Part shown: piece after piece, positions 1 to 64,000 of the stretch
Numbering within the stretch: position 1 is the first letter of the stretch
How the letters are laid out: each line of letters starts with the position of its first letter
Virus record (IMG/VR): IMGVR_UViG_3300048121_000993
Location: 1-64,000 of that record
Length of the DNA: 64,000 nt
Direction: 5' to 3' (one strand)
From: a virus
Taxonomy: Duplodnaviria > Caudoviricetes
Made by a program: the position numbers and the translations under genes
Notes under the pieces: generated by a model
Database searches by the model: none
What the model was told of the DNA's origin: nothing
What the model saw: the letters and a program-made list of their open reading frames with translations, nothing else

Positions 1-1
1 C

Positions 2-526
2 AAGTGGTATCTTGAGAATGAAGAAATGGATCCAAACATGGTTTCATCAGAATTACGTGATGTTAACAAGATGATTGAAGCCGTTGATCTCAACGAAGCC
101 GAACCTTATTTTGATACAGCAGTAAACAATGATTATATGGCTTTATACAGAGAAGCTATTGCCAAGTTAAAAGGCAAAAAGACTTCTATTTATGGAGTAG
201 ACAATGACGTTCTACCACCAAACGCAAAACCTAATCCAAAGTCAGCATATAATTCAGGTGAAGTAGAAAAAAATGATGCTGAGTTAGACGCTTTGAATCC
301 TACTGAATCAGAAGTAAGCAGATTAAGAGAACTATCTGGCATTACAGAAGCTCCATATCAATACGATATGTCAGACAAAGGCGATATGCATGATGCATTG
401 GCAGGTGTGCAAAATAGTATGGACGATGCAGTAAAAAGCATACAAAAAGCCTCTGGTCTTGCAAGGCAAGTATCAGACGAAATTGAAAATTCTCTTTACA
501 CAGATGAATCAGTTTTAAAAATTTAA
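2..526 (+). CDS. C-terminal part of an acidic, probably head-associated protein (5' end outside window)
   Basis: Frame is open from position 2; contains RLRELSGI motif shared with ORF 3020-5422. Confidence 0.6.
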   Translation, partial: KWYLENEEMDPNMVSSELRDVNKMIEAVDLNEAEPYFDTAVNNDYMALYREAIAKLKGKKTSIYGVDNDVLPPNAKPNPKSAYNSGEVEKNDAELDALNPTESEVSRLRELSGITEAPYQYDMSDKGDMHDALAGVQNSMDDAVKSIQKASGLARQVSDEIENSLYTDESVLKI

Positions 527-556
527 AAAGTTCACATTCCTCCCAGGTGAAAATTA

Positions 557-590
557 AGCGGTGTAGTTTTAGTTAACTGCACCGTTTTTT
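557..590 (+). terminator. Rho-independent terminator
   Basis: cggtgtag...ctgcaccg stem followed by T6. Confidence 0.7.
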
Positions 591-677
591 CGTTGTATAA
601 TGAAGTAAATACTACTACAAAGTAAGTATATGTGAATCCCTAGGAAAGACTATACACATTTAAAATGGAGTATAGAA

Positions 678-1379
678 ATGGGAAGACCAATAGAAACATA
701 TACCGATAGTTTTGGGCAGACTATAGAATTTAGTATACCAAAACCTCATAAAAAGATTTGTATTAACATATCAGGTGGAGCCGATAGTGCTATACTGTTA
801 ATGATGTTAGTGCAATACTGTGAAAAACATATACCAGATGCTGAACTACATGTTATAACATCAGCTAATCCTATTAAGGGCTGGTACAATGCTAAATGGA
901 GTACTAGTGTACTCAATAAAGTACTCCATATCACAGGAACTAAATTAATTAAAAGTCACTATACATTTTATAGCATAGATCAGATTAGATTAGAATTAGA
1001 TGAAGCAGAACTAATGCAACAAGGTTTGAATGATATAACATTGTCAATACATGGAACTACACAAAATCCACCAATAGAAGATAGTGATAAATTTGGTTTA
1101 GAAAGTTATAAACCACGCGATCCAGGTCATGGAAGAGAAATAGTATATAAAAATAATAGTATTATAACTTTGCTTCCTTTTATGCAAGTAGACAAACGCA
1201 TGATAGCACATTTATATAAACATTTTAATGTATTAGAAGAATTATTACCATACACACGAAGTTGTGAGTGGCATGAGGGATTCGAGTATGATTATGTTAT
1301 AGTTCCTAACCCAGGAGATGGGCATTGTGGTGAATGCTGGTGGTGTAAAGAACGTAAATGGGCATTTGGGCGGTTATAA
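678..1379 (+). CDS. QueC-like PP-loop ATPase (7-cyano-7-deazaguanine synthase-like)
   Basis: N-terminal SGGADS PP-loop; C-terminal TRSC...HCGECWWC Zn site. Confidence 0.65.
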   Translation: MGRPIETYTDSFGQTIEFSIPKPHKKICINISGGADSAILLMMLVQYCEKHIPDAELHVITSANPIKGWYNAKWSTSVLNKVLHITGTKLIKSHYTFYSIDQIRLELDEAELMQQGLNDITLSIHGTTQNPPIEDSDKFGLESYKPRDPGHGREIVYKNNSIITLLPFMQVDKRMIAHLYKHFNVLEELLPYTRSCEWHEGFEYDYVIVPNPGDGHCGECWWCKERKWAFGRL

Positions 1380-1385
1380 CTATAC

Positions 1386-1406
1386 ATAAATAGTAATGTA
1401 TAAATA
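1386..1406 (+). promoter_or_regulatory. T4-type late promoter(s) ATAAATA/TATAAATA upstream of terminase
   Basis: ATAAATA at 1386-1392 and TATAAATA at 1399-1406; motif recurs before many late-type genes. Confidence 0.6.
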
Positions 1407-1424
1407 TATTACAATGGAACCCAA

Positions 1425-2981
1425 ATGGCAGTAGATACAAAATTAACTAAAACCCCATATAAAAAAGAAAAGTACACAGAAGAGCAGTTATTAGAACTAG
1501 CATTGTGTACTCAAGACCCTAAACACTTTATGAAGGAACACTGTTATATTCAGCATCCTACAAAAGGTCGTATGAAGTTTGCACTATATGATTTCCAAGA
1601 CGAACTAGTAGATACATATCACAATAATAGATATAGTATTAGTATGCTTGCACGACAAACAGGTAAAAGTACTTGTGCGGCAGGATACTTGCTATGGTAT
1701 GCAATGTTTAACCCAGATCAAACTATTCTTATAGCGGCACACAAATATTCAGGTGCCAGTGAAATTATGCAACGCATTCGTTTTGCGTACGAAACACTGC
1801 CTGATTTTATTAGAGCTGGTGTTACTGCATATAACAAAGGATCGTTGGAATTTGATAACGGTTCTCGTATTGTAGCACAGAGTACAACAGAAAATACTGG
1901 ACGTGGTTTGTCTATATCGTTAGCATACTTAGACGAGTTTGCATTTGTTAGACCAAACATTGCTAAAGAATTTTGGACTTCACTTTCACCTACATTAGCA
2001 ACAGGTGGTAAATGTATTATCACATCAACACCAAATATGGATGACGACCAATTTGCACAGATTTGGAGAGATGCTAATAAGAACCAAGACGAACACGGCA
2101 TGGAAACTACTACAGGTATTAATGGTTTTGCACATTACCTAGCTACATGGGAAGTACATCCAGACAGAGATCAAGAATGGGCAGATGTTGAACAAGGTAA
2201 AATTGGCGAAGAAAGATTTAGGCGTGAACACAAATGTGAATTTATTGCGTTTGACGAAACACTCATTGATAGTATTAAGCTAAGTAACATGGAAGCTCGC
2301 GATCCATACGCTATATCAGGACAAGTACGCTGGTATGCACCAGTTGCCAAAGGTAAACTATATATGATAGGATTAGATCCTAGTTTAGGCACAGGTGGCG
2401 ATAACAGTGCTATACAAGTATACAGTATGCCAGGAATGAAACAAGTAGCAGAATGGATGCATAATAGAACAACAGTTCAAGGGCAGATAAAAATTTTGCG
2501 AGAAATAGCACAGTTTATAGAAAGCGAAACAAATGGCGATTGTGAAATATATTACAGTATGGAAAACAACACATTAGGCGAAGCAGCACTAGTTGTTGTT
2601 GAAGAAACAGGCGAAGAAAACTTTCCTGGTACATTTTTAAGTGAAACACGGCAACATGGTAATGCCAAACGCTATAGAAGAGGCTTTACAACTACACATA
2701 AATCAAAAATAAGTGCATGTAGTAAACTAAAATACTGGGTAGAAACAGAGAAACTAGAAATAGCAAGTAAGCCTCTGTTAAGAGAATTAAAAACATTTAT
2801 TGCACGTGGTAATAGTTATGCAGCCAAAGACGGCGAACACGATGACCTTGTAATGGCAGTTAATTTAATAGTGCGTATGAGTTTAGAAGTATCTAAATAC
2901 GAAGAAGATGCCTTTGACTACTTAAACGACGATTTTGAAGATGGAGACGGTATGGAGCCTATGCCGTTTAGCCTGCTATAA
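1425..2981 (+). CDS. terL: Terminase large subunit (T4 gp17-like)
   Basis: Walker A ARQTGKS, Walker B YLDEFAF, ITSTPN motif, RNase H-like GLDPS and HDDLVMA. Confidence 0.95.
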   Translation: MAVDTKLTKTPYKKEKYTEEQLLELALCTQDPKHFMKEHCYIQHPTKGRMKFALYDFQDELVDTYHNNRYSISMLARQTGKSTCAAGYLLWYAMFNPDQTILIAAHKYSGASEIMQRIRFAYETLPDFIRAGVTAYNKGSLEFDNGSRIVAQSTTENTGRGLSISLAYLDEFAFVRPNIAKEFWTSLSPTLATGGKCIITSTPNMDDDQFAQIWRDANKNQDEHGMETTTGINGFAHYLATWEVHPDRDQEWADVEQGKIGEERFRREHKCEFIAFDETLIDSIKLSNMEARDPYAISGQVRWYAPVAKGKLYMIGLDPSLGTGGDNSAIQVYSMPGMKQVAEWMHNRTTVQGQIKILREIAQFIESETNGDCEIYYSMENNTLGEAALVVVEETGEENFPGTFLSETRQHGNAKRYRRGFTTTHKSKISACSKLKYWVETEKLEIASKPLLRELKTFIARGNSYAAKDGEHDDLVMAVNLIVRMSLEVSKYEEDAFDYLNDDFEDGDGMEPMPFSLL

Positions 2982-3019
2982 TGCAATAATTGATAAATAC
3001 ATTAAAGGAATACTATACA

Positions 3020-5422
3020 ATGCAACTATCACAAGAAATTTTTAACATTCTAAAGGGTGCAAACATTAAATTAAAATTGTTTGATCCAATGGGAAATAAA
3101 ACATTAGATCCTGAATTATCAGCGAGATTTTACGCATATGATAATGATTTTCTTGTCACTATTAGAGAAGAAGAAGATGGAGTTGAACTAGTTGTACAAG
3201 CAGGAGCTAGTTTCAATTTTAATGAACACAAAGATTTATTGAATAGTATTAAAAAAGCAGGACACAACGCTATGGCAGAATATAACATTAGAAAATTTGA
3301 TAAGAATATTGAATTAAAAGACTTCGCACACGATGTAGTAAAAGAAGACGACCGTACTGAAAAGGCAATGAAAGACATGCAACCAAGTGCAGTTACAGGC
3401 TATTACGAGATCACAGACTTCTGGAAAGAACACACGCAGATGTGGGACAAAAGTGTTGACGAAGTGATGCAAATGATTTATGAGTGGACTTGGATTGAAA
3501 TGACAACAGCCACTAGAGACAGAGATGAATTAGCAAAACGTACATTAGCAATAGTAGTTGACGCATTGAGGAACAAAAAAGACGATATGACATTTGATGA
3601 CATGATTGCTCAATTGGAATCAAAAAATGAAGATGTCCGCAGATTAAGAGAACTATCTGGTATTGCAGAAGCTCCAAACGAAGGCACACAAGGTTGTGCA
3701 GATTGCGAATGGATTAAAGACGAAACAGACGGCGACATTGATACATGTGATGATTGTGCAGCAGAAAAGCGTCAAACTAATGAATCAGAAAAGCGTTGGA
3801 AACAAACTAGTATGTCTCCACAAGAAGCAATAGCAAAATACGGCAAAGAAAACGTAAAAGTTAAAAAAGGTGCATTGCGTAATGGCGATGACATGGTAGA
3901 AGTATTTGTTGAATCAATGAACGAAGGCGGAAATTCAGTAGAGGCATTTATGTCACATGTAGTTGATCATGCTAAAGAAATTCAAGCAGATAACTATAGA
4001 ATGACTGATAGTTCATATTACGAATTCACAGATGAAATAGATACAGATGATGAAGAATTTATGAGTATGCCACAAGTGCAAGCTATATTAAAAGCAATAC
4101 CACATGTGGATATGGAAAACACAGATATTAAACATGCAATTGATGTTTTAGCATCAGGCGAATTACTTGAAGCAGAAACTGAATCATATTCACCAGGTGA
4201 TGAAATGGAAGATGGCGTAGTAAGTAATTGCTGTGGCGCTCAATTAATGGACTACAATGATGGACATGGTAGATGTTCAGATTGTAAAGAAATGGCAGCC
4301 GGCGAATCAGAAGAAGAATATTACGAAAGTTGGGATGGCATTAAAAATGCAGTTAAAAAAGGTGTTGATACTCTTAGACACGGCGGAGTTAAGTTTGGTA
4401 AAAAAGGAGTTAAATTCACTACTGACCTTAGAAAGCCACAAACTGGAACAGTTAAACCACAAATGGAAAGTTATTCACCTGCAACAGGCAGTATGAAAAC
4501 AAGTTATATTCAATTACCAGAAAACACTAAACTTATTATTAAGCATACAAAAGGTGTTAATGAAGAAGTGCGTGGTAGCAGATCACGTAACATCAAAGCA
4601 TTGTTTATTGAAAACAGTGCAGGAGAAAGATTTAGATTCCCACACAAATATTTACAAGGCGCTAAAGCTATGGCCAACCATGTAAGCAAAGGCGGAACGC
4701 CGTATGATGCAATTGGTGAATCAATTATCACTTTATGTACAGAAGTAGCACAGTGTAGTCAGTTTTTGAGACATGTGCGTACAAACAAATTAACAAACGA
4801 AGGCAATGAAAACATTGTTGAAACAGTTAAACAAAAATTAAAAGAATTTAAGAATACAGTTAAGAGTCTACAGACTTCAAGAGGTTATAACGCCTATCAA
4901 GTTCCTACTACTGCGATTGTAGAAGATAATGATAAAGAATCGGTTGACTTAACTGACAAGTTCATGTATAATACATTTGAGACTGCAAATATGGATTCAG
5001 TCTTAGAAACAGTAGCCCGTATTATAAAGGAGAGAGACAGTATGACAGATCTAACTAAAAGTAACATGAATCGTTTATACGATATGATTAAAAACAAGGA
5101 AGATTTCAAACTTAACATTGATCCAAATGATCCAGAACATCCTGACAATGAAGATCCAATTAAATACTCAGGTGGTAATGGTGCAATGGCTAAGTTAGTA
5201 TCACACTTATCTTTTCTAGCAATGAACAGTAAAAATGACGAAGTATTTAACTTACTAAGTCAAATTTCAGGCGAAATGTATAGCTTGCCGAAAGAGCATG
5301 TTATATTATTAGCCAAAATTGCAGCATATTTAGACAAAAATAACAAGGCTCCAGCAAAGGAACCAGCAATGGAAGATCTTGCTGAAGCAATGTTAAAAAA
5401 TCTAAGAAGAAAGATTGCATAA
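3020..5422 (+). CDS. Large modular protein, probably virion/head-associated
   Basis: Long ORF; ATAAATA at 2993-2999 and AAGGA SD favour ATG at 3020; central region is a series of short acidic/Cys-rich cassettes. Confidence 0.7.
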   Translation: MQLSQEIFNILKGANIKLKLFDPMGNKTLDPELSARFYAYDNDFLVTIREEEDGVELVVQAGASFNFNEHKDLLNSIKKAGHNAMAEYNIRKFDKNIELKDFAHDVVKEDDRTEKAMKDMQPSAVTGYYEITDFWKEHTQMWDKSVDEVMQMIYEWTWIEMTTATRDRDELAKRTLAIVVDALRNKKDDMTFDDMIAQLESKNEDVRRLRELSGIAEAPNEGTQGCADCEWIKDETDGDIDTCDDCAAEKRQTNESEKRWKQTSMSPQEAIAKYGKENVKVKKGALRNGDDMVEVFVESMNEGGNSVEAFMSHVVDHAKEIQADNYRMTDSSYYEFTDEIDTDDEEFMSMPQVQAILKAIPHVDMENTDIKHAIDVLASGELLEAETESYSPGDEMEDGVVSNCCGAQLMDYNDGHGRCSDCKEMAAGESEEEYYESWDGIKNAVKKGVDTLRHGGVKFGKKGVKFTTDLRKPQTGTVKPQMESYSPATGSMKTSYIQLPENTKLIIKHTKGVNEEVRGSRSRNIKALFIENSAGERFRFPHKYLQGAKAMANHVSKGGTPYDAIGESIITLCTEVAQCSQFLRHVRTNKLTNEGNENIVETVKQKLKEFKNTVKSLQTSRGYNAYQVPTTAIVEDNDKESVDLTDKFMYNTFETANMDSVLETVARIIKERDSMTDLTKSNMNRLYDMIKNKEDFKLNIDPNDPEHPDNEDPIKYSGGNGAMAKLVSHLSFLAMNSKNDEVFNLLSQISGEMYSLPKEHVILLAKIAAYLDKNNKAPAKEPAMEDLAEAMLKNLRRKIA

Positions 5423-5439
5423 TTTTCTTCAAAAAGTGC

Positions 5440-5468
5440 TTGACAGTAGGCACAATTTATTATATACT
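5440..5468 (+). promoter_or_regulatory. sigma70-type promoter for SSB
   Basis: TTGACA-17 nt-TATACT. Confidence 0.75.
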
Positions 5469-5480
5469 GTAATGGCAACT

Positions 5481-5532
5481 AAAGGCAAAAGTAGTTAAGA
5501 GCTACACAAAGGCAAAGTAGCACTAGCTACAC
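5481..5532 (+). repeat. Imperfect tandem repeat with small hairpins in the SSB 5' leader
   Basis: aaaggcaaaagtagttaagagctacac / aaaggcaaagtagcactagctacac. Confidence 0.6.
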
Positions 5533-5591
5533 AAACAAAGCAGAACTATAAGTTTTGTTACAAATAAAGGCTAATATAGGAGAAACTAATA

Positions 5592-6608
5592 ATGGCATCT
5601 TTAGCAGAAATCCGTGCAAAATTACAAGCACAAGAAACTAAGAGCTCAGGCTCATCAACAGGTGGCGGCGATAACGCTATCTTCACACACTGGAATATTC
5701 CAGAAGGCAGTAGTGCAACACTACGATTCCTACCAGACGCAGATCCCGACAACACTTTCTTTTGGAAAGAACGTCAGATGATCCGTTTATCATTTCCAGG
5801 TGTAAAAGGCGGAGACGAAAACAAACCAGTTACAATACAAGTACCTTGTGTTGAAATGTGGGGAGATACATGTCCAGTACATGCAGAAATTCGTCCTTGG
5901 TTTAAAGACCCTACTATGGAAGACATGGGTCGTAAGTATTGGAAAAAGCGTAGTTACATTTTCCAAGGCTTTGTAACACAAAGTGATCTACAGGAAGACT
6001 CAGTACCTGAGAATCCTATTAGGCGTTTTGTTATTTCACCTCAAATTTATAAAATCATTAGTTCAGCACTTATGGATCCTGAATTCCAGGAAATTCCTAC
6101 AGACTATGAAGCTGGTACAGATTTCGTAATTAAGAAATCTACCAAAGGTCAATATGCTGACTATTCAACATCTAATTGGGCTCGTAGAGAACGCAGTTTA
6201 GATCAAACAGAGCGTGATGCAATTGCAACACACGACCTGCACAATCTAAATGACTTCTTACCTAAGAAGCCTGATGCAGAACATCTAAACGCTATCTTTG
6301 AAATGTTTGAAGCAAGTGTTGATGGACAGTTGTATGATCCAGAACGTTTTGGTCAGTACTATCGTCCATATGGTGTAGATGCACCAGCTACTACAGGAGC
6401 AAAACCTGTTGCAGCGGCAACTACTCCACCACCAACACCAGCACCGGCGCCAGCACCAGCGGCACCAGTTGTTGAACAAGCAACAGCACCAGCACCAACA
6501 GCAGTTGATATGACGCCAGAACCAGAAATGGCAACGGCAGCACCAGCAGCTGAAGGGCAAGCAAGTGCTCAAGACATTTTAGCAGCGATTAGAAATCGTA
6601 AGCAATAA
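5592..6608 (+). CDS. Single-stranded DNA-binding protein (T4 gp32-like)
   Basis: LRFLP, CPV, YWKKRSY and DYSTS motifs; Pro/Ala-rich tail; located before uvsX. Confidence 0.85.
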   Translation: MASLAEIRAKLQAQETKSSGSSTGGGDNAIFTHWNIPEGSSATLRFLPDADPDNTFFWKERQMIRLSFPGVKGGDENKPVTIQVPCVEMWGDTCPVHAEIRPWFKDPTMEDMGRKYWKKRSYIFQGFVTQSDLQEDSVPENPIRRFVISPQIYKIISSALMDPEFQEIPTDYEAGTDFVIKKSTKGQYADYSTSNWARRERSLDQTERDAIATHDLHNLNDFLPKKPDAEHLNAIFEMFEASVDGQLYDPERFGQYYRPYGVDAPATTGAKPVAAATTPPPTPAPAPAPAAPVVEQATAPAPTAVDMTPEPEMATAAPAAEGQASAQDILAAIRNRKQ

Positions 6609-6668
6609 GTAATATAAATTGAGTGGGGGTCCTTAGTGCCCTCACTTTAACATAGGAGAAAAAACATT

Positions 6669-7772
6669 ATGGCAAGACCATTTGACGTAAGTAAATTCCG
6701 AAAAGCTATTACTAAAAGTGTTCCTGGGTTAAGCGTAGGCTTCAATGACCCTGACACTTGGATTAGTACAGGAAATTACACACTAAACAAACTTATCAGT
6801 AACGAATTTGACAAAGGAATTCCACTAGGTAAGGTAACTGTTCTAGCAGGAGAATCAGGCGCAGGTAAATCGTTTATCGCGGCAGGTAATGTAGTTAGAT
6901 CAGCACAAGAACAAGGCATATTTGTTATTCTAATTGACACAGAAAATGCATTAGATGAGAAATGGCTACACGCACTGAATGTAGATACTACACCAGAAAA
7001 ACTATTAAAACTTAACATGAGTATGATTGATGATGTTGCTAAAACAATTAGTGACTTTATGAAGGATTACAAGGCAGAATACGCCGAAGCAGAAGACGAA
7101 GACAGACCTAAGGTATTGTTTGTAGTTGACTCGTTGGGTATGTTACTAACACCTACTGATGTTGATCAGTTTAACAAAGGTGATATGAAAGGTGATATGG
7201 GTCGTAAGCCTAAAGCACTAACTTCATTAGTTCGTAACACAGTTAATATGTTTGGACAGTACAATGTAGGACTACTAGCAACTAACCATACATATGCATC
7301 ACAAGATATGTTTGACCCAGATGACAAGATCTCAGGTGGTCAAGGCTTTATCTATGCAAGTAGTATTGTTATTGCAATGCGTAAACTTAAACTAAAAGTA
7401 GATGCAGATGGCAACAAAACATCACAAGTATTTGGTATTAGGGCAGCATGTAAAGTAATGAAATCTCGTTACGCTAAACCATTTGAAAGTGTGCAAGTTG
7501 AAATCCCATATGAAACAGGTATGAGCCCATACAGTGGCTTAACTGACTTCTTTGAAGCAAAAGGTTTGTTAAAGAAAAGTGGAAACAGTTTAGAATATAC
7601 TAGCACTGTAACAGGTGAAGTAATTAAAATGTTCCGTAAACCTTGGAATGCAAACAAGGACGGCGCATTAGATATCGTCATGTCAGAATATGACAATGAT
7701 GTAGCTGATGCAGAAGAAGAAATCATGGATAACATTGAAGAAACTACAACGGAGGTGGTAAATGAATCTTAG
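6669..7772 (+). CDS. uvsX: RecA/UvsX recombinase
   Basis: GESGAGKS Walker A, IDTENALD, VVDSLG, NHTY, SGGQG. Confidence 0.93.
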   Translation: MARPFDVSKFRKAITKSVPGLSVGFNDPDTWISTGNYTLNKLISNEFDKGIPLGKVTVLAGESGAGKSFIAAGNVVRSAQEQGIFVILIDTENALDEKWLHALNVDTTPEKLLKLNMSMIDDVAKTISDFMKDYKAEYAEAEDEDRPKVLFVVDSLGMLLTPTDVDQFNKGDMKGDMGRKPKALTSLVRNTVNMFGQYNVGLLATNHTYASQDMFDPDDKISGGQGFIYASSIVIAMRKLKLKVDADGNKTSQVFGIRAACKVMKSRYAKPFESVQVEIPYETGMSPYSGLTDFFEAKGLLKKSGNSLEYTSTVTGEVIKMFRKPWNANKDGALDIVMSEYDNDVADAEEEIMDNIEETTTEVVNES

Positions 7773-8031
7773 TGATGGAGATTTTGAGTTTATATTTAAC
7801 TTATATGACGAAGCACAAAACTTTATTGATGATAAGAACAAGTTAGAATATGCTCGCAGAACTATATATCAGCTTCTCGACTTTGGGTTTGAACTCAAAC
7901 CAGCGTATAAAGAAATATCTGATCATTGCGAATACTTAGGTGAGGCACTTGATGAACACTTAGAGCAAGAAGAAGAAGATGAAGATGTTTTTGATGAATA
8001 CAGCGAAGATGACGAGGAGTTGGAATACTAA
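7762..8031 (+). CDS. Hypothetical acidic protein
   Basis: GGAGG SD; translationally coupled to neighbours. Confidence 0.7.
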   Translation: MNLSDGDFEFIFNLYDEAQNFIDDKNKLEYARRTIYQLLDFGFELKPAYKEISDHCEYLGEALDEHLEQEEEDEDVFDEYSEDDEELEY

Positions 8032-8489
8032 TGAGTGTATGGTATCGTAAAGTTACAGCAAATTTAGGAGAGATAGTTCCGGCTATCTCTCACTATGAAA
8101 AGCAAATTGATGAAGCACGATTTGAGTGTAGTATGAAAGGTGTACTAGAAAAGCAGAGCAGAGACATGCCTGGTATTGTAGAACATCGATTTAATCAATT
8201 ACAGGAAGTAGAAGCAATACTTGAGTTTCTACATACTGAAATGCGTACATTACGATCCAAAACATTTCGTAAGTTTTTAGAAAACTACAATAAAGCACTT
8301 AGCTCGCGTGATGCAGACAAGTTTGTTGACGGCGAGCAAGATGTAGTAGATTTACAATATCTTATCAACGACTTTAGTTTGGTAAGAAACAAATACATAG
8401 GCATTATTAAGGCATTAGAAGCCAAGCAATTCCAGATTAATAATGTTGTTAAATTAAGAGCAGCAGGCTTAGAAGATATTTCACTATAA
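8031..8489 (+). CDS. UvsY-like recombination mediator
   Basis: Helical 152 aa protein with LSSRDADKFVDGE-type motif; syntenic with uvsX. Confidence 0.6.
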   Translation: MSVWYRKVTANLGEIVPAISHYEKQIDEARFECSMKGVLEKQSRDMPGIVEHRFNQLQEVEAILEFLHTEMRTLRSKTFRKFLENYNKALSSRDADKFVDGEQDVVDLQYLINDFSLVRNKYIGIIKALEAKQFQINNVVKLRAAGLEDISL

Positions 8490-8494
8490 AAAGG

Positions 8495-8523
8495 TTGACA
8501 AGCAAGACTTCTTGCCGTATACT
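8495..8523 (+). promoter_or_regulatory. Early sigma70 promoter with palindromic operator in the spacer
   Basis: TTGACA-agcaagacttcttgccg-TATACT. Confidence 0.8.
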
Positions 8524-8579
8524 ATACTTATAAATAGAAAATGTTCAATGAATACTTAACTTTACCACTGGAGTCACAA

Positions 8580-9281
8580 ATGAATAAAACACCATGGCCA
8601 ACTATCACAGTTATTGATGTAATGTGTGCCGCAGTTCTTGTATATAAAGATCAAGGATTTGTTCGTAGTGGACAAGGATACACAGACACTGATACAGAAA
8701 ACGGTGAACCTATACAAATACGAGATAACAAAACTTGTATTGTTGATATTTTAGAAGATCCAGCAATGTCATTCACTGAATCAGAAATTACAAATGCTAA
8801 TAATCTTATTGATAGCATTAATGGTAAGTTAATGATCAAAAAGATGACTAATAACCTCAATAATTTTGAGCAAAACGTTGCTAAAGCATTATCAGAGCCA
8901 AATGTTAATAAGTTTGCAGTAAGCATCATTGCTAGTTTACCACATAGTGTGGTAATTGACAAAAAGCGTGAAGCAGTTGAAGATAAAATGTCTGCATTAA
9001 AGCATAGCAGTATGTACTTTGGTAATCGTGGCAAAAGATACGATATTAATGTAAAAGTACTAGATGTTAAGTTTATTCAAACTAGTGATGTTTATATGAT
9101 TACCACAGTTTACGCTGAAAAGGATATTATTAAGTTTTGGTGGCGAGATCAACCGGATATTAGTGATATTATTTCGGATAAAACCATTAAAATTCGTGGT
9201 ACAGTCAACAAACATGAGCTATCAAAGTACTCAAATGCCAAAGAAACCCTTGTAAATAGGGTTAAAATCATAGCAATTTAG
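8580..9281 (+). CDS. Hypothetical protein, possible C-terminal OB fold
   Basis: GGAG SD favours ATG at 8580; C-terminus KIRGTVNKH...TLVNRVK. Confidence 0.65.
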   Translation: MNKTPWPTITVIDVMCAAVLVYKDQGFVRSGQGYTDTDTENGEPIQIRDNKTCIVDILEDPAMSFTESEITNANNLIDSINGKLMIKKMTNNLNNFEQNVAKALSEPNVNKFAVSIIASLPHSVVIDKKREAVEDKMSALKHSSMYFGNRGKRYDINVKVLDVKFIQTSDVYMITTVYAEKDIIKFWWRDQPDISDIISDKTIKIRGTVNKHELSKYSNAKETLVNRVKIIAI

Positions 9282-9297
9282 CGGTTTATTTAAAAGG

Positions 9298-9326
9298 TTG
9301 ACAGAATCTACTTCCTAATATATATT
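9298..9326 (+). promoter_or_regulatory. sigma70 promoter lacking the operator palindrome
   Basis: AAAAGG-TTGACA-17 nt-TATATT. Confidence 0.65.
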
Positions 9327-9378
9327 ATACTTAACAATAACATTAAGTTATTATAATTAATAAACAAAAGGAGTTAAA

Positions 9379-9648
9379 ATGCCAAAAACTAAAAAAACAA
9401 AAGCAGTGGGTACTAAATTTTTCAAAGAAGGTACTCAAAACCAAAGAATCCTAGCTAAGTTCTGGGGTACAGGTAAATCTTTTACTATGGATGATCTAAG
9501 AGAAAAATTAGACATCGCATCTCCGGGTGCAAGACTTTCTGAATTAAGAGACGAAGGTTTTAATGTAAAAGCAACTACAGTTGAAACAGGTGATGTTGGT
9601 AGACAAACTAACGAATACACTATTTCTAAAAAAAGAGTATTAGTATAA
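9379..9648 (+). CDS. Small winged-helix HTH DNA-binding protein
   Basis: FTMDDLREKLDIASPGARLSELRDEGFNV pattern. Confidence 0.7.
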   Translation: MPKTKKTKAVGTKFFKEGTQNQRILAKFWGTGKSFTMDDLREKLDIASPGARLSELRDEGFNVKATTVETGDVGRQTNEYTISKKRVLV

Positions 9649-9722
9649 TACCTACTAAACTAGATTATTGGGCCCTTTATTGTATTGGGCCCAATTCTAT
9701 GAATAAAAGATCAAATAAAAGG

Positions 9723-9751
9723 TTGACAAGTAAGATGTCTTACTGTATACT
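9723..9751 (+). promoter_or_regulatory. Early sigma70 promoter with palindromic operator
   Basis: TTGACA-agtaagatgtcttactg-TATACT; 7-bp perfect arms. Confidence 0.8.
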
Positions 9752-9786
9752 GTAAGTATAGTTAATAAAAAACAGGAGTTTAATAA

Positions 9787-10653
9787 ATGGCACAAATGCA
9801 ACTAAAGAAGGCTCGCAAGAATCGTAAAGGCGAGACAATTGTAGAAGTTCTTCCTAATAATGTGAAGGACAATCCAAATGAAACTGATAATCAAATTATC
9901 GAGCGTATGCGTGAGCGTTTTAGCATATTAGATGATATGACACAAGCCTCAATTGATGGTGTTGTGCGTGGTATGGTTGTAACAGGCCCTCCTGGAGTTG
10001 GTAAATCATTTGGTGTTGAACAAGTACTAGAAAAAAATAGTTTGTTTGATACACTAGCAGGTAACAAATTGCGTTTTGAAGTTATCAAAGGTGCCTCAAG
10101 TGCAATTGGTTTGTACAAAGTACTTTACAATAACGCAGATAAGAATAGTGTCCTTGTGTTAGACGATTGTGATACAGTATTGTATGACGAAACAAGTCTT
10201 AACTTGCTTAAAGCAGCACTTGACTCTTGTAAAAAGCGTAAATTAAGTTGGAATACAGATAGTGCATTACTAAGACGAGAAGGTATTCCAGATACTTTTG
10301 AATTCCAAGGTAGTGTAATTTTTATTACTAACCTTAAATTTGATAATGTGCGTGGTAAGATTAAAGATCACTTAGCAGCCATTATGTCAAGGTGTCATTA
10401 CTTAGATCTTACAATGGATACAACTAGGGAGAAAGTTCTTAGATGTAAGCAGATTGTTGCAGATGGTATGCTTAATGAATATCAGTTTACTTCAGAAGAA
10501 GAAAATGATGTTATGGACTTTATGATCTCTAACAAAGAAAAGATGCGTGAGATTAGTTTGCGTATGGTTACTAAACTTGCAGATCTTAAAAAGAGTTTTG
10601 GTGATGAAAAGTGGAAACGAACTGCTGAAGTCACTTGTATGCGTAGAGCATAA
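9787..10653 (+). CDS. AAA+ ATPase
   Basis: GPPGVGKS Walker A, VLDDCD Walker B, IFITN sensor 1, SR arginine finger. Confidence 0.85.
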   Translation: MAQMQLKKARKNRKGETIVEVLPNNVKDNPNETDNQIIERMRERFSILDDMTQASIDGVVRGMVVTGPPGVGKSFGVEQVLEKNSLFDTLAGNKLRFEVIKGASSAIGLYKVLYNNADKNSVLVLDDCDTVLYDETSLNLLKAALDSCKKRKLSWNTDSALLRREGIPDTFEFQGSVIFITNLKFDNVRGKIKDHLAAIMSRCHYLDLTMDTTREKVLRCKQIVADGMLNEYQFTSEEENDVMDFMISNKEKMREISLRMVTKLADLKKSFGDEKWKRTAEVTCMRRA

Positions 10654-10666
10654 AAATAAAATTTAG

Positions 10667-10690
10667 AAAAAGCCCTTCGGGGCTTTTTTT
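10667..10690 (+). terminator. Rho-independent terminator
   Basis: agccc-TTCG-gggct followed by T run. Confidence 0.9.
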
Positions 10691-10706
10691 ATGACATAAA
10701 TACAAG

Positions 10707-11036
10707 ATGGAATTTGTAATTAAAGCAATCATAGGCGGTTTAGTTATCGCGGGTGTAGTAACTGCAGCCGAAAAAGGTAACCCAACCATGGGTGCATTAA
10801 TATTAGGAATACCGTTAGGTAGTGTAATAAGTGTTATCTTTATGCATCTTAGTGGAGTACAACCAGAAGTGTTTGCTCAACTGGCAAAAGAAACAGTTTA
10901 CTTTGTAGTTGTAAGTTTAGTTTTCTTTCCTATATTTGCATACATGGTATTACAAAACGGTTTTTGGATATCATTAACTGTATCAATTTCATTTACACTG
11001 TTCTGTCTTTATTTACTTTTAAAATATCTAACATAA
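10707..11036 (+). CDS. Small multi-pass membrane protein
   Basis: About four hydrophobic segments. Confidence 0.7.
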   Translation: MEFVIKAIIGGLVIAGVVTAAEKGNPTMGALILGIPLGSVISVIFMHLSGVQPEVFAQLAKETVYFVVVSLVFFPIFAYMVLQNGFWISLTVSISFTLFCLYLLLKYLT

Positions 11037-11085
11037 TCAAGCGTTCGAGCTTGACTTATCCTATACAATAGTGTATTATACTAAT

Positions 11086-12537
11086 ATGAAATGTAAAATT
11101 ATTCTCAAAGACGAAGTTAACTGTAAAGTCGAAGGACTTGATGTAAACACTCGTAGAAAATGTGAAAAAGAATTAAAGTTCTTTTTACCATATGCTTTTC
11201 ATGTGCCAGCATACAAGTTAGGCAGATGGGATGGATGTCAAAGTTACTTTACAGTAGGTGGTGTTACATACATTAACCTACTAGACAAAGTATTACCTAT
11301 CATAATGGATCAAGGATATCATGTTGACATTGATGATCTTAGAAAAGTACACACTTTTGATTTTCCAACTGTAGATGAAACAACATTTCAAAATAGACTC
11401 TGGCCAGAAAAACATCAAATGGCAGGAGAACCTATTACACTTCGTGACTATCAAATTGAAATTGTAAACAAGTTTTTAAGTACACCACATTGTTTACAAG
11501 AAATTGCCACTGGTGCAGGTAAAACATTAATTACTGCTGCACTTAGTGAGCGTGTAGAACAGTATGGAAGATCAATAGTGATTGTACCAAACAAAGACTT
11601 GGTAAGACAAACTGCTGATGATTATACTAACTTAGGACTGGATGTTGGAGTTTACTTCGGCGACAAAAAACAAATAGGACATACCCATACTATATGTACA
11701 TGGCAAAGTTTGAATAGTATTAGAAAGCGTTTTCGTGATGGACTTGATGAACTTAGTTTACACGACTTTACTGAAAATGTAACTTGTGTTATCGTAGACG
11801 AAGTACATCAAGCCAAAGCAGATGTGTTAAAAGATTTGTTAACAAAAGAATTTGCACACATTCCATTGCGTTGGGGTTTAACAGGAACTATTCCTAAAGC
11901 GGACCATGAGAAGGTTAGTTTACAAGCGTGTTTAGGCGAAGTAACTAACAGACTTAGTGCAAGTGAACTACAAGACATGGATGTACTTAGTCAGTGTCAT
12001 GTTAATGTTGTACAAATGAAAGAATTCGTAGAATATAATAATTACCAAAGCGAGCTAACATATCTTACTACAGATAAAGCTCGAATGGAATATGTGAGTG
12101 GATTAATTGAAAAGGTTTCTCAATCAGGAAATACACTTGTATTAGTAGATAGAATCAAAGCAGGCGGATTGATTTGTGATAATCTTCCACAAGCAAACTT
12201 TGTTAGTGGCGCAATGAAGTCAACAGATCGTAAAGATCATTATGATGATATCAATGAAGGAACTAATCAAATTGTAGTAGCAACATATGGTGTTGCGGCA
12301 GTAGGAATCAATATACCACGCATCTTTAATTTGGTACTAATAGAACCGGGTAAAAGTTTTGTTAGAGTTATTCAAAGTATTGGTCGTGGAATACGTAAAG
12401 CTGAAGATAAGGATAATGTTCAAATATGGGATATTACCAGTTCAGCAAAATTTAGTAAAAAACACTTAACAGAGCGTAAGAAGTTTTATAAAGAAGCAAA
12501 CTATCCATTTACGATTGATAAAGTAGATTGGCAATAA
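11086..12537 (+). CDS. uvsW: SF2 DNA helicase UvsW-like
   Basis: LRDYQ Q-motif, ATGAGKT, DEVH, GLTGT, QSIGRGIR. Confidence 0.9.
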   Translation: MKCKIILKDEVNCKVEGLDVNTRRKCEKELKFFLPYAFHVPAYKLGRWDGCQSYFTVGGVTYINLLDKVLPIIMDQGYHVDIDDLRKVHTFDFPTVDETTFQNRLWPEKHQMAGEPITLRDYQIEIVNKFLSTPHCLQEIATGAGKTLITAALSERVEQYGRSIVIVPNKDLVRQTADDYTNLGLDVGVYFGDKKQIGHTHTICTWQSLNSIRKRFRDGLDELSLHDFTENVTCVIVDEVHQAKADVLKDLLTKEFAHIPLRWGLTGTIPKADHEKVSLQACLGEVTNRLSASELQDMDVLSQCHVNVVQMKEFVEYNNYQSELTYLTTDKARMEYVSGLIEKVSQSGNTLVLVDRIKAGGLICDNLPQANFVSGAMKSTDRKDHYDDINEGTNQIVVATYGVAAVGINIPRIFNLVLIEPGKSFVRVIQSIGRGIRKAEDKDNVQIWDITSSAKFSKKHLTERKKFYKEANYPFTIDKVDWQ

Positions 12538-12546
12538 GGAATAAGT

Positions 12547-13047
12547 ATGAAAATATTAACAGTTGAAAACAAAACGTATGAACTAGATGACATACCAGAT
12601 ACAATAGACGATTTAAGATACAGCATTTTAGACTACAGTAACCCAGGACATATTGATTATTATTTTATTCCACTAGTGTTCCTAGAAAGTTTTTATGCAC
12701 CAGCGGCAGTTATTCAAATAGGCGAGTATTCTATTACTATGCCATTAGATTGGAGCATTGTAATTTGTGATCCAGAGTGCGGTAATCCAGAAGTATTAAG
12801 TTTAATGAGTTTAAATGACAGAGGGTTTAGTGTATTTGCATTTAATCCATTAACTGGGTTTACTCCAAAGTATTTAGATGTAAATATTACTAATATCTAT
12901 ACAGATGTAAAATGGTATGCACCTAAACTAAAGTTTGGACATTTGTTAAATGTTCCATTAAGTGATGAACCAAATTCACCTTGTGTATTATTTGTAAAAG
13001 AAGCAAATAAGTTACCAGAGGTACTTGACATTAGTGAACTTTGGTAG
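12547..13047 (+). CDS. Hypothetical protein
   Basis: AAGGA SD; intact 166 aa ORF. Confidence 0.7.
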   Translation: MKILTVENKTYELDDIPDTIDDLRYSILDYSNPGHIDYYFIPLVFLESFYAPAAVIQIGEYSITMPLDWSIVICDPECGNPEVLSLMSLNDRGFSVFAFNPLTGFTPKYLDVNITNIYTDVKWYAPKLKFGHLLNVPLSDEPNSPCVLFVKEANKLPEVLDISELW

Positions 13048-13051
13048 TACA

Positions 13052-13273
13052 ATGAAAACTAGAATACATGTTAATCAACACATTATAAAACGCAATAGTA
13101 AAACAGGCGAAAGAGAACCTGTGCTAACATGTAAAACATCTAAGAATAATAACTACGCACACGAAGTTGTTATTAAAGGTGACTCAAAAGTAGTATACAG
13201 TCCAGACAAGCCATTATCATGTGGAGCAAAGGTTTGGATAGAAACAGAAGGAGAAGTAATCATTGTCAAATAA
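13052..13273 (+). CDS. Small hypothetical phage protein
   Basis: IHVNQH...KPLSCGAKVWIET; fills the gap between neighbours. Confidence 0.7.
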   Translation: MKTRIHVNQHIIKRNSKTGEREPVLTCKTSKNNNYAHEVVIKGDSKVVYSPDKPLSCGAKVWIETEGEVIIVK

Positions 13274-13724
13274 ACTAAACATTAAAGAAGAAATGAGATC
13301 TATTGATACTAAAGATAGAGGCTGGTATGATAGTTTAACAGAAGAAGAAAAGAAAAAAGTTGGCATATGGTTACTAATGCGTTATACTAGTAGTTGTGGC
13401 GATAAGATGTTCAGTGAACATTACTTAGAATGGACCAACGAAGTGGTTAATGTACACTTTAATAAATTACGCAAGCATCCACAATTGCAGTATCAACTGA
13501 TGCAATTAGTAGGGCTAGGCAAAAGCACATTTCATCCTTGGATAGCACCCGGCAAGGCAATGAAGAAAAGTAAAGTACAAAAGTGGGTTGTAGAAAATTA
13601 CAGTCATTTAAATGATGACGAAGTAGAAATTTTTATTAGTACTAAAACAAAAGAAGATTTTGTTGAGTTGTTTGAAGAACACGGTATGGATAAAAAACAA
13701 ATCAAAGAGTTATTGAAAAAATAA
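13263..13724 (+). CDS. Clamp-loader small subunit-like (T4 gp62-like)
   Basis: Size and pattern (LLMRY..S, NE..N, LQYQL, FHPW) recall gp62; replication context. Confidence 0.5.
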   Translation: MSNKLNIKEEMRSIDTKDRGWYDSLTEEEKKKVGIWLLMRYTSSCGDKMFSEHYLEWTNEVVNVHFNKLRKHPQLQYQLMQLVGLGKSTFHPWIAPGKAMKKSKVQKWVVENYSHLNDDEVEIFISTKTKEDFVELFEEHGMDKKQIKELLKK

Positions 13725-13725
13725 A

Positions 13726-14397
13726 ATGTACAAATGTCAATACTGTAGTAAATCTTTTAAGAAAGAAAATACATTAGCAGTACATCTTTGTGAGCAAAAA
13801 AGAAGGTTCATGCAAAAAGATGAGAAACATGTGCAACTTGGATTTAGATCATATCAATTATTTTATAAAATAGGAACAAATGCAAAAAATGATAAATCGT
13901 ACGAAGACTTTGCGAAAAGTCAATACTATATTAGTTTTTGTAAGTTTGGTTATTACTGTCGCGACATTGGGATCGATGATGTACCAGCTTACACTACTTG
14001 GTTAATAAAGAACAGTGTCCGTCTCGACATATGGGGCAAAGATAGGCAATTTACAAAATGGATGAAAGAGAGATTAAAAACTGAATCAGTTGATAGAGGT
14101 GTAGAACGTACAATTATATTTTTACAAACTTGGGCAGAAGAAAATAATACAACTTATAATAGATACTTTAGTGACATAGCACCAAGTTTAGCAGTGTTTC
14201 ATATTTGCAGTGGAAAAATATCACCGTGGGTATTATTTAACAGTACAGAAGCACAAGGACTAATTGATAGATTTAACGGCGAACAGTTAAAAATGATAAC
14301 AGACTATTTAGAAATAGATTACTGGCAACGTACTATGAGCGTTAACCCACAAGATGCTAGGTGGGTAGAAGGAATATTGGAGCAAGCAGGAATATGA
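13726..14397 (+). CDS. Hypothetical protein with N-terminal C2HC zinc finger
   Basis: YKCQYCSKSF...HLC. Confidence 0.7.
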   Translation: MYKCQYCSKSFKKENTLAVHLCEQKRRFMQKDEKHVQLGFRSYQLFYKIGTNAKNDKSYEDFAKSQYYISFCKFGYYCRDIGIDDVPAYTTWLIKNSVRLDIWGKDRQFTKWMKERLKTESVDRGVERTIIFLQTWAEENNTTYNRYFSDIAPSLAVFHICSGKISPWVLFNSTEAQGLIDRFNGEQLKMITDYLEIDYWQRTMSVNPQDARWVEGILEQAGI

Positions 14398-14981
14398 TAG
14401 TAAACACAGATATTGACATTGACATAGCTGATAGAGATCAGTTGTTAAAAATAATCAAAGGCACACCTGCAATGATTGCCAGAGAAAATAACAAACAAGT
14501 AAAGCATAATACAGGTGTATACTTTCACGATATTCCAAGTAATCCATTTAGTGGACTTAGTACAATAGATCACAAAGAAGCAGAAAAAATGGGCTACTTT
14601 AAAATTGATGTGCTGAATGTTAGTTTGTATAAAAATATTAAAACTAAAAAACAATTAGTGGAATTACTTGACAAAGAACCTATGTGGGAATTGTTAGAAC
14701 ACAAAGAAGTAGTTGAACAATGTTTCCATATTCACAAACATCATAATATTGTAAGCCGAATGAAACCAACAAGTGTATCTCAACTTGCAGCCGTGCTAGC
14801 AATAATACGCCCTGCTAAAAGACATTTAATAGGTAAGGATTGGGATACTATTAATAAAGATGTATGGGTAAGACCAACTAACGATGATTACTTCTTTAAA
14901 AAAGCACACGCTCACGCATATGCAATGGCTATTGTATTACAATTAAATATGTTAGCTACTGGTTTTTCTTTACAAGATTAA
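14394..14981 (+). CDS. Miniature DnaE (DNA polymerase III alpha)-like catalytic core
   Basis: DIDID, HNTGVY, GYFKIDVL, LAAVLAIIRP, YFFKKAHAHAY match family C motifs in order; ATGA overlap gives start at 14394. Confidence 0.8.
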   Translation: MIVNTDIDIDIADRDQLLKIIKGTPAMIARENNKQVKHNTGVYFHDIPSNPFSGLSTIDHKEAEKMGYFKIDVLNVSLYKNIKTKKQLVELLDKEPMWELLEHKEVVEQCFHIHKHHNIVSRMKPTSVSQLAAVLAIIRPAKRHLIGKDWDTINKDVWVRPTNDDYFFKKAHAHAYAMAIVLQLNMLATGFSLQD

Positions 14982-15327
14982 TACTTCTACGTTTGATACG
15001 TTTAGTGATACTATTGCTTAATCTAACTTCAGGACCTGCTACTATTTCTAATTGCTTAACATTAAAACTCATTACGCAATGAGCAAAGTTCCATCTATTA
15101 AGTAATGCAATGTTTATTGGTAATTTTCTATTTGTTTCCCACCACCATTCTTCTCCTAGTTGTAAGAATTTAACTCTTTCGTTAGTATTAGATAAGCGTT
15201 CGTAGATATACACACTGGCAACATGACTATCTATATTTTGGACTATGCCAAGATACTCTTTGCCTGCATATTCAATAACGGTTAAGAACGGATACTCGTC
15301 TAAAAGCTTCTGGTGTTTTGTTTGCAT
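14956..15327 (-). CDS. Hypothetical protein
   Basis: Occupies a gap free of + strand genes; minus-strand ATAAATA just upstream. Confidence 0.75.
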   Translation of the reverse strand: MQTKHQKLLDEYPFLTVIEYAGKEYLGIVQNIDSHVASVYIYERLSNTNERVKFLQLGEEWWWETNRKLPINIALLNRWNFAHCVMSFNVKQLEIVAGPEVRLSNSITKRIKRRSINLVKKNQ

Positions 15328-15333
15328 TACTTT

Positions 15334-15371
15334 TATTTATGATGAAAAAATTTGGAAGATTTTGATAAATA
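15334..15371. promoter_or_regulatory. Back-to-back divergent late promoters
   Basis: TATTTAT at 15334-15340 (minus-strand ATAAATA) and ATAAATA at 15365-15371. Confidence 0.6.
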
Positions 15372-15390
15372 CTTTACAGGAGTCTAACAC

Positions 15391-16224
15391 ATGTCAAATT
15401 ACGGATCAGCATATAATATCAACCAAGTAGGGGATCTCTACACATTAGAAGATCATGGATCAGCACCAGGACTAGGCAAATATGCTAGTGCCAAAGGTAC
15501 ATCGGTAAACAGTCCATTAAATTACAGGTTTTTAAAATTATTTCGTGGATTTGATTCACAATTCTATTTCTTTGTAAAGAATCAAGATAGAAAAGCAATA
15601 ATGCTACAAGGCGTTACAGTTAATGCATCTTTTATTGATAGAACAGATAGATCAACAGTTGTAAGCAAAAAAGCTATTACAACTGATTATGAAACAGGTT
15701 CTATTAAGGTTATATTAACAGTAGGTGAGAGTGCGTTATTCTCGCAAGGCTTGTACGATCTTGTGTTCAGTTACACAAACGACAAGGGACTAGTATTACC
15801 TCTATTTTGTGACCTAAATATGCGTCCTAACTTTACAGTAGAATGTTCAGAAGAAGGTGATGCATTACCCCTAAACACACAAATTGCTGATTCATTTACT
15901 TCAAAAGTAATTGGCGCAGACACATACTATTTTAGTAGTGCAATAAAGGCCACTGGTTATTACAACAAACCAAATGGACTAATTACAATAGCAGTATACG
16001 GAACAGGCTATACTGGAAACTTTACAGTACAGGGTGCATTAAGTGAAAATCCTACAGAATCAGATTGGTTTGATATCACACTAGGGTCGTACACACAAAC
16101 ATTCTATCCATATAATGGACATACTGGAATAGATCCATGGACATTTCGTACAAACGTACAATATATCAGAACAAAACACACTCAACCGGCAGGAACACTT
16201 GACAAAATCGTAGTTAGAGTGTAA
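15391..16224 (+). CDS. Probable structural protein (beta-rich, baseplate/neck-like)
   Basis: Late promoter, AGGAG SD, Gly/Thr/aromatic-rich beta pattern. Confidence 0.55.
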   Translation: MSNYGSAYNINQVGDLYTLEDHGSAPGLGKYASAKGTSVNSPLNYRFLKLFRGFDSQFYFFVKNQDRKAIMLQGVTVNASFIDRTDRSTVVSKKAITTDYETGSIKVILTVGESALFSQGLYDLVFSYTNDKGLVLPLFCDLNMRPNFTVECSEEGDALPLNTQIADSFTSKVIGADTYYFSSAIKATGYYNKPNGLITIAVYGTGYTGNFTVQGALSENPTESDWFDITLGSYTQTFYPYNGHTGIDPWTFRTNVQYIRTKHTQPAGTLDKIVVRV

Positions 16225-16233
16225 TATATACAC

Positions 16234-17247
16234 ATGACTTTGATGAATGAATACGTTAGAACTCTGGTTCCTAGTAACTGGCGATCCAGCCCAAGTGGTT
16301 GGACCAGTGGTAACTGTCCTATGTGTACAAGAAATGGTCAAGCACGACCAGACACTAAAGGGCGTGGAGGCTTCCACTTTAATGAAGATTCATTTCAATA
16401 CAATTGTTTTAATTGCAACTTTAAAACAGGTTGGAGTCCACAAGGCAAGATAACAGTAAGACTAAAACAACTGTTAACAACATTAGGTGCAGATGAGGCA
16501 GATATACAACGCATACAACTTGAGCTATTGCGAGAACAAGATGTAGCAACACTATTAATAAAAACTGAAAAGCGTAAAAACCTAGTTATTGATTGGGACT
16601 TAAAAGAACTACCAGAAGATGCTAAACCTTTTATGGAATTTACAGAACCAAATGAAGATTGGACAAATGCAGTAATGTACTTAACTGATCGTGGATTTGA
16701 TATTACAGATGATAGGTTTATGTGGAGTCCAAGTAAACAACACGGCAGAGTCAGTAAAAGATTTATATTGCCATTTACATACAAAGGCAAAGTAGTAGGT
16801 TATACTGCAAGATGGGCAGGCAATAATATTCCTGAAGGAATGCCAAAGTATTATAATCAGCAACCTAAAAAAGATTTTGTATATGGTTTAGATAGGCAAA
16901 CAGCAGATAAAGAAATTGTTATTGTAACTGAAGGACAACTAGATGCTATTGTTACAGATGGTTGTGCAATAGGTAGTAATAACATAAATGACGAACAAGC
17001 AGATATATTGCACAGTTTACAAAAGCAAATTGTAATATTACCAGATGCAGATGAGGCAGGTAAACTAATGTGCAAGGCAGCTATTAAGCATGGTTGGAGT
17101 GTAGCATTTCCTGAATGGAAAGATTGCAAAGATGCCTCAGATAGCTTGACAAAACACGGAAGATTGTATACAATAAGTAGTATACTTAATAGTGTTGAAA
17201 GTAACAAAACAAAAATTGAATTAATGATGAGAAAGTATTGCAAATGA
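16234..17247 (+). CDS. DNA primase (zinc-binding domain + Toprim)
   Basis: CPMC...CFNC, VTEGQLDA, PDADEAG, KDASD. Confidence 0.9.
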   Translation: MTLMNEYVRTLVPSNWRSSPSGWTSGNCPMCTRNGQARPDTKGRGGFHFNEDSFQYNCFNCNFKTGWSPQGKITVRLKQLLTTLGADEADIQRIQLELLREQDVATLLIKTEKRKNLVIDWDLKELPEDAKPFMEFTEPNEDWTNAVMYLTDRGFDITDDRFMWSPSKQHGRVSKRFILPFTYKGKVVGYTARWAGNNIPEGMPKYYNQQPKKDFVYGLDRQTADKEIVIVTEGQLDAIVTDGCAIGSNNINDEQADILHSLQKQIVILPDADEAGKLMCKAAIKHGWSVAFPEWKDCKDASDSLTKHGRLYTISSILNSVESNKTKIELMMRKYCK

Positions 17248-18647
17248 ATGAACAAGTAAAAGAATATAATATAGACTTACAAAGATTGTTTGTAGAATTT
17301 TTAGCACAAGACAAGGACTTGTTTTCTAGGGTTAATGGAATTATTGATCCATTATACTTTGATAGAGAACTAAGAAAAGGCGTAGAGTTTATACAAGAAC
17401 ATGCTATGAACTATAGTGCGTTACCTACCCGAGATCAAATATTAGCAACAACAGGACTTGAACTACAGGAATTAAAAGATGTAGATGACAGGCATCAAAA
17501 ATGGTTTATTGACGAGTTTGAAACTTTTTGTAAACATAAAGCACTTGAGTCAGCAATACTTGAGAGTGCAGATTTACTTGAAAAAGGTGAATATGGACCA
17601 GTAGAAAGAAAAATTAAAGAAGCAGTAGGCATTGGGCTTGCAAAACACATGGGTACTGATTATTGGGAATCACCAGCAGAACGCATTGAGCGTGTAAGAA
17701 ATGCACGTGGCGGTACAAGTACAGGGTGGAGAGATATAGATCAAAAACTATATGGCGGATTTAACAGAGGCGAATTAAACATATTTGCAGCAGCATCAGG
17801 TGGTGGTAAAAGTTTGTTCTTACAGAATTTAGCACTAAACTGGAGTATTGCAGGATTAAATGTTGTTTACATAAGTTTAGAGCTTAGTGAAGAATTATCT
17901 AGTATGCGATTAGATAGTATGATCACTGGCATGAATACAAAAGAAGTATTTAAGAATGTAGATGATGTAGACTTAAAAGTGCGTATGCAAGGTAAAAAAG
18001 CAGGTAAACTACAAATTGTACAATTACCAAATGGTATTACAATTAATGCAATTACTAGTTATATGCGTGAATATGAAACTAAAAATGATTTAAAAATTGA
18101 TGCAGTACTTATTGACTACTTAGACTTAATGATGCCTGCACAGAGCAAAGTAAGTCCAAGTGATTTGTTTATTAAAGATAAATTTGTATCTGAAGAGATG
18201 CGTAATTTTGCAGTAGAAAATGATATATTGTTTGCAACTGCATCGCAGTTAAACAGGGCAGCAGTAGAAGAAGTAGAGTTTGATCATAGTCATATCTCGG
18301 GTGGTTTAAGTAAGATTCAAACAGCAGATAATGTAATTGGTATCTTTACAAGCCAAGCAATGCGTGAACGAGGCAGATATCAAGTACAATTTATGAAAAC
18401 ACGAAGTAGTAGTGGTGTTGGACAAAAAGTTGATCTAGCATTTGACATTGGTGGGTTGCGTATTAAAGATTTAGATGATGATGAAGCAGGATCTACAATG
18501 AATCAACCTAGTGCTATATTTGATAAGATAAAATCACAAAACAAAGTATCACATCAAGAAAAGAATATTGCAGAAAATAGTGTAGTAGAAAATACTATAC
18601 AAGGACATGACAAGTTACGTAGTATGCTAAAACGTAGCAATAGTTAA
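17238..18647 (+). CDS. Replicative DnaB-family helicase (T4 gp41-like)
   Basis: ASGGGKS, SLELSE, IDYLDL, TASQLNR, KTRSS. Confidence 0.92.
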   Translation: MQMNEQVKEYNIDLQRLFVEFLAQDKDLFSRVNGIIDPLYFDRELRKGVEFIQEHAMNYSALPTRDQILATTGLELQELKDVDDRHQKWFIDEFETFCKHKALESAILESADLLEKGEYGPVERKIKEAVGIGLAKHMGTDYWESPAERIERVRNARGGTSTGWRDIDQKLYGGFNRGELNIFAAASGGGKSLFLQNLALNWSIAGLNVVYISLELSEELSSMRLDSMITGMNTKEVFKNVDDVDLKVRMQGKKAGKLQIVQLPNGITINAITSYMREYETKNDLKIDAVLIDYLDLMMPAQSKVSPSDLFIKDKFVSEEMRNFAVENDILFATASQLNRAAVEEVEFDHSHISGGLSKIQTADNVIGIFTSQAMRERGRYQVQFMKTRSSSGVGQKVDLAFDIGGLRIKDLDDDEAGSTMNQPSAIFDKIKSQNKVSHQEKNIAENSVVENTIQGHDKLRSMLKRSNS

Positions 18648-18695
18648 GAAGATAGATAAATACTATATAAGGTAACTATTACTGGAGACATAGAC

Positions 18696-18944
18696 ATGAA
18701 AAAACGTACTCGTAGCTTATTAGAGGAAATTAACTCTTTAGCACCCAAAAAGGACAAAACAGCTCTACTTGAAAGCAAAGGAAACAATGCAATCAGTAGC
18801 ATTATCAATATTTTAGAGATGATTGATTCTAACTACGATAGCGATACCGCTCAGGATTTAACTAAGCGTATCATGTTAAGTATCAAAAATAGGGACCCAG
18901 AACGTTTTAACAGAGGTGTTAAAAAGATCAGGGGTCCAAAATGA
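18696..18944 (+). CDS. Hypothetical protein
   Basis: Late promoter at 18656-18662; GGAG SD. Confidence 0.7.
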   Translation: MKKRTRSLLEEINSLAPKKDKTALLESKGNNAISSIINILEMIDSNYDSDTAQDLTKRIMLSIKNRDPERFNRGVKKIRGPK

Positions 18945-20122
18945 AAGTAACAGATATTGTCGGATCACACAAGCGTAAACCTCGAAACCTAAGAAATATT
19001 AGACTAAAGGGCAAGGGTTTATATACTCCAACTGCACAAGACCTACAAGAAGGTGCAAGAATTCAGCATTTAGAAGATCTCATCTTATGGGACGGTAGTG
19101 CTGGAGCAAAAAAAGCCATTGCTACATTACATCAAGTAGAACAACAACCTAATACTGTTTCTGTTAAATGGGACGGCTCACCAGCAGTTATATTTGGTCG
19201 TAATGAAAACGGCGAGTTTATATTAACAGATAAGAGTGGATTTACTGCTAAAGGATATGATGGTAAAGTTACTAGTGCAGATGATTTAGAAGCTATGCTA
19301 AAAAACCGTCCAGGTTATGCTAAAAACCCACAAGATTATGGAGCATTTGCAGGCAAAATGAAAGAGATTTGGCCTAAAGTAGAAGCGACAGTACCAGCAG
19401 ATTTTAGAGGATATGTACACGGAGATTTACTTTGGTTTACAAAACCAGAAGTAAAAGATAACAAGTTTATATTTAAACCTAACACTACAACATATCAAGT
19501 AAAATTAGACAGTGATGTTGGTAAAAAAATTGCAAACAGTGATGTAGGTGTTGTTGTACATATGGCAATTGGACTAGACGGCGAAAAGAGTAGTGTTGAC
19601 ATGTCAAGTTTCCAAGGCGGTCCAACATTTATTATGCCACCGGTTATGGTACAAAAATCACCAGGTGTAGATATTCCTGCAATAGACGAATTAGATGCAT
19701 TTGTAGGAAAACATGCAGGTGCAATTGACAAATTATTTAATGTACCACCAGAATTAAAAATGGCAGACTTTGGTAATATACTTTATACATATATTAATGC
19801 AACAGTTAAAACAGGCGGCTTAGATAAACTAGGCGCAGACTTTATGAGATGGGTAGACGGTAGTAAACTATCAGCACCTAAAAAGCAAAGACTTGGTGAA
19901 TATATAAATGCTAATTTAGAAGGCTTTAATGCAACCTTTAATTTTATTAGAGGAGCAATGAAAGTTAAGAATATGATTATTACTGCATTAGATTCACAAG
20001 ATGCTGATGTAGAAGCATATACAGGCGGCCAACGAGGCGGTGAAGGATATGTAGTAGACAAAGATGTTAAACTAGTAAACAGAGCAGGCTTTACGGCTGC
20101 AAATATGGCAAGGAACAACTAA
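18941..20122 (+). CDS. Hypothetical protein with ligase/nucleotidyltransferase-like motifs
   Basis: VKWDGSP (KxDG), HGDLL, GEGYVV, VKLV. Confidence 0.55.
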   Translation: MKVTDIVGSHKRKPRNLRNIRLKGKGLYTPTAQDLQEGARIQHLEDLILWDGSAGAKKAIATLHQVEQQPNTVSVKWDGSPAVIFGRNENGEFILTDKSGFTAKGYDGKVTSADDLEAMLKNRPGYAKNPQDYGAFAGKMKEIWPKVEATVPADFRGYVHGDLLWFTKPEVKDNKFIFKPNTTTYQVKLDSDVGKKIANSDVGVVVHMAIGLDGEKSSVDMSSFQGGPTFIMPPVMVQKSPGVDIPAIDELDAFVGKHAGAIDKLFNVPPELKMADFGNILYTYINATVKTGGLDKLGADFMRWVDGSKLSAPKKQRLGEYINANLEGFNATFNFIRGAMKVKNMIITALDSQDADVEAYTGGQRGGEGYVVDKDVKLVNRAGFTAANMARNN

Positions 20123-20320
20123 ATGTTAAGTAAGCAATGTAAGTTGCATTTAGAAGAGGCGGATATGACACGCTGGCAACACTTTAAACATGCAATGAGT
20201 ATTGCATGGAAACTAAAACTTGCCGCAGGTGCAGTATTTTTACATGCATTTGCTCCACGTTACTTTAAAACATATGCAAGTGAAACTTGTGATACGATAG
20301 CAAAAGAGAATAAAAAATGA
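20123..20320 (+). CDS. Small hypothetical protein
   Basis: HL...TRWQHF...LHAFAP pattern; coupled to neighbours. Confidence 0.65.
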   Translation: MLSKQCKLHLEEADMTRWQHFKHAMSIAWKLKLAAGAVFLHAFAPRYFKTYASETCDTIAKENKK

Positions 20321-21075
20321 GTGAACAAAAATATACATTACAACAATACGCAGCCATGGAGGGTGGACATGAAATGACACCTGATAATAAAGAATTGTCA
20401 TTTATCCAGTCATTGGGCGAAGCTCGTATGTTTAAAACAAGACAACAAATAAGTTCAGAAGGTGCTAGAGGATTAACAGATCATTTGTTTGTAGGACTAC
20501 TAAGTCTTTACGCTATGTCAAATGATTACAAATACGCACCAGTGGCTAAACAATATGCACGTAGAACAGGAATGTACGGTGGATTTAACAAGCCTAGTCC
20601 TAGTGGAACTGATATTTACCAAACAATGTTTACATTAAACAAGCCAGGCGGGTTAGCTGACTCTGAAGCAGATAAGTTATTACTTGCTAAAGTACAATTT
20701 AGTGATACACAAATTAAGCAATTTTTAAAGAAAGTTGAAACTGGACAAGCAAATCCTGGACAAGCAAAAGCATTCTTTTATAAACTAGAAAAGAACTTAG
20801 CTATACAAGATCCAAAATTAAGAGCTGCAAGAAGACTAATAGGAGATTGGACTAATTTAACTACCCAACAACAACAGTTAGCTTCTACACAACTAAACAA
20901 ATATTATAGACTAAATGCCAGACGCAGTGATTTAACACCACTGTTTAAAAAGTTTTCAGATGAAAATAATTTAAATTTAAACCAGAAAGAAAAGAAAACT
21001 GTTGGTCAGAAAGTGGCCCGTGCTGCAGGTGCATTTGCTGCCGGTTATGCTGCTGGTAAAATGACAGGTATGTAA
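20317..21075 (+). CDS. Hypothetical protein, probably virion-associated
   Basis: Intact ORF within late operon. Confidence 0.7.
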   Translation: MSEQKYTLQQYAAMEGGHEMTPDNKELSFIQSLGEARMFKTRQQISSEGARGLTDHLFVGLLSLYAMSNDYKYAPVAKQYARRTGMYGGFNKPSPSGTDIYQTMFTLNKPGGLADSEADKLLLAKVQFSDTQIKQFLKKVETGQANPGQAKAFFYKLEKNLAIQDPKLRAARRLIGDWTNLTTQQQQLASTQLNKYYRLNARRSDLTPLFKKFSDENNLNLNQKEKKTVGQKVARAAGAFAAGYAAGKMTGM

Positions 21076-21078
21076 TAA

Positions 21079-21534
21079 ATGGGCACAAGTAGACCAGTAG
21101 AGGTGTTAACAGGCTCAACAGATTTTTATACAGTGTATACACTGATAGATATAACAGACTCGGGTGTAGTCAGTCCCAAAGCAGACGCTAAAGGATTTTT
21201 CCAAGCCCAAAATTTAAATACTTTTATTCAAAGTATAAGTTTAAGATCTCAACCTGTGTTAAGCAGTGTTGCTAAATTAGATGCAGAAGATGTATCTGAT
21301 CATGAATTTGGTAGTAGTTTTACTGGATTACATGATGTTTGGATTCTTAAATTTGCTAGTGAAACAGCAGATGCTTGGGTAAAGGAAAGTAATGATACTT
21401 ATATGTTAGAAGAGGATTTTAACACAATGCCAGTTCATGTAACATTAGATGAAACTGCATTAATTAATCCTGAAAGCGTTGATACACTGACCGTGAACAA
21501 AAACACGTACTTTAAATATCAAGAAAACATATAA
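21079..21534 (+). CDS. Hypothetical protein
   Basis: Intact ORF within late operon. Confidence 0.7.
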   Translation: MGTSRPVEVLTGSTDFYTVYTLIDITDSGVVSPKADAKGFFQAQNLNTFIQSISLRSQPVLSSVAKLDAEDVSDHEFGSSFTGLHDVWILKFASETADAWVKESNDTYMLEEDFNTMPVHVTLDETALINPESVDTLTVNKNTYFKYQENI

Positions 21535-21614
21535 ATACATATATAATAAGTGCAAGGATGTACTTAAATTAAATCAGCTCTATAAGACGCTGCTAAAGAT
21601 TGTGAGAACAAAAT

Positions 21615-21899
21615 ATGGCAATGAACCAGTCAAGACTTGAGCGTGAAAATCTAGAGGCACATGTAGATTTATGTGCGGAGAGATATCGCGTGTTAGAAGA
21701 AAAATTAAACAGACTCGAGGCTAAAGTAGACTCGTTAACAGATGCCATGGCGAAGGTATCAGAAAAACAAACAGCCGCATCACTGTCTAGCAATAAGTTA
21801 GTCATTGGAGCAGCAGCAACAGTAATTGCAGGATTGTTATCCACAGTAGTACTATTGTTGTTAAATTTACAAACAGTTACACCGTTAGTAGGCGGATAA
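21615..21899 (+). CDS. Coiled-coil protein with C-terminal transmembrane helix
   Basis: Heptad pattern followed by LVIGAAATVIAGLLSTVVLLLL. Confidence 0.7.
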   Translation: MAMNQSRLERENLEAHVDLCAERYRVLEEKLNRLEAKVDSLTDAMAKVSEKQTAASLSSNKLVIGAAATVIAGLLSTVVLLLLNLQTVTPLVGG

Positions 21900-21902
21900 T
21901 AT

Positions 21903-22190
21903 ATGTTACTAAACGAATCATATAACACTATCGTTTCTGAAGCTAAAGTAATATTTAGAGCAAGAGCCGGGAAGGTTACTAGAGCATTTCGTTGCACAGT
22001 TGGTCCACGAAAAGGTAGACCAGTTGCACATCCATCACAATGTGCAGCTCCAATAAATCTCAAAAAGAGATTTGTATTAAGAAGAACTAGAGCAGCCAAA
22101 GGTGCTAGAATGATGAAAAAAGCACAAAGAACAAAACGATTAAATCCAGCTAGTCGTATTGCAGCAAGACTAAATAAAGCGAGAGGATAA
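21903..22190 (+). CDS. Small highly basic protein, possible nucleic-acid-binding core protein
   Basis: Arg/Lys-rich after a short acidic leader. Confidence 0.65.
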   Translation: MLLNESYNTIVSEAKVIFRARAGKVTRAFRCTVGPRKGRPVAHPSQCAAPINLKKRFVLRRTRAAKGARMMKKAQRTKRLNPASRIAARLNKARG

Positions 22191-22194
22191 TATA

Positions 22195-22893
22195 ATGGAT
22201 CTAATAAACAACAGTACAATTGATACAGTAATAGACTTTGCAAATGTTAAGTTCGGAATGGAACTTACAAAAGATCAGGTATCAGAACAATTAAGAAATT
22301 TATCCTTTTCAGAAACATTAAAACTTATTAATTCAATAAAAGCAGATGACAATGATGCATTTTCAAGCATTATAGACCTAAGTGCAGTAAGCGAAGGTTG
22401 GTCGGAATTGCCTAGCATTAACAGAGAAAAATACCAAGAACGTGATGGATTAGAAGGCCCATTTCCTACAAAATCAGGAAAAGTAGTTTACTATGATCCA
22501 AAAGAAGGCAAGTATTACGATCCGGACACTGACATTTATTTGTCATATGATGAATGGAAATCATTAGACGAAGCATACGGAACAGCAAATACAGCACAAC
22601 CAAGCAGAGCAACTATTAGAGCTCAAGGTACTAAGCCATCAGGATCAGAAAGACGCTATAATAATACAGCACAAGATCAAGCCAGAGATGCAACTGTAAT
22701 ACCTAGAACAGTAGCAGGTGCTCCTCCTCAAGGCAATGTAGCAACAGGACAAGGCGCATCGAGAGCCGGTAGTGAAGATCCAGATGATATACACAGACAA
22801 GAAATTGAAGATTTAGCGGCTCAAGGTCAGGGCCAAGCAAATATAAACGCACAAGAAATTGAACGCCTAAGACAATTGGCGATGGGGAAATAA
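22195..22893 (+). CDS. Hypothetical modular protein
   Basis: Internal GLEGPF...YYDPKEGKYYD cassette; C-terminal ERLRQLA. Confidence 0.7.
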   Translation: MDLINNSTIDTVIDFANVKFGMELTKDQVSEQLRNLSFSETLKLINSIKADDNDAFSSIIDLSAVSEGWSELPSINREKYQERDGLEGPFPTKSGKVVYYDPKEGKYYDPDTDIYLSYDEWKSLDEAYGTANTAQPSRATIRAQGTKPSGSERRYNNTAQDQARDATVIPRTVAGAPPQGNVATGQGASRAGSEDPDDIHRQEIEDLAAQGQGQANINAQEIERLRQLAMGK

Positions 22894-23103
22894 ATGAAAA
22901 GCATTGAAACCCCAGGCGGAATTCCAACATTTATTTCACTTCACGAGTGTGCAATGTACGAAAACTTATTAGAACGTACATGCAAAGACGATTTATCAGA
23001 GCGTGAAGTTTACCTAATTCAAAGCCTAGTTAACAAAAATATTGTTAAAAAGATAGTGGAGAATAATAAAGTATATTATGAACGCATGAGAGGGAGCCTA
23101 TAA
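22894..23103 (+). CDS. Small hypothetical protein
   Basis: Coupled ORF. Confidence 0.6.
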   Translation: MKSIETPGGIPTFISLHECAMYENLLERTCKDDLSEREVYLIQSLVNKNIVKKIVENNKVYYERMRGSL

Positions 23104-23720
23104 TGCCAACAGAAGAAGTAAAAGGAATGATGGATATCATTGCTAAATTAAACGAATCAGTTGCAACAGAACCAACTGCTGCACAAAAAGTTAAAAACGA
23201 GAAAAATAACCCATCTCCTACTATGTTAGGTAGTGTTAGTAAAAATGCAGAAGGTATGCTAAGTATTTTACAAAAATTAGACGAAGCAACTACGCAGGTT
23301 ACTAAAGAGATAGTAAAAGAATCAGAGCATGATATTGAATTATCAGCGATAGATAAAAAAGGTGATACTGTTAGAGTAAACAACTACGAAATTACAATGG
23401 AAAAAACAACCATTGTTCCAGGAATTAAAAAAACATTTTATAATATCAAAGAAGGTGATGAAATTATTCACAGTGAATTAGCATTGTTTGAAACAGCAAT
23501 GGGTATTGTAAAAGGTTTACTATTTGACAATGATAGCAAAGTAAATAGACTATTAGAGTTAGATAACAGATACGCAAGTTCGTTGCAAGAAGCAGCAACG
23601 TATAAAATGAAGTGCAAAACCATTGTAGAGAGCAGTAAACACGATATTGCAATGGCAAAACAAGGTGCAGCTGTTTATAAGATGAAAGAAATCAAAAAAC
23701 AGATCAAAAGTGCCCTTTGA
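23103..23720 (+). CDS. Hypothetical protein
   Basis: GGGAG SD; intact ORF. Confidence 0.7.
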   Translation: MPTEEVKGMMDIIAKLNESVATEPTAAQKVKNEKNNPSPTMLGSVSKNAEGMLSILQKLDEATTQVTKEIVKESEHDIELSAIDKKGDTVRVNNYEITMEKTTIVPGIKKTFYNIKEGDEIIHSELALFETAMGIVKGLLFDNDSKVNRLLELDNRYASSLQEAATYKMKCKTIVESSKHDIAMAKQGAAVYKMKEIKKQIKSAL

Positions 23721-23763
23721 GCATAAATACAATATATAACAAAAACTCTAGTGGGGTAATAAC

Positions 23764-24522
23764 ATGGAATTAAAACAATTAAACGTAAAGAATCTAAACA
23801 AATTAGATTCAACACTTAAAGAAGTATTTGGTACAAGTTTTAACTTTGGTGCTGGCAATGCCAAATTAACTAAAGTAAAAACAGTTACTGAAACAAAAAT
23901 TAAAGCACTACGTGAAAGTGGTGTAGAAGTAAACAATAAGCAATATCAGAAGTTATTGCTAATTCTGGAAGGTATAAACACAGCTATGGAAAACAATCCA
24001 ATAATGGAAAATGAACTAGACCAAGCAGAAGTCCTTTTAGCAGCAAAAAATATGGCAGACGATCTACAGAAAATGGCTGAAAATTTAGCTAGTATGCAAG
24101 TAGAAGAGTTAATGAGTATTACAAATGCAATGAAAGAAGAAGTCGGTACAGCAGAAGCAGATGCGTTTAACACATCAGCAGAAGCGGCAATTGGCTCGGC
24201 TCTCGAAGCAGTAAAAACAGCAAACGCACAAGTGGCAGATGCAGTTTTAGTAGCTCAAGGTCAAGCACCAGAATCAGACATGGGAATGGATGATACAAGT
24301 ATGGATGCAGGACTTGATGACATTGAAGGCGACATTGAAGTAGCACCAGAAATGGACGACTTTGAAGGTGCCGATGCTGCAAGTGCAGAAACAGACGATG
24401 GTGGAAGAGAAATGAAAGAAGATGCATATCTCCAAGCACTAAGTATGGTAAAAGAAGCACAGGCCGACGGTAAAGTTAACAAAGAAATTTTAAAACAAGC
24501 ATTCGCGGTATTAAAGAAGTAA
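23764..24522 (+). CDS. Acidic coiled-coil protein, scaffold-like
   Basis: Late promoter at 23723-23729; Ala/Glu/Asp-rich helical sequence. Confidence 0.6.
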   Translation: MELKQLNVKNLNKLDSTLKEVFGTSFNFGAGNAKLTKVKTVTETKIKALRESGVEVNNKQYQKLLLILEGINTAMENNPIMENELDQAEVLLAAKNMADDLQKMAENLASMQVEELMSITNAMKEEVGTAEADAFNTSAEAAIGSALEAVKTANAQVADAVLVAQGQAPESDMGMDDTSMDAGLDDIEGDIEVAPEMDDFEGADAASAETDDGGREMKEDAYLQALSMVKEAQADGKVNKEILKQAFAVLKK

Positions 24523-24526
24523 TACA

Positions 24527-24853
24527 ATGAGATACACTGATCTTTTTGAAATATCAGTAGTAGATTCAAAAGTAATTGATCTACTGTCTATATTAAGTAG
24601 CGAAGGAGTCGAAAGCATTCCACTTGACGCACTAGTTGGAGAACTAGTAGCAATGGGTGTAGATGTTGATGACCAGTCACTGTTTGATGAATTAGACAAC
24701 ATACCTATTGTTAATAATATTAAAGATGGTATAGTGTATTTTAATACTGCAAGTATGGGTGCTAGCAATTTAAATAAAGTTGACCCAGAAAAAAATAAGA
24801 AAAAAGTCAAAGCAATGGCTAAGAAACAAGTAGATAAAGAGTTAAGCAAATGA
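24527..24853 (+). CDS. Hypothetical protein
   Basis: Intact ORF with MRYTDLFE leader. Confidence 0.7.
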   Translation: MRYTDLFEISVVDSKVIDLLSILSSEGVESIPLDALVGELVAMGVDVDDQSLFDELDNIPIVNNIKDGIVYFNTASMGASNLNKVDPEKNKKKVKAMAKKQVDKELSK

Positions 24854-25467
24854 GTGTAGGATTAAACGCAGCCCAGGCAAGATCAAAAGCATCACAGGAT
24901 ATGATTGTGTATAGAGAAACACAGGCTATCATGGAAGCTATTATCACCCAAAGCGGCTTAGGAAAATTTGAAGCGTCAGTTGACGATAGTACTACAATGA
25001 CAGTTTCAACACCAAGTATACAAAGAATTGGTACAGTTAACACCCCCACAGTTAACGTAGGTGACACACTTATCATTGACAGCTCTACTATAACACTTGG
25101 TACATCAGGAACTTCTCTTAACGCAATTATATCTGATATAAATGATGCAAGTGTTCCAGGTGTAACAGCATCTAAGGACGCAGGTTACTTAGTATTAACA
25201 ATTGAAGATAGTGCAGGCGCAACATGGGAATATGAGATTGGTGCCGGAACAGCAAATGCTTCACTTGGATTTGTCGCAGGTGTATACGCACTTCCAAATC
25301 CAACTAGTGTAGAATATTACACAGTATGGCAAGGATCAGCAACTGATCGTGCTATTCAAAATCAAATGGCACAAGTAATAAAACACTTTGCAGACTTAGG
25401 ATATAAAATTGAAAGATTAACAAATTCGTCTACTAATAGAACGTTTAAATGGTACGTGTATTGGTAG
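24850..25467 (+). CDS. Probable structural protein
   Basis: Thr/Ser/Gly-rich central domain typical of virion proteins. Confidence 0.55.
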   Translation: MSVGLNAAQARSKASQDMIVYRETQAIMEAIITQSGLGKFEASVDDSTTMTVSTPSIQRIGTVNTPTVNVGDTLIIDSSTITLGTSGTSLNAIISDINDASVPGVTASKDAGYLVLTIEDSAGATWEYEIGAGTANASLGFVAGVYALPNPTSVEYYTVWQGSATDRAIQNQMAQVIKHFADLGYKIERLTNSSTNRTFKWYVYW

Positions 25468-25471
25468 TAGT

Positions 25472-25846
25472 ATGCTTTCGCCAGTACACAAGCATATCAT
25501 CCTAAGAATTGAAGCAAACAAGCCACCATTAGAAGATGAACTCAAAGCGTGGATGATTGAACTCGTGGACAAAATTGGTATGAAAATACTAGAAGGTCCT
25601 ATCTCAGCAAACATAGATTATATGCCCGGTAACAACGGACCAACTTGTGTTGTTATTATTGAAACATCACACTTTGCTTGTCATGTATGGAATGATGTTG
25701 ACCCAGCACTAATACAACTAGATGTATACACATGTGGACCATTTGACCCAAATGAAGTATTAGAACACATAAAGATTTGGGACCCAGTGAAAGTAGAATA
25801 CAAATATTTAGACAGAGAATTTGGACTAACAGAAATAGAAATTTAA
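25472..25846 (+). CDS. speD: S-adenosylmethionine decarboxylase proenzyme
   Basis: IETSH pyruvoyl cleavage motif, HVW, LDVYTCG. Confidence 0.85.
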   Translation: MLSPVHKHIILRIEANKPPLEDELKAWMIELVDKIGMKILEGPISANIDYMPGNNGPTCVVIIETSHFACHVWNDVDPALIQLDVYTCGPFDPNEVLEHIKIWDPVKVEYKYLDREFGLTEIEI

Positions 25847-25847
25847 T

Positions 25848-26663
25848 ATGAAAATTGCATTTATAGGTGATAGCTATATGGCCTATGACCAATATGAACA
25901 AGAAGAAAACTCTTGGACTTGGCTATTATCACAGCACTTCCGACAACACAAATATTATAATTACTCACTTGGCGGTAGAGGATACGACTACTATCGGCTA
26001 GCATTACTGGATGCAAAAATAAATGATGTTGATGTTATAATAACTAGCGATACATTTAATCATAGAGTAATGATGCAAGCAGGTGACGGAGATGGAACTT
26101 TTGTAGAAGCACCAACTAGTAACCCCCATTATACACTAAAATGCCACTATAATCATTTTTGGAAAAGTGGACAGGGTAAAACCAATGGGGCAGGTATAGG
26201 CACAGCACCTATTCCATCTAGTATACTACCTCAACTAAACACTGCATTAGTAGTTAAGCAAACTTCAGAAGACTATCTAAGATATAATCAATTATGGTTT
26301 GATAACATTAATAAACTTTATAACTTTAAACATATAATAAAGTTATCTTTAATGTTCAACCCAAACGATATCAAAGGGCAAGACATGGGAGGCGCAACAT
26401 GGGAAATGACCAACCATTTTGGCGTTGAAAAATATATTTCCGAACAACTATTCCTACACGACTCTAATAAACCTAATGAACTTGATAAAATTATGCAAGA
26501 CAAAAAAGTTGACCCAATGACAGCACATGGCATACTTAAAAATGAGTTATTAATGAAACATGATTTAATTGTTTCAATGGACGACGATCATTGGAGCCCT
26601 AAAGGAAATAAATGGGCATTTGATAACTATATTTTACCAAAAGTCGTTGACATCCTGTCTTAA
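25848..26663 (+). CDS. SGNH/GDSL hydrolase-like protein
   Basis: FIGDSY block I, NYSLGGRG block II, DDHWS block V. Confidence 0.65.
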   Translation: MKIAFIGDSYMAYDQYEQEENSWTWLLSQHFRQHKYYNYSLGGRGYDYYRLALLDAKINDVDVIITSDTFNHRVMMQAGDGDGTFVEAPTSNPHYTLKCHYNHFWKSGQGKTNGAGIGTAPIPSSILPQLNTALVVKQTSEDYLRYNQLWFDNINKLYNFKHIIKLSLMFNPNDIKGQDMGGATWEMTNHFGVEKYISEQLFLHDSNKPNELDKIMQDKKVDPMTAHGILKNELLMKHDLIVSMDDDHWSPKGNKWAFDNYILPKVVDILS

Positions 26664-26681
26664 TTATAGTATACTTTATGT

Positions 26682-27371
26682 ATGCCTAAAATTATAAATC
26701 AATACCCATATCAAGAATTTAAACGAACTAGTGTAGACGGTAAGCGTCTATATCAAAATCCTTGGGGCGATCCAGTTCCAAGTGTAACAACAATCCTAAG
26801 TGCTACACAACCAGCAGAAAAGCGACAAGCGTTAGCAAATTGGCGTAAGCGTGTTGGTACAGAAGAAGCACAGCGTATTACAACAACTGCCGCAAATCGT
26901 GGAACAGTTATGCACAATATATTAGAACATTGGGCATTAGGAGAATACGAAACATATAACCCAGGAAACAATATAGTACATCAACAAGCTAAAGCAATGG
27001 CACAAGTGGTTGTGGATAACATTGAAAATGATATTGATGAAATATGGGGTACAGAAGTAAACTTAGTAGCAAAAGAATTGTATGCAGGCACAACAGATTT
27101 AGTTGGTGTATACAAAGGCGAAGCAACTATTATGGACTTTAAACAAACAAATAAACCTAAAAAGCGTGAATGGATTGATGATTATTTCCTACAAGGCGCC
27201 GCATACGCAAACGCACACAACGAGATGTATGGCACTGATATTAGCCGTATTGCTATCTTTATGTGTAGTGGCGATTGTGAATGGCAACTGTTTGAAAGTG
27301 ACCCAGAAGATTTCAAAGATTGGGAAATGAAATGGGCTCAAAGGTTAGAAAAATTCTATCGCTTATCATAA
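26682..27371 (+). CDS. PD-(D/E)XK exonuclease
   Basis: PSVTTIL, RGTVMH, E...YAGTTD...IMDFK, Q..AY. Confidence 0.85.
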   Translation: MPKIINQYPYQEFKRTSVDGKRLYQNPWGDPVPSVTTILSATQPAEKRQALANWRKRVGTEEAQRITTTAANRGTVMHNILEHWALGEYETYNPGNNIVHQQAKAMAQVVVDNIENDIDEIWGTEVNLVAKELYAGTTDLVGVYKGEATIMDFKQTNKPKKREWIDDYFLQGAAYANAHNEMYGTDISRIAIFMCSGDCEWQLFESDPEDFKDWEMKWAQRLEKFYRLS

Positions 27372-27395
27372 ATACATTAACATAAGGAAACAATA

Positions 27396-28172
27396 ATGGC
27401 AACAACAAACGCAAGAATCACTGCAAGAAAAGGAGTCCTATCTTCTCTCCCTATTTTACTTCCGGGCGAGTTAGGTCTTGCTACTGATCATCAACGATTA
27501 TTCATAGGACAAGAACCAATTACAGGTGTATGCGATATTACTGCAAGCACAAATACTACAGCAAAAGTAGAATTTACTTCTGCAAATGGTGATGTAATTG
27601 ATATGGATTTAATGGCGCCATTAGACAACTATTCATATAGCATAAAAATTAATCCAGACACTGATAACATAGATATATCGGCTAGTAATATCACATTTAC
27701 TGATTCAAAAGCATCATTTACTCATGGACTGGTTGATACAGGTACACCACCAGCAGCAAGACTTCCTACAAACAGTGATGTATTTGTACTTTATTATAAT
27801 AAAGAAGTTGGCTATCATGCAGAAGCGTTTCCTAATCCAACACAAGAAATTTCCTTTACTGCTTCCGCATCGGGAGTAGCACAAGCAACAGGTATAGAGT
27901 TTTTATGCGACAATAAAGAAAGTGTAATAATTGAATACACGCTAAGTACAAGTTCAGCATCAAGGCGAGGCACATTAACTATGCTACTTGATAACGCATC
28001 AGGAGTACCAACAACAAGCTCTATTAAAGATGAGTTTGATATTAGTACAGGTGCAATTCCAGTTGAATTTAGTTTAACTGATAACAGTACAGATAAATTT
28101 ATCCTTAATTTTAAAACAACAGATATAGTAAACGCACATACATTTACATATGTGCAAAAATCATTTAAGTAA
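27396..28172 (+). CDS. Tail fibre/structural protein with Mtd-like N-terminus
   Basis: RITARKG...LPILLPGELGLATDHQRLFIG; late promoter at 27368-27374. Confidence 0.65.
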   Translation: MATTNARITARKGVLSSLPILLPGELGLATDHQRLFIGQEPITGVCDITASTNTTAKVEFTSANGDVIDMDLMAPLDNYSYSIKINPDTDNIDISASNITFTDSKASFTHGLVDTGTPPAARLPTNSDVFVLYYNKEVGYHAEAFPNPTQEISFTASASGVAQATGIEFLCDNKESVIIEYTLSTSSASRRGTLTMLLDNASGVPTTSSIKDEFDISTGAIPVEFSLTDNSTDKFILNFKTTDIVNAHTFTYVQKSFK

Positions 28173-28177
28173 ATTAA

Positions 28178-28612
28178 ATGAAAGACACGTGGCAATTACC
28201 GCTGAAACCTAGACTTCGTAGGTGGCGCGAATTAAGAAAAGAAATAGTAGAAGTTTCAGATAAAAATGCACAACTAAGAGTTGTAATTGATTTTTGGAAA
28301 ACTACGCCCTTGGGTACTAGAGTTATTGATCCGTATGATCACACTACATGGCCTAATCCTTGGGACTTGCTAAATACAAATCACTACGATGAAAATGTTG
28401 TAGGTTTGTGTATGGCATACACTCTACATTATTGTGATATTCCTTGTAGAATATTACATGTACAAAATGTGGAAAATAGTGAAATAAAGTTAATAGTTTT
28501 AGTTGACAATATGTACATTTTAAACTATAATTATGATACTATAAACACAAAAGAAGTAATGAATGAATTCAATGTACTTACTGAAATTGAAGTAAGTACC
28601 TTGGTAAAATAG
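28178..28612 (+). CDS. Hypothetical protein
   Basis: Intact ORF. Confidence 0.7.
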   Translation: MKDTWQLPLKPRLRRWRELRKEIVEVSDKNAQLRVVIDFWKTTPLGTRVIDPYDHTTWPNPWDLLNTNHYDENVVGLCMAYTLHYCDIPCRILHVQNVENSEIKLIVLVDNMYILNYNYDTINTKEVMNEFNVLTEIEVSTLVK

Positions 28613-28649
28613 TTTTTTAAAACTATAAACGAAAGAAATTGGATGAATA

Positions 28650-30971
28650 ATGGGTAAAGATATAACAATATTAAAACGCGATGGATCTCGCGAAGAATTA
28701 GATCTAGAGAAAATGCATAAAGTCGTATTTTATGCATGTAATGATGTAGCAGGAGTAAGTGCAAGTCAAGTAGAATTAAAAAGTCATTTACAATTCTATA
28801 ACGGAATTGAAAGTGCAAATATTCAAGAAACACTAATTAAAGCGGCAGCTGATCTTATTAGTGAAGAGACTCCAAATTATCAATGGGTAGCAGGCAGATT
28901 AATTAACTATCATTTGCGAAAGATAGTTTATCAATCTTTTGAGCCTCCTCATCTTAAAGAGATAGCACTTAAAAATGTAGAACTAGGTTATTACGATAAA
29001 AGTTTTTTCTCCGTTTATAGCGAGGAAGAAATTGATCAACTAAACAATTACATTAAACACGACAGAGATGAAAACATTACATATGTTGGCATGGAACAGT
29101 TTCGTGGAAAGTACTTAGTACAAAATCGTGTTACAGGTGAAATATTCGAAACACCGCAGATTGCATACATGATGATAGCCGCAACACTGTTTGCCAGTTA
29201 TCCAAAAGAAACAAGATTAAAATATGTAAAGGAATACTATGACGCTATTAGTAATTTTGATATTAGTTTACCTACTCCTATCATGGCCGGACTCCGCACG
29301 CCGCAACGTCAATTCAGCAGTTGTGTACTTATTGAGACCGATGATAGTCTTGACTCTATTAATGCTACTAGTAGTGCTATTGTAAAATATGTAAGTCAAA
29401 AAGCAGGCATTGGAATTGGTGCAGGCAGTATCCGTTCAATTGGAAGCCCAATTAGAAATGGTGACGCATCACACACAGGTGTTATTCCATTTTTTAAACT
29501 ATTCCAAAGTTCAGTTAAGTCATGCTCACAGGGTGGAGTACGAGGTGGAGCAGCAACACTATACTATCCAATTTGGCATATGGAAGCAGAAGAATTACTT
29601 GTTCTAAAGAACAATAAAGGTACAGAAGATAATCGTGTAAGACACATGGACTATGGAGTACAGTTTAATAAACTTATGTACGAGCGTCTACTCACAGGCG
29701 GAGATATTAGTTTATTTTCACCAAGTGATGTTCCGGGTCTATATGAGGCCTTTTTTGATGATCAAGACAAATTTAAAGAATTATATGAAGAAGCAGAGCG
29801 TACAGTAACACGAAAGAAAGTTATGCCAGCGGCAGAACTATTTGGACAGTTTATGGAAGAACGCAAAAACACAGGACGCATTTACTTAATGAATGTGGAT
29901 CATGCAAATACACATGGAGCGTTTAAGCCCGAAGTAGCACCTGTTAAGCAAAGCAATTTATGTTGTGAGATTAATTTGCCTACTAAACCGTTATCTTTTT
30001 TCAGTGACGAACAAGGCGAAATTAGTTTATGTACATTAAGTGCAATCAATTGGGGTAACATTAAATCTCCAAAAGATTTTGAACGAGTATGTAGACTTGC
30101 AGTGCGTGGACTAGATGAACTGTTGGATTATCAAAAGTATCCAGTATTAGCAGCAGAACTAAGTACAATGAAAAGACGCCCGTTGGGTGTTGGTATTATT
30201 AACTTTGCATTTTGGTTAGCAAAGCATGATTTAAACTATCAAGACATTGATAATGATGGATTAGCATTAGTAGACGAATGGGCAGAGGCTTGGAGTTATT
30301 ACTTAATTAAAGCAAGTGCAGATTTGGCTATTGATAAAGGAAACATTGATGGTATATATGAAACAAAATACGGCGATGGAATTACTCCTAATCAAACATA
30401 CAAAAAAGAATTAGATGAGCTAGTACCTCACAAAGAAAGACAAGATTGGAAAGGATTGCGTAAACAACTTAAAGCAACAGGTATCCGTAATTCAACTCTA
30501 ATGGCACTTATGCCTGCTGAAACATCAGCACAAATTAGTAATAGCACAAACGGTATTGAACCGCCTCGTGCATTTGTTAGTGTTAAGCAAAGCAAACACG
30601 GAGTACTAAAGCAAGTGGTTCCTGGTTATCCACGCTTAAAGAACAAATATGACCTACTGTGGGACCAGCGTAGTCCAGAAGGTTATTTAAAAATTATGGC
30701 AGTATTACAAAAATATATCGATCAAGGTATCAGTGTTAATACAAGCTATAACCCAGAATTCTATGAAGATGAAAAGATACCAATGAGTGTCATGTTACAA
30801 CATCTTGTAATGTTCTACAAGTATGGTGGTAAGCAATTGTATTACTTTAATACATTTGACGGACAGGGTGAAATTGATTTTGATAAGAAAAATAAAGAAG
30901 AACTATTAGGAAGAGATAGTTTTGAATCAGACGGCGAATATGAAGACTACTGTGATAGTTGCACAATTTAA
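28650..30971 (+). CDS. nrdA: Ribonucleotide reductase class Ia alpha subunit
   Basis: ATP cone (KRDG), PTPIM, FSSC, SNLCCEI, MPAETS, C-terminal CxxC. Confidence 0.97.
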   Translation: MGKDITILKRDGSREELDLEKMHKVVFYACNDVAGVSASQVELKSHLQFYNGIESANIQETLIKAAADLISEETPNYQWVAGRLINYHLRKIVYQSFEPPHLKEIALKNVELGYYDKSFFSVYSEEEIDQLNNYIKHDRDENITYVGMEQFRGKYLVQNRVTGEIFETPQIAYMMIAATLFASYPKETRLKYVKEYYDAISNFDISLPTPIMAGLRTPQRQFSSCVLIETDDSLDSINATSSAIVKYVSQKAGIGIGAGSIRSIGSPIRNGDASHTGVIPFFKLFQSSVKSCSQGGVRGGAATLYYPIWHMEAEELLVLKNNKGTEDNRVRHMDYGVQFNKLMYERLLTGGDISLFSPSDVPGLYEAFFDDQDKFKELYEEAERTVTRKKVMPAAELFGQFMEERKNTGRIYLMNVDHANTHGAFKPEVAPVKQSNLCCEINLPTKPLSFFSDEQGEISLCTLSAINWGNIKSPKDFERVCRLAVRGLDELLDYQKYPVLAAELSTMKRRPLGVGIINFAFWLAKHDLNYQDIDNDGLALVDEWAEAWSYYLIKASADLAIDKGNIDGIYETKYGDGITPNQTYKKELDELVPHKERQDWKGLRKQLKATGIRNSTLMALMPAETSAQISNSTNGIEPPRAFVSVKQSKHGVLKQVVPGYPRLKNKYDLLWDQRSPEGYLKIMAVLQKYIDQGISVNTSYNPEFYEDEKIPMSVMLQHLVMFYKYGGKQLYYFNTFDGQGEIDFDKKNKEELLGRDSFESDGEYEDYCDSCTI

Positions 30972-30983
30972 GGAAACACATGA

Positions 30984-32111
30984 ATGACAATTTTAAACAC
31001 AAAAAATGAAAAATACCACACTGAATGTAATGCATTTCTAGATGGCCAATTAGGCTTTCAACGATATGATACTGTGAAATACAAACAGTTTGATAAACTA
31101 ACTGATAAACAGTTGGGATTCTTTTGGCGTCCTGAAGAAGTGGATGTTAGTAAAGATTCACAGGATTTTAAAAATCTCACAGAGCATGAACAACATATCT
31201 TTACAAGTAATCTCAAAAGACAAATCCTACTAGACAGTGTACAGGGCAGAGCACCAGTAGAAGCATTTGGACCTATTGTAAGTTTACCAGAACTAGAAAA
31301 CTGGATTATGACTTGGACATTTAGTGAAACAATTCACTCACGCAGTTATACACATATTATTCGTAACATTTATTCTAATCCTACTGTAGTATTTGACGAG
31401 CTAATGGACAGTAAAGAAATTACAGACTGTGGTGATGATATTTCAAAATACTATGATGAGCTTATTGAATTATCACAATACTACCAATTGTTAGGTGTAG
31501 GTAAACACAAAGTAAACGGTAAAACAGTTGAAGTAGATGAATATGAATTAAAGAAAAAGATTTGGTTAACAATGAATAGTGTTAACATTTTAGAAGGAAT
31601 TCGTTTCTATGTAAGTTTCGCATGCTCCTGGGCATTTGCAGAACTTAAAAAGATGGAAGGCAATGCTAAGATTATTAAGTTTATTGCCCGTGACGAAAAC
31701 GTACACTTAGCAAGTACACAGTACTTGTTATCAAAAGTGTTAACAAAAGAAGACCCAGACTTCCTAAAGATTGCAGAAGAATGTAAAGATGAAGTAACAC
31801 AAATGTTCGTTGATGCAGTTGAACAAGAAAAAGAATGGGCAAACTATTTGTTTAAGGATGGATCAATGATTGGTCTTAATGCACAGTTGTTGAGCGATTA
31901 CATTGAATGGATTTGTTGTAAGCGTATGATAGGACTTGGCATGAAGTGTCCTTATACAACTTCACAAGCAAACCCACTACCATGGACACAAAAATGGATT
32001 AGTGGAGCAGAAGTGCAAGTAGCACCACAAGAGACAGAGATTAGTTCTTATATTATTGGCGGTGTGAAAAAAGATGTAAGTGAAGATACATTTTCAGGGA
32101 TGAGTTTATGA
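30984..32111 (+). CDS. nrdB: Ribonucleotide reductase class Ia beta subunit
   Basis: FFWRPEEV, ETIHSRSY, EGIRFYVSF, DENVH, APQETE. Confidence 0.97.
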   Translation: MTILNTKNEKYHTECNAFLDGQLGFQRYDTVKYKQFDKLTDKQLGFFWRPEEVDVSKDSQDFKNLTEHEQHIFTSNLKRQILLDSVQGRAPVEAFGPIVSLPELENWIMTWTFSETIHSRSYTHIIRNIYSNPTVVFDELMDSKEITDCGDDISKYYDELIELSQYYQLLGVGKHKVNGKTVEVDEYELKKKIWLTMNSVNILEGIRFYVSFACSWAFAELKKMEGNAKIIKFIARDENVHLASTQYLLSKVLTKEDPDFLKIAEECKDEVTQMFVDAVEQEKEWANYLFKDGSMIGLNAQLLSDYIEWICCKRMIGLGMKCPYTTSQANPLPWTQKWISGAEVQVAPQETEISSYIIGGVKKDVSEDTFSGMSL

Positions 32112-32359
32112 TTACAATTTATGGAAAAACACAATGCGGTTATTGTGACGCCGCTAAAAGGTTATGCGAGTCTAGAGGTTTAGATTTTGAATACAAGCAG
32201 TTAGATAAAGATTTCACAAGAGAAGTTATGGTAGAAGAATTTCCAACTGCCAGAACATTCCCACAGATTGTTGTTAGTGGCAACAAAATAGGTGGGTACG
32301 ATCAACTAGTCAAGTACATTGAAGATACAAACTACAATGGCACTGGACATTCACTATAA
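32108..32359 (+). CDS. Glutaredoxin
   Basis: CGYC, RTFPQI, IGGY. Confidence 0.92.
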   Translation: MITIYGKTQCGYCDAAKRLCESRGLDFEYKQLDKDFTREVMVEEFPTARTFPQIVVSGNKIGGYDQLVKYIEDTNYNGTGHSL

Positions 32360-32369
32360 AGGATAATAT

Positions 32370-32669
32370 ATGTTAATAGAAGCACAATACAAAGTAGGTG
32401 ATGTAATAAGTATCAAACTTTCTTCAGGTGAAGAAATGATTGCACGTTTTGAAGATGAAAACGATGATGTAGTTACAGTTGTTAAACCTTACATTTTAAT
32501 TGCAGCACAGAACGGAATGGCATTAGCGCCATATATGTTTACAATTGCACCGGATACTAAAGTAAAATTAAAGATAAATAATGTTATATGCGTAGTTAAG
32601 TCAGCAAAAGATGCCAGCGATATGTATATTAAACAAAGTACAGGAATAGCTCTTGCCACAAGTTCATAG
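32370..32669 (+). CDS. Hypothetical protein, possible Sm-like fold
   Basis: IKLSSGEEMIA beta pattern. Confidence 0.65.
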   Translation: MLIEAQYKVGDVISIKLSSGEEMIARFEDENDDVVTVVKPYILIAAQNGMALAPYMFTIAPDTKVKLKINNVICVVKSAKDASDMYIKQSTGIALATSS

Positions 32670-32943
32670 AAATGGAGATTCACGTAGTTGCGGTGCAAGT
32701 ACAACTGCATCAAACAACTCTAACGTGTTTGTAAACAACCAACCAATCAGTGTTAGCGGTGATCCAAATACGCATGGCGGTGGCAACTTAAATGCATCCA
32801 ACAATAAAGTCAAGGTTGGTGGAATCCTAGTTGTCCTTAACGGCAACGGTGCTGAACCAGATTCATTATGTCCATTACCGGGCGGAGCTCATTGCGGTCC
32901 TTCTGCAACTAGTGGTAGTCCAGATGTGGAAATAGGGGCATAG
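32653..32943 (+). CDS. PAAR-like spike tip protein
   Basis: HRNGD...CG, VFVN, GD...H, GSPDV repeats. Confidence 0.75.
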   Translation: MPQVHRNGDSRSCGASTTASNNSNVFVNNQPISVSGDPNTHGGGNLNASNNKVKVGGILVVLNGNGAEPDSLCPLPGGAHCGPSATSGSPDVEIGA

Positions 32944-32944
32944 C

Positions 32945-34231
32945 ATGAGCGACTTCCTAGAGCCAATAAAAGATGCAAGTGATTATCTTAACTCAACTAA
33001 AATAGATATACCTACAGGTAAGTTTGATGTAGACCCAGAATCAGGCACTGTAACCCCTCAAACACAAGCGTACAGCTTGAAAGAAATCATTTGTAGCCTA
33101 TTAGCAGGAAATGGTATAAAACTACCTAATTTACAAGTATGTTTAAAAATTAACATAGGTAGACTAATACCCGAAATACCCGCAGGCTTAGAAGATTTAC
33201 AAGATGCGTTAAGTGGTGCCGAAAAAGCACTAGATGATTTTACTGCACATACAAATATTGACAATGCATTAGGTAGACTAAATGCAGCAATGTCAGAATT
33301 TGCCGCAATTGCTAATATGATTAACTTTTGTGGAACACCAGTAGTACCAAAAGCTATACCAAATGTATTAAAAGATGCAATGGGAAGTTTCACAGGCGCA
33401 GGTAAAAGTATATTAGATACACTAGGCACTATGGCGGATAGTGATATAGGTGGATGTATAGGAGCAGATGGAAAATTTACTCCAGATTTATTTACAGGCG
33501 GATTGTTACAACAATTAGGTGCTAATATCAATAACCTACTTGGAATGCCAGCTTCAGTAAAAGCACAAATCATTGGTGATTTAAATAAATTTAAATCAGA
33601 CATAGAAAACCTTATAACATTTGAAAATAACTTTAAAGGAACTAGCTCAACAGGCGGCAGCTTATTTGCACCAACTGATAGAATAAACACTGGAGTAGGA
33701 GTTGCGATTCCAGAAGATTTAACACTAGCAAAGAGTCAACAATATGCAAGTAATTTACAAGCATTGTTTAATAGTTTAAAAGGTTATCCAGTTGACGATC
33801 AAGGAAACAATATTTTTTATTACTTACTTGAACCAGAATTATTAGCAAAGTTAGAAAATGACGGAGATCCTAGCATACAGTTAGTAGGACGAGAACCAGT
33901 TTATGATCATTGTGGTAGAGTAATTGATTGGACTGCATCAACATTACAAGCAGTACAACAGAAAAGTATAGGTGCCGCAGCACAAAATACTACACAACCT
34001 GGCATAACTGGATTAGCAGAAAGTGGAATAGTAATTACATCACCGCCAGCAACTACAACAAACTTAAACACATCTACTTCCATAATGAAAACAGTACCTA
34101 GCAGTTCAATAGGCAAAAGCGGCGATAAAAAAGGTGACATTGCAACAGATAATAACTATATATACATAGCTAACGCAGATTTTGATGGATCTACCGCTAT
34201 TTGGCTTAGAGCTTCGTTATCTTCTTGGTAA
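32945..34231 (+). CDS. Probable baseplate/tail protein
   Basis: Follows PAAR; C-terminal P.SS.G..GDKKGDIA.D..YIYI...W module typical of tail proteins. Confidence 0.55.
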   Translation: MSDFLEPIKDASDYLNSTKIDIPTGKFDVDPESGTVTPQTQAYSLKEIICSLLAGNGIKLPNLQVCLKINIGRLIPEIPAGLEDLQDALSGAEKALDDFTAHTNIDNALGRLNAAMSEFAAIANMINFCGTPVVPKAIPNVLKDAMGSFTGAGKSILDTLGTMADSDIGGCIGADGKFTPDLFTGGLLQQLGANINNLLGMPASVKAQIIGDLNKFKSDIENLITFENNFKGTSSTGGSLFAPTDRINTGVGVAIPEDLTLAKSQQYASNLQALFNSLKGYPVDDQGNNIFYYLLEPELLAKLENDGDPSIQLVGREPVYDHCGRVIDWTASTLQAVQQKSIGAAAQNTTQPGITGLAESGIVITSPPATTTNLNTSTSIMKTVPSSSIGKSGDKKGDIATDNNYIYIANADFDGSTAIWLRASLSSW

Positions 34232-34255
34232 ATCACAAAAAACAAGACATTTCGG

Positions 34256-34284
34256 TTGACAAAACCTTATCTTACTAGTATAGT
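34256..34284 (+). promoter_or_regulatory. sigma70 promoter with only an operator half-site
   Basis: TTGACA-17 nt (contains tcttact)-TATAGT. Confidence 0.55.
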
Positions 34285-34345
34285 AGTACTTAATAAGCAT
34301 AAAATCTTATTATAAAACAATTAAACATATTAACATGGTAAAAAA

Positions 34346-34627
34346 ATGAGAGCAACAGAATACAAGGATGGAATAAAACGCATCAAAGCTAAGATTGAAG
34401 TTCCTATGAGTGAACTTGATGTAGGCAATTATATACTAAGTGCTCTTACAAGCAACGCAGTTAATTTGACACAGATACAAAGACTTAATAAGCGTGAATT
34501 ATTACAATTAGCGAAAAATGAAGTCAAAGAAAAAGGTATTAAATCTATTTCATTAGAATCTGTAGACAACGACACTAATGTTATTGTAAGAAACTATATA
34601 AAGCAAATGTTTCCAGAACTACAATAA
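34346..34627 (+). CDS. Hypothetical protein
   Basis: Intact ORF downstream of promoter. Confidence 0.65.
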   Translation: MRATEYKDGIKRIKAKIEVPMSELDVGNYILSALTSNAVNLTQIQRLNKRELLQLAKNEVKEKGIKSISLESVDNDTNVIVRNYIKQMFPELQ

Positions 34628-34791
34628 TGGGATACGATTATTACGATAAAGATGCAGTCTTTAATTCGTATATAAAAGATCTGGCTTTAGAGGAAACTTT
34701 AGAGTTTGACCCTCCAATCAAAGAAGGGACACTAGGACACGATATTTTTGATAAAGTAGTGCAATTACATGAGCAAGTTACTGAGTCATAA
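34627..34791 (+). CDS. Small hypothetical protein (54 aa, not in ORF track)
   Basis: TAATG overlap; MGYDYYDKDAVFNSY...EQVTES. Confidence 0.5.
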   Translation: MGYDYYDKDAVFNSYIKDLALEETLEFDPPIKEGTLGHDIFDKVVQLHEQVTES

Positions 34792-34812
34792 ATAAAAGGG
34801 TAATAAAATTAT

Positions 34813-34888
34813 GCCGGTATAGCTCAGTTGGTAGAGCAACTGATTTGTAATCAGTAGGTCGAGTGTTCGAATCATTCTACCGGCACCA
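34813..34888 (+). tRNA. tRNA-Thr(UGU)
   Basis: Cloverleaf, anticodon arm ctgat-TTGTAAT-cag, TTCGA T-loop, encoded CCA. Confidence 0.95.
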
Positions 34889-34993
34889 TATAAAAAGAGA
34901 ATATAAAATACGAGAGAGAGGCACAGGACGCCCAACTGTAACAAGTTGTAATCGGAAATACAAATAGACAGAATAAAAAAGAAAGATATATAA

Positions 34994-35209
34994 ATGAAAC
35001 TTAGAAATGAGATGTTAAAAACAGCTATACAACACGCAGACGGTGAAATTCAATTACATAAAATGAATGTTGAAGTATATTTAACCAATCCTGCAGGTAT
35101 AGGCGAACACAGTGATGTAATGGAAGCTATTCAAGTTGAACTTGATAAGATGTCTACTGCACACGATCGCAAAGAAATGCTGACTAAGTATTTTAAATTG
35201 GGGGATTAG
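34994..35209 (+). CDS. Small hypothetical phage protein
   Basis: NVEVYLTNPAGIGEHSD motif. Confidence 0.75.
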   Translation: MKLRNEMLKTAIQHADGEIQLHKMNVEVYLTNPAGIGEHSDVMEAIQVELDKMSTAHDRKEMLTKYFKLGD

Positions 35210-35275
35210 CTCAGCTGGGAGAGCGTCTGGTTTGCATCCAGAAGGTCAGCAGTTCGATCCTGCTATCCTCCACCA
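35200..35275 (+). tRNA. tRNA-Ala(UGC)
   Basis: G3:U70 alanine identity pair, anticodon TGC, encoded CCA. Confidence 0.95.
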
Positions 35276-35282
35276 AAAACAC

Positions 35283-35310
35283 AAAAGAGAGCCAATGGCT
35301 CTCTTTTTTT
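35283..35310 (+). terminator. Rho-independent terminator
   Basis: agagagcc-aat-ggctctct followed by T run. Confidence 0.85.
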
Positions 35311-35324
35311 GACTAAATAATTGT

Positions 35325-35867
35325 ATGCGTATAGGACTTACACAACGAGTATTTGAACACAACAATCAATCATATGATGCAACAGATCAAGATTGGTACA
35401 CATATTTTGATGACCATGAGATTATACCCATACCAAATCATCCACAAAACTTTGTAAGTTTAGCAGACAGTTTAGACTTGTTAGTTATTACCGGCGGCAA
35501 TGCTCCAAGTGAGCGTGTTAAAACAGAACTACAACTAGTTCGTGCTATGATGGATAATGCTAAACCTATATTAGGAGTTTGCCATGGAGCATTTTTCTTA
35601 ACTGAACTGTTTGGCGGCAAAGTTGTTGAATGCAGTGGACATCATAATACTGTACATAATGTTACAATGGATAATGCTACAGTACAGGTAAACAGTTTCC
35701 ACAATTTACAGATAAAAAATCCACCAGAGGTTGCTAAAGTCTTAGCAGTAGACGAAGATGGGTTTTGCGAAAGTTGGACACATGGTACTATTGGTGCAGT
35801 TGTTTGGCATCCTGAACGTGGAAATATATCAATACCAAACGATATAAAACTATTGTTAAATTTATAA
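35325..35867 (+). CDS. Class I glutamine amidotransferase (peptidase C26/PuuD-like)
   Basis: ITGG, PILGVCHG, VNSFH, WHPE. Confidence 0.85.
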   Translation: MRIGLTQRVFEHNNQSYDATDQDWYTYFDDHEIIPIPNHPQNFVSLADSLDLLVITGGNAPSERVKTELQLVRAMMDNAKPILGVCHGAFFLTELFGGKVVECSGHHNTVHNVTMDNATVQVNSFHNLQIKNPPEVAKVLAVDEDGFCESWTHGTIGAVVWHPERGNISIPNDIKLLLNL

Positions 35868-36052
35868 TAACATAAGATAAATAATTATGTAGCAAAGAGC
35901 TTTGCTACTCATCGACTGATTCACATGTGTATAACAGAGCTGTTATATAATCTAAGGTGTGACTCATTTATTCCCTTTATATAAAAAGAATAAATGTTTT
36001 ATTCATGGTTCACACAAGTGAACTTACATTAAGTCAAATGGAGAATATTACA

Positions 36053-36754
36053 ATGACTACAGCAACACAATTCGTAGAACAACTACGTAAAGATAACGAA
36101 GCACTTTTCGAAGCTTCTAAAATGAACGTGAAAGCGTATTTCGAAAGCAAAGACAATTCAATGGAAGCTCTAGTAGAGCACTTCACAGGTAGAATGGTTA
36201 ACGAGAGAATGAACATGGTTGAAATCTCACGTCAAGTAGCTAACATGCCTGCTGATGCAGACCCAATTGAATTACAAAACCTATCTAAGCAAGCGATGGA
36301 CGAAGCAATCCACTTCCGTATGGTAAAAGAATGCATCGAAAAAATCACTGGTGAAGAATTAGACGTAGCGAAAGCTATGGCTGATGAAGCAGCTAAGCCA
36401 ACGGCAAAAGGTGCAGATTTACTAGAAGCTTATGAGGCATCTTCTGATGCGGCAGCACTTGCAGTTTACCAAATGGTAGCTGAAGGTCGTGCAGCAGCAG
36501 TATGGTCACAAATGGCTGAATCAATTGAAGATTCATTCATTGCTAAGTCTTATGCCAAAATTGCAAAAGACGAAGGTTTTCACTCAACTATCGGTGAAAT
36601 GAAACTAGAATCAATCGCAACAACACCAGAAGTTCAAGCACACGTGCTTAACATCGTTGACGGTATGCGTAAAGACTTGTTTGATGTATCTTGTGCAAAC
36701 ACAACTACAGCAGCAGGTTCTAAAGAACTAGTAGCAGAAGCTTACGGTTGGTAA
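36053..36754 (+). CDS. Ferritin-like diiron-carboxylate protein
   Basis: E...DEAIH and E...DEGFH four-helix-bundle ligands; GGAG SD favours ATG at 36053. Confidence 0.75.
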   Translation: MTTATQFVEQLRKDNEALFEASKMNVKAYFESKDNSMEALVEHFTGRMVNERMNMVEISRQVANMPADADPIELQNLSKQAMDEAIHFRMVKECIEKITGEELDVAKAMADEAAKPTAKGADLLEAYEASSDAAALAVYQMVAEGRAAAVWSQMAESIEDSFIAKSYAKIAKDEGFHSTIGEMKLESIATTPEVQAHVLNIVDGMRKDLFDVSCANTTTAAGSKELVAEAYGW

Positions 36755-36775
36755 TCTTTACTAAACAGTAGTATT

Positions 36776-36810
36776 AACCCAGTATACTTAATTGTGTACT
36801 GGGTTTTTTT
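36776..36810 (+). terminator. Rho-independent terminator
   Basis: aacccagta...tactgggtt followed by T run. Confidence 0.85.
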
Positions 36811-36875
36811 ACGATCAATGCTATTGACTTATGGCTAAATATGTTGTATAATATATATTAATCAGGGGATAATTC

Positions 36876-37748
36876 ATGGACATATCCATTTATCAAAATA
36901 ATACAGGAAGTGCACCAGCAATACATTGGTGGCTTTCGCAAGAAATTAACATAGGACCACAACTGTATGATTTCAATACAGGCTATGGTCGTCCTACTGG
37001 ACATCATGTAGGTGCTATTGTTATTGAAAACGAAGAAGCAGAACATAGTAAATTACATACGGAATCACTAGCAATATTAGACAAATCGTTGCCAGGAATT
37101 GTTGATGTAATGTCGCCATTTAAACATGTTAAAGATCAATTTGATTTTTTTCTTTGGAGCAATTACACGAACAATTTATCAAATCCAGACAATATCATTA
37201 AAGCAGATAAAACAATACTTGTAGATAATAGTTTAGAAGAACAATTATTTTTCTATATAAGTCAGTATGCATTTGTTCGTTTGGAATTTTTAGATGATGT
37301 AGAACAACAAACGCAATCATGGGCAAACGAACATAACACTTCGGATTGGAAAGAAGTATGGTATGGAAAATATCATGATGAGTTTTTACAAGCGTTTAAA
37401 GATAAAAAATTAAAGTATATGTGGCAACTTAATTTTGCACACCACGATTTACTGGATCAGTTATCAAAAGGCAAAGAAGATATTAAACTAGTAGACGCAG
37501 ATGACCACGATAGATTGTTTGAAGTTAAAAAACAAGAAGAAGACTTTTCAGATACATTATTTGCATATGCTAATTCAGAAGCCGATTATATGGTAGTAGG
37601 CGATGATTGGTTTGAAGATTATGAAAGTATATTAGATTATACAGGAATAATGCAATCATTCAGATTAAAAAAATATGTAATTGATTATACTAGGTTATAT
37701 CAACGTAGAAAAAAATTATATACAGATAAGTTTTCAAAGTATCTATAA
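36876..37748 (+). CDS. Hypothetical protein, paralogue of 38791-39717
   Basis: Shared APAIHWWL, GPQLY and YMWQLNFAH blocks. Confidence 0.75.
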   Translation: MDISIYQNNTGSAPAIHWWLSQEINIGPQLYDFNTGYGRPTGHHVGAIVIENEEAEHSKLHTESLAILDKSLPGIVDVMSPFKHVKDQFDFFLWSNYTNNLSNPDNIIKADKTILVDNSLEEQLFFYISQYAFVRLEFLDDVEQQTQSWANEHNTSDWKEVWYGKYHDEFLQAFKDKKLKYMWQLNFAHHDLLDQLSKGKEDIKLVDADDHDRLFEVKKQEEDFSDTLFAYANSEADYMVVGDDWFEDYESILDYTGIMQSFRLKKYVIDYTRLYQRRKKLYTDKFSKYL

Positions 37749-38383
37749 TGCCAAGAGTTAGACGATTTGTTGTATATGCATGTAGTTTTGGACTTAATGG
37801 TTCTATGGAACCATATGTAGAATTTAATAATCAGGATTTTTGTTGGCCACATGCAGTAGCAGAACATTATAAATTGCATCTTAGTAATAGAAGTAGACCT
37901 GGAACAAATATAGATATGCAATTTCAAGATATATTAAATGATGTTCAAAAAAGTAATATTAGACCAGATGATGTTGTATTGGTACAGTGGACACATGTTG
38001 ACAGATATTTTAGTGAAAAAAGTGGAACATTATTTCCTACTTCAAAAGGCAAACATGTAGAATGGTTGTTTACAGATATTTACAATGAACAATTTGCGAC
38101 TAATAAATTAATAAGTTATATGACAGCATTAGATGCCTTGGGAATTAATGTTTGTTACAGTTTTGCTGATGGATATAAGCAAATTAAAGATAATATGAAT
38201 TCTAGTCTACACAAAACATTTAAAAGTTTTAAATATGTTGGTTTCAATGACATTGGTTTATTTTGGCATATCAGTGCAGATAAAACAGGTGATGTACTTA
38301 CACATGATTGTTGTCATCCCAATGACAAAGGCCATAAATTTATAGCAGATAGATATATAAAAAGCATTAAGCCGTATGTATAA
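37748..38383 (+). CDS. SGNH hydrolase-like protein
   Basis: YACSF, N.S.PG, VQWT..DR, DCCHPNDKGH. Confidence 0.6.
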   Translation: MPRVRRFVVYACSFGLNGSMEPYVEFNNQDFCWPHAVAEHYKLHLSNRSRPGTNIDMQFQDILNDVQKSNIRPDDVVLVQWTHVDRYFSEKSGTLFPTSKGKHVEWLFTDIYNEQFATNKLISYMTALDALGINVCYSFADGYKQIKDNMNSSLHKTFKSFKYVGFNDIGLFWHISADKTGDVLTHDCCHPNDKGHKFIADRYIKSIKPYV

Positions 38384-38669
38384 ACCACTTCCTGCTTTCT
38401 TAACAATCAAAAAATCACCTATTCATAAACTAGGACTGTTTGCTTTGGAAGATATCAGCAAAGGAACAAATCTAGGAAGATCGCATTTTGTAGTACAAGA
38501 TGAATTTGTTCGTATGCCCTTGGGCGGATTTGTAAATCATTCAGATAACCCTAATGTTAGAATAACAAGAGAAAAAGGTACAAGATTTTTTCAGTTACTT
38601 GTAATTAATGATATTAAATCAGGCGAAGAGTTAGTTGCAAAATATCTTAATAAAGATGGAAATTATTAA
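38376..38669 (+). CDS. Minimal SET-domain protein
   Basis: S.IH.LGLFA..DI.KG, FVNHS..PN, DIKSGEEL..KY. Confidence 0.85.
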   Translation: MYKPLPAFLTIKKSPIHKLGLFALEDISKGTNLGRSHFVVQDEFVRMPLGGFVNHSDNPNVRITREKGTRFFQLLVINDIKSGEELVAKYLNKDGNY

Positions 38670-38697
38670 CAAGATAAATAAAGTATATACATAATAA

Positions 38698-38773
38698 TCC
38701 TCAGTAGCTCAGTTGGTAGAGCAACGGACTGTTAATCCGTTTGTCGTTGGTTCGAGCCCAGCCTGGGGAGCCA
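38698..38773 (+). tRNA. tRNA-Asn(GUU)
   Basis: Cloverleaf, acgga-ctGTTaa-tccgt, encoded CCA. Confidence 0.95.
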
Positions 38774-38790
38774 AACTTAGAAACAAATAA

Positions 38791-39717
38791 ATGAACATAG
38801 CAATATATCAGTCAGTGAATGCACATGCACCAGCAATACATTGGTGGCTAGCACAGGACCCACGATTTGGCCCACAATTATATATGTGGGTAGCAAATTC
38901 AAAAGAAGATTTAACAAGCATTGTTGAGGAAATGAGAGAACCTACATTTCCTGGCCAAGATATATCAGCAGAGTTATATGATGTTCATCAAGAAACTCTT
39001 AGAGAAATGGAAAATAAAAAAGCAGTAGACGGAGTAGTAGATTGTACTTCTACTTATTTTAATTTTACAAAAAACTACAAACACCCAGTCTGGAGTAATT
39101 ACTTTGGAGCAACTTATGATCATACGAGTACTATAGCATGTGATAAACTTATATTTGCTGAAGCAACGGTAGAAGATAGTGTTATGTATTATGTTACACA
39201 GTATGCATTTAATAATCTCGATTTAGCTGCGATAGAAGAGCATTGTCAAGTATGGTGGACAGATCATAAACTAATGAACGGTGAAATATTAGACAATTGG
39301 AAAGAAATATGGTACAGAGATTATCATAATCAATGCATACAAGATTTCCATGATGGTAAATTGCAATACATGTGGCAATTAAATTTTGCACATTGGGATT
39401 TGCACCATGCATTAGCCAATGGACTTAATGGATTTGTATTAAACTATTCAATGGAAAGATTGTTTAACGAGAAATATCAACGAACTACTAGCGATTTAAA
39501 AGCAGAAGCTCACCAAATAAAATATGTAAAAGATAATAACATTGATCATTTGTGTGTCGGTACATATTGGTTTAATAACATTGATACTATACTTTCTTAT
39601 CTTGGAGTTGAGAATAGTGATATATTAATACAATCAGCTGAACAGTATAAAAAAGAATTCATTAGGATCAATACAGCATACAAAGAAATACTTAATAAAT
39701 ACTACAAAGGAAATTAA
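38791..39717 (+). CDS. Hypothetical protein, paralogue of 36876-37748
   Basis: Shared motif blocks as above. Confidence 0.75.
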   Translation: MNIAIYQSVNAHAPAIHWWLAQDPRFGPQLYMWVANSKEDLTSIVEEMREPTFPGQDISAELYDVHQETLREMENKKAVDGVVDCTSTYFNFTKNYKHPVWSNYFGATYDHTSTIACDKLIFAEATVEDSVMYYVTQYAFNNLDLAAIEEHCQVWWTDHKLMNGEILDNWKEIWYRDYHNQCIQDFHDGKLQYMWQLNFAHWDLHHALANGLNGFVLNYSMERLFNEKYQRTTSDLKAEAHQIKYVKDNNIDHLCVGTYWFNNIDTILSYLGVENSDILIQSAEQYKKEFIRINTAYKEILNKYYKGN

Positions 39718-39720
39718 ATT

Positions 39721-40182
39721 ATGAATAGAAACATAGGTAGAGGATTAATTGTAATAGGAATGCTGATGTTAGGATTCCTTTTTGCAAATACAACATCAGC
39801 TAAAGAAGTTGATATGGTTGTTTACGACTTTGAAATAACCAGAGTAATTGACGGAGATACCGTAGCCTTTAGAGCAGACTTTTTGCCAGAGCCACTTAAA
39901 CAAGAACTAAGCATTCGTGTTTACGGAGTTGACACACCTGAAAAGAGTTGGAGAGCAGAATGTGAATCTGAGGCAGCATGGGGCGAACAAGCAAGTCAAT
40001 TTACCAAAGACCAATTAAATGGTGCAACAGTTATACAAGTAGCCATATACAAATGGGATAAGTTTGGTGGGCGTGTGTTAGGAGATATTATCATTGACGG
40101 TAAGAGTCTAAGACATATGCTTATTGAAAATGGATTTGCACGTGAATATTATGGTGACAAAAAAGAATCCTGGTGTGCCTGA
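39721..40182 (+). CDS. Thermonuclease (SNase) family protein with signal peptide
   Basis: RVIDGDT, IRVYGVDTPE, DKFGGRVLG, L..G.A; hydrophobic N-terminus. Confidence 0.85.
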   Translation: MNRNIGRGLIVIGMLMLGFLFANTTSAKEVDMVVYDFEITRVIDGDTVAFRADFLPEPLKQELSIRVYGVDTPEKSWRAECESEAAWGEQASQFTKDQLNGATVIQVAIYKWDKFGGRVLGDIIIDGKSLRHMLIENGFAREYYGDKKESWCA

Positions 40183-40819
40183 ATATACAAATCACTCTAT
40201 TGATTTTGCATTAACAACATACTGTCAAGCAAAGTGTCGCAGTTGTGCGAGAACTAACCAATACACTGGCGAGAAAGAATCTTGGCTACAATTAAAACAC
40301 ATGGATTTAGATGTGTTCAGACAGACATTAGAATCATCTCCTAATGTACATATTGCAGATATTGAATTTTGCGGAGAATTTGGTGATCCTATGATGCATC
40401 CTCAAATTGACAAGTTTATAGAAACTGCATTAGAATTTGCACCATCTGTTAGAATATCAACAAACGGTGGCTTACGAACTCCAGACTGGTATGAGTCTAT
40501 TGCAAAGAAATATAAAAACAGATTAGAAATTAATTTTGCAATAGATGGGGCTACACATGATGTTAATTGGATGTATAGAGAAGGAGTCGATTGGCACCGA
40601 GCAATAGATAATATGACTAGTTATATGTCTGCAGGTGGATGGGGCAGCTGGTGGTTTATAATATTTGAATGGAATTGGCACCAAATACCAGAGGCTAATA
40701 GTTTGGCAAATGATATAGGTATAGAATTAATGGTACGATACAATAACAGAGATTTTGGATTAATAACTCCAGAATCACGAATAAAAGCAGATGCAATAAT
40801 TAAAGAACATGGATTATAA
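40124..40819 (+). CDS. Radical SAM enzyme (start may be GTG at 40175)
   Basis: CQAKCRSC, GEFGDP, STNGG, FAIDG. Confidence 0.85.
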   Translation: MKMDLHVNIMVTKKNPGVPEYTNHSIDFALTTYCQAKCRSCARTNQYTGEKESWLQLKHMDLDVFRQTLESSPNVHIADIEFCGEFGDPMMHPQIDKFIETALEFAPSVRISTNGGLRTPDWYESIAKKYKNRLEINFAIDGATHDVNWMYREGVDWHRAIDNMTSYMSAGGWGSWWFIIFEWNWHQIPEANSLANDIGIELMVRYNNRDFGLITPESRIKADAIIKEHGL

Positions 40820-40821
40820 GC

Positions 40822-41205
40822 ATGAGTAAATACAATATAAGCTGTTTTGCAATAGAAGGTACTCGCAGAATGTGGGAAGTAGGACCAGATGGTTTTGTAT
40901 GGCCTTGCTGTTATTTTGGTAATGCATGGGATAAGAGACTTATGATGCATGCAGATGAACTTGATGATCCAATCGCGAAACAGTTAGCATCAAATAAACT
41001 AAATGATGAATCTGCACTGTTATTTGATGATCCAGTAATGTTACAACTAATGAAAGAAGATCCAAATTGGAACAATTTAGAATATCATTCATTAGAAGAA
41101 ATAATTAACCACAAAATATATCAAACATATATTCATCCAACAGGGTGGGAAAGCGATAACCCACCATTAGTATGTGTAGATAATTGTAATAAATGCAAGA
41201 CTTGA
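40822..41205 (+). CDS. Stand-alone SPASM/twitch-like Fe-S domain protein
   Basis: C...VGPDGFVWPCC...C...C immediately downstream of the radical SAM gene. Confidence 0.65.
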   Translation: MSKYNISCFAIEGTRRMWEVGPDGFVWPCCYFGNAWDKRLMMHADELDDPIAKQLASNKLNDESALLFDDPVMLQLMKEDPNWNNLEYHSLEEIINHKIYQTYIHPTGWESDNPPLVCVDNCNKCKT

Positions 41206-41230
41206 CAAGTTACGAAAACTCGTCTATAAT
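41202..41230 (+). promoter_or_regulatory. sigma70 promoter for tRNA-Glu
   Basis: TTGACA-17 nt-TATAAT. Confidence 0.8.
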
Positions 41231-41239
41231 ACATTTTAT

Positions 41240-41314
41240 GTTCGGTTCGTCTATCGGTTAGGACTCCAGGTTTTCATCCTGGCAAGAGGGGTTCGATTCC
41301 CCTACCGAATACCA
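41240..41314 (+). tRNA. tRNA-Glu(UUC)
   Basis: ccagg-ttTTCat-cctgg anticodon arm, agggg-TTCGATT-cccct T arm, encoded CCA. Confidence 0.93.
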
Positions 41315-41330
41315 ATTTAAAGGAAACATA

Positions 41331-42020
41331 ATGAGCAATATAACAGGCAATGATGTAGATTGCTACTTAGTTACACACTGTCAAGGTTATTATGGTAACA
41401 TGTTCATGTGGCTGTTTAATTTACACAATGGATTCCTTGATGCACCACTTAGAGCTAGAAAAACTGTAGCAGATGATACTGAAGAATATCGCATAACAAA
41501 CAACAAAGTAGAGCATTTTCATTTACGGCCTGATGATTATCATAAATGGTATTTAGATACTGCAACATGGGATCAACATATAGAAAATATATTAGCTCAA
41601 CAACAGAAACTAATATGGCGTCCAAATAAACATTTTGAAAAACTAATTGTTAAGCCAGGCACACATGCTCCACAACAATTAATAAAGCAACCAAACATAT
41701 CTAAAATAAAAACAAAACTAATTTTAAATCTAACAGTTGATAAAGATAATATAGACTTTTTAACAAAATTAGAAAATCGTGTTAAAATATTAACAACAAA
41801 TATTATTGAAGATGGTTATATTAAATCACAACATGCAGCATCAGTTCGAGCTGTAGAAAAACTAAAAAAATATCACACTGTAGTAAATATTGATATAGAT
41901 AAATTATTGTTTAAATTTGATGACGATGAATATAATAAAGTATTAGGCTACTTAGGCACTGAACCTATTTTATTTTGGAAAAGAAAGTTAAAGTACGGAA
42001 TGGAATTAATAAATGAGTAA
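41331..42020 (+). CDS. Hypothetical protein, paralogue of 42013-42702
   Basis: Shared GN...W....H..F, K..VKP and IDI.KLLF..D..EY.K blocks. Confidence 0.7.
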   Translation: MSNITGNDVDCYLVTHCQGYYGNMFMWLFNLHNGFLDAPLRARKTVADDTEEYRITNNKVEHFHLRPDDYHKWYLDTATWDQHIENILAQQQKLIWRPNKHFEKLIVKPGTHAPQQLIKQPNISKIKTKLILNLTVDKDNIDFLTKLENRVKILTTNIIEDGYIKSQHAASVRAVEKLKKYHTVVNIDIDKLLFKFDDDEYNKVLGYLGTEPILFWKRKLKYGMELINE

Positions 42021-42702
42021 TGTAGAATGTCACTTATTAATGCATACTGCATGTATGAATGGAAACTTTTTGTTATGGTTTATGTCACAACACGATGATT
42101 TTTTACACTCTGATATATTTCCTAGAAATACACTAATAGATAAATTCTGGGGAGATAAGTCAGATGACCCTTTGCATTTTGCAGTTGAAGATCACAACTT
42201 ATGGAAAGGTGCAATTGGCAAGTCAGAAAATACAGAACACGCAAATCAAAAGAAACACAGTTGGCAAGATCATGTAGATATGTATAAGTCAGATCAAGCA
42301 TACACTAAAATAGCAGTAAAACCTAATCTTGTACATAACATAAAGCATGCAGTAAAGGGAGATATAATAGAACAGTTAATGAGTACAGTAACACCAAAAT
42401 GTTTATATCTACCAGATGTTGAAGATCAAGTACACTTTGAAAAAATTCTAAAAAGAGCAAATCTACTAAGGCCATATGGTATGGACAGAAACAAACATTT
42501 GTTAAAAAACAATTTGGAAGGCCAGCGTGAAAATGTAGAATTACTAAAAACATGTTGCCCAGTACATATAATTGATATTGGTAAATTATTATTTGAGTAT
42601 GATGAAGAAGAATACGAAAAGCTAGTTATAATGCTAGGGTCGGATAAAATAAATAATTGGAAAGAATTAGTAAAATCAAACATAGAGTTGGTTTATACAT
42701 AA
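42013..42702 (+). CDS. Hypothetical protein, paralogue of 41331-42020
   Basis: Shared blocks as above. Confidence 0.7.
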   Translation: MSNVECHLLMHTACMNGNFLLWFMSQHDDFLHSDIFPRNTLIDKFWGDKSDDPLHFAVEDHNLWKGAIGKSENTEHANQKKHSWQDHVDMYKSDQAYTKIAVKPNLVHNIKHAVKGDIIEQLMSTVTPKCLYLPDVEDQVHFEKILKRANLLRPYGMDRNKHLLKNNLEGQRENVELLKTCCPVHIIDIGKLLFEYDEEEYEKLVIMLGSDKINNWKELVKSNIELVYT

Positions 42703-42711
42703 GAGGATATA

Positions 42712-43494
42712 ATGGCAGCACACAAAGAAACAGTATTATCAGTAACACATTACACAGACACATTATTTCATATTACAACTACTCGAGATAGTAGTGTAAG
42801 GTTTAGAGATGGTGAGTTTATGATGATTGGATTAGACAACTGGTCAGAAAAACTACAAAAGAATAAACCTATAATGAGAGCTTATTCAGTAGCAAGTCCA
42901 AACCATCAAGAAACACTAGAATTTTATAGTATCAAAGTACAAGACGGTCCACTTACAAGTAAATTGCAACATGTAAAAGTAGGTGATGAGATACTAGTTA
43001 ATCCTAAAGCAGTAGGCACCCTAGTACACGCAAATTTAAAGCCTGGACGCAATCTGTACTTACTGGCTACCGGAACAGGAATCGCCCCTTTTATGAGTAT
43101 TATACGCGGCGTAGACACATACGAACACTATGATAATGTCATTGTAGTATGGGGTACTAGAATAGCTAAAGAGCTGGCGTTTAGAGAGCTTATAGACGAG
43201 TTAAATAGCGATGAAATATATAGTCAAGTAACTGAAGGTAAACTTAAAACATACTTTACTTGCACACGTGAAGATTATGAGAATACAGGTCGTGTAACAA
43301 CTGCAATGTATAATGGCGATGTTCAAAGGAAACTAGGACTAGTAGATTTGTCACCAATGCATGACAGAGTAATGATATGTGGCTCAATGCCAATGAATGC
43401 AGAATTAATTGAATACTTAAAAGGCGAAGGGTTTACAGAAGGCGACAGTAAAACACCAGGTGAGTATGTAGTAGAAAGAGCATTTGTAGGGTGA
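42712..43494 (+). CDS. fpr: Ferredoxin/flavodoxin-NADP+ reductase
   Basis: RAYSVAS, GPLTSKL, ATGTGIAPF, MICGS, VERAFV. Confidence 0.93.
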   Translation: MAAHKETVLSVTHYTDTLFHITTTRDSSVRFRDGEFMMIGLDNWSEKLQKNKPIMRAYSVASPNHQETLEFYSIKVQDGPLTSKLQHVKVGDEILVNPKAVGTLVHANLKPGRNLYLLATGTGIAPFMSIIRGVDTYEHYDNVIVVWGTRIAKELAFRELIDELNSDEIYSQVTEGKLKTYFTCTREDYENTGRVTTAMYNGDVQRKLGLVDLSPMHDRVMICGSMPMNAELIEYLKGEGFTEGDSKTPGEYVVERAFVG

Positions 43495-44186
43495 GAACAA
43501 ACGCACAAAAGAAAGTAATAACTGACAGGTACGAAAGTGCAACAGTACATAAAGATATTGTAAATCAAGGTTTTATTGATTACTTGCTTAATCAATTTCA
43601 TAATTCAAAACACATAGAAAAGAATACAGGACCAGTTGTAATGAATTATAGTCCGGATAGAGAAGGACTACAAGAATGGTTTACTCCAGTACAACGATTT
43701 GTTGATAACTTGATTGGTGAAAGCCTAGTATGGGGTAGTAATATATTTCGAGTAGAACAACCACATATTGTACACAATGATGATTATCACGAAAAGATAT
43801 ATGACATATTTAAAACAGTTGTGATACCATTAGAAATTTCAAAGCCAACTAATTTTGTAGTATTTGATCAGTATTATTTAGACGGCCCTGTTAAATGTTT
43901 TAGAGGATGGGAAAATGTACCAGATACATATTACAACAAAAGTTTAACAGACTATACAGATATTGTTGGATACACAGACGAACCATTTAACAAGCAAATA
44001 TACAATGAATATTTAACTCATGTACCATACGAATCATTGCATGGATTAACAGTAGAATCTATAGTAAGATGGCAACCCGGAGATGCTATTACATTTGATA
44101 TGGGAAAATTACATTCAGCAGTAGACTTTATTTCACATGGTATTGATTATAAAATTGGATACAGTATTTTTACTGCTAAATACTAA
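43491..44186 (+). CDS. Possible 2OG-Fe(II) oxygenase-fold protein
   Basis: HND...VIPL and W.PGD.I.FD...LH pattern. Confidence 0.5.
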   Translation: MRTNAQKKVITDRYESATVHKDIVNQGFIDYLLNQFHNSKHIEKNTGPVVMNYSPDREGLQEWFTPVQRFVDNLIGESLVWGSNIFRVEQPHIVHNDDYHEKIYDIFKTVVIPLEISKPTNFVVFDQYYLDGPVKCFRGWENVPDTYYNKSLTDYTDIVGYTDEPFNKQIYNEYLTHVPYESLHGLTVESIVRWQPGDAITFDMGKLHSAVDFISHGIDYKIGYSIFTAKY

Positions 44187-44285
44187 TAAGTAAAAAGTAT
44201 ACTTGGCCCGGTAAAATGTTGAGAGTTTTACCATAGGACAGTGCTAGCGGACATATTTTTTATGTAATACTAAAAGGAGTTTTGT

Positions 44286-44543
44286 ATGGCAGACTTATTT
44301 GGTCACAATAGTGGAGATAAAAAATTCATTATTAATATTAGCGATCTTTACGATGAGAAAGAACGCAAACAAAAAGAGTTAGAATTTTACCAAGAAGAAC
44401 TTGATAAATTAATGCTTAGATTAGGAATGTTACAACACGAAATAGGCGTCACTGAAACTATCATCAATATGATAGAAGGTGAATACTTAGTAGATCTTAA
44501 AGAGGCTATTAAAAAGAGGCAAATAATAAAAGGAATAAAATGA
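44286..44543 (+). CDS. Small coiled-coil protein
   Basis: AAGGAG SD; heptad pattern. Confidence 0.7.
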   Translation: MADLFGHNSGDKKFIINISDLYDEKERKQKELEFYQEELDKLMLRLGMLQHEIGVTETIINMIEGEYLVDLKEAIKKRQIIKGIK

Positions 44544-45289
44544 ACACATTATATTTAATATGTAGTCACAGTTGTTTAAGTCAAATGGAAGTTCCATACT
44601 TGCTTAATAACAGCCCTATGCTACACGGTGAAAGCCAAGCAGGAGAACATTGGGCATCATATGAACTAGATGGAAAAGAAGTAGATCACGAACCAGGTCC
44701 GTTGGGAAAGATTCGTGTACATGATGATTATTGGAATATTTCAGATGAAGATAGAGAATGGTATAACTATGATGTTAGAAATACTATGGAAATATCTACA
44801 GAGCAATTAGATGGATTATTAAATTTAATTAAAGATAAAAGCATATCAGTTTTGCTACATGCACAAAATTATGAAGATATTTGGAAGTGGAGTAGAGATT
44901 TACCAGTACTATTAGTCAGAACAAGAATGGATGAATGGGAAAGCAACATTGTTAGTTGGGCTGCACGCGAATACAACTACTTAATGGAAGATGACAGAAA
45001 CGCTAATTACAGTGATGATGATCATAGTTGGCCTGGTGTAGACAAAATTGTTGACGAATTTATATTGAAGAAAAAACTTAATAATAATATCATCGATGTC
45101 GAAGGAGATATTGTTTTAGATCAAAGCCAATGGTCAACTCTTAGCGGATTAGATACCTTATGGGATAGTGTTGGTATTGATAAACCAGACCAAAATTGGA
45201 TACATCAGTATTATGAAGACTTTCAAAATCACCAAGAATTAAACAAAGAACTAGCAAAGGAACTAACAGATGCCTACAATAAAAGATAA
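44540..45289 (+). CDS. Hypothetical protein
   Basis: Intact, coupled ORF. Confidence 0.7.
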   Translation: MNTLYLICSHSCLSQMEVPYLLNNSPMLHGESQAGEHWASYELDGKEVDHEPGPLGKIRVHDDYWNISDEDREWYNYDVRNTMEISTEQLDGLLNLIKDKSISVLLHAQNYEDIWKWSRDLPVLLVRTRMDEWESNIVSWAAREYNYLMEDDRNANYSDDDHSWPGVDKIVDEFILKKKLNNNIIDVEGDIVLDQSQWSTLSGLDTLWDSVGIDKPDQNWIHQYYEDFQNHQELNKELAKELTDAYNKR

Positions 45290-45650
45290 TAACAATGTAG
45301 TACTGTTTAATGATCCTATAAAAATTTATTTGTTTAAGGATGAACAACTAGTAAAGGTATCATTCAAGATATCTGACTATGTAGTTACTAACCGAGATAT
45401 TACACAAGAGGCATTTGAACATATATTAGAAAACTATAATATAGACGATGGTGTGCAAGGAATTGAGATGCACGATAATGGAAAGATTTGGTGGTATCAT
45501 AGTAAATTTGGTCCACGCCCAGAATGTATTCCAGCAGATATGGTGTGCATTAATTTTAACAGATTTAGTTTTAGAATTTCATCAGACGAAATGAATAGAA
45601 TTAAAGAAAACTACTATCATCAAAAGAACAACAAAATGCATTGGGATTAA
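45270..45650 (+). CDS. Hypothetical protein
   Basis: AAGGA SD; intact ORF. Confidence 0.65.
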   Translation: MPTIKDNNNVVLFNDPIKIYLFKDEQLVKVSFKISDYVVTNRDITQEAFEHILENYNIDDGVQGIEMHDNGKIWWYHSKFGPRPECIPADMVCINFNRFSFRISSDEMNRIKENYYHQKNNKMHWD

Positions 45651-46726
45651 CCATGCGTGATTCCTTACATAATTTTAAAAAAGAAAACAATCAGATATGT
45701 ATAGGTTGGCTTTTACAAGAAAACTCTAATACATTTATTAATGGCTTTTCGCAAAATCTTGCTGAGTACTATTATGTTTCATTGGACATATTTGGTATAA
45801 AGCAATATATTGGACACAGTGTAGAAAGTCTGCAAGAACAATCACAAGATTATAAACAAATGCTAGTTATTAAACAAGGTATAGTGTTTCGCGACTTAGC
45901 AGGATTTATAACAAACGTAGCAAATGAAAGCAATACAATAATATATGCAAGCGACTATGCAGATGATATTATAGACTTTAATACAACTAATGCAGATAAC
46001 ATGTCTGAACTAACAGATATACTAAACTTACAAGTGAGCTTTGTAGCTAACACAGAACGGTTTATGTACAGACCAACACCAGGGCAAAAATTTACTAAGT
46101 TAATAACTAGTTCAGGTGGGCTTAATCCAATACTTTATCCGTGGGCATTAAATATGACAAATGGTGCTACAGTTGATGTAGTAGATTTAAGTAATATTGC
46201 ACTAGTAAATGCAAAGCGTTGGGTTAATGAATGGGACGGTAAAGATTGCATAACTTTTGCTAATATGCTACTAGACTCAACTTCTGTTGATGGTCTTACA
46301 TTTATAACAAGAGGTGGAGCTCATAAACACCGTATGCAAGAATTAGTCAATCAACAAGATGGATTTGAGACTTGGTTTAATAATACATTACCATATATTA
46401 ACTATAATTATAGAAAACACGATTTTTTTAATAATACAGAAAACGATAAACTTGTAGAAAGCGTAAAAAACAATGTAGGCAACGTTTATATACATCTAAG
46501 TAACATATATCACTATCAACCTACAGCATTCTATTATAACCTAAAAAGCAGAATATCTATGCAAAATAGCCTAATAAACAAGCTAAAAGCGGCTAATTTA
46601 GGTAAAAAAGTAATGATTACCTGTATTGATGCACAGCATAGGCTACCACCGGCACCTATTTGGGTAGATGACATAGAAACCCCAGAAATACTAGAAAAAT
46701 ACAATATTTTCCCCTGGCAACAGTAA
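45641..46726 (+). CDS. Hypothetical protein
   Basis: 361 aa ORF ending just before a terminator. Confidence 0.7.
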   Translation: MGLTMRDSLHNFKKENNQICIGWLLQENSNTFINGFSQNLAEYYYVSLDIFGIKQYIGHSVESLQEQSQDYKQMLVIKQGIVFRDLAGFITNVANESNTIIYASDYADDIIDFNTTNADNMSELTDILNLQVSFVANTERFMYRPTPGQKFTKLITSSGGLNPILYPWALNMTNGATVDVVDLSNIALVNAKRWVNEWDGKDCITFANMLLDSTSVDGLTFITRGGAHKHRMQELVNQQDGFETWFNNTLPYINYNYRKHDFFNNTENDKLVESVKNNVGNVYIHLSNIYHYQPTAFYYNLKSRISMQNSLINKLKAANLGKKVMITCIDAQHRLPPAPIWVDDIETPEILEKYNIFPWQQ

Positions 46727-46745
46727 AATAATTAAAAAAACTTAT

Positions 46746-46772
46746 AAACCCTTGTACAGCAAGGGTTTTTTC
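46746..46772 (+). terminator. Rho-independent terminator
   Basis: aaacccttg-tacag-caagggttt followed by T run. Confidence 0.85.
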
Positions 46773-46785
46773 TTGACTAAAAAGG

Positions 46786-46814
46786 TTGACAACCAAGACA
46801 TCTTACTGTATACT
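46786..46814 (+). promoter_or_regulatory. Early sigma70 promoter with operator
   Basis: TTGACA-accaagacatcttactg-TATACT. Confidence 0.8.
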
Positions 46815-46837
46815 ATAAGTATATAAACAATAAAGGA

Positions 46838-47266
46838 ATGAACAATATGGCATATGTATCACAAGAAATGAAAAAAGCACTTACACCAGCTATTAAGGCA
46901 GTATTAAAAAAGCACCGTGTTAAGGCATCAATTAGTGTTAACAATCATTCAACACTATGTGTAAACATCAAAGAAGGTGCTATTGACTTTATTGGTGAAC
47001 AGAATAAAAAGAATATGGAAACTTGTCGTCAACGAGGTGTGCCGTTTGTAGAAAGCGATGGTTATATTCAAGTTAATGAATACTACCCAGAAACATACGG
47101 TGATGGAGCAGACTTTTTAGTAGAACTAGTAGATGCTATGAAAGGTCCAGATTACTTTAACAATGATGATGCAATGACTGATTACTTTAGTCGTTCACAT
47201 TATACTAGCATTAATGTTGGTAAGTGGAACAAGCCATATGTTTATAACGCATTTGTAGGACTTTAA
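46838..47266 (+). CDS. Early hypothetical protein
   Basis: Downstream of repeated promoter; DAMTDYF...GKWNKPY. Confidence 0.75.
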   Translation: MNNMAYVSQEMKKALTPAIKAVLKKHRVKASISVNNHSTLCVNIKEGAIDFIGEQNKKNMETCRQRGVPFVESDGYIQVNEYYPETYGDGADFLVELVDAMKGPDYFNNDDAMTDYFSRSHYTSINVGKWNKPYVYNAFVGL

Positions 47267-47278
47267 TAGGAGAATAAT

Positions 47279-47488
47279 ATGAAAACAATAATAAAATTTA
47301 ATGAAGTAACAAATATAGAACTTGGTGGCGTTGATATGAACGACTACCCAGATTTCTGTGATGCATATGTAGAAAGTGCAGAAAAGTTAGATGGTACGCC
47401 ACTAACTGAAGTTGAACTAGAAGCGTTCAGCGAATTAGACGAAACAGCATCTTATATTAATGAGAATGCGTACGAAAGTTTATTTTAA
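47279..47488 (+). CDS. Small acidic hypothetical protein
   Basis: AGGAG SD; DYPDFCDAY motif. Confidence 0.75.
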   Translation: MKTIIKFNEVTNIELGGVDMNDYPDFCDAYVESAEKLDGTPLTEVELEAFSELDETASYINENAYESLF

Positions 47489-47495
47489 AAAAAGG

Positions 47496-47524
47496 TTGAC
47501 AAGTAAGACATCTTACTGTATACT
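47496..47524 (+). promoter_or_regulatory. Early sigma70 promoter with operator
   Basis: TTGACA-agtaagacatcttactg-TATACT. Confidence 0.8.
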
Positions 47525-47564
47525 ATAAGTATAAACACTAAAAAATTAACTACTGGAGAATAAT

Positions 47565-47912
47565 ATGAATTTAGACTATGATGTAAATGAATTAAAAACA
47601 ATTGTTGCCCAAGCTAAAAAGGCAGCATATGAGGCCGCTAGTGATTACCTTGTTGAGAAACTAGATGGTAAAGATAATTATCCTTGTGGATTTGCATGGG
47701 TTAACATTCACGGCATTAAAGGTAATACTAAATTAGGTCGTGCTATGAAACAAGCTGGTGTTAAACAAGATTACACTAAAGCATTTCAAATTTACAACCC
47801 TTCAGGTGTTAATGTGCAAAATGTTGATGTTAAAGAAGCAGGTGCAGAAGCGGCAGCAGATGTATTTACAAGGTACGGCTTTAAAGCATACGCTGGTTCG
47901 AGGTTAGACTAA
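47565..47912 (+). CDS. Early hypothetical protein
   Basis: CGFAWV...KEAGA.A...SRLD. Confidence 0.75.
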   Translation: MNLDYDVNELKTIVAQAKKAAYEAASDYLVEKLDGKDNYPCGFAWVNIHGIKGNTKLGRAMKQAGVKQDYTKAFQIYNPSGVNVQNVDVKEAGAEAAADVFTRYGFKAYAGSRLD

Positions 47913-47913
47913 G

Positions 47914-48075
47914 TTGGATCAAGCGACTATAGAATTGTACGAACACAGAATTGATAATTGTGTTCGTACTGCAAAACAAAATCCCAAAGACAGTTGGGCA
48001 TATAATTTTTGGATGACAACTGCCGGAACACTTTTAAGAAAACTAACTAGGAGTACAAATGAAAAACTTAATTAA
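47914..48075 (+). CDS. Possible small protein (53 aa, TTG start, not in ORF track)
   Basis: Open frame filling the gap; contains an 11-bp inverted repeat at 47937-47969. Confidence 0.45.
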   Translation: MDQATIELYEHRIDNCVRTAKQNPKDSWAYNFWMTTAGTLLRKLTRSTNEKLN

Positions 48076-49204
48076 ATTACCAACTCTTTTTAAGCGTGAT
48101 ACAACTGGCAAGATTCGTATGTGGGAAGTTGAATATGCTGAAACTGATATTGCTGGAAGTGATAGGCATTCAAGTGCAGGCACAAGAACAATCAGTGGTC
48201 TAGTTGATGGGCAAAAAGTCACTAGCGATTGGAATATGAGTACTCCAAAAAATGTTGGTAAAGTAAATGAAACTACAAGTTTAAGTCAAGCAAAAGCTGA
48301 AGCCCAGGCATTATGGGATAAACGCATCGAAAAAGAGTATTTTGAAAACACAAAAGATGTTGACTCTTATGAGCGATTCAAGCCAATGCTTGCACATGAT
48401 TACACTAAGCGTCCACAAAGTGAAGGTTGGAGTCAACCTAAACTAGATGGAATCCGTTGTGTGGTTGATAGTAGAGGTATGTGGACACGAGCAGGTAAGC
48501 CTATTACAAGTTGTCCTCATATTTGGGAATCACTAAAAGGTTATATGGAACAAAATCCACATCACATTTTAGATGGTGAACTTTACAATCATGAACTAAA
48601 AGCAAACTTTAATAAAATTACAAGTTTGGTTCGTAAGTTAAAAAGCACACCAGAAGATATGGCTGAAGCAAAAACTCTAGTTGAATATCATGTTTATGAT
48701 ATGTATGATAAATCAGCAACAGATATGAAGTTTACTAATCGTGTTAAACAAGCATATTGGACAAACAACGATTATGTAAAAATTGTAAAAACTGATTACT
48801 GTGAATCACAAGATCAACTAGATGCATTGTACAGTGAATATATGGAACAAGGCTATGAAGGTCAAATGGTGCGTAATGATGCAACATATGACAACAAGCG
48901 TAGCAAAAATCTTCTAAAGCGTAAAGAGTTTAAAACTGAAGAATTTGATGTTATCCAAGTACTAGAAGGTAAAGGTAATTGGAGTGGATATGCTAAACGA
49001 TTCGTATTGCGTGACAAAGAAGGTAAAGAATTTGGTAGTGGAGTTAGAGGTCAACAAGCACAATTAAAAGAATTGTGGGAGATGTTAAACACTGCTAAAG
49101 GAATGCCAAATTGGGCTACTTGCAGATACTTTGATTTAACACCAGACGGTGTTCCTAGGTTTCCAGTAATCATTGATTACGGCTACGGAACACGACAAGA
49201 TTAA
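48059..49204 (+). CDS. ATP-dependent DNA ligase
   Basis: PMLA, QPKLDGIR, LDGELY, YEGQMVR, LLKRK, PRFP. Confidence 0.92.
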   Translation: MKNLIKLPTLFKRDTTGKIRMWEVEYAETDIAGSDRHSSAGTRTISGLVDGQKVTSDWNMSTPKNVGKVNETTSLSQAKAEAQALWDKRIEKEYFENTKDVDSYERFKPMLAHDYTKRPQSEGWSQPKLDGIRCVVDSRGMWTRAGKPITSCPHIWESLKGYMEQNPHHILDGELYNHELKANFNKITSLVRKLKSTPEDMAEAKTLVEYHVYDMYDKSATDMKFTNRVKQAYWTNNDYVKIVKTDYCESQDQLDALYSEYMEQGYEGQMVRNDATYDNKRSKNLLKRKEFKTEEFDVIQVLEGKGNWSGYAKRFVLRDKEGKEFGSGVRGQQAQLKELWEMLNTAKGMPNWATCRYFDLTPDGVPRFPVIIDYGYGTRQD

Positions 49205-49259
49205 TTTAAATTAATTTCTAAGTCATTGGAAACGCAGGATTCTTTCTTGTGTTTTCTGG

Positions 49260-49288
49260 TTGACAACCAAGACATCTTGTTGTATAAT
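49260..49288 (+). promoter_or_regulatory. Early sigma70 promoter with operator
   Basis: TTGACA-accaagacatcttgttg-TATAAT. Confidence 0.8.
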
Positions 49289-49320
49289 AGTAGTACATTA
49301 AATAAAAAAAGGACTACATT

Positions 49321-49500
49321 ATGAAAACATTTACATTTGAAAATCATTTAGGTGAAATATTTACTGCAAAAGCAGAAAACGGACTTGATGTTATGGAAGA
49401 TGCAAACAAGGCTATATTGTGGTCAAATTGGAAAGACGGAATGTGGAAACAAGTAAGCGACACAAAGTTTGTTTGGGTTTTAGGTAACTTTTTTGATTAA
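49321..49500 (+). CDS. Small hypothetical protein (59 aa, not in ORF track)
   Basis: AAGGA SD and own promoter; MKTFTFENHLGE...LGNFFD. Confidence 0.7.
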   Translation: MKTFTFENHLGEIFTAKAENGLDVMEDANKAILWSNWKDGMWKQVSDTKFVWVLGNFFD

Positions 49501-49505
49501 AAAGG

Positions 49506-49534
49506 TTGACAAGTAAGACATCTTGCCGTATACT
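49506..49534 (+). promoter_or_regulatory. Early sigma70 promoter with operator
   Basis: TTGACA-agtaagacatcttgccg-TATACT. Confidence 0.8.
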
Positions 49535-49567
49535 ATAAGTATAGTTAATAAAAAACAGGAGTTAAAA

Positions 49568-49906
49568 ATGCAAAACGAAATCCAAACATTGATCCAAAAG
49601 TGTAAAGTAGATTATACAAAGTTTGTTACTGCTAGTGATCGTGGAACACCAGATCCAGATAGTTACTTTGGTAAAACACTTGCTAACTTTGAAAATAGTT
49701 TTACTATCAAAGAAGGTAAAAAGTATATTAAGATTATACGCGATAATGGTGTATGGGGCTTTATTGTTAAAGAAGATGGTCCTAAGTTTAAAAAAGGTGA
49801 TATCCTTAAAGCTGCAGGTTGGAATGCTCCAGCAACAAATGCCGCTCGTGGTAACATTTTTGAAGACTTTAGTGTTGCGTGGACAGGTCCACATTACTTG
49901 AAATAA
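49568..49906 (+). CDS. Early hypothetical protein
   Basis: AGGAG SD; GKKYIKI...GDILKAAGWNAPA..ARGNI. Confidence 0.75.
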   Translation: MQNEIQTLIQKCKVDYTKFVTASDRGTPDPDSYFGKTLANFENSFTIKEGKKYIKIIRDNGVWGFIVKEDGPKFKKGDILKAAGWNAPATNAARGNIFEDFSVAWTGPHYLK

Positions 49907-49910
49907 GGAA

Positions 49911-50429
49911 ATGAATATGGATGTTATTCAAAAAGCAGATTTGTTCGCTAGTGTGGCTCACGCAGCAATTGGACAAAAACGCAAATACAGTGGAGTGGAC
50001 TATATAGTTCACCCACGCAGAGTATCTAAAATGGTTGCTGATTACGAAGGCACAGAAGAAATGATCGCGGCCGCATTGTTACATGATGTGTTGGAAGATA
50101 CATATGTAACCAGTGAAATGATTGCAGAAGAGTTTGGTTGGAAGATTCACAAGTTGGTTGTTGAGCTTACTGATGTTAGCAAGCCAGAAGATGGAAACCG
50201 TGCAAAGCGTAAGGCAATAGATGCAGAGCGTTTAAGTCAAGCAAGTAGAGACGCACAAATTGTTAAACTTGCTGATCTCATAGACAACAGTGATGACATT
50301 GAAGCAAACGATCCAAGTTTTGCTAAAGTGTTTTTAAAAGAAAAAGCACACCTTATAAGCGTTATGGATAAAGTACATTTGCACCCTTTATATCCTATAG
50401 CACTTGGTGTAGTTAACGGAGGTAAATAG
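49911..50429 (+). CDS. HD-domain (p)ppGpp hydrolase-like protein (SpoT-HD/Mesh1 family)
   Basis: AH...QKRK...YIVHP, AALLHDVLEDT, VKLAD.IDN. Confidence 0.85.
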   Translation: MNMDVIQKADLFASVAHAAIGQKRKYSGVDYIVHPRRVSKMVADYEGTEEMIAAALLHDVLEDTYVTSEMIAEEFGWKIHKLVVELTDVSKPEDGNRAKRKAIDAERLSQASRDAQIVKLADLIDNSDDIEANDPSFAKVFLKEKAHLISVMDKVHLHPLYPIALGVVNGGK

Positions 50430-50433
50430 TATT

Positions 50434-50649
50434 ATGATAGGATTAGATTTAATGATTATATTAGGCCTGTTTACAATGGCCTGTGCATACTTTAGTCAAC
50501 GAACTGGATATAGACAGGGCGTAAATGAAGGTATGGAATCAACTTTACAATTACTTGAAAACGGAGGCTATATTAAAATAGTCGAAGACAAAGCAACTGG
50601 TATGCAAGAAATACAGAAGGTACCAAATGGAAACAACACCAGCACATAA
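50434..50649 (+). CDS. Small membrane-anchored protein
   Basis: N-terminal hydrophobic helix. Confidence 0.65.
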   Translation: MIGLDLMIILGLFTMACAYFSQRTGYRQGVNEGMESTLQLLENGGYIKIVEDKATGMQEIQKVPNGNNTST

Positions 50650-51514
50650 ATTATTCACATACAAAGAATTAAAAGATCATCAGCAAGCAGGTACATGGCC
50701 ACTTGCTGATTCTACATTGTTGTCTACAAAATATGCAGACAGATGGGAAATGGCTAAACGACTGCACGATATAGTTGACACAGATCTTTGGAAAAAATTT
50801 AACACAGATCCACAAATTGAACATTGGGCTAATGACGAAGTTCCTAATAAACTTTATTCCAATCTAAACAGTGGAGATGTTTTTAGTTTTGATGAAGATT
50901 TTGTAGCAGGACCTAACGCATGGTTATTACCTGACGAAGATGGTAAACATGATGAGACGGTAAATAGAACAAAGATTTATATAATGCAATATACTGGCCA
51001 AAATTATGAAAACGGCAATTTTGAACAAGCACCTGAAGAACTTAAATATTTTATAGAAATGCAAAAAGACTTTCAACCAGTATTAGAGCATTACCTATAT
51101 GAAAACTATTCAGATCAAATGCATCTATGGAACGATTGGCAAGGTGAACATGATCTTGGAGTTATTTATAAACTAATGGTTATTAAATATTGGACACCGT
51201 GTGCGAACCCAGAAGATGTAACAGAGCATAGAAAACACGGTTCAGAGAGATACGGAAGACATCATTGCGATGAAACATTGGGTGGGTTACATTTAGGTGA
51301 AAACTATTCAGAGTTTTGGGCAGAGAATACTGAAACAAAAGAACGAAACATGATTACAGAACTAGCAGATAATAAAATGTTATGGATGCATGGTGAAGAT
51401 TCGGAACAAAGCGGATGGATACCTACATATCATGGAATGACACATAATCCACAAGATGACTTAGGTGATCGATATAGTATAATTATGGATTTACAAGCAA
51501 GATATAAAGATTAA
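50627..51514 (+). CDS. Hypothetical protein, possible 2OG-Fe(II) oxygenase fold
   Basis: HCD...PTYHG...RYSI pattern. Confidence 0.5.
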   Translation: METTPAHKLFTYKELKDHQQAGTWPLADSTLLSTKYADRWEMAKRLHDIVDTDLWKKFNTDPQIEHWANDEVPNKLYSNLNSGDVFSFDEDFVAGPNAWLLPDEDGKHDETVNRTKIYIMQYTGQNYENGNFEQAPEELKYFIEMQKDFQPVLEHYLYENYSDQMHLWNDWQGEHDLGVIYKLMVIKYWTPCANPEDVTEHRKHGSERYGRHHCDETLGGLHLGENYSEFWAENTETKERNMITELADNKMLWMHGEDSEQSGWIPTYHGMTHNPQDDLGDRYSIIMDLQARYKD

Positions 51515-51529
51515 CACACAGGAGATAAA

Positions 51530-52117
51530 ATGATAATACCAACAGTAATTGAGAGTACAGGAAGAGGCGAACGTGCATATGACATTTATAGTCGTTTGCT
51601 TAAAGATCGTATTGTAATGCTTAATGGAGAAGTTAATGACCATACGGCAAATTTAGTAGTTGCACAAATGCTATTTTTGGAATCACAAAATAGTGCAGAA
51701 GATATTAATTTTTATATTAATAGTCCAGGTGGTGCAGTTACAGCCGGGCTTGGAATTTATGACACAATGCAGTTTATTAAATCTCCAGTAAGCACAATTG
51801 TAATGGGTCAAGCATGTAGCATGGGTAGTTTCCTTGCTATGGCAGGTGAGCCGGGCAAGCGTTTAGTATTGCCAAACTCACGCACAATGATTCACCAACC
51901 AAGTGGCGGCGCAGGCGGACAAGCAACTGATATGCAAATTCAAGTTGATGAGATTCTTAAGATGAAAAAGAACCTAACACAAATTTATGTTAATCATAAT
52001 AGTGTAGGTAAAACATATGAAGAATTAGAAGCGGCTATGGAGCGTGATAATTTTATGTCAGCACAAGAAGCCGTAGATTTTGGTCTTGCTGATAAAGTTG
52101 TTGTTCGAAAAACATAA
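51530..52117 (+). CDS. clpP: ATP-dependent Clp protease proteolytic subunit
   Basis: [37 protein letters not shown]. Confidence 0.96.
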
Positions 52118-52152
52118 TATATTTGTAATACTATATTTGTATAAATAATAGT

Positions 52153-52842
52153 ATGAAGATACATGATATATTAGAAACAGAGCAAGTACTAGAAGGTCCA
52201 AACGATCCTCACATATTTAAAGCAGTATTCCTAGCCGGTGGTCCTGGCTCGGGTAAAAGCTATGTGGCACAAAAACTATTAACTGGTGGTGGATTAAAAC
52301 CTCTTAATAGTGATGATGTTTATGAGTATCTTGCTAAAAAACACAATATTGATTTAAGTGACCCTGAAGTTGTTGGAAGCAACAAGGGGCAAGAAATCCG
52401 TAACCGTGCTAAAGAAATTACTAAAACAAGAGAAGACTTATATCTAGATGGTCGCTTAGGTTTAGTAATTGATGGCACAGGCAAGGATGTATCTAAAGTA
52501 TCGCAAGCCAAAAGACAATTAAGTGAATTAGGTTACGATACTATGATGTTATTTGTTAACACAAGTGAAGAGGTAGCACAAGAACGCAACGCCGAAAGAG
52601 CTAGAACAATACCAGCAGACATGGTAAAGGTGATGTGGCAACGAGTTCAACAAAACATAATGAAATTCCAACAAGTCTTTGGAGCTGCAAAGTTCCATGT
52701 AATAGACAATAGTGGCGGGTTAGAAGACCCCGATCGAAAAGAAAACTTTGATAATGTATACAAAGCAATACAACAGTTTCTAAACGATCCACCCACTAAG
52801 AGAGCCGCTAAGGCTTGGTTAAGCAAGAATACTAAAACATAG
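52153..52842 (+). CDS. P-loop kinase (zeta toxin/AAA_33-like)
   Basis: LAGGPGSGKS, NSDD, IDGTG, RN.ER.R. Confidence 0.75.
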   Translation: MKIHDILETEQVLEGPNDPHIFKAVFLAGGPGSGKSYVAQKLLTGGGLKPLNSDDVYEYLAKKHNIDLSDPEVVGSNKGQEIRNRAKEITKTREDLYLDGRLGLVIDGTGKDVSKVSQAKRQLSELGYDTMMLFVNTSEEVAQERNAERARTIPADMVKVMWQRVQQNIMKFQQVFGAAKFHVIDNSGGLEDPDRKENFDNVYKAIQQFLNDPPTKRAAKAWLSKNTKT

Positions 52843-52920
52843 TATTTAAGTGACACTGATATCAGCATAAATATTAAGCAGTTCAACTATTAACTGTTTT
52901 TATATTAGATAGGGAATTTT

Positions 52921-53271
52921 ATGTATACATATAAAGCAAAACTAGTAAGAGTAATAAACGGTGATACTTTGGACATTGAAATCGATTTAGGTTTCGATAT
53001 CATTATTAAACAAAGATTAAAGTTATATGGTATTGATACACCTGATAGTAGATCAACAGATGTTGACACTAAACAAAAAGGCCTTGACGTTAAGCAACGT
53101 TTAATGGACTTATTGAACAAAGAATTTAAAGTAGAAACTATACTTAACAAGCGTGGTAAGTATGGTCGTATACTTGGAAAGATCTATGTTGTTGTTAACA
53201 ACAACGAGGTTTGTATAAACGAATTATTAGTAGATGAAGGTCTCGCAATTCGTTATAACATCGGGAAATAA
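52921..53271 (+). CDS. SNase-like nuclease
   Basis: RVINGDT, LYGIDTPD, GKYGRILG, L..EGLA. Confidence 0.8.
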   Translation: MYTYKAKLVRVINGDTLDIEIDLGFDIIIKQRLKLYGIDTPDSRSTDVDTKQKGLDVKQRLMDLLNKEFKVETILNKRGKYGRILGKIYVVVNNNEVCINELLVDEGLAIRYNIGK

Positions 53272-53272
53272 T

Positions 53273-54751
53273 ATGAAGTTATTCGGTTATTGGACAGTTT
53301 TAGTTGCACTATCAATAAGTGCTGTGGCGGCCTACTACAGTATTGTTGGACTTGTGGCTATCTTTGCTAGTGCCGTTATACCGATTATTATTATGGGGTC
53401 TGTGCTAGAAGTAGGCAAATTGACATCAGCTGTCTGGTTGCACTTGAACTGGAAATCAGCTCCATTTTTAATTAAAACGTATCTCACTATAGCCGTCATA
53501 ATGCTTATGTTTATTACAAGCATGGGTATTTTTGGATTTTTAAGTAAAGCACATATTGAACAAACTAGTGCGGCTAGTGAGAACGTTGCCCAAATTGAAC
53601 GTATAGAAGAAAGCATAGTAAGAAATAAATTAATTATTACCAAGTCAGAAGATAAGATTATTAAACTTGAAGCAGTTGATATTTCTTTAGATGATGGAAT
53701 ACAAGAAAAAATACGCATAGAGCAACAAAGAATTGAAAATGCATATACAGGTGTACAACCATCAATAGATGAACAGAATGCAATTATAGTTGCAGAAACA
53801 GAGGCTAAAGCAAATGCTATAGCACCGTTTGAAACAGAATTAGCTAACATTATTGAAAAACTAGCATTAATGGATCAGTATTCAATCAATGGTGAGATTG
53901 AAAAAATGCAAGGACTATTAGGTGTTAGACAAGATGGTATACTTGGTTGGAATACTAGAGAAGCATTAAAGAAATTTAAAGAAGATAATAATAAAGCAAA
54001 AGGCATGGCAGGATATCAGCTAAATAAAGTTAGAGATGAATTTGATGATTCTGTTATCAAAGATGCTAGAGCCGAAATTAAAAGAATTAGAATGTTAGCA
54101 GAACAACAGATTGCAGACTCTAATGCATTGATTACTAGGTTAAGAGCACAACTTGGACAAGGTCAACAACAAGACAATACAGTATTAATTGATACCCAGC
54201 GTAATTTAATTGTTGATTCTGAAGCCAAGTTAGAAGAACTTTATACTACAAAATATACACTAGAAGGCGAAAGCAGAAAACTAGAAGCAGAAGTTGGACC
54301 GGTTAAGTATATTGCAGAATTAGTTTATGGACAAGAACCAGGCAGAAATGTCTTGGAAGAAACAGTAAGATATGTTATACTAATACTTGTATTTGTGTTT
54401 GATCCATTAGCAGTTGTACTTGTTCTTGCAGGAATATCTGGAATAGGATTACGCAAATCAACAAAAGGAACACATGAGCAAAAAGAAGAATCCACAAAGT
54501 CTAAAATTAATGAAGATACCAAAAATGTCACCGTCATTAAGAAAGATGTTGTGGGTAATAAAAAAGACAACAAGTCTCCCAAAAAACCTGTTGTTCAAAA
54601 TAAAATACATGAAGAAGATGTAGTGCATACGGATTCAAAAGGTAAAGAATATACAGTTGACAAACGTGGCAATAGAAAATACCTAATTGAACAATTGCAA
54701 TACGACTTAAACGACAGATCAAAAAAATTACAACAACAAAAGAAAAGATAA
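53273..54751 (+). CDS. Membrane protein with long coiled coil
   Basis: About three N-terminal TM helices, coiled coil, late TM helix (FVFDPLAV). Confidence 0.75.
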   Translation: MKLFGYWTVLVALSISAVAAYYSIVGLVAIFASAVIPIIIMGSVLEVGKLTSAVWLHLNWKSAPFLIKTYLTIAVIMLMFITSMGIFGFLSKAHIEQTSAASENVAQIERIEESIVRNKLIITKSEDKIIKLEAVDISLDDGIQEKIRIEQQRIENAYTGVQPSIDEQNAIIVAETEAKANAIAPFETELANIIEKLALMDQYSINGEIEKMQGLLGVRQDGILGWNTREALKKFKEDNNKAKGMAGYQLNKVRDEFDDSVIKDARAEIKRIRMLAEQQIADSNALITRLRAQLGQGQQQDNTVLIDTQRNLIVDSEAKLEELYTTKYTLEGESRKLEAEVGPVKYIAELVYGQEPGRNVLEETVRYVILILVFVFDPLAVVLVLAGISGIGLRKSTKGTHEQKEESTKSKINEDTKNVTVIKKDVVGNKKDNKSPKKPVVQNKIHEEDVVHTDSKGKEYTVDKRGNRKYLIEQLQYDLNDRSKKLQQQKKR

Positions 54752-55201
54752 ATGAAAATTGATAATAGCAGTTATACTGTTACCCCTCCAGACCTTTATA
54801 TGACCGAACATGGAATAAGTATTCTTATTTCGAGTACCAATGCAACGTTTATTACATCAGTAAAGGAAGTCTTTGAAAAATTTATAGCAACAAGTATTGT
54901 TTTTCTTGAACAAAATAAAAAAACTAATTCAGAAACACTACCATGGATGTGGAATGTTTCTAAAACATCTGATTTTATGATAGTTGATGTAGATACTTGT
55001 GCATGGGAAGATATCATGGCAGGGTTGTTAAAATCAAAAGAAGAAGAAAATACAGTGTTATTTTACAGCGATAAATACAAGCGAAGAGAAACTGTAAAAT
55101 TAATAAATGCTACAGGCACTAATTTAGTTGTTAGATCAATAAGCGATATTAACAATTATATAAAACTACAAATGAGCCCAGAATATTTTAATGAAGTCTA
55201 G
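54752..55201 (+). CDS. Hypothetical protein
   Basis: Intact, coupled ORF. Confidence 0.7.
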   Translation: MKIDNSSYTVTPPDLYMTEHGISILISSTNATFITSVKEVFEKFIATSIVFLEQNKKTNSETLPWMWNVSKTSDFMIVDVDTCAWEDIMAGLLKSKEEENTVLFYSDKYKRRETVKLINATGTNLVVRSISDINNYIKLQMSPEYFNEV

Positions 55202-56414
55202 CAATCTAACCATATGCAATTTTTGTAACAAAGACACAACACAAGTAAAGAAACTACTAGCGGGTGAAAATGGTACCCACATATGTAGTGATTGTGTTGA
55301 GCTATGTTACGGCATAGTTAAAGAACAAAAGGTTGAAGCCATACATAAAAATTATGGTAAAAAATATCAAGTTCCTACTCCTAGAGAAATACATAATGAT
55401 TTAGATAAACATGTAATCAGTCAAGACCATGCAAAAAAGACTTTGAGTGTAGCAATATACAATCACTATAAAAGAATATCAACAACTACAAAAACAAAAT
55501 TACAAAAAAGCAATGTACTATTATGCGGTCCTACAGGAACAGGCAAAACATTAATGGCACAAACACTTGCAGAATTCTTAGGTGTGCCAATGGTTGTAAC
55601 TGATGCAACAGTTATTACTGAAAGTGGGTATGCAGGCGATGATGCAGAAGTACTAATACACAAATTATTCCAAGCATCAAACTATAACAAAGAACGCACA
55701 GAACACGGTATTATATATGTTGACGAGATTGACAAAAAAGCAAAGCGTAATGACTATGTTAGTTTAAGCAGAGATGTATCTGGAGAAGGTGTACAACAGA
55801 GCCTTTTAAAGCTCATGGAAGGTACTATAGTACCGGTTCCTAACAAACCGCAACATAACCCGGAGAAGGTGGATATTGACACCAGTGAGATACTATTTGT
55901 AGTAGGTGGTGCCTTTGTTGGTCTACAAGATGTTGTGGTTAACAGGCTCGGTAAAGCAAAGATAGGATTTAACGACGGTTTAGACGCCGATGTAGAACAG
56001 TGGGAAAAGCACTTACAAACACGAGATTTAGTGAAGTATGGGCTTATACCAGAATTTGTGGGTAGATTACCGTCTGTAAACGCCTTAACACCGTTAAATA
56101 AGAACGATCTTGTACGAATACTAACTGAACCAATGGGTAGTATAATAGATCAAATAAAAGAGCTTTTTCTACTTGACAAAATACAAATAGAGTTTACAAT
56201 AACAGCATTGGAACAAATTGCAGCAATTGCCATTGATGAAGAATTAGGTGCTAGAGGTTTACGTAAAATATTAGACCAAGCACTATTAGAAACTCAATAT
56301 CAATTGCCAGAATTATATGAAAAGGGAGTACGCAAAATTATTATAAATGAACAAGTTATTTCTAGAAACGCACAACCACAATTTATTAAAGGTGAAAATG
56401 CAGAACAGAAATAA
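55191..56414 (+). CDS. clpX: Clp protease ATP-binding subunit ClpX
   Basis: CNFC/ICSDC zinc domain, GPTGTGKT, YVDEIDK, RDVSGEGVQQ, IGF loop, GARGLR. Confidence 0.95.
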   Translation: MKSSNLTICNFCNKDTTQVKKLLAGENGTHICSDCVELCYGIVKEQKVEAIHKNYGKKYQVPTPREIHNDLDKHVISQDHAKKTLSVAIYNHYKRISTTTKTKLQKSNVLLCGPTGTGKTLMAQTLAEFLGVPMVVTDATVITESGYAGDDAEVLIHKLFQASNYNKERTEHGIIYVDEIDKKAKRNDYVSLSRDVSGEGVQQSLLKLMEGTIVPVPNKPQHNPEKVDIDTSEILFVVGGAFVGLQDVVVNRLGKAKIGFNDGLDADVEQWEKHLQTRDLVKYGLIPEFVGRLPSVNALTPLNKNDLVRILTEPMGSIIDQIKELFLLDKIQIEFTITALEQIAAIAIDEELGARGLRKILDQALLETQYQLPELYEKGVRKIIINEQVISRNAQPQFIKGENAEQK

Positions 56415-56928
56415 AGGATATAAACAACGTACAAAAGGCCCATTTGTAATCGCAAATGATCGAATAAGAGCAAAAGAAGTTAGAGTAAACTTTCCAGACG
56501 GTGAAAGCCAAGTGCTGTCTTTAAAGGATGCTTTGAATGAAGCAAAGTCGTTATATTTAGATTTAGTGTTGATCGCCGAAAAGGCAGACCCACCAGTTTG
56601 TAAAATAATTGATCTAAACAAGCATTTGTATTCATTAAAGCAAAAAGAAAAATTGGCAAAGAAAAAGCAACGAGAAAGCGTTGTAGAGACCAAAGAAGTG
56701 CGTATGGGACTAAACATAGATACACATGATTTAGAGACTAAGGCTAAAGCAGCTCGTAAATTTTTGGATAAAAATAACAAAGTAACAGTTACAGTTGTTT
56801 TGCGTGGTAGAGAACGTGGGCGGCAAGACCTTGCAAGGGAATTGCTAAATACATTTGCTTATCTATTAGAAGTAGAATACGAGCAAATATCATCACAGAA
56901 CAATCGAGTATCTGGTAAAATACAATAA
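56398..56928 (+). CDS. infC: Translation initiation factor IF-3
   Basis: N.RIRAKEVR, LDLVLI, PPVCKI.D, KEVR, HDL.TK, LRGRE; SD favours ATG at 56398. Confidence 0.9.
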   Translation: MQNRNKGYKQRTKGPFVIANDRIRAKEVRVNFPDGESQVLSLKDALNEAKSLYLDLVLIAEKADPPVCKIIDLNKHLYSLKQKEKLAKKKQRESVVETKEVRMGLNIDTHDLETKAKAARKFLDKNNKVTVTVVLRGRERGRQDLARELLNTFAYLLEVEYEQISSQNNRVSGKIQ

Positions 56929-56936
56929 AGGTAAAC

Positions 56937-57203
56937 ATGGGAAACTATAATAGAAATAATAAACGTGACGACAAACCTCAGTTTGGTCCTGGACTATCTG
57001 TAGAAGTTAGAAATGGCAATGTAGAACAAGCTATGAGAAAACTTAAGAAGTTAGTTATGAAAACTGGACTTATGAATGAAGTACGCGAACGCAGATACTT
57101 CGTTAGCAACACTGAAAAAAGACTTAAAGCAGAGGCGGCAGGCCGAGCTAGAAGGCGTAGAGAAATAGCTAAAGATTCAATCGTAAAGAAAAGACTATAC
57201 TAA
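56937..57203 (+). CDS. rpsU: Ribosomal protein bS21
   Basis: VEVRNGNVEQAMRKLKK...G...E.RERRYF....EKR. Confidence 0.88.
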   Translation: MGNYNRNNKRDDKPQFGPGLSVEVRNGNVEQAMRKLKKLVMKTGLMNEVRERRYFVSNTEKRLKAEAAGRARRRREIAKDSIVKKRLY

Positions 57204-57305
57204 TACGTTATAACTGAATTTGTTCACAAATGTGGATAAATAATAATGTGTACAACAGGACTGATTCCTACCGTATACATAGAACGCCGAAAGGGTTCTA
57301 AATAA

Positions 57306-57334
57306 TCTTGCTTAATATAAGGAGAAAAGATATG
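57306..57334 (+). promoter_or_regulatory. ROSE-like RNA thermometer
   Basis: UCUUGCUU pairs with SD AAGGAGA with a bulged G, directly before the sHSP start. Confidence 0.7.
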
Positions 57335-57754
57335 ACTAGATTAACAACACTAAATCTTCCAGATTTTTATAAGACTACAATAGGATTTGATAGTATGTTT
57401 GATGAAATGCAAAATGCATTCGCAACAAACACAGGCGGTTACCCACCTTACAACATTGTAAAGGAAAGTGACACTAGCTATTCAATTAGCCTAGCAGTAG
57501 CAGGTTTTAATAAAGACGAGATAAAAATCGAACAAGACGGTAATACACTTTCAATTAATGCTGAAAAGAAACCAATCGAGGAAGAGATTGAATATTTACA
57601 CAAAGGCATTGGAACTAGAAACTTTACAAAAGAATTTAGTTTAGCTGATTATGTAGAAGTAACATCGTCAAAGCTAGATAACGGTATCTTAGTAGTTACA
57701 TTGGAACAAAATATTCCAGACGAAAAGAAACCACGAACTATTAAAATTGACTAA
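57332..57754 (+). CDS. Small heat shock protein (Hsp20/IbpA-like)
   Basis: IGFD, YPPYNI, AVAGF, YLHKGI..R.F...F.L, L.NGIL. Confidence 0.93.
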   Translation: MTRLTTLNLPDFYKTTIGFDSMFDEMQNAFATNTGGYPPYNIVKESDTSYSISLAVAGFNKDEIKIEQDGNTLSINAEKKPIEEEIEYLHKGIGTRNFTKEFSLADYVEVTSSKLDNGILVVTLEQNIPDEKKPRTIKID

Positions 57755-57768
57755 TATAAGGTAAAAAA

Positions 57769-58071
57769 ATGACTCAAGCATCATCAAGTAGCGTAGCAGA
57801 AATAACTAAATTAAAACCACCATCACGGTACAATGTTGTATTGTTAAATGATGACTCTACGCCACAGGAGTTTGTAGTAAATGTTTTACTGACAATTTAT
57901 AATAGGTCAACGGAACAAGCAAACTCCGTGATGCTTGAAGTCCACGAAAAGGGCCGAGGCATTGCAGGCACATACAGTTACGAAGTAGCTGAACAAAAAT
58001 GTGTGGAAACTATCACTGACGCACGGAAAAACCAATTTCCATTAGATGTCACAATAGAAAAAGCAGAATAA
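57769..58071 (+). CDS. clpS: Clp adaptor ClpS
   Basis: P..Y.VVLLNDD.TP.EFVV.VL, MLEVH..G, FPL. Confidence 0.93.
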   Translation: MTQASSSSVAEITKLKPPSRYNVVLLNDDSTPQEFVVNVLLTIYNRSTEQANSVMLEVHEKGRGIAGTYSYEVAEQKCVETITDARKNQFPLDVTIEKAE

Positions 58072-58079
58072 ACAATTAA

Positions 58080-58649
58080 ATGAAAATAGCAATCACGCAA
58101 CGTGTGATTGAATTTCGAAACGGACCGTACGATAGCATTGATCATGGATTTTATGAAATGTTTTCAGGTCATACATTGTTACCAATACCAAACCATTTAG
58201 AGCATTATAGAACAGATACAATAGTTAATAGTGACTTAGTAGTGTTTACAGGCGGCAATAGTATGATACCAGGAAACTGGCAATACAATGAAAATCGTTT
58301 ACGAGTTGAGAAACACACGTTAGATTTAGCAAAACTATACAATAAACCAATATTAGGAATCAGCAGAGGCTGTCAGTTTCTGACGGTTGCTCATGGTGGA
58401 TCTTTAGAAGAAAACGGTAGACATCACATCAATCATAGTGTAAACTATAAGGGTAGTAATGTAGAAGTATGCAGTAGGCATGAAGAAATTTTAAAAACTA
58501 TACCTACTGGTGCAACAGTATTAGCAACAGATGATTATGGATTTTGTGAAAGTTGGAAATTAGACAATATGATAACAGTGTTATGGCACCCAGAACGGAT
58601 GAAAACACATTGGCTTCCATACGAAGCATACGGAATTTTAGGATTATAA
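58080..58649 (+). CDS. Class I GATase-like protein (paralogue of 35325-35867)
   Basis: ITQR, PIPNH, FTGG, PILGISRG, FCESW, WHPE. Confidence 0.8.
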   Translation: MKIAITQRVIEFRNGPYDSIDHGFYEMFSGHTLLPIPNHLEHYRTDTIVNSDLVVFTGGNSMIPGNWQYNENRLRVEKHTLDLAKLYNKPILGISRGCQFLTVAHGGSLEENGRHHINHSVNYKGSNVEVCSRHEEILKTIPTGATVLATDDYGFCESWKLDNMITVLWHPERMKTHWLPYEAYGILGL

Positions 58650-58650
58650 T

Positions 58651-59067
58651 ATGAAAATAGGATTTACATGTAGTACATTTGATTTGTTACACGCAGGTCA
58701 TATAGGCATGCTCAGAGAAGCAAAAGCAAATTGTGATGTTTTAATTGTAGGATTACAAAGTGATCCAACTATTGATCGCCCAGATACAAAGAATAAGCCT
58801 ATACAAACAATGGTAGAACGTTATGCACAACTCAATGCATTAAAATTTGTAGATGAGATTGTACCATATCAAACAGAACAAGATTTAATTGACATACTGG
58901 AACTGTTTCAGTTAGATGTTAGATTTTTAGGCGATGAATATAAAGAAAAAGAATTTACTGGAAAAGATGTATGTCGTAAGCGTGGTATTGAGCTACACTT
59001 TAATAAACGAGATCATAGATTCAGTACAACAGATTTAAGACATAGGGTATGTAAAAATGAGAATTGA
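58651..59067 (+). CDS. Cytidylyltransferase (TagD-like)
   Basis: FDLLHAGH (HxGH), VGLQSD, VDEI, FSTT. Confidence 0.88.
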
Positions 59068-60166
59068 TCAAGACATTAAACTAGACTACAGTGACGTTTT
59101 AATTCGTCCAAAGCGTAGTACATTAAGTTCACGCAAACAAGTAAGACTTGAACGCAAGTTTAAATTTAGAAACAGCAGACACGAGTACGAAGGTATTCCT
59201 ATTATGGCTGCTAACATGGATGGTGTTGGAACATTTGAAATGGCAGATGAACTTGCACAACAAAATATATTTACATGTTTAGTAAAAACATATTCAGTGG
59301 AAGAACTTGTAGATTTTTTTAACAATGATTATCCGGATAATAGAAGAACACAAAACATTGCTATGAGCATTGGTACAGGAACAATAGACTTTGATAAGTT
59401 AGAAGCTGTGTATAATAAAGTAAGCAATAAACTAAAATATGTATGTATGGATATTGCAAATGGTTACAGTGATCACTTTGCACAACATGTTAAAAAAGTT
59501 CGTAATGCATTTCCTAATTTAGTAATTATAGCAGGTAATGTAGTAACCGGAGAGATGACAGAGGAGTTAATTTTAAATGGAGCAGACATCGTTAAAGTCG
59601 GAATTGGACCAGGAAGCGTGTGTACAACACGAATCCAAACAGGAGTCGGGTATCCGCAACTTAGTGCAGTCATTGAATGTGCAGATGCGGCACATGGACT
59701 TGGTGGACATATTATCGCTGATGGGGGCTGTAACTCTAGTGGTGATGTGGCTAAAGCATTTGCTGGCGGCGCCGATTATGTAATGCTAGGCGGTATGCTT
59801 GCAGGACATGATCAAGGTGGCGGCGAAGTTATTAGTAAGATGTATGCAACCAATGAATGGCTTACAGCAGAAAAGCCAGTACTTGAACAAAAACAGTTTG
59901 TGGCTTTTTACGGAATGAGCAGTGATGCTGCAAACACAAAACACTTTGGAGGACTAAAAGACTATCGTGCAAGCGAAGGACGAGAAGTATTAGTTCCATA
60001 CAGAGGTGCAGTACAACACACCGTACAAGCAATCTTAGGTGGGTTGCGTAGTACCTGTACATATGCAGGTGCAATGAAACTTAAACAACTTAGTAAATGT
60101 ACTACGTTTGTTCGCGTTAACAATCAGTTTAACAAAACATACGAAAGCACAACAACTAAGATTTAG
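59057..60166 (+). CDS. guaC: GMP reductase
   Basis: [41 protein letters not shown]. Confidence 0.95.
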
Positions 60167-60289
60167 CTATGTTGTACATGCATAGCGTCTTTGCAGCAGA
60201 TAAGTAAGTGATTCTGCGGTATTATAGATAAATAGATGTGTAATAAAAATGGCACAATGTTGTGTTATAGTTACATGTACAAAGTAGTA

Positions 60290-60456
60290 CAGAGCGACCT
60301 CGGCTCAGAAAAAAAGAGCGGCAGTTAGTGCCACGCTAACTGACTCTGGGAAAGACCAGGGCATAACCCATGCCTTACAAGCGATACATTATGAGGTATC
60401 GTGGTAGCGGCCAGGAGAGACTGGCAAATAACGGATGCTTTCCCAAAAACATCCAC
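60290..60456 (+). ncRNA. Candidate structured RNA (seven consecutive hairpins, possible long-range pairing)
   Basis: GC-enriched intergenic segment with stacked inverted repeats, downstream of ATAAATA at 60228-60234. Confidence 0.55.
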
Positions 60457-60477
60457 ACATATAACGGAGAATATAAA

Positions 60478-60684
60478 ATGGCTAACACTTTTTTTAGTGC
60501 ATGGTCGGGATTATTCAATGGCTCACGTAGAAGTCGTGTGGCTTACAATAACACCCTAATGACTTATGCAAAAACAGAATATGGTTCTGATTGGCAATAT
60601 GCCTACAACTATATGCTAGAACACAAAGGATCTGCACCAAAGATGGGTCTTGCAGATATCAATATCAAGGCAGCAGTAAAATGA
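60478..60684 (+). CDS. Small hypothetical protein
   Basis: GGAG SD; YAKTEYGSDWQYAY. Confidence 0.7.
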   Translation: MANTFFSAWSGLFNGSRRSRVAYNNTLMTYAKTEYGSDWQYAYNYMLEHKGSAPKMGLADINIKAAVK

Positions 60685-60866
60685 CAACAACATTAATATA
60701 CAAACAAACATGTAGTGTTTGTGAAAAAATTAAACAAGCATCATTAAAAGTAATGATGGCTATTTGGTCATTTGGTGAATCGGCAGGTCGTGCAAGAGCA
60801 GCCGCTGAATTACATAGACAAGGCTACACAGAAGAAGCAAAAAAACTAATGCTGGAGAGTAGATAA
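60681..60866 (+). CDS. Small hypothetical protein
   Basis: ATGA overlap; GRARAAAELHRQGY.EEA. Confidence 0.7.
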   Translation: MTTTLIYKQTCSVCEKIKQASLKVMMAIWSFGESAGRARAAAELHRQGYTEEAKKLMLESR

Positions 60867-61057
60867 TGATTAATACTATAACAAACAAATTAAGTTGGTT
60901 AAAACGTGCTTATACAAACAGTCAAGGACGCAGAGCAACTGAAAAGGCTTTGTCGGAATTAAACGACTTTGAATTAAATGATATTGGATTATGCAGAGGC
61001 GACATTAGATCAGTTGCTCGCGGTGATCTTAAAGCATATAAAAGATCAGTTAAGTAA
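60866..61057 (+). CDS. DUF1127 (YjiS-like) small protein
   Basis: RRAT..ALS.LND..L.DIGL.R.DI signature. Confidence 0.85.
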   Translation: MINTITNKLSWLKRAYTNSQGRRATEKALSELNDFELNDIGLCRGDIRSVARGDLKAYKRSVK

Positions 61058-61191
61058 TGTTTAAAAAGTTTTTAAAAGCAATGGAATACAGAAGTTATTG
61101 CATGAGCATCAGGCAACTTCGTCAATTAGGCGAACATGAAAAAGCTAATGAAATTTCTGAATATAAACATAAGATGTATAACACATTTTAA
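61057..61191 (+). CDS. Small hypothetical protein (44 aa, not in ORF track)
   Basis: TAATG overlap; MFKKFLKAMEYRSY...RQLRQLGEHEKA. Confidence 0.6.
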   Translation: MFKKFLKAMEYRSYCMSIRQLRQLGEHEKANEISEYKHKMYNTF

Positions 61192-61223
61192 TTTAGTGTA
61201 GTTTTAATTGCATAAATAGTTGT

Positions 61224-62201
61224 ATGAGTAAAGTACATCTATTAACAGAAATAATAATAAAATTACAGAACCTTAGTACTCAGGATGAGAAACTAAAGCT
61301 TCTGCATACCTATAATAAAGAAATCATACTACAACGTATAATTACTATAGCGTATAATCCTTGGATTGATTTTGGAATGAAAGATTTTGTGCCAAAGCGT
61401 TTAGGTAAAAAGTTTGGTATGGGTTTGAGTAAATTCCTACATATTTTAACAGACATCATAGACGAAAAATATGATGAAAGAGAAAAGAACTTTTCTTGTC
61501 AAATGGCTATGCAACATATAGATGAGCGTGATGCTGAACTATTTGTTAATTTACTAAGACAAGATCTGGACTTAGGACTCGAATTAGAAACAATAAATGC
61601 AGTATGGCCTGGATTAATAATGATTTATCCAATAAGCTCGCCTACTGTAGCAGACTATAAAACATTTAATAAATATCCAGCCGCAGTACAACCTATTAGT
61701 AGAGGTTTACGAGTTAATGTAATTGTACATAAAGATATAGTTACTTACAGAGACAAAGAAGGTAACAATATCGAAGGTTGGAATATACACGACGAACAGT
61801 TTGTAAATTTAGCACAAAACAATAGTACAGTATTTGATGGTCACGCAGTTGTGGTTAATGGTACAACTATTGTCGAGACTGATAATCAAAAAGTATTAGA
61901 AGCAGACCCGGAAAACATCAGATTTAATTTTTGGGATGTTATTAGATATGATGGATTTATTACTGGTACAGATACTCGTATAGGTTATAATTGGCGTAAT
62001 AATGGATTAGAACATATGATTATACTTGCTATAGATAAGAATAAAACACCTTGCTATGACATTGTAAAGGCTGATCTAGTAGGAAGTGATGAACAATTAG
62101 CGTTAACTGTTGAAAAGTATAAATCTAAATGTGTTATTAAAGCATTAGACGGCACATGGGTACATGGAACTGATCCAACACAAGTTATTTACGAGTCTTA
62201 A
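61224..62201 (+). CDS. Degenerate ATP-dependent DNA ligase-like protein
   Basis: T4-ligase-like N-terminal domain, VFDG, FWD; motif I reads QPISRGLR rather than KxDGxR. Confidence 0.6.
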   Translation: MSKVHLLTEIIIKLQNLSTQDEKLKLLHTYNKEIILQRIITIAYNPWIDFGMKDFVPKRLGKKFGMGLSKFLHILTDIIDEKYDEREKNFSCQMAMQHIDERDAELFVNLLRQDLDLGLELETINAVWPGLIMIYPISSPTVADYKTFNKYPAAVQPISRGLRVNVIVHKDIVTYRDKEGNNIEGWNIHDEQFVNLAQNNSTVFDGHAVVVNGTTIVETDNQKVLEADPENIRFNFWDVIRYDGFITGTDTRIGYNWRNNGLEHMIILAIDKNKTPCYDIVKADLVGSDEQLALTVEKYKSKCVIKALDGTWVHGTDPTQVIYES

Positions 62202-62940
62202 TTTTCTTAATATATTGATTTCCAAAGTGATCGTATAACCCATCAAAGAACTGAAACTTAGTAATAGCTTTACCAGTTCCTTTCATTCTATCTTTAAATC
62301 GTTGCCACCATGTTACTTTGGTTTTGATATGCACATCATATGTAATATATTCTATTTGCCCTACATGTTTGTAATATCCAAAGAATGGAACTCTAGTAAC
62401 GACATCATTGTTATTAACAAATCTATACGCCTCTATATCATTGAACTGTTTACCCCATTCTCTGTCACCTACTTTTGGTGACCCATATGTATATAAAACT
62501 AAATCTGCACCTGCTTGGTGAAATCTACTAGCACATATAGTTGCCATTGCAGCTCCCAAACTATGTCCAGTAATTACTATTTTTTTAGTAGTTAGTTTTT
62601 TACCTAACCATTTAATAATTTCAGGATATAGTTTATCTAGCTCAGTTTTAAATCCAGAATGTACTGTACCTGTTGTATCAGCACTTGCTGGCCAAGCCTT
62701 AATATCTGCTATTAAGTCGCCCATTTGAGCGCCTTCAGTACCTCTAAAAGCAACGATCACATAGTCAGGCATAACAATACCATAACCTTGTGCGTTTTCT
62801 TTTTCAAAGAATTTAACACTCGAATGTTTTATTTTATTATCTTTTAGGAATTTAACTACTTCTGGTTTTTCTTCGTATACTATTTTTGATACATCTATAC
62901 ATAATTCTGCCAGATGCCAATCTATATTATTTTTTAACAA
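62185..62940 (-). CDS. Lipase class 3 family protein
   Basis: VAFRGTE, VHSGF, TGHSLGAA, TYGSP, VNNNDVV.RVP. Confidence 0.9.
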   Translation of the reverse strand: MLKNNIDWHLAELCIDVSKIVYEEKPEVVKFLKDNKIKHSSVKFFEKENAQGYGIVMPDYVIVAFRGTEGAQMGDLIADIKAWPASADTTGTVHSGFKTELDKLYPEIIKWLGKKLTTKKIVITGHSLGAAMATICASRFHQAGADLVLYTYGSPKVGDREWGKQFNDIEAYRFVNNNDVVTRVPFFGYYKHVGQIEYITYDVHIKTKVTWWQRFKDRMKGTGKAITKFQFFDGLYDHFGNQYIKKIKTRK

Positions 62941-63238
62941 TTAATTTCTCCAGTCTGTGTGTAGGTATGCGGGTATTATAGATATATCTCCACACCTTAC
63001 CACGACCATTATCAATTTCAAATATAGTTTCTCGCATACCTATACTAATAATAGTGGCTTTTTCTCCATCTAAGAATACTTCGTCGCCGGGTTCAAATCC
63101 AGGCTTCATTTTCCAACGAAGACTTGCTACAAAATCTCCTACAGCTTCTTTAAACCATAATACTATTATTGCAGTAATTCCTAGCCCTATTAACGGTTCT
63201 AATAACATTGATATTTTCATTGCTTCTGATTCTAACAT
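62927..63238 (-). CDS. Small membrane protein with MscS-like beta domain
   Basis: TM helix followed by F.PGD.V...G....I..IG.R.T. Confidence 0.6.
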   Translation of the reverse strand: MLESEAMKISMLLEPLIGLGITAIIVLWFKEAVGDFVASLRWKMKPGFEPGDEVFLDGEKATIISIGMRETIFEIDNGRGKVWRYIYNTRIPTHRLEKLIVKK

Positions 63239-63272
63239 ACTATAACTATTTATTAAAAATAGACAAAAACTA

Positions 63273-63301
63273 TTGACAAACAGATAATAATATACTATAA
63301 T
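63273..63301 (+). promoter_or_regulatory. sigma70 promoter
   Basis: TTGACA-17 nt-TATAAT. Confidence 0.75.
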
Positions 63302-63328
63302 TACACTAATGAAATAAAGGAGTCTATA

Positions 63329-63865
63329 ATGACGAAAGAAAATAGCAATGTACCAGCAGTTACATTTAAAGTACGAGTACCAGATCCGTCAAACAGTAAA
63401 ACAAATTCCTGTGAGATTGTACCATCAACTTGGGCAGAGCTAACAACAGATGAAATCTTCAAAGATAAACTAGTTGTAGTGTTTAGTTTACCGGGTGCAT
63501 TTACACCAACATGTAGTACATTCCAGTTACCTGGATTTGAATTATATGCACAGGATTTTTATGATATAGGTGTAAGCGACATTTACTGTATCAGTGTTAA
63601 TGATTCATTTGTTATGAATGCATGGCGTGATGCTAATAATCTTAAGAATGTTAAAGTATTGCCAGATGGTAATGGAACATTTACAGAAGCCATGGGTCAG
63701 TTAATTGACATGAGTGGTGTAGGATTTAACAAGCGTAGTAGACGATATGCAATGATTGTTGAGAACGGTGTAATTAACAAAATGTTTATTGAACCCGATG
63801 CATCAGCAGAAGATTCTGATCCGTATGGTGAAACAACACCAGAAAATGTTTTTGCATCTTTATAG
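63329..63865 (+). CDS. Peroxiredoxin (Prx5/Redoxin family)
   Basis: LPGAFTPTCS, SVND.FVM.AW, PDGNG.F, RS.RYAM. Confidence 0.92.
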   Translation: MTKENSNVPAVTFKVRVPDPSNSKTNSCEIVPSTWAELTTDEIFKDKLVVVFSLPGAFTPTCSTFQLPGFELYAQDFYDIGVSDIYCISVNDSFVMNAWRDANNLKNVKVLPDGNGTFTEAMGQLIDMSGVGFNKRSRRYAMIVENGVINKMFIEPDASAEDSDPYGETTPENVFASL

Positions 63866-63876
63866 AGGAGTAGCAA

Positions 63877-64000
63877 TTGAAAATATTTAAAGAATCAATT
63901 GATAACTTCTTCAGGTGGGTTAACTCTAGCGAATTAGTAGAGTTAACTGATATTGATGTAAGTGAAGATCCAGTAAGACCTGATTTGGACTTAGAATTCA
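63877..64000 (+). CDS. Start of a hypothetical protein (runs off window)
   Basis: GAGGAG SD, TTG start, frame open to the end. Confidence 0.6.
   Translation, partial: MKIFKESIDNFFRWVNSSELVELTDIDVSEDPVRPDLDLEF

Follow-up and report, generated by a model that had tools for sequence, protein, structure and literature searches.

In lambdoid phages, boxB hairpins with a GNRA-like pentaloop are bound by arginine-rich N proteins. At the CIN1 loci of Alphaproteobacteria, the CcsR, cuckoo and NfeR sRNAs (Rfam ar14 and relatives) are co-transcribed with the DUF1127 gene CcaF1, and the cuckoo/CcsR/ar14 unit comprises two hairpins, each with CCUCCUCCC in its loop, the sRNA being produced from the 3' UTR by RNase E; the DUF1127 protein CcaF1 in turn binds its own ccaF1-CcsR transcript and affects the processing of that transcript by RNase E (PMC8034643). 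A Sinorhizobium DUF1127 gene is controlled via its leader (PMC12218461). We have analysed a stretch of 64,000 nucleotides (hereafter the window) from an 86-kb IMG/VR virus record, 24% complete by CheckV estimate, and confirmed that it contains a real, conserved and folded RNA, with a presumed late promoter on one side and a series of tiny genes on the other. This RNA forms the 5' leader (60240-60477) of an operon that encodes very small proteins and appears to be transcribed late, in a large, uncultured marine phage, and its carriers are many uncultured giant marine phages.

The leader lies on the + strand in a gap (60167-60477) that separates a GMP-reductase/IMPDH-type gene (59057-60166; Pfam IMPDH, E 1.7e-71) from four overlapping small genes, likewise on the + strand. 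The first of these (60478-60684) encodes a 68-aa protein and is preceded by a Shine-Dalgarno (SD) GGAG at 60466-60469, 8 nt before the ATG at 60478; the three further overlapping genes occupy 60681-61191 and encode proteins of 61 aa (60681-60866), 63 aa (60866-61057) and 44 aa (61057-61191), the 63-aa protein belonging to DUF1127 (E 7.2e-08). The 68-aa protein carries the motif AKTEY..DW.YAY, which is invariant in its family, and had no match in Pfam, PHROG or NCBIfam. Its family accounted for 481 clusters in a collection of 5.8 billion proteins, all of them named hypothetical protein at most, and its AlphaFold model (pLDDT 65) consists of two main helices and a short third, with no usable match in the ESM Atlas. 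Besides the first-gene family, the cassette draws on DUF1127 and on DUF3563 (E 1.6e-09 to 3.2e-06), one or the other of which is often present, and on three unnamed families; the small proteins of the operon include arginine-rich stretches. DUF1127 was missing from 5 of 17 representative operons headed by the family gene (L101, L050, L100, L078 and L178), as judged from their first 2-5 genes, and these five show DUF3563.

Upstream of the leader, the late-promoter-like motif ATAAATA (60228-60234, + strand) occupies the same place before every related leader inspected. The window holds 27 copies of this motif, 23 of them on the + strand, and several stand immediately in front of genes or tRNAs. 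T4 late promoters have the consensus TATAAATA, and we take the ATAAATA before the leader to be a T4-type late promoter, from which a transcript would be expected to start a few bases 3' of 60234. Parts of the stretch are also present in 20 sequencing runs, 16 of which are on record as RNA, and contigs from four metatranscriptome runs span 60271 to approximately 61100. In runs X2, X3 and X7 there was no contig on 60130-60267 and low cover of the upstream gene, uncovered parts being no evidence in assemblies of this kind, and in X8 an 8-kb variant contig runs across. A 588-nt contig (60271-60823) has an adapter at its end, approximately 12 nt before 60271. In contigs identical to the window or different from it at a single position, depth, which is a poor measure when taken from contigs, fell from 5' to 3' (162, 103, 60, 20 and 11 in X2; 481, 155, 95 and 26 in X3). 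Starts, ends and levels taken from contigs are hints at most, and as such these depths agree with transcription beginning shortly downstream of the promoter and with a leader no less abundant than the genes.

The G+C enrichment noted in the first-pass annotation of this stretch is real, the leader having 43.6% and its core 49.1%, compared with 34.7% for the window. When folded, the + strand (60235-60480) reached -75.7 kcal/mol, compared with -53.5 +/- 4.4 kcal/mol for shuffled sequences (z -5.05; 0 of 200 shuffles as good), and the - strand gave z -2.72 in the same test; the hairpins are therefore more than chance. All seven hairpins annotated previously were re-derived, here named Hc (60292-60306), Hd (60322-60342), P1 (60346-60359), P2 (60360-60374), P3 (60382-60401), P4 (60410-60425) and P5 (60433-60454), and RNAfold added two that had been missed, Ha (60249-60268, 8 bp) in the variable 5' part and Hb (60276-60291, 5 bp). 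Hc pairs GAGC with GCTC and is followed by a run of A residues and then by a second GAGC (60316-60319), a possible alternative partner; Hd is a 9 bp hairpin inserted in part of the window's own type of leader. The core begins with P1, whose hexaloop GAAAGA is closed by G-C, and continues with P2 (GGCAT/ATGCC), a single-stranded junction TTACAAG (60375-60381), P3 (CGATAC/GTATCG, 6 bp), P4, whose hexaloop GAGAGA is again closed by G-C, and P5 (GGATG/CATCC), which bears the pyrimidine-rich loop CTTTCCCAAAAA. P1 and P4 correspond to the two purine-loop hairpins with swapped stems that had been pointed out earlier, CTGG-GAAAGA-CCAG and GCCAG-GAGAGA-CTGGC. On the 3' side of P5 there are approximately 10-14 A/C/U-rich bases, then the SD and then the AUG.

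Relatives of the leader were collected through the first-gene family, from 199 family genes preceded by 200 nt or more of sequence, 13 more being skipped as too short. The contigs, marine viral and metagenomic, yielded 102 distinct upstream sequences of 330 nt, and the element, recognized by its 3' domain, was present in 101 of them, which bears out the earlier suggestion that a multi-hairpin RNA heads the downstream small-protein operon. The upstream sequences divide into 25 of type A, the window's type, 76 of type B and one (L221) that has no element. In the L152-type lineage only P4 and P5 have been kept, and in L056 the element stands in front of a different small gene. The first-gene family itself occurs in 191 places in IMG/VR and in at least 503 in marine metagenome contigs; among 185,579 species genomes it was found in only three places, all on contigs of marine metagenome-assembled genomes (MAGs), which probably represent phage DNA binned with bacteria. 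Across the family the conserved order of the core is P1, P2, UUACAAG junction, P3, P4 and P5, and the 5' hairpins differ between lineages, Ha being absent in some relatives. The P1 loop is GA(A/U/C)AGA family-wide, and the junction is nearly invariant in both types; P3 varies in sequence, number and loop, and is missing or duplicated in some leaders; the P4 loop is GAGAGA, GGAAGUU or AAAAGA; and P5 has a stem of GGAUG/CAUCC or GG-A-UGC/GCAUCC with a loop beginning CUUUCC. The P4-P5 region is invariant across type B, while the proteins are approximately 34-67% identical. A covariance model (R1), seeded with 24 type-B cores picked from 67 distinct cut cores for their gap-free alignment, matched 70 of 72 sources once each (L221 and L021 had no match) as well as all three MAG loci. 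Its single match in the window, at 23.7 bits (E 0.0017 in 309 kb), defines the core at 60341-60456 on the + strand; the whole 86-kb record likewise gave one match only.

A joint MAFFT alignment of 74 distinct cores gave almost no structure with RNAalifold because types A and B were misregistered, and the two types were therefore analysed separately. For type A we used 22 distinct promoter-to-ATG sequences, aligned with plain MAFFT, out of the 25 distinct upstream sequences; L190 was dropped, its upstream sequence being too short for the promoter. Model R1 misaligned P3/P4 of type A and was re-run on 54 type-B and intermediate sources, with 15 type-A rows (including the window's) and the L152 row left out. 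The first-pass annotation had named covariation as a check on the structure, and both types displayed it. Within type A, 97.1% of cells were paired and 20 of 51 pairs had changes on both sides; within type B, the corresponding values were 97.9% and 17 of 26, as counted over 53 distinct rows from the 54-source set in an alignment that is model-fitted and leans towards structure. None of 500 shuffles reached the observed value in either case. Slid controls were 25-37% paired in type A and 25-40% across both types, and in both types the G-U pairs were compatible with the + strand only.

When the individual hairpins are considered, both-side changes in type A were found in 5/8 pairs of Ha, 2/5 of Hb (100% of cells paired), 1/4 of Hc (G-C to A-U, in 4 of 22 sequences), 2/4 of P1, 6/6 of P3 and 4/5 of P4. 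Hd (0/9) is invariant in its 16 holders and absent from 6 of the 22 sequences, and contains a U-G pair compatible with the + strand only. P2 is invariant in type A (0/5); in type B all five of its pairs changed on both sides, along with 3/5 pairs of P1 (100% paired), 5/6 of P3 and 4/4 of P4. This covariation in the two types establishes that P1-P4 and the 5' hairpins are real. P5 had no both-side change in type A (0/5) or in type B (0/6, only the outermost pair varying), and because the sequence of this highly conserved 3' domain otherwise never varies, P5 is to be regarded as conserved sequence whose pairing is predicted. Several further helices were considered. The alternative GCTC/GAGC helix keeps its pairing in type A only via wobbles. 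A closing helix proposed by RNAfold (60236-60241/60455-60460) was rejected, having no both-side change and a second pair broken in 11 of 22 type-A sequences, and being placed no later than the position where the transcript is expected to start. For a long-range helix (AAGYGAU:AUUGCUU) that would surround P3-P4, 96% of cells were pairable, yet it was equal to shuffled sequences because its 3' side never varies. A helix between the P2/P3 junction and the spacer before the SD, taken from one minimum free energy structure, was not kept in variants when these were compared by eye.

The leader does not correspond to any catalogued RNA. Rfam 15 at gathering thresholds recognized four tRNAs as its only matches in the window, and a search of 59900-60800 relaxed to E 10 returned four chance-level matches, far under the gathering score. 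The sole match inside the core was on the - strand, and a PK-PYVV match (60194-60238) touches only the first bases of the leader. The earlier proposal of a novel RNA, which was to be checked against Rfam, is consistent with these results, there being no match to a described family, so that the leader is uncatalogued; membership of the cobalamin or Csr/Rsm-type families, which had also been raised, found no Rfam match even at E up to 10. GenBank phage records contained no DNA match to the leader (distant blastn) or to the 7 kb around it, and no tblastn match to the 68-aa protein. In the parts covered, the literature on DUF1127 and phages, CcaF1, pelagimyophages and candidate structured RNAs of phages contained no description of the leader RNA, and a literature search for DUF3563 gave no paper. 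In 2023, mining of IMG/VR yielded 8,495 candidate structured RNAs, including cis-regulatory candidates upstream of phage genes, according to the main text of that report (PMC10690425), which has no occurrence of DUF1127; as compared by this main text, our leader may be among those unnamed candidates. We conclude that the leader is a conserved RNA family without an Rfam entry.

A recurrent module emerges from comparison of 87 distinct leaders, namely a stem of at least 4 bp closed by G-C around the hexaloop N-A-N-A-G-A, which is present in one to four copies in 86 of them (one copy in 64, two in 18, three in 3, four in 1 and none in 1). On the two strands of the window the module occurs only at P1 (here 60344-60361) and P4, with 1.56 occurrences expected per 64 kb. 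Loop positions A2, A4, G5 and A6 are fixed, as are some 40 nt of P4-P5, and the stems drift; other module loops include CAAAGA and AAAAGA, which have no GGA. The distance from the 3' end of P5 to the AUG is also constrained, at 18-30 nt in 73 of 74 distinct cores (median 24). The repetition of a hexaloop that varies in number and position and stays the same in its loop, the invariance of P4-P5 and the constrained spacing to the AUG together argue for recognition by a protein, in cis, at the ribosome-binding site. Our current working hypothesis, which we favour tentatively and at somewhat less than an even chance, is that the leader is a cis-acting, protein-bound platform for regulation or processing, with autoregulation by a product of the operon. 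A small RNA-binding protein would recognize the repeated hexaloop hairpins and the P5 domain beside the ribosome-binding site, two to four core hairpins presenting the same hexaloop N-A-N-A-G-A closed by G-C and P5 presenting its invariant pyrimidine-rich loop approximately 24 nt before the start codon. The binder would probably be an operon product, for example the DUF1127 protein or the first-gene protein, and by binding it would determine how well the operon mRNA is translated, how stable it is or how it is processed.

Autoregulation is the leading model because DUF1127 proteins are documented as RNA binders on their own transcript; since DUF1127 is absent from the five representative operons listed above, it cannot be the universal partner. 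A mechanism that relies on the RNA by itself is not visible in these leaders. No terminator-like site was found on the + strand of the leader, and the predicted ensembles of the 87 leaders gave neither consistent sequestration nor consistent exposure of the SD, its unpaired probability averaging 0.38 (range 0.05-0.8). Further observations speak against the protein model: no known RNA-binding fold is recognized in the first-gene protein, for which the structural model is weak; conserved junctions flanked by covarying stems are also typical of a ligand-binding aptamer; and the 5'-to-3' fall in contig depth also fits a separately stable leader RNA.

This last possibility, a stable sRNA that is cleaved off or resists decay and acts in trans, would make the leader a viral counterpart of the CcsR/cuckoo sRNAs, with the P5 loop (CUUUCC..) acting as an anti-Shine-Dalgarno seed or the purine loops as a protein sponge. 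We consider it fairly unlikely. A hairpin array co-transcribed with DUF1127-type small genes is what is described for CIN1 loci (PMC8034643), the invariant pyrimidine loop is carried on a stem, an A/U-rich single-stranded linker separates P5 from the SD, and the depth of exactly matching contigs drops from the leader to the distal genes. However, contigs cannot show RNA ends or levels, the element lies 5' rather than 3' of the genes, and the constrained spacing from P5 to the AUG argues for action at its own ribosome-binding site. Furthermore, complements of the P5 loop were not enriched at gene starts in the window, where three GGGAAA sites lie before ORFs of at least 50 aa. A related proposal combines both roles in a dual-function RNA, serving as the leader of an mRNA for tiny RNA-binding proteins (DUF1127, DUF3563 and three unnamed families) and, once processed with the aid of these, as an abundant riboregulator of late infection whose SD-like purine loops and anti-SD-like P5 loop would redirect ribosomes or host RNA-binding proteins. 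We regard this proposal as quite improbable; if true, some phages that rank among the largest in the ocean would carry an inverted version of the alphaproteobacterial CIN1 system.

The hairpins might alternatively have no partner at all, and simply shield the late mRNA from 5'-end-dependent decay or provide a ribosome standby or enhancer site. The 5'-proximal hairpins directly after the predicted start, the A/C/U-rich unstructured spacer before a strong SD and the high representation of the leader in RNA libraries relative to the upstream gene are all compatible with such a passive role. Invariant loops and junctions would not be needed for it, yet A2, A4, G5 and A6 of the hexaloop and approximately 40 nt of P4-P5 are fixed, and we think a purely structural leader rather improbable. 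A riboswitch, in which the core would be an aptamer for a metabolite or ion and would control translation of the operon, is in our judgement distinctly doubtful. Its attraction is that covarying stems flank highly conserved junctions and loops (UUACAAG, P4-P5), and that the element lies in a 5' leader, near an SD. However, the architecture is modular, with P3 absent, single or duplicated, P1-P3 missing in the L152 type and junctions that differ between types A and B; no clear expression platform was seen, there being no terminator and no consistent pairing of the SD; and the genes give no hint of a ligand, nor did any Rfam riboswitch model match.

A more specific switch had been proposed in the first-pass annotation, on the grounds that TGGGAAAG (60347-60354), in and around the P1 loop, is complementary at every base to CTTTCCCA (60438-60445), which belongs to the last loop. 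The complementarity is indeed exact over 8 nt in the window, and pairing of the two loops could in principle create a pseudoknot or a competing fold able to gate the SD. When this helix and the alternative GCTC/GAGC helix were counted jointly in type A, 96% of cells were pairable, and GAAAGA is found in P1 in 5 of 7 leaders without GGAAG in the P4 loop versus 12 of 46 others, a difference that is not corrected for kinship and serves as a lead only. Against this, three of the eight pairs require the opening of P1's own stem, and shuffling the mononucleotides of the leader 2000 times produced a perfect 8-nt complement by chance 394 times (approximately 20%). No both-side change was seen in type A, where the pairing never varies and the set is consequently uninformative. 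In type B, the third base of the P1 loop is mostly U or C and its partner stays U, so that the centre pair is broken, uncompensated, in 37 of 53 rows; taken as a whole, the helix does not surpass shuffled sequences (438 of 500 reach the observed value), and the P5-loop variants TAACCATAAA, TGTCCTTAA and TATTCCTCAA are found without compensation in P1. Given the type-B breakage, the uncompensated variants, the need to open the stem and the chance rate, the pairing is rejected as a family feature; a family-wide switch between P1 and P5 is largely refuted, and we hold its operation to be very improbable. The notion that the stretch is an N-terminal coding extension (from an ATG at 60370, an ORF of 104 aa, 60370-60684, reads in frame into the first gene), or holds chance hairpins and no RNA structure, can for practical purposes be set aside, as close relatives differ by indels of -2, -1 and +4 nt, type-B leaders contain stops or have no ATG, and the changes in the stems are compensatory rather than synonymous.

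The leader is a widespread and strongly constrained RNA tied to microproteins (DUF1127, DUF3563 and unnamed families) whose roles are only now emerging. With approximately 115 nt of RNA and proteins of 50-90 aa, it offers a compact system in which to test microproteins as RNA-binding regulators and to study late control in giant phages, and the covariance model and alignments would let the RNA family be catalogued.

The system invites comparison with several that have been described. As with the translational operators known from T4-like phages (the pseudoknot in the gene 32 leader and operator hairpins), a conserved structure here heads a phage gene whose own product is the proposed binder, but it differs from them in sequence, architecture and gene family. 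With the Csr/Rsm sponges (CsrB, RsmY/Z) and CsrA-bound leaders it shares GGA at the boundary of stem and loop (GGAAAGA in P1; GGAGAGA or GGGGAAG in P4) and a nearby SD; however, no model of that group matched at E up to 10, and the conserved positions are A2, A4, G5 and A6 rather than GGA. The boxB hairpins, which a small basic peptide recognizes, resemble it in their short stem and purine-rich loop of the GA.A type, and small proteins with arginine-rich stretches are encoded in the operon, but here the loop is a hexaloop closed by G-C, there are no terminators and the copies lie in the translated leader of a T4-like late transcript. The differences from the CIN1 loci are also clear. The leader is placed 5' of the genes and the CIN1 RNA in the 3' UTR; its loop is the purine-rich N-A-N-A-G-A and not CCUCCUCCC, and CCTCCTCCC with up to one mismatch had no match in the whole window; it is carried by phages and has no Rfam match; and its constant neighbour is another small protein, DUF1127 being absent from some operons. 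Nevertheless, the leader and the CIN1 RNAs have in common an array of short hairpins, a repeated loop motif and a transcript shared with very small proteins that include DUF1127, and at this locus the DUF1127 gene stands in the same overlapping row, reproducing the adjacency and co-transcription by which CIN1 loci are recognized.

The late-promoter-like heptamer ATAAATA, a copy of which (60228-60234) lies immediately upstream of the folded leader RNA, is rarer in the whole window than would be expected by chance (27 occurrences observed against 41.6 expected), and its distribution between the strands is strongly biased, with 23 copies on the plus strand and 4 on the minus strand. Copies at 34788 and 38674 are located directly 5' of tRNA genes (at 34813 and 38698, respectively), and those at 57236 and 61212 directly 5' of protein genes. 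In loci carrying the commoner, type-B leader (upstream of L101, L047 and L100), the late-promoter motif is overlapped by a sequence resembling a sigma-70 promoter, of the form TTGAT.-N17-TATATT or close to it, which suggests that early and late promoters are stacked in front of one and the same leader. Upstream of the window's own leader, which is of type A, a good -35 hexamer was absent.

A further motif, TGCA-N9-TGCA, was observed in the window at 60178-60196 (TGCATAGCGTCTTTGCA). It is kept at the equivalent place in the related loci L003, L019, L014, L101 and L050, about 35-75 nt 5' of the late-promoter motif in type-A and type-B loci alike, and is conserved despite the differing upstream genes of these loci. 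Possible roles for the motif are those of an operator or of an element in a different class of promoter; alternatively, it may mark where the upstream transcript ends.

Within the RNA itself, an in-frame ATG in hairpin P2 (60360-60374) opens a 104-aa ORF (60370-60684) that crosses the core into the first gene of the operon. Conservation of this ORF as coding sequence was ruled out because close relatives carry indels of -2, -1 and +4 nt and type-B leaders contain stops.

The operon 3' of the RNA behaves as a cassette in which microprotein families are shuffled (L016, L019, L078, L100, L128 and others), namely DUF1127, DUF3563, ..FGESAGRARAA.EL.R.GY.., ..YEPGDHY.RGK.VAFWKG.. and MEYRSYCM; the families differ in order and number between operons, and some of the genes are fused (81 aa in L128 and 87 aa in L056). 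In all four metatranscriptome runs, summed contig depth peaked by far (171-1422) at the start of the 44-aa gene (61050-61141; sequence beginning MFKKFLKAMEYRSYCM), where the metatranscriptome contigs also showed numerous variants and joints. The 44-aa protein, for which no Pfam match was found, is also encoded in related operons, and appears to represent a very widespread and highly represented microprotein family.

Matches to the family of the first-gene (68-aa) protein in the collection of 185,579 species genomes were limited to three marine MAG contigs (L264-L266, one of them 335 kb), labelled as Flavobacteriales and Candidatus Neomarinimicrobiota. Both the phage operon and its RNA are present on these contigs, which probably derive from giant phages and were assigned to bacterial MAGs during binning.
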